A DNA stretch of 30,450 bases from a virus (lineage: Duplodnaviria; Caudoviricetes): the IMG/VR virus record IMGVR_UViG_3300020045_007544, positions 1 through 30,450 of that record. One strand, given 5' to 3'. Position numbers and translations under genes: made by a program. The notes under the pieces are model-generated. The model ran no database searches. It was not told the DNA's origin and saw only the letters and a program-made list of their open reading frames with translations. Positions 1-30,450 of this stretch are shown piece by piece (position 1 is the first letter of the stretch; each line of letters begins with the position of its first letter).

Positions 1-1486
1 TGACCCTGCGGATACTGCTAGGGGCGATGGTGACTTGGCTGTTGACTTCGCTGAGTTGTTTGGTTCGATTGGTAAGGATGGCATTGCTGGCTCTCGAGGT
101 CAGACCCTTGTTTTCCGCGACTGGCAGAAGGAACTAACTCGGGCTGTTTATGCGCGGGATGCTAATGGTGACCTGAACTTCAGGACTGTTTTGGTCGGGA
201 TGCCCCGCAAATCCGGAAAGTCCGCCTGGGCTAGTGCCAGTGTGGCCATCTTCAAGCTCTTCGCTGAGGGTGTGAATGGTGCTGAAATCATCATTGCTGC
301 TGCTGAAAAGGAACAGGCTCGCATCATCTTTGAAGAGTGCAAGCGAATGATTGTGGATTCTGAACTGGGCGAACTCTGCAATGTCTATAAGGACTCGGTG
401 TTTGTGCCTAGTTCTGGCAATGTCATGAAGGTTGTTTCCGCTGAGGCTTACTCGAAAGAAGGCTATAACCCGAGTTGTGTCATCATTGACGAACTCCATG
501 CCCACAAGGACAGGGCGCTGTTCGATGTATTCTCGCTGGCTATGGGTAACCGAGGCAAACTTGGGCAACTCTATTGTGTGACCACCGCTGGAACTCGCAC
601 TGATTCAACTGGTCAAGACTCGATTGCATACAGCCTTTATCAGTATGGCAAGCAGGTTGCCACTGGCGAAGTTGTTGACCCGACTTTTTTTATGGCTTGG
701 TGGGAGGCTGATGAGGATGCTGACCACCGCTTGCCTGAAACTTGGGCTTCCTGTAACCCTGGTTTCGGTGATCTGGTTTCGGAAGAGGACTTCGCTTCTG
801 CTGTGCGCCGAACCCCCGAGGCTGAGTTTCGCACTAAGCGACTGAACCAATGGGTGAATAGCAAAATGGCTTGGTTGCCAGCCGGTGCTTGGGATGCGCT
901 GTCTGAGGATTGGGAGATGACTCCAGACACCGAGTATGTCCTCGGCTTCGATGGTTCTTGGTCGGGTGACTCTACTTCTGTGGTCGCGGTTGCCCTGCCT
1001 ACCGAAGAGGGCGAGCCTTACCGAGTGAAGCGAGTGGCCTCTTGGGAAAAGAACTTCGCTATCGATGATGATTCTTGGCGAGTTAGCAAAGATGAGGTTA
1101 CCGCTTGGCTGATGAAGTTTCACACCCAGTTCCCTCGGATGCGCGAGATGGCCTGTGACCCTTCCTACTGGTTTGATGAGTTGTTGCTCTGGCAAGAGTC
1201 TGGCATCCCTGTTGTGATGTATCGCAACTCACCTGAGCGAACTGTGCCAGCAACCTCGAAGCTGATGGATGGCATCATGACTGGCAAGATTATCCATGAT
1301 GGTGACCCTGCGCTTGCTCGCCATATTGACAACTGCATCTTGAAGATTGACCCTCGCGGTGGGCGAATAACTAAGGATTACAAGCAGCCTAAGCTTAAGG
1401 TTGACAATGCTATTGCTTTGATGATGGCTTATGATAGGGCTTCGGCTAGAATGGAAGAGGAGATTGTTCCGCAGTTTTTCTTTTAG
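1..1486 (+). CDS. terL: Terminase large subunit (5'-truncated by window edge)
   Basis: Walker A GMPRKSGKS, Walker B IIDELH, nuclease motif GFDGS and C-terminal KVDNAIA. The frame is open from base 2 (DPADTARGDGDL...), so the true start is probably upstream of the window. Confidence 0.96.
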   Translation, partial: DPADTARGDGDLAVDFAELFGSIGKDGIAGSRGQTLVFRDWQKELTRAVYARDANGDLNFRTVLVGMPRKSGKSAWASASVAIFKLFAEGVNGAEIIIAAAEKEQARIIFEECKRMIVDSELGELCNVYKDSVFVPSSGNVMKVVSAEAYSKEGYNPSCVIIDELHAHKDRALFDVFSLAMGNRGKLGQLYCVTTAGTRTDSTGQDSIAYSLYQYGKQVATGEVVDPTFFMAWWEADEDADHRLPETWASCNPGFGDLVSEEDFASAVRRTPEAEFRTKRLNQWVNSKMAWLPAGAWDALSEDWEMTPDTEYVLGFDGSWSGDSTSVVAVALPTEEGEPYRVKRVASWEKNFAIDDDSWRVSKDEVTAWLMKFHTQFPRMREMACDPSYWFDELLLWQESGIPVVMYRNSPERTVPATSKLMDGIMTGKIIHDGDPALARHIDNCILKIDPRGGRITKDYKQPKLKVDNAIALMMAYDRASARMEEEIVPQFFF

Positions 1487-1496
1487 GCAGGTATAG

Positions 1497-2840
1497 ATGG
1501 CAAACTTCTTTGACAGGTTCAAGCGCGAAGATCGCGCCATTTCATTCCAAACTGTTTGGGGCATGGGTGGCGATGTTGTCTTGGGTAACAACTCAAACAC
1601 CATGGTCAATGCCAAAACAGCATTTAGCCTTATCCCTGTCTTTAGTGCGGTCAGCCTAATCTCGGACACCATTTCGACTTTGCCTGTGGATGCTTACCAG
1701 CGCATTGATGGCAACCGCAAGCCTTACCGCCCTCGCCCTTCTTGGGTTGACCAGCCTGATGTTGACCAGACTCGCTCTGCTCACTACCAGCAGGTTTTGG
1801 TTTCTATGCTTATCTGGGGCAATGCTTATGTCCGCATTTTCCGCAATGGCAAGGGTGATGTTGTCAACCTTGTAGCTCTTGACCCTCAGAAGATGGAAGT
1901 GACTCGCTCGGCTATTGGGCGCAAACTGTTCCACTATGAGGGCGAAGAGAAGGCGCTGACTAGCGATGAGGTTATGCACCTAACTGACTTGCTTGAGCCT
2001 GGCGCGATTGTTGGCATGAGCCGAGTTGACCGCTTGCGCGAAGCCCTAGGTTTGGGCATTGCTCTACAAGACTTTGCTGCGACCTTCTTTGGTCAGGGTG
2101 TTTCTGGTTCGATGGTTGTTGAAGTGCCTGGCAATATCACCCCTGATCAGGCTCGCCAGTTGTCGGATTCGATGTCTAACCGCCATGGTGGTTGGCGCAA
2201 GTCTGGTCGCGCTGCGGTTCTTTCTGGCGGTGCAACTGTCAAGGATATGTCGGTTCAGAATGACCAGAGTCAGTTCATTGAGTCGCGCCGCTTCTTTGTT
2301 GAAGAGGTTGCTCGCCTGTTCAATATTCCCTTGCACTTCTTGGATGTGCCAGGTTCTCAGAGTTATTCTTCGGTTGAGCAGTCGGCTATTCAGTTTGTTC
2401 AGCACACCTTGCGCCCTTATATCGAAAAGCTGGAATGGTCTTACTCTCGCCTACTACCTGAGCAAGCCTTCTTGAAGTTCAATGTCGATGGCCTGTTGCG
2501 CGGTGACTTCAACAGCCGCATCTCGGCTTATGCAACCGGCTTGCAGTCTGGCTTTATGAGCATCAATGATGTGCGCCGAATCGAGGACATGACCCCTGTT
2601 GATGGTGGCGATGTTTACCGAGTGCCACTAGCCAATGTCAACCTTTCAGCTTCTAACTTGCCAGAACAGCAAGGAAAGATTGAGATGGTCAAGGCGCTGA
2701 TTCAGGTTGGCTTCAACCCAGAGGATGCACTCAAGGCTTTCGGTATTGCACCTATCGCTCACAGCGGTGTTCCTTCAACCCAGTTGCAAGCGGTCAACAC
2801 CATTGACCCTGAAAACCCTGCATCGGTTTATGGGGTCTAA
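1497..2840 (+). CDS. HK97-family portal protein
   Basis: Follows TerL. Portal motifs VFSAVSLISDTISTLP, LIWGNAY, EVARLFNIP, FNVDGLLRGD, MSINDVRRIE. Confidence 0.95.
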   Translation: MANFFDRFKREDRAISFQTVWGMGGDVVLGNNSNTMVNAKTAFSLIPVFSAVSLISDTISTLPVDAYQRIDGNRKPYRPRPSWVDQPDVDQTRSAHYQQVLVSMLIWGNAYVRIFRNGKGDVVNLVALDPQKMEVTRSAIGRKLFHYEGEEKALTSDEVMHLTDLLEPGAIVGMSRVDRLREALGLGIALQDFAATFFGQGVSGSMVVEVPGNITPDQARQLSDSMSNRHGGWRKSGRAAVLSGGATVKDMSVQNDQSQFIESRRFFVEEVARLFNIPLHFLDVPGSQSYSSVEQSAIQFVQHTLRPYIEKLEWSYSRLLPEQAFLKFNVDGLLRGDFNSRISAYATGLQSGFMSINDVRRIEDMTPVDGGDVYRVPLANVNLSASNLPEQQGKIEMVKALIQVGFNPEDALKAFGIAPIAHSGVPSTQLQAVNTIDPENPASVYGV

Positions 2841-3547
2841 TGAGTTTGACACAAGCGGTTTATTCGGTAGGCACAGCAACTCAAACAGTTGTTGCGCCGA
2901 CTAATGATTTTGCTGAGTATGTCCTAAAGAACTTAGAACCACAGGGCGCAGATAACCTAGCAAGAGATGGCCATGTCTACCTTGTCGGTCAGCAATTTAG
3001 TATTGCTTCTGGAGGCACTGTTGCCTTCTCGATGACCACTGGGGCAACTGGCGCACAGTTCGAGTTCTATCAGATCATCTCTAGCGACTCGCCTGTTTAT
3101 TCTTCGCTGATAGAGGGCGCAACCATTGTGACTAATGGTTCTGCCATCCCTGCCTATAACCTAAACCGCAATCACAGCGACAGCCACAGTGCAGTGCTAC
3201 TGCCAGCAACCTCGGTGACTGGTGGCACTGTTATCAGTTCAGAGTTTGTGACCGCTTCAATTCATGGCGGTGGCGCACTGGGTTCAGACAAGGTTCACAC
3301 CCTTAAGCCTTCAACTCAGTATGCGATGCGCTTTGTCAATCAGGGCAATCAGACAACCACTGTTTTCTTTCAGCTCGGTTTCGCTGAACAATACAATGGC
3401 TACTCTGAGATTTGGTTAGGCACTGTGGATAACTCTTTTGTTCTGCGACCTGGGCAAGAACTCAAGATGACACTGAACCCGAACTCTCCAATCAATGCCA
3501 CCGCGAAAGCCGATGGTTGCCGTCTATCAGTTATGAGGCAGGAATAA
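2840..3547 (+). CDS. Hypothetical beta-rich virion (head-associated) protein
   Basis: 235 aa, TAATG-coupled to portal, lies between portal and protease; S/T/G-rich. Confidence 0.7.
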   Translation: MSLTQAVYSVGTATQTVVAPTNDFAEYVLKNLEPQGADNLARDGHVYLVGQQFSIASGGTVAFSMTTGATGAQFEFYQIISSDSPVYSSLIEGATIVTNGSAIPAYNLNRNHSDSHSAVLLPATSVTGGTVISSEFVTASIHGGGALGSDKVHTLKPSTQYAMRFVNQGNQTTTVFFQLGFAEQYNGYSEIWLGTVDNSFVLRPGQELKMTLNPNSPINATAKADGCRLSVMRQE

Positions 3548-3548
3548 A

Positions 3549-5099
3549 ATGCCATATTTCATTACCAAAGAAAATCCAGAGTGTTCAGGTTGGGCTGTTG
3601 AGGATGAGGCTGGCGCTGTGCTAGGTTGCCATGACACCAAACAGTCAGCGATTGATCAGGCTGTGGCTGTGAGCATCAACACCGATGAGGAGTTTGTTGG
3701 CGAGCGCGCTGCGGTAGATTCCCTCCAGCCTGGTGACTATGTTTCTTGGAATGTCTTTGACCCTGAGATTCTTGCTGAGGTCGAGATGACCAAGGGGCAG
3801 ATGGCTGTCCTGAAACTGTATGAGGAAGAGGATGGCATTTTTACTGCCACCGATAAGTTCCTTATCCTCAATGTCTTGAAGCTCGAGAAGATTGCTCGCC
3901 CTGAGATGATTGCCGAGAAGTTCGAGGAAGTCGAAACCGACCAGCCTGAGCTTGAGCAGGTTCGCGCAATCAATGAGGGCGCACCGGCTTATATGCGGGC
4001 AGCAGCTCGCCGCGGTCTTGAATACTATGCTGAAGGTCTTGCTGGTGATGGTGTTGTTGAGCGCACTATCAGCGAAGCCCGAGCAATGGCTGAGGGTGAA
4101 ATCAGCGATGACAAGTGGGTGCGCATTGCCGCTTGGATTGCTCGCCACCTTGTAGACCTAGACAGCCCAGATGCTGACCCTTCTTCTGAGAACTACCCTT
4201 CGCCTGGTGTTGTTGCCCATCTACTTTGGGGTTCAGGGCCATCGAAGCGCGCAGCAGAGCGCACTCTCGCATTTGCTGAATCGGTTGTTGCTAGAATTAG
4301 GGAAGAAGAGAGAGGCACTATGACTGATCTAGTAATGGATGAGGCTCGCGCTAAATGGCTTAAGGTTGCCTATTCAATCAAGGCAAAACTAGAAGGCACT
4401 GTTGAGGGTCGCGCTATTGGCGGTCGCGAAGTTCGCACCAACCATGTCGAGTTGCGCGCTGAGGGCGATGGCCGCACCTTTACAGGTTATGCGGCAGTCT
4501 TTGGTCAGCCAAGCCTTCCACTACCTTTCACTGAGATTGTCAAGCCTGGCGCTTTCAAGCGCTCACTCCAGTCGCGCTCTCGCATGATGCTTCTGTGGAA
4601 TCATGACACCTCAAACCCATTGGCTTCAACTCGCAATGGTTCGCTTCAGATGGTCGAGGACTCAGTTGGTCTAAAGGTCACAGCAACCCTGCCAGACACC
4701 ACCCTTGGTCGCGACATCGCAGAGCTTGTTCGCACAGGTGTCATTGATGCCATGTCATTCGGCTTCGCAGTTAAGAAGGACTCTTGGTCACAGGATGGGC
4801 AGACTCGCTACCTTGAAGATGTCGATTTGTTCGAGGCAAGTATTGTGTCCACTCCGGCTTATGAACAGACCTCTGGCACTATCGCAGTTCGCGCAGTAGA
4901 CACCATCTCAGCCGACCTACTTGCTGAAGCCTTGCTGAAGATTGAGTCAGGCGAAGAACTAGACCCAGAGCAGGGCGCACTAATCGGTGCGGTTATTGGT
5001 AAACTAACCAAGACAGAAGAGCCAGAAGTTAAAGAAACTGAAGGTGATGTCACTGCTCTCTATAAGGCTAAGCTCGCGCTTGCCGAGATTGGAAACTAA
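3549..5099 (+). CDS. HK97-type prohead protease with long N-terminal extension
   Basis: C-terminal half has FTGYAAVF, EIVKPGAF, LLWNHD, MSFGF, LFEASIVSTPAY (S78-like). About 290 aa of extra acidic N-terminal modules. Confidence 0.92.
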   Translation: MPYFITKENPECSGWAVEDEAGAVLGCHDTKQSAIDQAVAVSINTDEEFVGERAAVDSLQPGDYVSWNVFDPEILAEVEMTKGQMAVLKLYEEEDGIFTATDKFLILNVLKLEKIARPEMIAEKFEEVETDQPELEQVRAINEGAPAYMRAAARRGLEYYAEGLAGDGVVERTISEARAMAEGEISDDKWVRIAAWIARHLVDLDSPDADPSSENYPSPGVVAHLLWGSGPSKRAAERTLAFAESVVARIREEERGTMTDLVMDEARAKWLKVAYSIKAKLEGTVEGRAIGGREVRTNHVELRAEGDGRTFTGYAAVFGQPSLPLPFTEIVKPGAFKRSLQSRSRMMLLWNHDTSNPLASTRNGSLQMVEDSVGLKVTATLPDTTLGRDIAELVRTGVIDAMSFGFAVKKDSWSQDGQTRYLEDVDLFEASIVSTPAYEQTSGTIAVRAVDTISADLLAEALLKIESGEELDPEQGALIGAVIGKLTKTEEPEVKETEGDVTALYKAKLALAEIGN

Positions 5100-5254
5100 T
5101 GGCTACTCCAGCAGATATCAAAACCGCAATCGAAGTCATCAAGGAAGTTGCCGGCGATCCAGAAGTGGGCGCTGTCAAGGAACTGATTGACCTACTAAAC
5201 TCCAGCACCGCGCCCAAAGAAGTGCGCATCATAGGTGCTGCTGAGAAGCGCTAG
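5099..5254 (+). CDS. Small head-module protein, 51 aa (not in ORF track)
   Basis: TAATG overlap with protease stop; reads MATPADIKTAIEVIKEVAGDPEVGAVKELIDLLNSSTAPKEVRIIGAAEKR*. Confidence 0.75.
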   Translation: MATPADIKTAIEVIKEVAGDPEVGAVKELIDLLNSSTAPKEVRIIGAAEKR

Positions 5255-5272
5255 CCGTTTTCTAGCGCATCG

Positions 5273-5312
5273 CCCCCTGAGTTCTTATTCCCTTTCGGCT
5301 CAGGGGGTTTCT
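5273..5312 (+). terminator. Hairpin / probable intrinsic terminator
   Basis: CCCCCTGAG (5273-5281) pairs with CTCAGGGGG (5299-5307), followed by TTTCT. Confidence 0.6.
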
Positions 5313-5342
5313 CATACCCTGAGCAGGTATGTAGCAACCTTG

Positions 5343-5433
5343 TAGAATATAACTAGGTTCTGAGTTCCTCGGCCTGTATCTGTTCAGAGTTCCTCGGCAG
5401 AATCCCCTAATTCATTTAACAAAGGAAATAACA
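5343..5433 (+). promoter_or_regulatory. Capsid promoter (-10 TAGAAT) and 5' leader with tandem repeat
   Basis: TAGAAT 5343-5348; GTTC(T/A)GAGTTCCTCGGC at 5357-5373 and 5382-5398; RBS AAGGA before ATG 5434. Confidence 0.6.
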
Positions 5434-6579
5434 ATGTCAGAGTTCTTGAAGAACCAGGCAGAAGTTCGCAACAACCTTGTTGCTCAGATGCGCGAAATCC
5501 TAGATTTTGCTTCTGAGGAAAAGCGCGGACTGTCAGCCGAAGAAATGCAGAAGATCGACCGCATCGAAGCCGACATCGAGGCTCGCGATGCTTCAATCGC
5601 AACCGCAAAGCGCATCGAAGAGCGCGCATCTCAGGCAACTGAGGCTGCTGCTTCATTCGCACCAACCACCGCTGCAACCTCAACCGATGCAGACTTGCTT
5701 CGCGCAATCGCTCGCGGTGAAGTTCGCGGTCACGAGTTCGAGGCTCGCGCCGCGCTAGTTCCTAGCTCGAACACTGTTGGCCAGTCTTTCTATTCTCGAG
5801 TATTTGAAATCGCTCAGTTGGTTGGCCCAATGCTAACCACCTCAGAGGTATTCAACACCACCTCGGGTGAGAACCTAGTTATCCCAACCGTAACCGCAAC
5901 CTCATCTGCTGGTTCAGTTGCTGCTGGTTCAGCAATCTCAGAGAGCAACCCAACCTTCTCATCAATCACCCTTGGTGCAGAGAAGTATGGTGCGCTTGTA
6001 TCAGTCGCTTCAGAGCTTGTTGCTGATGCTGGCTTCGACATCACTGGTTACATTGCTCAGGAACTTGGTAAGGCTATCGGTCTACAGACCAACTCAGTCC
6101 TAACCACCAAGTTGGCTGCTGCTGCTGGTTCTGCTGTAACCGGTGGAACTGGTGTTGCTGGTGCTTTCACCTATGAGAACCTAGTTGACCTAGTGTATGC
6201 AATCGATGGATCAGCTCGTCTGCTTCCTTCAACCGGCTTCATGATGGCTAAGTCAGGTCTTGCTACCGCTCGCAAGCTCAAGGATGGCAATGGTTCATAC
6301 ATCTGGACTGACTCTGCTGTTCCTGGTCAGGCTGCAACCCTACTTGGCTACTCAGTATATGAGAACCCAGGTGTTGCTGCTGTTGCAACTGGCGCGAAGT
6401 CTGTTCTGTTCGGTGCGCTTGACTCATTCAAGGTTCGTGTAGCTGGCGGTGTCCGCGTAGACCAGTCTGCTGACTATGCCTTCGCTAATGATGTTGTGAC
6501 CTACCGCGGCCTAACTCGCCTCGATGGTGGACTGACTCACTCAGCACACATCCAGTATTTCAAGGGTGGCGCAAGCTAA
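5434..6579 (+). CDS. HK97-fold major capsid protein with N-terminal delta (scaffold) domain
   Basis: Coiled-coil N-terminus, then VASELVADAGFD, LKDGNGSYIW, TLLGYSVYEN, LFGALD, RLDG motifs. Confidence 0.95.
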   Translation: MSEFLKNQAEVRNNLVAQMREILDFASEEKRGLSAEEMQKIDRIEADIEARDASIATAKRIEERASQATEAAASFAPTTAATSTDADLLRAIARGEVRGHEFEARAALVPSSNTVGQSFYSRVFEIAQLVGPMLTTSEVFNTTSGENLVIPTVTATSSAGSVAAGSAISESNPTFSSITLGAEKYGALVSVASELVADAGFDITGYIAQELGKAIGLQTNSVLTTKLAAAAGSAVTGGTGVAGAFTYENLVDLVYAIDGSARLLPSTGFMMAKSGLATARKLKDGNGSYIWTDSAVPGQAATLLGYSVYENPGVAAVATGAKSVLFGALDSFKVRVAGGVRVDQSADYAFANDVVTYRGLTRLDGGLTHSAHIQYFKGGAS

Positions 6580-6595
6580 ACCTCGAAGTAAAGCC

Positions 6596-6640
6596 GGAAG
6601 GCCCTCAACTCTGCGTAGGGAGTTGGGGGCTTTCCTCTAC
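6596..6640. terminator. Hairpin terminator between convergent capsid and HNH genes
   Basis: GGAAGGCCCTCAACTC / GAGTTGGGGGCTTTCC, a 16 bp stem with G-U pairs. Confidence 0.7.
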
Positions 6641-7240
6641 CTTGGATTTCCAGACTTTCCATTCCATCCAAGTTTTATTCCCTTTAGATGAGTTACATGA
6701 TTTGCATAAGGTTATGAGATTACCGATTCCATGATCTCCTTTTCGAGTTCTTGGAATTAAATGCTCGATAGTCATTATTGATGTATCTTTACTGGCATGA
6801 CAAGCAAAACACTTTGAATCATAAAGTGTGTTAATTTCCTTATTTGTGACATAAAAAACTTTTCCTCCAAGTTTTTTAGTCATACTCTTGAGCATTGCTT
6901 CTGCTCTGCGCCTATAATTCTTTCTTGCTCTGACCGCTGCTTTGCGATTTACATATTCTTGATTTGCCAAGCGATAGCGCTTATTTGACATATAAACTTC
7001 AACAGGTTTTTCTTGTCTGCGCTTTCTCGAGTATGCTCGCCCCTTCTCAGGATCTTTCGCATAATTCCTAGCATTTTGAGCTTTGATTATCTCGGGATTG
7101 TTTGCACCATAGTTGCGCTTGTATTCTCTCCAACAGCTTCGACATCTAGGGCGGTATTTGCCAGGTCTATCATGGCGAGGAATAAACTCACTTAGAGGTT
7201 GGGTTTGCTTGCAGAAGTTGCATAGCCTAGACTCATTCAT
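6605..7240 (-). CDS. HNH homing endonuclease (antisense, AT-rich)
   Basis: N-terminal CxxC...CxxC, basic helical middle, CFAC...IEHLIP...H...NLITLCKSCNSSKG. Visibly lower GC than its neighbours; RBS AAGGAG. Confidence 0.9.
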   Translation of the reverse strand: MNESRLCNFCKQTQPLSEFIPRHDRPGKYRPRCRSCWREYKRNYGANNPEIIKAQNARNYAKDPEKGRAYSRKRRQEKPVEVYMSNKRYRLANQEYVNRKAAVRARKNYRRRAEAMLKSMTKKLGGKVFYVTNKEINTLYDSKCFACHASKDTSIMTIEHLIPRTRKGDHGIGNLITLCKSCNSSKGNKTWMEWKVWKSKVEESPQLPTQS

Positions 7241-7297
7241 ATCAAACTCCTTCTAAGTTTGGTCATGCCCCTGGATGTTTGCGCATCGCAGGGGTTT
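7241..7297 (-). promoter_or_regulatory. Two-hairpin leader of HNH, second hairpin sequesters the RBS
   Basis: Minus strand: CCCCTG-C-GATG-CGCAAA-CATC-CAGGGG, then CAAACT-TAGAAGG-AGTTTG-AT-ATG. Confidence 0.6.
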
Positions 7298-7331
7298 TCT
7301 TATAGTCTTAGACTACTACGAAAGGGAACAA

Positions 7332-8519
7332 ATGGCGAAGTCTAAAATTGATGGTTTGGTGACAGTCTGGAGTAATAGCCCTGGCGAGGCCACTGGATAC
7401 GGTCAGCAAGCTGGTTATTTAGTTGATCGCCTTAAGCGCGATGGCGCTACAGTAGCCGCTTCTAGCAACTATGGCTTAGAAGGGTCAATCTCCACTTATC
7501 AAACTAAGTATGGTTCTATTCCTCATTATCCTCGAGGCTCTGAGGCTTACTCCAATGATGTCGCGCCTATGCACCATGCACACTTCAAAGCACAGCACCC
7601 TGGCAAGCCAGATGTCTGGATTTCACTCTACGATGTCTGGGTGCTAAAAGGCGCACAGTTCGACAAGATGAATATTGCTTCCTGGACTCCGATTGACCAC
7701 ATGAGCCTTCCACCTGGAGTTGAGTCATGGCTTCGCAAGCCTAATGTCACCCCGATTGCTATGGCCCCGAATGGTGTGCGCCAGATGGAGGCTAAGGGCA
7801 TTGACTGTGAGTATGTGCCGCATGGCATTGATACCAAGATTTATAAGCCGACTGCAACCATTGAGGGGCAACCCGCTCGCGACTATATGGGGCTGAAGGA
7901 TGAGTTTGTGGTTGGCATGGTTTCGGCAAACAAGGCTTCGGGCCTGATTCACCGCAAGGCTTTCAGCGAGAACCTGTTGGCTTTCAGCATCTTCCGCCAG
8001 AAGCACCCTGATGCTGTGCTGTATATGCACACTGATCCGCTGGGAACTCAGGGCGGTTGGCAGTTGCTTCCTATGCTTGCTGCTTTTGGTATTCCTAAAG
8101 AGGCTGTGATGTTTCCGCCTTTTGTTGACTATCGCTATGGCATGAGCCAGCAGACTTTGGCTGGGCTTTACAGCGCAATGGATGTCTTGCTTGCAACTTC
8201 CTATGGCGAGGGCTTCGGCATCCCAACTGTCGAGGCTCAGGCTTGTGGCACTCGGGTGATTGGTTCTAGCTGGGGCGCAACCCCTGACTTGCTCGCTGAG
8301 GATTCTTGGATGGTTGAGGGGCAGCCTATGTGGGATGCTGGGCAAAATGCTATCTGGCAGATGCCTCTTGTGCCTTCGATTGTCAATGCGCTTGAAGAGG
8401 CTTACCAAGCCGAGCGAGGCACTAGCCAGGTTGCGGTTGATTTCGCTAAGCAGTTCGATGTGGAAACTGTTTGGCAGAAGCACTGGTTGCCGGTCATCGG
8501 TCGCTTGCTAAACAAATGA
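7332..8519 (+). CDS. Glycosyltransferase, GT-B fold (GT4-like)
   Basis: VPHGID, MDVLLATSYGEGFGIPTVEAQACG (EX7E). Start moved to ATG 7332, after -10 TAGACT and RBS GAAAGGGA. Confidence 0.92.
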   Translation: MAKSKIDGLVTVWSNSPGEATGYGQQAGYLVDRLKRDGATVAASSNYGLEGSISTYQTKYGSIPHYPRGSEAYSNDVAPMHHAHFKAQHPGKPDVWISLYDVWVLKGAQFDKMNIASWTPIDHMSLPPGVESWLRKPNVTPIAMAPNGVRQMEAKGIDCEYVPHGIDTKIYKPTATIEGQPARDYMGLKDEFVVGMVSANKASGLIHRKAFSENLLAFSIFRQKHPDAVLYMHTDPLGTQGGWQLLPMLAAFGIPKEAVMFPPFVDYRYGMSQQTLAGLYSAMDVLLATSYGEGFGIPTVEAQACGTRVIGSSWGATPDLLAEDSWMVEGQPMWDAGQNAIWQMPLVPSIVNALEEAYQAERGTSQVAVDFAKQFDVETVWQKHWLPVIGRLLNK

Positions 8520-9169
8520 TTCCTGTTCTCGGCTTCTGCACTCTGAAGCGGTTTGACCTTGCTGACCGCTTGCTTGCTTCGATTGATTACCCTGTCGAGC
8601 ATCTGGTCATCATTGACAACTCGGGGCTTGGCTCAGTCGGTTACACCCCTAAAAAGCCCGATTCTGTTAAACACCTGTGGACTCTCAGGATGCCCTTTGG
8701 ACTGGGTTTGGTTGGTGCTTGGAATCTGATTATCAAAGCAACCCCATATGCCCCCTACTGGCTTCTGGTGAATGATGATGCCTATTTTGAGGCTGGTGCT
8801 TTGGAGAAGATTGCCGCCGAGGTGGACACTCAGGCTCTGAACTTTCTGAAGATCAACACAGCCTGGTCTGCGGTTGTTTTCGGTGAGGGCATGGTGGACA
8901 AGGTTGGGCTTTATGATGAGCGCTTTTATCCGCTCTACTATGATGACAATGACCTAGAGCGCCGAGTGCGCCACCATGGTGTGCCTATCAAGACTATTGA
9001 GGCCGTAGTTCATCATGAGAACTCTAGTACATTGAATAGTGGTTACCAGGTTGCTAATTCCCGCAGCTTTGGTGCTAACCAAAATTTATTTATTCAAAAA
9101 GAGCATGACGGTGATTACACTCAGGGTGAGTGGTCGTTGAAGACTAGAAGGGCAAACCGATGGGATTGA
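8516..9169 (+). CDS. Glycosyltransferase, GT-A fold (GT2-like)
   Basis: IIDNS, GAWN, LVNDD, GLYDERFYPLYYDDNDL, HHENSST. Start at ATGA overlap 8516. Confidence 0.88.
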   Translation: MIPVLGFCTLKRFDLADRLLASIDYPVEHLVIIDNSGLGSVGYTPKKPDSVKHLWTLRMPFGLGLVGAWNLIIKATPYAPYWLLVNDDAYFEAGALEKIAAEVDTQALNFLKINTAWSAVVFGEGMVDKVGLYDERFYPLYYDDNDLERRVRHHGVPIKTIEAVVHHENSSTLNSGYQVANSRSFGANQNLFIQKEHDGDYTQGEWSLKTRRANRWD

Positions 9170-9582
9170 AAGTTTATACAGGAGGCACTTTTGACTTGTT
9201 TCATGCAGGCCATGTAAAGTTCCTAGAGCAATGTGCTCGCTTTGGTAATGTTTATGTATCGCTAAATACTGACGAATTCATAAAAAAGTACAAAGGCACA
9301 GCCCCTGTAATGACTTTTGATGAGCGTAAAAATGTTCTTTTATCTTGCAAATGGGTTCACGATGTATTGCCTAATTATCACGGTGCGGATAGTAAAACAT
9401 CTATTATTTGCGTTGATCCTGACATGATTATTATTGGTTCGGACTGGGCTAGACGCGACTATTACAGCCAGATGGGGTTTGACCAGGATTGGTTAGACAG
9501 CAGAGGAATCACCCTCGCTTACATTCCTTACACTGAAGGCATTAGCACCACTGACATTAAGGCTCGACTCTCTAAGCGGTAG
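9160..9582 (+). CDS. Cytidylyltransferase-family protein (TagD-like glycerol-3-phosphate cytidylyltransferase)
   Basis: GGTFDLFHAGH (HxGH), LNTDEF, GSDW, YTEGISTT. Actual substrate is uncertain. Confidence 0.88.
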   Translation: MGLKVYTGGTFDLFHAGHVKFLEQCARFGNVYVSLNTDEFIKKYKGTAPVMTFDERKNVLLSCKWVHDVLPNYHGADSKTSIICVDPDMIIIGSDWARRDYYSQMGFDQDWLDSRGITLAYIPYTEGISTTDIKARLSKR

Positions 9583-9596
9583 AATAGAAGCATGGC
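9576..9596 (+). promoter_or_regulatory. Leaderless promoter, TAGAAT-N6-ATG
   Basis: GCGGTAGAATAGAAGCATGGC, identical at 12106-12126; no SD sequence. Confidence 0.7.
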
Positions 9597-10194
9597 GATT
9601 ACAAATGGTTACTCCACTCTTGCAGAGGTAAAGGCTGCCCTGCGCATCACTGACACCATTGATGACTCACTGCTTGAGATGGCTATTGAATCTGCCAGCC
9701 GCCTTCTAGATGCTTACACCGCGCGCTCTTTCTACACCCAAGGATCGGCAACCGCTCGCTACTTCGCAGCCGACAATGACTTTGTTTGCCAGATTGATGA
9801 TGCGACCAGCATCACCGAGGTTGCCACCGACTTCTCAGCAGATGGTTCTTATGACACCATTTGGGCTACCACCGATTATGAGCTTCTGCCTTTGAATGGC
9901 CGAGTTGATGGTTTGGCTGTTCCTTACAATGGTTTGCGAGCAATCCAGGACTACACCTTTCCTTTCCTAAATGGCGAGGGCTTGGTGAAGGTTACTGGTG
10001 TTTGGGGCTGGGCTTCAATCCCTATCGCTATCAAGCAGGCTTGTATCATTCAGGCAAGCCGCATCTTCAAGCGCCTAGATTCACCGCTCGGTGTTCTATC
10101 TAGTCCCGATTTGGGATTCATGCGAGTTGGCTCAAAGCTAGACCCAGATGTTGCCCAGTTGGTTGACCCTTACAAGATTGTGAAGTTTGCCTAA
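9592..10194 (+). CDS. Head-tail adaptor (gp6/gp15-like)
   Basis: YSTLAEVKAAL..DDSLLEMAIESASR..D, IPIAIKQA, LDPDVAQLVDPY; position after head genes. Confidence 0.8.
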   Translation: MAITNGYSTLAEVKAALRITDTIDDSLLEMAIESASRLLDAYTARSFYTQGSATARYFAADNDFVCQIDDATSITEVATDFSADGSYDTIWATTDYELLPLNGRVDGLAVPYNGLRAIQDYTFPFLNGEGLVKVTGVWGWASIPIAIKQACIIQASRIFKRLDSPLGVLSSPDLGFMRVGSKLDPDVAQLVDPYKIVKFA

Positions 10195-10610
10195 TGGCTT
10201 CGATTGCTTCACTTCGCACAGGGATAGCAACCAACCTTGGAACTATCTCAGGGCTTCGCACCTCAAGCACCGGCTTCATTCCTGACAATGTGAATCCGCC
10301 TTATGCCATTGTTGCCCCAAGCACTGTGGACTATCACAAGAGCTTCTCTACTGGCGGTCTAAATACTTACAACTTCACAGTCACTGTGGTTGTTGGGCGC
10401 GTATCTGAGCGCACTTCGCAAGCAAGCCTAGATGCTTACTGTTCCCCTACAGGGTCGGCATCTATCAAGGTTGCGGTAGAATCAGATAGGACACTAAGCG
10501 GAAATGCATATGACTGTGTAGTGACCGGCATGAGAAACTATGGATCAATTACCATAGCGGAAAATACCTACTTGGCAGCCGAGTTTGACTTGGTTGTTCA
10601 GGCTAACTAA
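10194..10610 (+). CDS. Putative tail terminator/completion protein
   Basis: 138 aa, between adaptor and major tail protein; TAATG coupling. Confidence 0.65.
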   Translation: MASIASLRTGIATNLGTISGLRTSSTGFIPDNVNPPYAIVAPSTVDYHKSFSTGGLNTYNFTVTVVVGRVSERTSQASLDAYCSPTGSASIKVAVESDRTLSGNAYDCVVTGMRNYGSITIAENTYLAAEFDLVVQAN

Positions 10611-10624
10611 CTAGGAGAATCACA

Positions 10625-11032
10625 ATGGCAAAGTTTGTTGCTACTGATTACAAGGTGACCATCAATGGAACAAACTTGTCATCATCGCTCACCTCTGTTG
10701 ACCTAAGCCTTTCGGCTGATGAGGTTGACACCACCACCTTCGGCGGAGAGTGGCGCACCGTCACTGGCGGTCTGAAGTCTGGCTCGCTAACCCTAAACTT
10801 CAACCAGGACTTCGGTTCGGCTGCTGTTGATGCAACCCTGTTCCCACTGTTCAACACCGCTGCGACTGTGGTCATCACCCCGACCTCTGCAACTGTGTCT
10901 GCTACCAACCCAAGCTACACCGCGATTGCGCTTTGCAACAGCTACCAGCCATTTGCTTCATCAGTTGGTGACCTTGCTACCCTTTCAGTTACTTGGCCTA
11001 CCTCTGGCACTGTAACTCGCGCAACTGCCTAA
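10625..11032 (+). CDS. Major tail (tube) protein
   Basis: Strong RBS AGGAG; Thr/Ser-rich, EVDTTTFG...GLKSGSLTL, VGDLATLSVTWP; directly upstream of the chaperone. Confidence 0.8.
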   Translation: MAKFVATDYKVTINGTNLSSSLTSVDLSLSADEVDTTTFGGEWRTVTGGLKSGSLTLNFNQDFGSAAVDATLFPLFNTAATVVITPTSATVSATNPSYTAIALCNSYQPFASSVGDLATLSVTWPTSGTVTRATA

Positions 11033-11052
11033 TCAGCACTAGACTCTAACTC

Positions 11053-11301
11053 ATGAAGATTAACCTGCGCATTGAGTTTGTGTCTGGCGAGTCACAGGAA
11101 GTTTCTGCGACCGCCCCTGATCTTGTTGCTTTCGAGGACAAGTTCAACCTGAGTGTTACAAAGCTCGAGTCTGAGATGAAGTTCACTCACCTGGTTTGGC
11201 TGGCATGGACTTCTTTGAGCCGACAGAAGTTGACCTCAAAGGAGTTCGATGCCTGGCTTGCTGATGTTGCATCGGTAGGGCCGGAGTCATCCCCAAAATA
11301 G
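11053..11301 (+). CDS. Tail assembly chaperone G
   Basis: Follows the tail tube gene and ends in slippery C-CCA-AAA-TAG; leaderless TAGACT-N7-ATG. Confidence 0.8.
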   Translation: MKINLRIEFVSGESQEVSATAPDLVAFEDKFNLSVTKLESEMKFTHLVWLAWTSLSRQKLTSKEFDAWLADVASVGPESSPK

Positions 11302-11450
11302 TCGGGCTTGGCGATAGTTCCGCACATTGGTATATCGCCAGCCTTGCTTGTGAAACAGGCATCGCCCCTCATCTTCTGCTGCAAGAGAGTGAGCGGATGC
11401 TTTGGACAATGGGCAGGTATTTGGTTAGCCGTAACCAGCCCAGAGGCTAA
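11053..11450 (+). CDS. Tail assembly chaperone GT (programmed -1 frameshift product)
   Basis: XXXYYYZ heptamer CCCAAAA at 11292-11298. The -1 frame reads IVGLGDSSAHWYIASLACETGIAPHLLLQESERMLWTMGRYLVSRNQPRG* and ends just before a terminator. Confidence 0.82.
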
Positions 11451-11451
11451 G

Positions 11452-11488
11452 AGAAACCCCCCTGCTAAACACAGGGGGGTATTTCTTT
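11452..11488. terminator. Bidirectional intrinsic terminator
   Basis: AGAAA-CCCCCCTG-CTAAACA-CAGGGGGG-TATTTCTTT between convergent genes. Confidence 0.8.
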
Positions 11489-11490
11489 GC

Positions 11491-12012
11491 TTAGATTGTT
11501 TCTAGCCCTGTAAGCCTGAAGTTTGTTCCCTGCAAGATCGCACCAGCCGCTAGGTCTAGCATCCGCTGAATCTGCTCAGGTGTGTGGCTAGAGTGCTGAA
11601 GAATCTGGTTAAACTCGAGGCTGTCGCTAATCTGACCATAAGCCAAGCGAAGCACTAGCATCTGCCAGTAAGGGTTGCTGTGTGGGATTGTGTCTGCACT
11701 AATCTGAGCAACCGCTTCTGAGGCAACCGAGATGGTGCAGTCAATGTCACCGAATAGGTGTCGCTCTGAATCCATAGCCTCATTGGCAACCGAGAAGTCT
11801 TGCCCCTCGATGTCTAGGAAGTTCCAATAAGCCCAGCCTCGAGAGTAGTAAGAGGTGGTTTCTAGTTCGCCATCAATGTGGTGAACTAGCTGGGCAACAA
11901 CCAAGCCATGTGAATCTAGGAATGGAGTCACCGGCTGATAGAGAACAAAGTCATCAGCATCTTTCCAGATGGCTGGCTTGTCCAGGATGTCGGTGGTGTA
12001 AATGGTCTGCAT
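11491..12012 (-). CDS. Hypothetical acidic protein, antisense moron in tail operon
   Basis: 173 aa from ATG 12012 (MQTIYTTDILDK...), RBS AAAGGGGA, own promoter TGC-TACAGT near 12055-12063. Confidence 0.8.
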   Translation of the reverse strand: MQTIYTTDILDKPAIWKDADDFVLYQPVTPFLDSHGLVVAQLVHHIDGELETTSYYSRGWAYWNFLDIEGQDFSVANEAMDSERHLFGDIDCTISVASEAVAQISADTIPHSNPYWQMLVLRLAYGQISDSLEFNQILQHSSHTPEQIQRMLDLAAGAILQGTNFRLTGLETI

Positions 12013-12121
12013 TTGATTCCCCTTTGTTTTCAGTGTGTGTTGCTGATAGTTAGAACTGTAGCACAAGTTTCACAATGCAAGCAACAATCTTGGCAAGTTT
12101 CTCGCGCGGTAGAATAGAAGC

Positions 12122-12766
12122 ATGGCTAATCCACTACTCCGCTTTGAGATTGCGACATTCGCTCGCGGTGGAGGTATTGGCCCAAGCGCGCTCAAGGTAA
12201 CCGATATTCGCAAGCTACAAAAGCGCCTCAAGGAGATTGATCCGAAACTTCGCACCGCACTCTTGCGAGATGCCAAGAAAGAAGCAGCCCCGACTGTTAC
12301 CGCTGTCAAGTCCGCAATTGCTGCTGTCACTCCTAACAGTGGAATGCTTCGCCCTGGCGCTCGCCTCAACTGGAACAATGCCATTGACAGCAAGGGTCGC
12401 TCGCACCCACTAATGGATGTCAAGCCTATGTTCCGCACCTCGATGTCAGGTCGCTCGACAACTACCAGCCTGGTTGTGGTCAAGGTCGGCAACCCAGCGG
12501 TTACTCTTGCCGACATGGGTGGGCGCTCTGGTCGCTACAAGAATGCCGGTTACAAGGGTTCTGGCTACACTCGGGAATACCCTTACAAGGGCAAGACTCG
12601 AAGCCACAAGGTCAATGGTCAATTCCGAGGCATCGAAGAGAAGATTGGTGGCAGGGCTTCTCGCTTTGTCTGGCCAGCCGCCGAGAGGTCTATCCCAGCA
12701 GCGCGCGAGGCTATCGATAAGATTTTGCGCGAGGCTTATGCTCGCATAAATAGAGAAGGTATTTAA
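12122..12766 (+). CDS. Basic tail/neck protein (possibly HK97 gp10-like)
   Basis: Arg/Lys-rich, SRFVWPAAE; coupled to tape measure; leaderless promoter at 12110. Confidence 0.55.
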   Translation: MANPLLRFEIATFARGGGIGPSALKVTDIRKLQKRLKEIDPKLRTALLRDAKKEAAPTVTAVKSAIAAVTPNSGMLRPGARLNWNNAIDSKGRSHPLMDVKPMFRTSMSGRSTTTSLVVVKVGNPAVTLADMGGRSGRYKNAGYKGSGYTREYPYKGKTRSHKVNGQFRGIEEKIGGRASRFVWPAAERSIPAAREAIDKILREAYARINREGI

Positions 12767-14988
12767 TGGCTGTTTCAATTCTCATTCCCCTAAAAGCCAT
12801 CTTCGATGACAAGGGCATCAAAGAAGCTCAGGCAGAGTTTGCCAAACTAGGTAAGTCTATGAAGGGCTTGCTCGGTGCTGCCGGTATCGCGGTAGGTCTA
12901 GGCGCTGTTGTATCTGGCTTGAAGGCTGCCGCTTCGGCTGCCGCTGAAGATAACAAGTCACAGGCGCTTCTCGCTACTCAGTTGCAAAATACTGTCGGCG
13001 CTACTGATCAGCAAATCGCTGCCACTGAGCGCTCTATCTCCGCAATGCAGATGCAAGCCTCAGTTGCTGATGACACTATCCGCCCAGCTCTTGCAGCGCT
13101 TGTCCGAGCCACTGGCGATTTGGGCGATGCTACTCAGCTAACTTCCCTGGCTCTTGATGTCAGCGCAGGAACTGGCAAGGATGTTCAATCTGTCGCTGTC
13201 GCGCTAGGCAAGGCTTACCAAGGCAACACTGCTGCGCTTACCAAGATGGGCCTCAATGTCAAGGGCATGAAAGACCCACTGGGTCAACTGGCTAAAGAGT
13301 TTGAAGGAACTGCTAAGGCTGCTGCCGAAACCGACCCTATGCAGCGGTTGGAAATCATCTTCGGTGAACTAGCCGAACAGGTTGGCATCGCGCTTCTTCC
13401 AGCACTAAATGAGTTTGCTGATTGGATGGCTGACCCAGTTCATGCCAAAGAAGCACAGAATCTTGCACAAACTATCGGTGGCGCATTTGGCACAATCCTC
13501 ACAGAAGTCGCTGGTCTAATCGAGGGTCTGGCTGTTGTTGGCTGGTCACTCGATAACCTCTTCAAGAACCCTATGGAAGTCTTTAAGGTTCTAGGCATGA
13601 CCATCGGTGAGGGTTATGACTACATCATGAAGAAGCAGAATGAGGCCATGAAGAATGGTCAAAAAACTGCACCATTCATTGTGCCTGATTACACCGGAGT
13701 AACCGGCGGCAACTACAAGGGTGGCACTGGTTCTAGCGGTCAGTCGGCTGCTCAGAAGAAGGCGGAAGCTGCTGCCAAGGCTGCTGCCGCTAAGGCTGCT
13801 AAGGCGCGCCAAGACATCATTGATGCTGCTCAGAAGGCAGCTGATGAGGCGAAGCAAGCATTTGAAGAACTCAAGATGGCAATTGATGATTTCAACAAGT
13901 CATTTGCTGCCACTGCCGATGCCTTCCGAGTTGTCTTCAAGTTCAGCGCCCCACTAGGCGAGTTTGAACAGCAGACTGTTGATGCCTTCCAGTCTATGAA
14001 GGATGCCACGCAAGAGGCATTTGACAACAAACTAATCACCGCTAAGTCGCTTGCTTCGCTTCAGGCTTATGCAACACAAGAGCAAGCGCTTCTAGTCGGC
14101 ATTGCTAAACAGCGCGATGTGCTGGCTAAGAAAATCAGCATTGCCCAAGCAATCACTTCGGGGGTTATGGGTTCACTAAACCTAACCTCAATGCTTGAAA
14201 CCCAGACCAAGCAGGTCACTAAGTCTGTCAGCTCAATGGTCAATGGCATCGCCCTGACTACCACCCAGACATTTGATGAGGTTGTTTCTGGCGGTCTAGC
14301 CGACAGTTTCAAGAAGCTGGTTGACAAGACTAAGGCTTTCGCTACTAACCTGACCAAACTCAAGGCGCTTGGTCTAAATGGCAACCTATTCAAGCAGATT
14401 GTGGATGCTGGTGCTGAGGGTGGCAATGCAACCGCTGAGGCCATCATTGCCGGCGGCGCGGATGCGGTTACCGAGCTAAACAAACTGTTCACTGAACTAA
14501 GTGATGCTGGCAATGAGATTGCTAAGACTACAACCCCTGTGCTGTATGCCCTTGGTGAGGACATAACTAACTCATTCATTGATGGGTTGCGCTCTGAAGA
14601 TCAGAAGCTCATTGATACCGCTACCGCTATGGCAGCCTTGTTCACTTCACAGTTCAAGACTCAGTTGGATAAGGCTATGGGTTCAACTCTTAGCACCATG
14701 CAACAGACAGGCATCCAGGCTCAGACTTCGCTAGACCTAGCAAGCCGACCTGACCCAGTGCGCTCACCTCAGTCTTATGCAGCCTGGCTGTCAAGCATCG
14801 GTGGTATTGATCCTGTTCGCTCGCCACAATCTTATGCGGCAGCACAAGCAGCGAATACCTACAATGTCACTATCAATGCCAATGCCATCACCGACCAGGC
14901 TTCACTCCCTAGCCTTGTTACTAATGCGCTTATCACAGCAAACAAGCAGGGTTTGACTGGCGGTCTAAGCAGATTGTTGGCTATCTAA
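12766..14988 (+). CDS. Tape measure protein
   Basis: Longest ORF (740 aa), Ala-rich and helical, downstream of the G/GT chaperones. Confidence 0.9.
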   Translation: MAVSILIPLKAIFDDKGIKEAQAEFAKLGKSMKGLLGAAGIAVGLGAVVSGLKAAASAAAEDNKSQALLATQLQNTVGATDQQIAATERSISAMQMQASVADDTIRPALAALVRATGDLGDATQLTSLALDVSAGTGKDVQSVAVALGKAYQGNTAALTKMGLNVKGMKDPLGQLAKEFEGTAKAAAETDPMQRLEIIFGELAEQVGIALLPALNEFADWMADPVHAKEAQNLAQTIGGAFGTILTEVAGLIEGLAVVGWSLDNLFKNPMEVFKVLGMTIGEGYDYIMKKQNEAMKNGQKTAPFIVPDYTGVTGGNYKGGTGSSGQSAAQKKAEAAAKAAAAKAAKARQDIIDAAQKAADEAKQAFEELKMAIDDFNKSFAATADAFRVVFKFSAPLGEFEQQTVDAFQSMKDATQEAFDNKLITAKSLASLQAYATQEQALLVGIAKQRDVLAKKISIAQAITSGVMGSLNLTSMLETQTKQVTKSVSSMVNGIALTTTQTFDEVVSGGLADSFKKLVDKTKAFATNLTKLKALGLNGNLFKQIVDAGAEGGNATAEAIIAGGADAVTELNKLFTELSDAGNEIAKTTTPVLYALGEDITNSFIDGLRSEDQKLIDTATAMAALFTSQFKTQLDKAMGSTLSTMQQTGIQAQTSLDLASRPDPVRSPQSYAAWLSSIGGIDPVRSPQSYAAAQAANTYNVTINANAITDQASLPSLVTNALITANKQGLTGGLSRLLAI

Positions 14989-16214
14989 TGACAACTGAAC
15001 TTGTAGAGCTAGGCTTCGACCTCCCAGCCTCGGTTGGTAACTTCTTCACCCTTGATGACCCTGTAAAGGGCAAGTTGGATAACACCACCTATGTCCTCAG
15101 CGGTGTGATTTTCTATGATGTCACCAGCCGAGTGCGAGGCTTCACTATCCGCCGAGGTAAGTCGCGCCAGTTGGATAACTACCAAACCGGTCAGGCACAG
15201 ATTGTTCTAAACAACAATGACCGCGCCTTTGATCCAACCTATGCTGCCAGCCCTTACTATGGGCAGGTTATTCCGAAGCGAGAAATCCGCATCAGCTCGA
15301 ATGGTGTCCGCCAATACACCGGACTCATTGATGACTGGAATCTAGACTATGCCCCGCAAGGCGATAGCACCGCCTCTGTGGCAGCCTCGGATGGCTTCGC
15401 TAAACTAGCCAACCAAACTCTCACCGGTGGCACTGCAACCAGCCAGTTATCAGGTGCGCGCATTGAAGCAATCCTTGACTCTTCAGATGTCCTCTGGCCA
15501 ACAGCGGATCGAAGCATCGACACAGGAACAGTCCTGCTCGGTGCAGATGTCCAGGCGGTAGATGCCAATGTCCTCAACTATTTGCAGATTGTTGAAACCA
15601 CTGAGTCAGGTCGCTTGTTCATTGACAAGTCTGGCAAGCTAGTTTTCGATGATGCTGATGCGGTGCGCCCTGTCGGCTCAACCGCAATCAACCTGGCTGA
15701 TGATGGAACAGGCATCAAATATACAGGGATGCAAGTTGTTTATGGTTCAGAGCTTCTCTACAACCAGACTGTTATCGGCTCTGTAATCGGCGCTGCCGGC
15801 ACAGCGATTGCTAATGGAACTGCCAGCCAAGCCCAGTATGGTATCCAGACCTACACCCGCACAGACCTTCTCATGGCTAACTCTGCGGATGTCGATTACC
15901 TAGCAAGCCACCTAGTCACCCAGTATCAAAACCCTGAGTTCCGCTTCGAGGCTGTAACCATCGACCTTGGGCAAATCAGCACCGCTGAAGCCAACCAGAT
16001 TCTTGGCATTGAAATTGGGCAGTTGTGCCAAATCAAGTTCACCCCGAACAATATTGCCCCAGCAATTCAGAAGTATGCGGAAGTTATCAGCATCGCCCAC
16101 TCAGCCGATGTCAACCGCCACCAAGTAACCCTCGGCTTCTCAACCCTCGACTATGTGCCATTTATCCTAGATGATACTGTTTTTGGTAGACTAGATACAG
16201 GGCCACTCGGCTAA
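14988..16214 (+). CDS. Minor tail protein (tail tip/hub)
   Basis: Directly after TMP; IRRGKSRQLD..LNNNDRAFDP; related termini FTLDDPVKGKLD / FILDDTVFGRLD. Confidence 0.75.
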   Translation: MTTELVELGFDLPASVGNFFTLDDPVKGKLDNTTYVLSGVIFYDVTSRVRGFTIRRGKSRQLDNYQTGQAQIVLNNNDRAFDPTYAASPYYGQVIPKREIRISSNGVRQYTGLIDDWNLDYAPQGDSTASVAASDGFAKLANQTLTGGTATSQLSGARIEAILDSSDVLWPTADRSIDTGTVLLGADVQAVDANVLNYLQIVETTESGRLFIDKSGKLVFDDADAVRPVGSTAINLADDGTGIKYTGMQVVYGSELLYNQTVIGSVIGAAGTAIANGTASQAQYGIQTYTRTDLLMANSADVDYLASHLVTQYQNPEFRFEAVTIDLGQISTAEANQILGIEIGQLCQIKFTPNNIAPAIQKYAEVISIAHSADVNRHQVTLGFSTLDYVPFILDDTVFGRLDTGPLG

Positions 16215-16224
16215 GGAGAAAATT

Positions 16225-16623
16225 ATGGCATTTGTTGGCAAGAAAACTTGGAGTGCAGCGGATGTGCTGTCGGCTTCCGACATGAACAGCCTGGTCACTC
16301 AGACTGGTGCTTTCCTCGGCACAGCTTCGACCGCTACCGCTTACACTGTTGGATCGGCTGATGCTTGGAAGAGTATCCGCTTCACTAACTCAACTGCTTC
16401 TGTGGTGACTATTGGAACTGCTGCGGGTATGGCTGTTAATGACCGCTTTGATGTGTTCCGCGAGGGTGGAACTGTGACCCTTGTTTTTGGTTCTGGCATT
16501 GTTGCTGCGGCTAATGGAACTGCTCGCACCGCTGGCACTTTCACTCTTGGCACTCAATATACTGGTGCTTCTGTTTGGTATGTGGACACTAATGCTTATC
16601 GCATCATTGGACAGGTCAGCTAA
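16225..16623 (+). CDS. Short tail fibre/receptor-binding-like protein
   Basis: RBS AAGGAG; N-terminal TWSAADVLSASDMN anchor-like segment, beta-rich C-terminus. Confidence 0.6.
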   Translation: MAFVGKKTWSAADVLSASDMNSLVTQTGAFLGTASTATAYTVGSADAWKSIRFTNSTASVVTIGTAAGMAVNDRFDVFREGGTVTLVFGSGIVAAANGTARTAGTFTLGTQYTGASVWYVDTNAYRIIGQVS

Positions 16624-17181
16624 TTGCTTGGCTCGCTTTGGTTCAACAGTTTTAGTGCTGGTGGCAGTGGTGGTGCTGGCGATTATGAACTAATCAGCAC
16701 AACTGTTCTTGGTTCTTCTGCTGCTTCTGTCACCTTCTCAGGGTTGGGAACTTCGGCTGCTGCTTACAAGCATCTACAGATTCGCATTGTCAATCGCTCA
16801 GTTTCTAGCAATGCCAATACTCATGTGAGATTCAATGGTGACACTGGCTCAAATTACAGTATGCATCAACTGTATGGAACAGGGTCAGGAGTTGGTTCGG
16901 CCGCTACTACAAGCGGAAACCGCATTTATCAAATTGCTGCTTTGCCGCCTAGCAGTAGCCAATTCGCGCCGGCGATTGTAGACATTTTAGATTTCTCTTC
17001 GACTACCAAAAATAAAACTCTGCGCTCTTTGCGCGGTATGGCCGACCCCGGCGCAGGATTGTCAGACATTGAATTGCTTTCGGGTGCTTGGTACTCAACC
17101 GCTGCTGTCACTTCTATGGAAATCTTTGGTGATTTCAACTTTGTTACTGGCAGCCGATTCAGCCTGTATGGCCTTAAGTAG
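16624..17181 (+). CDS. Tail-associated protein, paralog 1
   Basis: ISTTVLGSSAASVTFSGL..YKHLQIR..RFNGDTGSNY..STAAVTS..SLYG; TTG start. Confidence 0.75.
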   Translation: MLGSLWFNSFSAGGSGGAGDYELISTTVLGSSAASVTFSGLGTSAAAYKHLQIRIVNRSVSSNANTHVRFNGDTGSNYSMHQLYGTGSGVGSAATTSGNRIYQIAALPPSSSQFAPAIVDILDFSSTTKNKTLRSLRGMADPGAGLSDIELLSGAWYSTAAVTSMEIFGDFNFVTGSRFSLYGLK

Positions 17182-17197
17182 AATGGCAGGTTTATAA

Positions 17198-17680
17198 ATG
17201 GTATCCGCAATGGTCAGCTTGGCTACAACTACCCTTGGCAGCGCAGCAAGCACTGTCACTTTCAGCAGTATTCCTGCAACTTATCGCGATTTGCGGTTAG
17301 TTGTGAGTGGAACTACTGGAAGTCTTAACCTTATTCTGATTAAGTTGAATGGTGATTCAGGAACAAACTATTCATCGGTGCAGATGTATGGTGACGGCAC
17401 AAATGCGGCATCCGCATCAGGCACAGGTGAAATCGGAACTGCTATTGGTATTTTTGGCACAACTCAAGCCTCATCAACTTGCGATGTGATGGACTATTCG
17501 GCAACTGATAAGCATAAGTCTGTTTTATCGCGCGGTAATAATACTGCTAATACTGTTCGAGCTTGGGCTGGTCGCTGGGCTTCAACTGCTGCTGTTACTT
17601 CGCTTCAGGTTTATCCTAATGCTGGTGACTCATTTCAAGCCGGAACAACTGCCAGCCTCTATGGGATTGTGAGCGCATAA
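17198..17680 (+). CDS. Tail-associated protein, paralog 2
   Basis: [45 protein letters not shown]. Confidence 0.78.
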
Positions 17681-18381
17681 TGGCTTGTGCGGTCGATGGC
17701 TGTGACAAACCGCATGATGCTAAAGGCTATTGCAACTCTCACTATGCCAAGTTTCGCCGCTATGGCAATCCGCTAGAACCCTCAAAGATGCGCGGAAAAT
17801 ACCAAGGCGCTAGTTGTCTAGTCGATACTTGCAATGAGTTTGCAAAGGCGAATAACTACTGCGGAGCGCACAATGCTCGCTTCAAAAAATATGGTGACCC
17901 ATTGGGCTATAGATTGCGAAAAGAGCGCAAAGTATGTGGCAACCTAACTTGCGAGCGGTTAGCTCAAACTGGTGGCTACTGCGATACTCACAAGCGCTGG
18001 TTCAATAAAACTGGGGATGCCAATGTGCGCCCTCCTCAACAGCGCACAGGCCCTCGCCCTGGTTCGCGCAAAAGCCCTATTACTCCAAAGAACTATATTT
18101 TGAAGTATGTTACCGATCATCCTTACCTAAAAGATGGCAATCAATTTGAGCATCGGGTTGTGATGAGTGAGGCATTAGGCAGACCATTGTTGCCTTTAGA
18201 AAATGTCCACCACAAGAATGGTGATAGGCATGACAACAGGATTGAGAATCTAGAGATTTGGTCAACAGCTCAACCGTCAGGTCAGCGGATTGAAGATAAG
18301 ATTGATTATGCGCTTGAGATTCTTGCTCAGTATGCGCCCGAGTATTTGAAGGATGGTGCGCCTTGTCAATCAGCAAGCTAG
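17680..18381 (+). CDS. HNH homing endonuclease with three N-terminal Cys/His repeats
   Basis: EHRVVM..LGRPL...[21 protein letters not shown] (HNH_3-like); three Cx4C-x9-CxxH repeats. Confidence 0.9.
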
Positions 18382-18869
18382 CAGAAGTCACAGTTGGCGC
18401 AGGTGGTGCATCAAGCATTGACTTCACCAGCATCCCAGGCACTTACACCGATTTGATGGTTGTTATGTCAATACGAAACAATAACACTTCGGCTTTTACA
18501 GACATTAGATTTAATGGTTCAACTGGAAGCGGAATTTTTATTTATGGCAATGGCGCTTCTGCTACTTCTCTTAATGTAAGCGCAAACTATGTAGTGGCTA
18601 CATCAGCCTATACAGCAAATACTTTTGGAAATGCGACTGTTTATATTCCTAACTATGCATCAACAACTACTAACAAATCATTTTCTATTGACGCAGTTAG
18701 CGAGAATAACTCCACCACTGCTTACCAATCTTTAACTGCTGGTATTTGGTCAAATACTGCTGCTATAAATCAAATAACTTTAGGCGCTGCTAATGGTGTA
18801 GCACAATACTCATCCGCCACCCTGTATGGAGTGCTGAAAGGCAGCTCTGGTGGTGTAACTGTTTCATAA
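18363..18869 (+). CDS. Tail-associated protein, paralog 3
   Basis: [48 protein letters not shown]; TTG start overlaps the HNH end. Confidence 0.75.
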
Positions 18870-18886
18870 CTAGAAAGAAGAAAACA

Positions 18887-19120
18887 ATGGCTGAAAAGAA
18901 GTTCAAACTAGAAGTAAACTGTGAAACTGGGGAGCAAACCTCGGTTGAGTTCACCGCTGAGGAGTATGCTCAGGCTGCTCTAGATGCTCAGGCTTATGCT
19001 GAGGCTAAGGCTATCCAGGATGCGGAGATTGCTGCTAAGGAGTCTGCTAAGGCTTCGGGTATCTCTAAGCTCGGTGCGCTTGGTCTAAGCGATGCTGAGA
19101 TTGCTGCACTAACCGCCTGA
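18887..19120 (+). CDS. Small tail-module protein (possible fibre chaperone)
   Basis: EVNCETGE..., C-terminal KLGALGLSDAEIAAL; purine-rich RBS. Confidence 0.65.
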   Translation: MAEKKFKLEVNCETGEQTSVEFTAEEYAQAALDAQAYAEAKAIQDAEIAAKESAKASGISKLGALGLSDAEIAALTA

Positions 19121-19156
19121 TAAACTGTTATCAACCGCAACCCTGAAAGAACTCTG

Positions 19157-19360
19157 ATGGCTGAAACCACCGACCGCGAACTGCTCATCACCATTGTCAA
19201 AGATTTGACTGAGGTGAAAACTGAGATGCGCGGTTACCGCCAGTTGGAGAAGGATGTGCGCGATCTTCAGAAGAAGATTTATCAGATGACTGGTGTCAGT
19301 GGTGTTCTCGGCGGTGTGATTGTTGCGGTTGCACAGATTCTAGTGACGGTCGGCAAGTGA
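19157..19360 (+). CDS. Membrane protein, holin-like (coiled coil plus C-terminal TM)
   Basis: Hydrophobic C-terminus GVSGVLGGVIVAVAQILV; precedes the endolysin. Confidence 0.6.
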   Translation: MAETTDRELLITIVKDLTEVKTEMRGYRQLEKDVRDLQKKIYQMTGVSGVLGGVIVAVAQILVTVGK

Positions 19361-19899
19361 CTTACAACTGGCGCTTGCCATTCCCAAAGGTCGCTGATTC
19401 ATTCGGTTCACACTCGGCTGAGCGCAAGGCTATGGGGCTAGGGCCACACCGAGGCTGTGATTACAATGGCTTTGACTTGTCAGGAAAGCGAGCCTTCAAA
19501 TTTGGTTTAGGGACTGCTCTAGTCGCTGTGGGCGATGGCAAGGTCACCCTAAACAAGTGGTCAGAGGTTCTCGGCTGGGTTGTTGAGATTCAGGTTGGCA
19601 AGTGGTTCTTCATGTATTGCCATATGGAGAAGCAGTCATCTTTGAAGGTTGGCGCTAAGGTCACTTCGGGTCAGACTGTCGGTTTTGCTGGTTCTTCTGG
19701 TTCTGCTTCTTCTGGCCCTCACTTGCATTTCTGTTTGTCACTTGTTTCTGGTGGTGGCATTACTGGCAAGGTGTATGACGCTCACACCTTCCTGGTCAAG
19801 ATGATTGCTGCCGAAAAAAAAGCCAATGCCCAACCAGTTGCAACAACTGCCACCCCTGCCTCAGTGAAACACTGCGCGACCTGCGCTTGCGAAGGATAG
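19357..19899 (+). CDS. Endolysin, M23 family metallopeptidase
   Basis: HRGCD (HxxxD), YCHM, GQTVGFAGSSG..SGPHLHF (HxH). Confidence 0.9.
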   Translation: MTYNWRLPFPKVADSFGSHSAERKAMGLGPHRGCDYNGFDLSGKRAFKFGLGTALVAVGDGKVTLNKWSEVLGWVVEIQVGKWFFMYCHMEKQSSLKVGAKVTSGQTVGFAGSSGSASSGPHLHFCLSLVSGGGITGKVYDAHTFLVKMIAAEKKANAQPVATTATPASVKHCATCACEG

Positions 19900-19902
19900 A
19901 AG

Positions 19903-20244
19903 ATGAAGAAAATTAGTCAGTCGATCCTCATCCGAGTCATCGGTGTGTTTATGGCCTTCTTCCTCACTGGCGCTGGCATCTCAGCCCCAACTCCTGTCGG
20001 CTGGTTCTGGGGCGGTCTTATCGCGGTCGGCACAGTGCTAGGAACTATCATCACTGTTCTAGGTGTCATCCTGATTTGGAAGGCTCACTGGACTCTAGAG
20101 GATGTCGAAAAGACATTCCGCGCGGTGGTAGCTCAACAGGCTGAGGACAATGAGCAGATCAAGGATGCTCTGGAAATTGCCGAGCAGGAATCTTTTGACT
20201 GGGCTGATTTCGGTGATGATGAGGCTGAGGAACTGAAGCCTTAG
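19903..20244 (+). CDS. Putative holin (2 TM, acidic tail)
   Basis: Two long hydrophobic segments, directly after the endolysin. Confidence 0.65.
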   Translation: MKKISQSILIRVIGVFMAFFLTGAGISAPTPVGWFWGGLIAVGTVLGTIITVLGVILIWKAHWTLEDVEKTFRAVVAQQAEDNEQIKDALEIAEQESFDWADFGDDEAEELKP

Positions 20245-20534
20245 CGCTTACTCAGCGACCTCAACTGGCGGCGCTCATGCGCGGTCAAGCCTGCCCACAA
20301 GCCCTGCTCATCTTCTGCAATCATTGCATACTCTAGGCACTGAAGCCTTACAGGGCATCGCTCGCAAATCTGTTTAGCCAGCGCGATGTCTGTTCCCTTG
20401 CTCACCGCCCAGTCATCGGGGAAGAAGATGTCTGGCACTTGAGCGCACTCGACACCATCATTCTTTTGAATGGCAACCATTAGCTCGAGGTAGGCGCGCT
20501 CTTGGTCTTTGTCGCTGAAGGCAAATGGCATCAT
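20241..20534 (-). CDS. whiB: WhiB-family Fe-S transcription factor
   Basis: C..DIFFP..AKQICERCPVRLQCLEYA..GLWAGLTAHER; leaderless TAACCT-N6-ATG. Confidence 0.95.
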   Translation of the reverse strand: MMPFAFSDKDQERAYLELMVAIQKNDGVECAQVPDIFFPDDWAVSKGTDIALAKQICERCPVRLQCLEYAMIAEDEQGLWAGLTAHERRQLRSLSKR

Positions 20535-20612
20535 CCCTCTAGGTTAGTTTCATTCTGGCTGTTTGCCAAATGTCCGATGGGTGTAGCAAGATAGAAACAA
20601 AGAAGGGGAACA

Positions 20613-21521
20613 ATGATTACCATCACAGAGAACTCACAGATAACCACCGCCACCTGCATCGGGGTGTTTGAGGATGGGTCAGCCGAGTGGCATGAACAGC
20701 GCGACCAGCCAGGCATCATCACCGGCTCAATGATCGGCACACTTCTAGGTCTTAATCAATGGGAAAGCCCCCTGAGTTTGTTCTATAAGCGCACTGGCCA
20801 GATTGACTCGCGCATTGAACCCTCGATGAGCATGAAGCTTGGCAAGGCACTAGAGCAACCTATCCTCGATGTCTTTGCTGCCGAGCATCCTTACTGGCAG
20901 GTTCTGCGCACTGGCACTTGGCAGAGCATTGAACATCCTTGGATGCGAGCCAACCCTGATGCCCTGTTCTTGGATGAGAATGGCGAACTGCAACTGATTG
21001 AGGTCAAGTTCAGCAGGAATTATTTCAATGATGAAATCCCGCCGAGCTACCGCGCGCAAATGATGTGGTATCTGGGTTGCCTCGGACTTAAGAAGGGCTT
21101 GCTAGTCGCTCTAGCAGATTCCGCTTACAAGGAGATTGCCATCGAGTTCGATGAGTTCGAGTTCTCTTGGATGGTTGCCGAGGCTATCCGCTTCCGCCAG
21201 ATGCTTGAAACCAATACACCGCCTAACTTCGATGGGTCTGCCTCCACATATGAATCGCAGCGCAAAGTCAACCCTGAAATTGATGGCAGTGAAGTTGAGA
21301 TTGCCGAGCTACTCGGTATAGATTTAGTAAACCTGGCTTGCCAGATTGATGAACTAAACACCACCCTCACCGAACTCAAGAGCCGAACTCTTGACCAGAT
21401 GGGGAAAGCCAAGACCGCCTTCATTGATGTGGATGGCGAGAAGATTGTGGTTGCGAAGCGATCACAGCGCGGCATAGGCGCACCCTATGTCACAGTAGAG
21501 AAACCAAAAGGGAAGAAATGA
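20613..21521 (+). CDS. YqaJ-like (lambda-exonuclease family) exonuclease
   Basis: GSAEWHEQR, ITGS, GKALE, ANPDAL, LIEVK, YRAQMMWY. Confidence 0.92.
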   Translation: MITITENSQITTATCIGVFEDGSAEWHEQRDQPGIITGSMIGTLLGLNQWESPLSLFYKRTGQIDSRIEPSMSMKLGKALEQPILDVFAAEHPYWQVLRTGTWQSIEHPWMRANPDALFLDENGELQLIEVKFSRNYFNDEIPPSYRAQMMWYLGCLGLKKGLLVALADSAYKEIAIEFDEFEFSWMVAEAIRFRQMLETNTPPNFDGSASTYESQRKVNPEIDGSEVEIAELLGIDLVNLACQIDELNTTLTELKSRTLDQMGKAKTAFIDVDGEKIVVAKRSQRGIGAPYVTVEKPKGKK

Positions 21522-21709
21522 CAGTATTACTAGGGGATTTGGTCTTTGTATCAATCCACACTAAGCGGCATGGCATCACAGGGGTTCAGGGTGTTGTCAC
21601 CGCAACAGGCGAGGTTGCTGACAAGCCAGATGCTTTCTGGATTCAGATTGCCGGTCTAAGCGCGACCCTATACAGCGATGAAACAATTATTGAGAAGGTG
21701 GGCAACTAA
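21518..21709 (+). CDS. Hypothetical protein
   Basis: ATGA coupling and RBS AAGGGA. Confidence 0.7.
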   Translation: MTVLLGDLVFVSIHTKRHGITGVQGVVTATGEVADKPDAFWIQIAGLSATLYSDETIIEKVGN

Positions 21710-21936
21710 TGGAAGTAACTTATCGCTATTATCTTGGTGGCACTGTAACCGCTGGCTATCAGGACAATGATGCAGCTATGGCTCAAGCGGAAATAGATGA
21801 TGCCTGTGAAAATGCAACCTATATCGAGCGACAGCGCATTATTGATTTGTTGCAATTTGAGTATGACCGCGGTGATTATGAAATGGGAATTGTTCCCTAT
21901 CTGATTGAGCAGATTGAGAAGGTGGGCAACTAATGG
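21689..21936 (+). repeat. 24-bp direct repeat flanking a small gene
   Basis: ATTGAGAAGGTGGGCAACTAATGG at 21689-21712 and 21913-21936. Confidence 0.9.
21709..21933 (+). CDS. Small protein with ERQRIIDLL motif
   Basis: TAATG coupling at both ends; motif shared with genes at 27580, 27798 and 28213. Confidence 0.75.
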   Translation: MEVTYRYYLGGTVTAGYQDNDAAMAQAEIDDACENATYIERQRIIDLLQFEYDRGDYEMGIVPYLIEQIEKVGN

Positions 21937-22544
21937 CAAATGCAAGAGAAGTCATCTTGGCAGTTATGCACTCGGTTCAGGGTGTAGCCAAGCGCGACAG
22001 GAACTCAGCTCAGGGCTTCAACTTCCGAGGCATTGATGCGGTGGTCAACAAGGTTGGCCCTGCTCTGCGCGAGGCTGGCGGATTTATCCTGCCAGAGATA
22101 GTGAATGAACAACACTCAACCGCCCTGACTGCTAAGGGTTCGCAGATCAATGTGGTTCACCTAACTGTCAAGTTCGGCATCTATGGGCTAGATGGTGAGC
22201 CGATTGTCGGCTCGGTCGCTGCTGAGGCGATGGACTCGGGTGACAAGGCAACTGCTAAGGCGATGTCTGTTGCCCTGCGCACATTCCTGCTTCAGGTGCT
22301 TGCCCTGCCAACCGATGAGCCTGACCCTGACTCATTCACCTATGAGGCAACTCGCGACTTCGCTGGCGAGGCTGAGGCTAAGGCGCTTGTCTATGATGTG
22401 GATGGACTCCGCGCCCTGTATTCTGAAGCTGTAAGCGCTCGCGCACCTAAGCCGGTGCTAGAGAAAATAAAGGAGTTCGGCAATGCAGCCTCTGGACAAG
22501 CGGATTCTCTGGGCAAGCCTGGTCGAGCTGAAGGAGTTGCATAG
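21933..22544 (+). CDS. ERF-family ssDNA-annealing recombinase
   Basis: NSAQGFNFRGIDAV, EAMDSGDKATAKAMSVALR, LPTDEPDPD; near the exonuclease. Confidence 0.9.
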   Translation: MANAREVILAVMHSVQGVAKRDRNSAQGFNFRGIDAVVNKVGPALREAGGFILPEIVNEQHSTALTAKGSQINVVHLTVKFGIYGLDGEPIVGSVAAEAMDSGDKATAKAMSVALRTFLLQVLALPTDEPDPDSFTYEATRDFAGEAEAKALVYDVDGLRALYSEAVSARAPKPVLEKIKEFGNAASGQADSLGKPGRAEGVA

Positions 22545-22677
22545 TGACTACCTCGCTGATGGGCAACTCAACTCGGCGGATGCTCTCAAGCCTCTGCTGT
22601 TTGATCGGGCGCTAAGGTTTGACCGCGATGAATACTCCACAAGACCTGATTCAGGAACTAAACCGAATACTGATTGA
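22483..22677 (+). CDS. Hypothetical protein overlapping the ERF 3' end
   Basis: Strong RBS AAGGAG 7 nt before ATG 22483; fills the gap to the next gene. Confidence 0.55.
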   Translation: MQPLDKRILWASLVELKELHSDYLADGQLNSADALKPLLFDRALRFDRDEYSTRPDSGTKPNTD

Positions 22678-22963
22678 GGTGCAGAAGGGTGTGTCCGCGA
22701 CCTATGATGCCGAGTGCAAGGTTGCTGACCGCCAGGCTGTTCTAGATAAGGCTTATGCTACTTCTTACATAAATGTCCAAGGCACTGTCGAGGATAGGAA
22801 GCAACTAGCCACCCTCCAGACGGCACAGGAGAGGTTTGAGGTGGATTTGGCTAAGGCTGAGTGGAATCGGTGCAGGTCGAAGATGAAAGCCCTAGAAATG
22901 GCACAGATGAGTTTACAAACTCAGAGCCGATTGGTCGAAACCGAGCTAAAGGTGCTGCGCTGA
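22628..22963 (+). CDS. Coiled-coil protein (possible recombination mediator)
   Basis: All-helical heptad pattern, GTVEDRK; start set to ATG 22628. Confidence 0.6.
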   Translation: MNTPQDLIQELNRILIEVQKGVSATYDAECKVADRQAVLDKAYATSYINVQGTVEDRKQLATLQTAQERFEVDLAKAEWNRCRSKMKALEMAQMSLQTQSRLVETELKVLR

Positions 22964-23097
22964 TGTGGGTTCTCTTGCCCTGGATGCTGTCGCTCATCGC
23001 CCTAGTGGCGGCCTTCACCACCGGCTTCTGGTTCACTGTGCTGTTCTGGATTGAGATGCAGCTTATGGAGTTGCACCAGGATGAGTGGAATGAATAG
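22963..23097 (+). CDS. Small membrane protein
   Basis: TGATG coupling; MWVLLPWMLSLIALVAAFTTGFWFTVLFW is hydrophobic. Confidence 0.6.
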   Translation: MWVLLPWMLSLIALVAAFTTGFWFTVLFWIEMQLMELHQDEWNE

Positions 23098-23425
23098 CAA
23101 AGAGTTCGCTAAATATTTGAGGCGCGACAATGGTGGCTGTGTGCATTGCGGTGAAACCGAGCGCCTTTCAATCCAACACAGGGCAGGTAGAGGAATGGGA
23201 GGATCTAAGTCACTAAACCGCCCGAGCAACCTCATTGTTCTTTGCTCAGACCTAAACAGCCGCATTGAGTCGGATGCCGAGGTGGCTGAGTATGCTCGCC
23301 AGAATGGCTGGAAGATTACAAGATGGCAAGACCCTGATTTTGAACCGGTCTGGTATGCCACAGAGGGTCGCTGGTATCTGCTGGATGACTTCTATGAGCG
23401 CAGTGTCTGGCTTTCGGGTAAATAA
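23090..23425 (+). CDS. HNH-like nuclease protein
   Basis: RRDNGGCVHCG..IQHR..RGMGGS..NLIVLC..N..IE; start uncertain (23081 or 23090). Confidence 0.75.
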   Translation: MNSKEFAKYLRRDNGGCVHCGETERLSIQHRAGRGMGGSKSLNRPSNLIVLCSDLNSRIESDAEVAEYARQNGWKITRWQDPDFEPVWYATEGRWYLLDDFYERSVWLSGK

Positions 23426-23460
23426 AAACTCCCCTACTTAGGTTTCAGGGAGTCTTATTT
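23425..23460 (+). terminator. Probable terminator
   Basis: ACTCCC (23428-23433) / GGGAGT (23448-23453), followed by CTTATTT. Confidence 0.5.
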
Positions 23461-23567
23461 GCGGCTACGAATCGCTGTTATCAATTTAGCAATCATTTTA
23501 GGATTTTGTCAATCTGGCTATGAAACTGTGCTACATTAGCAATGTCACTAGAGAGGGGAAAATCAAA

Positions 23568-23783
23568 ATGACTACTTACACCGCCACCGCACCTGATGGA
23601 CAGACTTTCGAGCGCCAATCATCTCGGGCCTACACCCATGCTCTAGCAAGCAAAGCCAGCAACTCAACTCGCTGGTCAATCAATAGTTTCTCTGGCTCTC
23701 TGGCAAGCGCTGAAAGGCGCATGAAGCAGCTCGCTAAGTTTTATGGCGGAGATTGGCAAATCATCGAGGTAGTAACTAAGTGA
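23568..23783 (+). CDS. Hypothetical early protein
   Basis: Start moved to ATG 23568, after promoter TGC-TACATT and RBS GAGGGGA. Confidence 0.75.
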   Translation: MTTYTATAPDGQTFERQSSRAYTHALASKASNSTRWSINSFSGSLASAERRMKQLAKFYGGDWQIIEVVTK

Positions 23784-24403
23784 TCAACTATCAGATTGAG
23801 CGCATACCAAATAAAAGAGCTTTAGAAATGGTTGTTGCCAATCACTATCTGCACAGATCAGCACCTGCTATGTTTGCCTTTGGTTTGTTTGATGGTCTTG
23901 ATATGGTTGGCTGCATTATTTATGGCAAGCCAGCGAATCAACAACTTTGCAAAGGTGTCTGTGGGCCAGAAGAATCTGGTGCTGTTTTAGAACTCACCCG
24001 CCTCTGGATTGAAGATGGCACACCAAAAAACACCGAGTCATTTCTTATCGGTAATAGCTTGAAAATGCTACCAACCGAGTATGACATCATTGTGTCTTAT
24101 GCCGAAATAAGCGCTGGCCATGTCGGAGTTGTCTATCAGGCAACCAACTGGCTCTATACAGGGCTGAGTGATCGACACAAGCAATGGCAGTTAGATGGGG
24201 TTGCAAGTCATAATCGCCATCTGTTTGATGAGCATGGTGGCACTAAGGCAGCTTTGGACTTCTATGGTGACAGATTGCAATTAGTCGAGCGAGGGCGAAA
24301 GCACCGCTATGTCATGCTAAGGGGCAACAAGTCGCGCAAGAAAGAATTGCTGTCTAAGCTGAGATATGAGATCAAGCCTTATCCAAAGGCTGTGCTAGAA
24401 TAA
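23780..24403 (+). CDS. mom: Mom-like (GNAT-fold) DNA adenine modification enzyme
   Basis: NHYLHR, VLELTRLWI, PKNTESFLI, IVSYA...GHVGVVYQATNWLYTG, KHRY match phage Mu Mom-family motifs. Confidence 0.82.
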   Translation: MINYQIERIPNKRALEMVVANHYLHRSAPAMFAFGLFDGLDMVGCIIYGKPANQQLCKGVCGPEESGAVLELTRLWIEDGTPKNTESFLIGNSLKMLPTEYDIIVSYAEISAGHVGVVYQATNWLYTGLSDRHKQWQLDGVASHNRHLFDEHGGTKAALDFYGDRLQLVERGRKHRYVMLRGNKSRKKELLSKLRYEIKPYPKAVLE

Positions 24404-24508
24404 AAGAGAACCGCCCCAGAAACCAAACATCCAGGGCGGCTCATACCGATAGATCAAGTATCGGCAAGTTCCAGTCTATATGATTGAGCTGCCGAAGAAG
24501 GGCAGCAA

Positions 24509-24637
24509 ATGGCAAAAGATAACCACCGCCGAGGTCAGCTCGAGCGCAAGGTCAAGGCCCAGCAGAAGCAACAGAGCAAGTTCGATGCTCAAACTGAGCG
24601 CATGGTTGCGCAAATCAAAGCACAGCGACTAAAGTAA
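24509..24637 (+). CDS. Small basic protein, 42 aa (not in ORF track)
   Basis: MAKDNHRRGQLERKVKAQQKQQSKFDAQTERMVAQIKAQRLK*; RBS GAAGGG lies within the hairpin GCTGCC/GGCAGC. Confidence 0.6.
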   Translation: MAKDNHRRGQLERKVKAQQKQQSKFDAQTERMVAQIKAQRLK

Positions 24638-24640
24638 ACT

Positions 24641-25000
24641 CTCATAGCCAGAGGGTCTACCCGTCAGCCTGGCTCTAAGTCAACTGGATTCGCCTCATCC
24701 GCGTCTATATCGCCCGTCAGAGGGGCATTACTTGCCTACCCCAAATGATTAGCTTGGGGTTGACCGCAGGGAAAGACCGCCACTTCGAGAGAGGTGTTTA
24801 GATCCATGATGGCGCGGTTGCACAGCATCTACCCAGCCGCCTTTGTAGCTGTCATGGTAGGCGTAGATTGCTTATCGCGAGGTAAGACATTCCGACAACC
24901 GATAGTCCTTATACGGCAGGTGAGAGGGGAAAGAGCTGACCTAGCCTTTTCTCTCTTCCCTCCTGAGCCTTGCCGGCAGGTCTGGTATTGCTTGCGATAC
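24641..25000 (+). ncRNA. Candidate large structured non-coding RNA (unclassified)
   Basis: Upstream -10-like TAAACT; about 10 stems, GAGA, GCGA and CTTG tetraloops, several G-U pairs, no credible ORF. Confidence 0.65.
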
Positions 25001-25017
25001 TTTGCTAAGGTTTAGTT

Positions 25018-25293
25018 GTGGATTGGTTTGAGGACAAGGCGAGGTGTGTGCGCTGTGGTTTGGCTTGGGTGGTTTCCCCTGACAAGCGCAAGCGAACAGA
25101 TTTGCTTTGTGTTTCTTGCCGCGCTCGCCCTGCGAAGTCGATTAGTTATGGTCATCGGAAGCCTTGTTTGCCTGGCACTGAGTTTGATGAGTTTGACAAT
25201 CCGCTGATTAATGGGCATCCTTTACTTGGGTTGCGATCTTGTAACCACACTGATTGCTGTGAGTTGAGCCATCTCTCCAGTGATACACAATGA
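25018..25293 (+). CDS. Cys-rich (Zn-binding) protein
   Basis: CVRC..CVSC..C..CNHTDCC..H; leaderless TGC-TAAGGT-N6-GTG. Confidence 0.75.
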   Translation: MDWFEDKARCVRCGLAWVVSPDKRKRTDLLCVSCRARPAKSISYGHRKPCLPGTEFDEFDNPLINGHPLLGLRSCNHTDCCELSHLSSDTQ

Positions 25294-25314
25294 CTCTCTT
25301 AGAAAGGGAAACTA

Positions 25315-25431
25315 ATGGCAACTACTAGTAACAGAATCTTGTGGCCTACTCATAAGGCGAAGGCGGCAGCTCGCAAGGCTAAGAAGGCTCGCAATCTGCC
25401 TACTGGCCCAATCATCAAGGGGGCTTTCTAA
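25315..25431 (+). CDS. Small Lys/Ala-rich basic peptide, 38 aa (not in ORF track)
   Basis: RBS GAAAGGGA; MATTSNRILWPTHKAKAAARKAKKARNLPTGPIIKGAF*; TAATG-coupled to ssb. Confidence 0.7.
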   Translation: MATTSNRILWPTHKAKAAARKAKKARNLPTGPIIKGAF

Positions 25432-25784
25432 TGGCGCGCATTGAAGTCACTGGCACTGCCACTCGCTTGTTCTTTCAGGATAAGGGTGTGGAGGTTACTG
25501 AGTTCGCTAAGGGTAAGGATGGGGCTATGATTCAGCGCCGCTATACCGCTTGGTTTGAGAACCCTGTTTCATTCCGCGAGGGTGCTGAAGGCACTTTCTC
25601 TGGCTCTCTATCTGCGACCATTGACAAGTGGACTAATGCTGATGGTTCGGTGAAGCTTGACCGCGAGGGCAACCCTGGTCAGTCTGTGAAGGTGTCTATC
25701 AATGGCACAGTTTTCACCCCGAGCAACAACTCCCCTCAGCCGGTTCAGTCGGCAACCCAAATCATTGATGAGATGCCTTTTTGA
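25431..25784 (+). CDS. ssb: Single-stranded DNA-binding protein (divergent)
   Basis: Beta-strand pattern compatible with an OB fold, and acidic C-terminal tip DEMPF. Confidence 0.75.
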   Translation: MARIEVTGTATRLFFQDKGVEVTEFAKGKDGAMIQRRYTAWFENPVSFREGAEGTFSGSLSATIDKWTNADGSVKLDREGNPGQSVKVSINGTVFTPSNNSPQPVQSATQIIDEMPF

Positions 25785-26194
25785 TCTCATTTCTAGTTGA
25801 AGGCCGCCCTTCTCCTCAAGGCTCAAAAAGCCCTGGGCGAGGAGGGCGCTTCTATGAGGCGAGCAAGTATCTGCCAGCATGGCGCTCGGCGGTATCTCTA
25901 GCAGCCAAGCATGAGATGATGCGGTTGGAGATGGGTGAGCCTATTGCTGAACCTTTACAGCTTGAGGTGACTTTCTTTATTCAGAAGCCGAAGTCATCTA
26001 AGTGGGCGCTTTATCCTGCTGGCACTCCCGATCTGTCAAAACTAATTCGCGGTGTTGAGGATGCTTTGACTCATGCTGGTTTGTGGGCGGATGATGCCTT
26101 GGTGGTCAATGTCTTGGCTCGCAAGCGGTGGACTGGTGTGACCTCGGACACTTACCCTGTGCCTGGTTGCCGAATCACTGTTACAAAACTGTAA
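25781..26194 (+). CDS. rusA: RusA-family Holliday junction resolvase
   Basis: VEGRPSPQGSK, PDLSKLIRGVEDALT..WADDALVV. Confidence 0.9.
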   Translation: MISFLVEGRPSPQGSKSPGRGGRFYEASKYLPAWRSAVSLAAKHEMMRLEMGEPIAEPLQLEVTFFIQKPKSSKWALYPAGTPDLSKLIRGVEDALTHAGLWADDALVVNVLARKRWTGVTSDTYPVPGCRITVTKL

Positions 26195-26288
26195 CCAAAT
26201 CTTTTCCTGAAATGGTTGTTTTATTCTCCTGAAACTCTGCTACAGTTATTTTATCAGCCGATTAGGTTGAAAACTGAAAGGGAATGAA

Positions 26289-26444
26289 ATGAAAGCACTA
26301 CTGATCATCGCCAGTTTTTTTGGCGCTTATTGGGCGATTGACTCAATGCCTACCGCTCTAGCAATCCCAGTCGGACTGCTCACCCTTGCTGGCATCCTTG
26401 CCGGCGCTGTCGCTCTAGCTGTGAATTGGGTGCGCAATGTCTAA
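26289..26444 (+). CDS. Small 2-TM membrane protein, 51 aa (not in ORF track)
   Basis: Promoter TGC-TACAGT (26238-26246), RBS GAAAGGGA; MKALLIIASFFGAYWAIDSMPTALAIPVGLLTLAGILAGAVALAVNWVRNV*. Confidence 0.7.
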   Translation: MKALLIIASFFGAYWAIDSMPTALAIPVGLLTLAGILAGAVALAVNWVRNV

Positions 26445-26664
26445 CCCAATCTTCGACTCGCTAAAAACCACCATTGATGAAGTGGCTGATTCGGCTTACA
26501 AGCGCGGTCACCTCAAGGCCAGACTAGAGATGCTTGAAGCACTCAAGACAGTCAACACCCAGATGATTGACCCTCAGAGCCTCTTTGACCAGATTGTTGC
26601 CTTGCTGGGTGAGATTCAGACCCCTGCCAAAGCACCTAAGTCGCGCAAGAAGGTGTCAGCATGA
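26437..26664 (+). CDS. Hypothetical protein
   Basis: Overlaps both neighbours in operon fashion. Confidence 0.7.
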   Translation: MSNPIFDSLKTTIDEVADSAYKRGHLKARLEMLEALKTVNTQMIDPQSLFDQIVALLGEIQTPAKAPKSRKKVSA

Positions 26665-26831
26665 GCGAACAAATTGTAAGTCTGACTTACCATCGGCTAT
26701 CTACTGGCACAGAGGTAACTTATCTTGTAGAACTGCTACCAGTTCCTGAGAATGCGATTCTTGCTCGACCATCAAACCAAGATGGCAGTCCCTGGTTCGC
26801 GGAAGGAGAAGTAAATGATGGAACTAACTGA
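26661..26831 (+). CDS. Hypothetical protein, 56 aa (not in ORF track)
   Basis: ATGA coupling, RBS AAGGTG; MSEQIVSLTYHRLSTGTEVTYLVELLPVPEN... Confidence 0.6.
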   Translation: MSEQIVSLTYHRLSTGTEVTYLVELLPVPENAILARPSNQDGSPWFAEGEVNDGTN

Positions 26832-27018
26832 GTCTGCTTTTCAGCAAGCACTTGAAGCCGCATACAAGAGCGGTGTCGAGGCTGGCAAGGAAGAGCAATA
26901 TAGCCAGATGATGAATGAGCTGGAGAACCTGAACCTCGAATACAAGCTCAAGAAAGCGCCTGGCATGGTCTTTGTGACCCTGCGGATCATGATGAAGCGG
27001 TTGCGCCATGAGTTCTAA
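26815..27018 (+). CDS. Hypothetical protein
   Basis: RBS AAGGAG; start 26815 or 26818. Confidence 0.7.
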   Translation: MMELTESAFQQALEAAYKSGVEAGKEEQYSQMMNELENLNLEYKLKKAPGMVFVTLRIMMKRLRHEF

Positions 27019-27583
27019 GACCTGCTCAACCGAGCATTGCATGAGTCGCGCATACACTGGCGGCCTCTGTGTCGGACACTTCCGTGCCAAATACAGCCCA
27101 GCCGAACTGGCTACCAAACCGCGCCCAACCTGCAAGATGGAAGGTTGTGCATCAAGACAGCGCCACCTAGACCTCTGCGCTCGCCACTACCAGATTGTCC
27201 GCCGAGCTGAGATGCGCAACAAGAACCAAGAGTGCATTGTGCAACCCTGCGAGGGCATCAACTACCGCGAGGGTCACTGCAAGGGTCACTATCTGGAGCG
27301 CTTTCCGAAGGCTGAAACCAGCATCCCTGACTGCCGCCGCCCTAAATGCACCCGCCCGATGGTTCGCTTCCTCGGGTGCGACCTGCACTGGCGTAACTAC
27401 CAGCCACGACCTAAGACCGGCGAGAAAACTGCCGATTCTTGTAGCGAGCCAGAGTGTGTAAATAAGAAGTTCTCAATGGATCGCTGTCAGCTGCACTATA
27501 ACCAATGGAAGGGCAGCGCAAGCCAGGCTGATGACTTCTGGCAATTTGTGAAGCAAGAACTCAAACTGGAGGATGCAAAATGA
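27008..27583 (+). CDS. Protein of five tandem Cx4C-x9-CxxH repeats (putative Zn fingers)
   Basis: CSTEHC..CVGHF, CKMEGC..CARHY, CIVQPC..CKGHY, CRRPKC..CDLHW, CSEPEC..CQLHY. Confidence 0.8.
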   Translation: MSSKTCSTEHCMSRAYTGGLCVGHFRAKYSPAELATKPRPTCKMEGCASRQRHLDLCARHYQIVRRAEMRNKNQECIVQPCEGINYREGHCKGHYLERFPKAETSIPDCRRPKCTRPMVRFLGCDLHWRNYQPRPKTGEKTADSCSEPECVNKKFSMDRCQLHYNQWKGSASQADDFWQFVKQELKLEDAK

Positions 27584-27798
27584 TGGATGAGGCACTGGTT
27601 CAGGCAATTCGCCAAGATGCATTTGCTGATGGGGTAGCGCATGAGCAAGCTCGCATTGTCGAACTGCTAGAGGATGTAAAGGCAGACCTTAGAAAAAAGT
27701 TGTCAGAAGTATCGGGAGATAGCCAATCAGAAACCTACTGGTATAGCCGTATTCAGCAACTAGACAACTACATTGCTCTTATCAAGGGAAAGAACTAA
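27580..27798 (+). CDS. Small protein, RIxxLLE...IALIKG family
   Basis: EQARIVELLE...YIALIKGKN. Confidence 0.75.
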   Translation: MMDEALVQAIRQDAFADGVAHEQARIVELLEDVKADLRKKLSEVSGDSQSETYWYSRIQQLDNYIALIKGKN

Positions 27799-27986
27799 TG
27801 GGACTAACTGATTACAGCCGAATGGATAAAGAGTTCTTTGAATCGGGTGTCAGAGCCGAGAAAGAGCGCATTATCAAACTGCTAGAAGAAACTAAGCAAA
27901 AGGCTGCAACTTCAATGGATGCAGACTCTAATTATTATGCAGGGTTGGTTCAGGCTATCGCTCTGATCAAGGGAGAGAACAAGTGA
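27798..27986 (+). CDS. Small protein, RIxxLLE...IALIKG family
   Basis: EKERIIKLLE...AIALIKGENK. Confidence 0.75.
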   Translation: MGLTDYSRMDKEFFESGVRAEKERIIKLLEETKQKAATSMDADSNYYAGLVQAIALIKGENK

Positions 27987-28216
27987 AGCTCGAGGCAGTC
28001 ATTGGCAAGACAGTCCGCACCATCCGCAAGCACCGCGAGCTAACCTGCAAAGCGCTGGCAGAGGCTGTGCCTATGTCGCGCGCACACCTCAGCGACATCG
28101 AGCATGGCCACCGCTCACCCTCGCTGAATATGCTCTCGGACATTGCCAGAGCGCTAGAGATAGAACCAGCCGATCTGCTCTATTCCATCGCTCGCAACAT
28201 GAAGGCTGTCAAATGA
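27983..28216 (+). CDS. XRE-family helix-turn-helix regulator
   Basis: IGKTVRTIRK..LT..ALAE..MSRAHLSDIEHG..SPSL..L..IARALEI. Confidence 0.9.
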   Translation: MKLEAVIGKTVRTIRKHRELTCKALAEAVPMSRAHLSDIEHGHRSPSLNMLSDIARALEIEPADLLYSIARNMKAVK

Positions 28217-28416
28217 CCGAAACCGAAGCAATCCGCGAGAACTACAACCTCGGTGTTATCGCTGGTGAGGCGCGAGAACAGCAGCGCATTATCAAACTGC
28301 TAGAAGCAAGCGCAATGGCATGGAGTGAAAATTGCGCTATGCCTATTGACTGGAAGCATTGTCAGAACTGTTGGCAGATGGCGAGCCTTATCGCTCTTAT
28401 CAAGGGAGAGAAGTAA
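28213..28416 (+). CDS. Small protein, RIxxLLE...IALIKG family
   Basis: EQQRIIKLLE...HCQNC..LIALIKGEK. Confidence 0.75.
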   Translation: MTETEAIRENYNLGVIAGEAREQQRIIKLLEASAMAWSENCAMPIDWKHCQNCWQMASLIALIKGEK

Positions 28417-28535
28417 TGTATTGCGACTGTGGCAAAATCAACCTCAATGAGGCTTTTATGCAGAAGTTCCCAGATGCCGACACTTATTGGTGCGGCAAAA
28501 ACTACCATGTCAGAGGAGTGATTAAACTAGCATGA
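28416..28535 (+). CDS. Small Cys/His peptide, 39 aa (not in ORF track)
   Basis: TAATG and ATGA coupling; MYCDCGKINLNEAFMQKFPDADTYWCGKNYHVRGVIKLA*. Confidence 0.6.
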   Translation: MYCDCGKINLNEAFMQKFPDADTYWCGKNYHVRGVIKLA

Positions 28536-28723
28536 ATGAACTAATCGAAGCCGCAGACCTGCTCGATGCCGACCTTGTTTGGTCACCTGACATGGATACC
28601 ATCCGTTATCACCTGTCATCAATGCTCAGGGCCATAGCCGAGATGCGCGACCCTGAGAAGTATGCTCAAGACCTCGCTGAAACCCTGCTTGATGAGCATC
28701 ACAATGACATCAGTTTAGGATAG
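28532..28723 (+). CDS. Hypothetical acidic protein
   Basis: RBS AGGAG, ATGA coupling. Confidence 0.7.
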   Translation: MNELIEAADLLDADLVWSPDMDTIRYHLSSMLRAIAEMRDPEKYAQDLAETLLDEHHNDISLG

Positions 28724-28727
28724 AAGC

Positions 28728-28952
28728 ATGAGCCTATTGTCAGGCATGACTCCACCAGTCAAGCAAACCCCCTGTAAAGTCCGCACCATACTCGAGCAGC
28801 TCGAGCAGAGCGATGCGAAGATTCTTGAGCAAGCCCTGTCAGACTCTATGACTTGGCCAGCTCGAACCCTGCAAGTGGCTCTCAGCCAGCGCAAGTTGAT
28901 TGTGTCTGATGTGAGCATCGGCAGACACCGCAAGGGACAGTGTTCTTGCTAG
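28728..28952 (+). CDS. Hypothetical protein (possible Zn/HTH), upstream partner of the phosphoesterase
   Basis: Leaderless TAGGAT-AGAAGC-ATG; C...HR..QCSC. Confidence 0.7.
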   Translation: MSLLSGMTPPVKQTPCKVRTILEQLEQSDAKILEQALSDSMTWPARTLQVALSQRKLIVSDVSIGRHRKGQCSC

Positions 28953-30106
28953 AGAATCTGCAACCAGCGCCGAAGATCACCGCGCCACAGGGTTGGAATC
29001 CTGCTATCGAGTTCGATGGCACTGAGGGAACAGCAACAACCCCTGGCATGGAAGATAAGCCGGACTTTGACCAGTTCCTGCTTGATGCTGGCTTTGACCC
29101 TGCCGAGATTGAGATTGTGGGCGAGCCTCGCACCTCTCGCTGGCAGGTTGCCTCACCTTGGCCTGCTGAACCGCGCTGGCTGACTTCTTACCGCTTCCGC
29201 TTCCGCAAGATAGGTAAAAAAACAGACCTAATTTTGCTATATAGCCAGGCATATAGAAAAATAAAGGCGAAATCTTTACATGTTCCAAACACAGGGAAAG
29301 CCTTTGTTGTTCTCTGGTCAGACTTACAGGTGGGCAAGACAGCCTCTCGCGGTGGCACTCAAGAGCTGATAGAGCGATGCCTAACTGCTATCGAGCGCAT
29401 CACAGCCGAAGCCAAGCGAGTCAAGCCTGAAGCGATTGTGCTGTGTGATGTCGGTGACATCATCGAGAACTTCGGCAATGCTGCCGACCTAGCCCAGTTG
29501 CAGAGCAATGACCTCAGCCTCATGGCTCAGGTTGACCTAGCGACCACCTTGACCTGGGAACTGTTGAAGCGCCTATCAGCCATCGCGCCTGTCACCTATG
29601 CCAGCATCGGCTCTAATCACTGCCAGTTCCGAGTGAACAAGCAGCGAGTTGGAATGGTGACAGATGATTGGGGTGTCCACATCGGGCGCACCCTTGCCAG
29701 ATTGTCGAAAGAAACAAACCTAGGCGCTCGCTTTCTAGAGCCTCAGCCTCATGATGAGTCGCTGGTTGTCGATGTCTTTGGCGATCAATTCCACCGCCTC
29801 GGTCTAGTTCATGGACATCAAGCCGGCAGACCCGAGGGTGTAGTCAAGTGGTGGTCATCCCAAAGCTTCGGTCAGCAACCAGTCCACAGCGCAACTATCC
29901 TAGCCAGCGGACACTTCCATCACCTGCGAGTCCAAGAGGTAGCAAGCAATGAGCGCGGTGCATCTCGCTACTGGATTCAGGCAGCAACCCTAGACAATGG
30001 CTCGGACTGGTATCGCCTCAACTCAGGCGAAGATAGTCAGCCAGGTGTAGTCTGCTTTACCCTGCACAAGGGTATTGAGTTTGGTGGAACAGTGGTCAAG
30101 TTGTAA
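28940..30106 (+). CDS. Calcineurin-like metallophosphoesterase (Mre11/SbcD-like)
   Basis: SDLQVG, DVGDIIE, GSNH, VHGH, SGHFHH motifs; start 28940 (GTG) or 28946 (TTG). Confidence 0.85.
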   Translation: MFLLENLQPAPKITAPQGWNPAIEFDGTEGTATTPGMEDKPDFDQFLLDAGFDPAEIEIVGEPRTSRWQVASPWPAEPRWLTSYRFRFRKIGKKTDLILLYSQAYRKIKAKSLHVPNTGKAFVVLWSDLQVGKTASRGGTQELIERCLTAIERITAEAKRVKPEAIVLCDVGDIIENFGNAADLAQLQSNDLSLMAQVDLATTLTWELLKRLSAIAPVTYASIGSNHCQFRVNKQRVGMVTDDWGVHIGRTLARLSKETNLGARFLEPQPHDESLVVDVFGDQFHRLGLVHGHQAGRPEGVVKWWSSQSFGQQPVHSATILASGHFHHLRVQEVASNERGASRYWIQAATLDNGSDWYRLNSGEDSQPGVVCFTLHKGIEFGGTVVKL

Positions 30107-30119
30107 GATTGCTACACAG

Positions 30120-30194
30120 TGACCACTAGCTCAATGGCAGAGCAATCGGCTGTTAACCGATAGGTTCTAGGTTCGAGTCCTAGGTGGTCAGCCA
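30120..30194 (+). tRNA. tRNA-Asn (GTT)
   Basis: Acceptor TGACCAC/GTGGTCA plus G-CCA; D-arm GCTC/GAGC; anticodon arm ATCGG-CTGTTAA-CCGAT; T-arm CTAGG-TTCGAGT-CCTAG; upstream TAAGAT. Confidence 0.96.
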
Positions 30195-30207
30195 GAAAGG
30201 GAGAAGA

Positions 30208-30441
30208 ATGAATTGTCACTGCGGTAATCCAGTCAAGGCTAAGGGTTTGTGCCAGAAGCACTATCTAGCCGACTACCGAGCCAGAAAGAACAGAGGAGAA
30301 CTACAGAAGCGCCCTCTTGTCTATACAGTTCGCATAGACAAAGACCGCTGCGCTGTTGTTGACTGCTTCGATAAGCACCGCGCCAAGGGCTTATGCACCA
30401 AGCACTACTTCCAAGCGAGGAGAAGCAATGCCGCTTTATAG
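30208..30441 (+). CDS. Small protein with two AKGLCxKHY repeats
   Basis: Start moved to ATG 30208, after the tRNA and RBS GAAAGGGAG. Confidence 0.75.
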   Translation: MNCHCGNPVKAKGLCQKHYLADYRARKNRGELQKRPLVYTVRIDKDRCAVVDCFDKHRAKGLCTKHYFQARRSNAAL

Positions 30442-30450
30442 TTACACCTG
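30428..30450 (+). CDS. 5' end of probable zinc-ribbon (FmdB-like) gene, truncated by the window
   Basis: MPLYSYT-TG.. resembles MPxYxYxC; only 7 full codons are visible. Confidence 0.35.

Follow-up and report, generated by a model that had tools for sequence, protein, structure and literature searches.

How replication starts in a small tailed phage that has no recognisable replication gene is the question raised by this locus. Many such phages are known, and the element described here would be a concrete answer for one group of them. The window, i.e., the whole stretch of DNA analysed, is a virus record of 30,450 bases that is 96% complete. It has a siphovirus-like gene set comprising terminase, portal, capsid, tail, WhiB, RecE, Erf-like, Mom-like, and RusA genes. 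A PHROG scan of 56 window proteins gave no match to an initiator, helicase, primase, or polymerase, in agreement with the first-pass annotation, which had noted the lack of the first, second, and third of these. At about 30% identity, the RecE neighbours come mostly from phages of Gordonia, Mycobacterium, and Arthrobacter and, together with WhiB, this suggests an actinobacterial host.

The place where an initiator gene had been expected is occupied by a non-coding element of about 340 bases (~24643-24981). It is followed by three genes:

25018..25293, + strand: gene for a 91-aa Cys/His-rich (zinc-finger) protein of a conserved family, which marks the slot and is the first gene in the G+T-rich zone
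25431..25784, + strand: probable ssb with an acidic DEMPF tail; G012 and G014 have a phrog_44 ssb at the same position
25781..26194, + strand: RusA-like resolvase (phrog_140, E 5e-25)

The zinc-finger protein and the probable ssb protein have no match in PHROG or Pfam, and the ESM Atlas gave only leads below 0.9 for the former. The zinc-finger protein is present in at least 310 viral stretches, directly after every type of module (RNA, initiator, or initiator with DnaB). It could have a replication role itself.

Distribution and family status

Copies of the element are found in 31 phage-like contigs, namely the window, 22 other viral contigs, seven metagenome contigs, and one genome-bin contig. 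The last is the sole genome_contigs match of the search and is a phage-like contig end inside a genome bin. The homologues were gathered by searches with the downstream zinc-finger protein and with DNA patterns, and in every case the zinc-finger gene follows immediately, even where a copy was retrieved only by a DNA pattern. Chance matches were dropped from the pattern scans (3/8, 4/23, and 113/120); of two further scans, one gave eight already known contigs and the other none. Identity to the window is 47-90% in 28 aligned copies, L083 is identical to L019, and L149 is nearly identical to L010. A 98-position covariance model represents the central domain of the element and misses the divergent L022 and L244, whose membership is based on nhmmer matches to the 5′ part (E 5e-17 and 3e-23) and on reading by eye. 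In these two (L022:2610-2980 and L244:2630-2985) the 5′ domain is usual, and the P6 region is rebuilt with an extra branch.

The Rfam search for a known family gave no match in the window or in 16 homologous loci. With the Rfam 15 covariance models at gathering and E-value thresholds, the best hit in the window (E 2.2) and the best in the 16 loci (E 4.1) both lie outside the element. Apart from one 42-base chance match, blastn searches of 50,697 phage records and, with the L062 copy, of 72,556 plasmids gave nothing. Full-text searches of the openly available literature showed no description of this RNA. Excerpts of PMC10690425 list viral candidate RNAs, of 29-151 bases in its IMG/VR set; six motif words are absent from six of its supplementary files, and three more files may hold fragments of the family. 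The word 'replication' is absent from preprint 10.64898/2026.09.22.753630.

A codon-like conservation, which would speak for a protein, is not seen across 27 copies. They share no reading frame, the longest stop-free stretch being 37-92 codons with varying strand and place, and the MAFFT alignment of the element has many non-triplet indels. The idea of an unclassified phage ncRNA is thus borne out, since covariation, an excess of G-U pairs, and the lack of an Rfam match support an uncatalogued plus-strand structured element. Judged by comparison of the copies, this family of structured RNAs is real and in no catalogue, and it is strongly linked to the initiation of replication.

Secondary structure

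The structural features of the element are as follows:

24646..24674, + strand: P1, a 5-6 bp stem, a bulged A, and a 3-4 bp hairpin, with a GUYRRN internal-loop strand at 24663-68
24679..24780, + strand: subtype-specific domain with a GTCAAC/GTTGAC helix and an ACCCCAA/TTGGGGT hairpin
24686..24706, + strand: P2, a bulged hairpin with a 7-nt loop (24694-24700)
24710..24730, + strand: P3, a hairpin with a conserved GUYAGAN loop (24716-22)
24781..24796, + strand: P5, a hairpin with a (U/A)GAGAG(A/U) loop in most copies
24804..24857, + strand: P6, a long two-part hairpin with a 13-nt loop
24827..24868, + strand: pseudoknot of the P6 loop ATCTAC (24827-32) with GTAGAT (24863-68), the latter preceded by an invariant GGC
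24871..24886, + strand: P7, a hairpin capped by a GYRA tetraloop
24899..24908, + strand: conserved single-stranded CYRANWGTCC motif with invariant GTCC columns
24922..24962, + strand: P8, a purine/pyrimidine hairpin between direct-repeat copies

All arms and loops for which the first-pass annotation gave positions lie where it placed them, three short inner hairpins having been given none. Folding of single sequences is uninformative as evidence of structure and was set aside. The window copy folds no better than its shuffles (z -1.10, with 16/100 as good), a result that by itself would speak against the proposed RNA; 15 of 27 copies have a mean z of -1.7. It is therefore comparison that supports the structure as real. 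RNAalifold, applied to a MAFFT alignment of 26 copies made from sequence only, predicts 50 pairs, 40 of which change on both sides. A second structure, read off the L062 row, comprises 11 helices with 68 pairs, and 92.2% of its cells are paired, compared with 72.7 ± 0.7% in 500 shuffles and 29-41% when the structure is slid, both controls being biased in its favour. Double changes occur at 53 of the 68 pairs, and the compensatory changes expected among homologues of a true RNA do keep the helices. When all columns of a hand-segmented alignment of 27 copies (~9 effective sequences) were scanned against each other for mutual information, with a tree-based null, the top 16 pairs comprised 14 helix pairs and two direct-repeat pairs, although only five reach E 0.05 or better and 13 are at E below 1. 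There are 66 G-U cells and only six A-C cells, which fixes the plus strand. Among the marks first read as signs of a plus-strand RNA, the G-U pairs and the GNRA loop hold, while the CUUG hairpin (24985-25000) is not kept outside the window and L001.

P1 is paired in 100% of cells and seven of its nine pairs change on both sides, so that the AGCCAG/CTGGCT stem is supported by compensatory change. P2 has the top covarying pair of the alignment and 94.7% of its cells are paired; here the covarying hairpin is CGC (24691-93) with GCG (24701-03) and not the GGAT/ATCC hairpin suggested earlier. In P3 (92.9% paired, double changes at 5/6 pairs) the CC/GG core of the proposed GCCC/GGGC hairpin covaries, but only these inner pairs hold in the register of the window. 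The GTCAAC/GTTGAC helix and the CCCAA/TTGGG hairpin are true in the window's subtype only, the former having 6 bp in 5/27 copies, and other subtypes have a 5-bp P4 hairpin in the 24679-24780 domain. A GCCTA/TAGGC pseudoknot had also been suggested, and finds no support: it is already broken in L004, which is 90% identical.

The hairpin at 24781-96, now P5, corresponds to a covarying 5-bp stem in homologues; the MAFFT alignment shifts the window row out of register there. The long hairpin at 24804-57 (P6) is well supported by compensatory changes, with 16/17 pairs changing on both sides, and is recovered by RNAalifold. Likewise, the ATCTAC/GTAGAT pseudoknot proposed for its loop is 97.8% paired and three of seven pairs change on both sides, two of them being A-U 18/G-C 8 and A-U 21/G-C 4. 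Its best pair alone has E 4.5 in the mutual-information scan and is not significant. The held-out L244 and L022 keep the pseudoknot with other words (AGTCGC/GCGGCT and ATCGC/GCGAT, by eye). The stem of the GNRA hairpin P7 covaries as well, and its GYRA loop occurs in 27/27 copies, 19 viral and seven metagenome ones of which were fetched with a pattern containing GYRA.

P8 is 85.9% paired, has double changes at only 2/6 pairs, and is not recovered by RNAalifold. The outer GGCAGG/CTTGCC arm of the hairpin once drawn at 24915-74 is not supported, and a direct repeat is conserved there instead. The GTCAGC/GCTGAC pairing has 5-6 bp in the window's subtype and 3-5 bp elsewhere, and a kissing pair of the P8 loop with the GUYAG loops could form 3-7 bp; neither covaries clearly. 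Overall, about a third of the pairings first proposed are wrong or subtype-specific. Resemblances to group I introns, RNase P, HDV, and pistol were dropped, as Rfam support is absent.

Predicted promoters and possible transcript

Two promoter boxes are predicted around the element:

24630..24635, + strand: TAAAGT, predicted as the -10 box of a promoter for the element itself, with a predicted start at ~24642-43
25003..25011, + strand: predicted extended -10 promoter (TGCTAAGGT) of the leaderless zinc-finger gene, with a similar motif in relatives

In 18/27 copies a TANNNT box begins 20-23 bases ahead of the bulged A in P1; the other 9/27 have none at this distance. Its placement leads to a predicted 5′ end at ~24643. 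The conserved box is TAAAGT and not the TAAACT at 24635-40 that had been noted as the leading motif. A motif like TGCTAAGGT lies 15-18 bases 5′ of the zinc-finger gene in 12 of the 15 other RNA genomes listed.

In metatranscriptomes, 16 runs contain small shares of matching sequence. Of four RNA libraries compared with the locus, two have one contig each on the element, at 24643-24863 and at 24627-24784, with a depth of ~4 and no other piece over 10.4 kb; the other two have pieces on the flanks only. These contigs are at most a hint of transcription, because the runs were chosen by words from the region and may hold DNA.

Exchange with protein initiators

Related phages have an initiator, with or without DnaB, exactly in the slot of the element, as the first-pass annotation had expected. 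Among 29 zinc-finger loci, 11 have the element, six have an initiator alone, and 12 have an initiator and DnaB. The initiator family phrog_270 occurs in 0/22 RNA-bearing records (seven of them at least 90% complete) versus 14/14 others, DnaB_C occurs in 0/22 versus 8/14, and the RNA model matches 21/22 element records and 0/18 others. One further virus record with the element also has no initiator (0/1). A second census, overlapping the first and covering the best 80 of 310 zinc-finger loci, comprises 19 with RNA, 41 with initiator and helicase, 10 with initiator, nine with helicase only, one unassigned, and none with both RNA and initiator. In six other near-complete RNA genomes, helicase, primase, polymerase, and initiator are absent among 61 cluster representatives, which cover 109/307 ORFs (at least 110 aa) without a window homologue. 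The element is in the exact slot of the initiator and never alongside it, and therefore likely starts phage DNA replication itself.

The clearest case is L002/G022. Its zinc-finger protein is 93% identical to that of the window and its flanks are closely shared, and its slot contains a 264-aa initiator (phrog_9474, E 7e-36) and a 133-aa gene. In the trees of RecE and of the 114-aa protein, G022 falls within the RNA genomes; this swap exchanged RNA for initiator precisely. In the portal and capsid trees the RNA genomes form one side, and in the RecE, 114-aa, and HNH trees two changes suffice, one of them being G022. The mutual exclusion thus rests on only about two independent swaps and is phylogenetically thin.

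The small number of independent swaps leaves room for an RNA with no part in replication, such as a leader, a ribozyme, or a GOLLD/ROOL-like scaffold, in a phage replicating by RecE/Erf recombination or from a host-initiated origin elsewhere. The window does have RecE and Erf-like genes, and one RNA genome lacks the strand bias described below. Such a role is nonetheless rather unlikely: in the genomes examined the two modules are never together, loci with neither are never seen where there is enough DNA, and the nested G022 swap is precise. Furthermore, the downstream gene has its own predicted promoter, Rfam gives no ribozyme or leader match, and perfect DnaA boxes occur near the slot in only 1/16 RNA genomes and are not conserved. 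That one genome is L001, where two DnaA boxes are present at L001:2490-2530, ~500 bases upstream of the zinc-finger gene.

Direct repeat and strand bias

The 3′ part of the element contains a direct repeat in place of the outer arm mentioned above:

24914..24921, + strand: direct repeat copy 1 (CGGCAGGT), from comparison of copies
24974..24981, + strand: second copy of the direct repeat, 60 bases on from the first; putative start of an RNA-DNA hybrid

The repeated word has 4-9 bases and its copies, 51-61 bases apart, flank P8. They share at least five bases in 25/27 element copies versus 4.8% across repeat types, the types having been assigned by the analyst from the words themselves. Six sequence types occur among the lineages and both copies change in step; the held-out L244 and L022 also have a direct repeat, with new words (by eye). 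No complement to the repeat occurs at a shared position of the RNA, and 11/27 copies have no complement at all. Matching copies without a partner in the RNA point to a shared outside partner, the simplest being the template strand. The repeat could also have arisen by mutation through template switching at an origin.

Single-stranded DNA accumulates A-to-G and C-to-T changes. In 16/16 element genomes, the gene next after the element exceeds the genome mean of G+T at fourfold sites by 0.18-0.39 and ranks first or second among the genes. The excess fades over ~1.3 kb, and nothing is seen upstream. Pooled G/(G+A) is 0.70 in this gene versus 0.39 elsewhere, and pooled T/(T+C) is 0.77 versus 0.67. 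In 5/5 genomes with initiator and helicase, the G+T peak covers these two genes, its window beginning 1.3-3.3 kb further upstream. In four related initiator-only genomes the gene ranks 22nd-36th with no peak after the initiator (it is 3rd in G022), and the skew is therefore not a general mark of origins. The step is missing from the held-out G040 (L244), which has the RNA and lacks an initiator (0.37 versus 0.49 for the genome), and is therefore counted in 16/17. Transcription could add to the skew, since the zinc-finger gene has its own predicted promoter. The cumulative skew minimum was rejected as a marker of the slot, as it lies within 150 bases of it in only 3/16 RNA genomes.

The same fold might form in plus-strand single-stranded DNA as a primase or primosome assembly signal, with transcription only opening the duplex. 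Covariation cannot separate RNA from single-stranded DNA, as is said of plasmid motifs in an excerpt of PMC5737381, and the rare ACG/CGT sites are kept in P1 (26/27) and P3 (20/27). This alternative seems very unlikely, however, because the -10 box is one start-site distance before the first helix, G-U cells far outnumber A-C cells (66 versus 6) and GYRA loops are present, and the skewed, putatively displaced zone is downstream of the element rather than over it.

Proposed mechanism

The element is very probably a replication origin module, when variants acting as a scaffold or as single-stranded DNA are counted in. In its more specific form, the proposal is that of an R-loop-forming primer RNA like ColE1 RNA II, an RNA-based origin of phage replication, which is fairly probable. 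An RNA-primed origin had been one of the roles first suggested, and slot exclusion, the co-varying repeat, and the downstream G+T step favour it. Host RNA polymerase would transcribe the element from the TANNNT box with a start at ~24643, and the RNA would fold. P8 would bring repeat copy 1, in the RNA, close, and the template strand would be captured at copy 2, near the 3′ end of the transcript. In the resulting R-loop, RNase H would trim the RNA and DNA polymerase I would extend it towards the zinc-finger, ssb, and rusA genes. The displaced plus strand would be single-stranded over ~1-1.3 kb and would load the host primosome; the A-to-G and C-to-T bias would be explained by this exposure. 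A ColE1-type G-run and a conserved antisense promoter are not seen (by eye), and a repeat of 4-9 bases gives a weak hybrid, both of which count against the primer reading.

The RNA may instead be the initiator and not a primer, its transcript or R-loop recruiting host helicase or primase directly. The same data on RNA/initiator exclusion would fit, ColE1 hybrids also activate synthesis without priming according to an excerpt of PMC4412123, and the fold is richer than priming alone would require, with conserved GUYAG loops, a T-loop-like UGAGAG loop, a GNRA loop, and a pseudoknot. Direct recruitment is unlikely, since priming with strand displacement is the simpler account of the co-varying repeat and of a one-sided G+T step that begins at the 3′ end, and a dedicated partner protein is absent, the zinc-finger gene being present in all slot types. 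The ribozyme or scaffold first offered as further options has nothing positive beyond the ornate fold.

Comparison with known systems

Excerpts of PMC5043065 and PMC4412123 show that ColE1 RNA II resembles the element in having no element-encoded initiator and in being a non-coding transcript from an upstream promoter, which is predicted here. In RNA II a stretch of RNA seeds a persistent template hybrid; pairing of its rG stretch with the template dC stretch is essential for a stable R-loop (PMC4412123, in part), and the direct repeat would allow the same. RNA II differs in belonging to an enterobacterial plasmid and in having 550 nt, the rG/dC stretch, and antisense RNA I. In contrast, the element is from phages, has ~340 nt, a variable repeat of 4-9 bases, and a pseudoknot, and an antisense RNA is not seen (by eye). 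No homology to RNA II or RNA I was found, the L062 copy having no plasmid match and Rfam no match, and no conserved minus-strand -10 box, as for antisense RNA I control, was noticed in the element alignment (by eye).

In the lactococcal Ceduovirus (c2, bIL67, and 923), as described in excerpts of PMC7150918, the origin is also a non-coding transcript, PE1, between two promoters, and these origins support replication without phage proteins. The element likewise lies between two boxes, 24630-35 and 25003-11, both being predictions only. Unlike it, Ceduovirus has a host of another phylum, and a covarying fold or an initiator exchange is not described in those excerpts. In the phage collection the element has no match that would give it >90% identity to one of the three Ceduovirus ori types. 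The ARRPOF, PAGEV, and GEBRO motifs (PMC5737381 and PMC12990946, in excerpts) are similar in being covarying motifs of 223-349 nt tied to replication regions, and ARRPOF is pseudoknotted and in a region replicating without rep. In contrast, they are plasmid motifs of Fusobacterium, Vibrionales, and Streptococcus, and no Rfam model, these motifs being covered as far as Rfam contains them, matches the window or the 16 homologous loci. At the R-loop origins oriF and oriG of T4, a phage transcript hybridised to the origin also primes, while these have a promoter with an unwinding element and T4's own replisome, and a large conserved fold is not described in the excerpts (PMC4412123; PMC3016281). 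The element is thus outside the Rfam, ColE1, and c2 sequence families, yet probably works like the ColE1 and c2 origins.

Natural swaps are at hand in both states, and the comparative signature of co-varying repeat and one-sided skew predicts where priming would start. If confirmed, ColE1-like priming would extend to actinobacterial phages with an unrelated pseudoknotted fold, and a protein-free replicon of ~400 bases would be at hand. It would also offer a test of the way in which a persistent hybrid is seeded by an RNA, which even for ColE1 is called speculative in an excerpt of PMC5043065. More tentatively, and with some doubt, the element may represent a new class of compact pseudoknotted RNA that is a drop-in for an initiator, or even for initiator and helicase, and that opens and primes the phage DNA via a short re-programmable repeat with two copies changing in step. 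If true, this class would serve a widespread group of actinobacterial phages, the phylogeny would record the pairing of RNA and template, and new versions of two words of 6-8 bases could be enough to retarget the origin.

Other features of the window

ACG/CGT sites are strongly avoided in the window, with 43 seen versus ~537 expected from dinucleotides. The five such triplets said to be retained in the element are confirmed, as 24641-25000 holds 5/43 of the sites versus 0.5 expected. The same avoidance is found in G001 (28/480), G003 (17/343), G011, and G013, and is absent in G004, G005, G014, G015, and G021. This lineage-specific avoidance may reflect a target of a host nuclease or modification.

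A 42-aa Lys/Arg-rich ORF (24509-24637) precedes the element, and its stop overlaps the -10 box. Another Lys/Arg-rich ORF of ~38 aa (25315-25431) is situated before ssb and is conserved in L001-L004; both were read from the sequence. Further upstream, at 24393-24470, a promoter-like site, TGCTAGAAT, is followed by a two-hairpin leader that is common to L004 and the initiator-type L002 (L002:1547-1613), and L001, L003, and L050 have leaders of a similar kind ahead of the slot. The window has four HNH/endonuclease VII-type genes (6605-7240 on the reverse strand, 17680-18381, 27008-27583, and 30184-30441), the first of which is directly after the capsid gene. A tRNA-Asn is present at 30120-30194.
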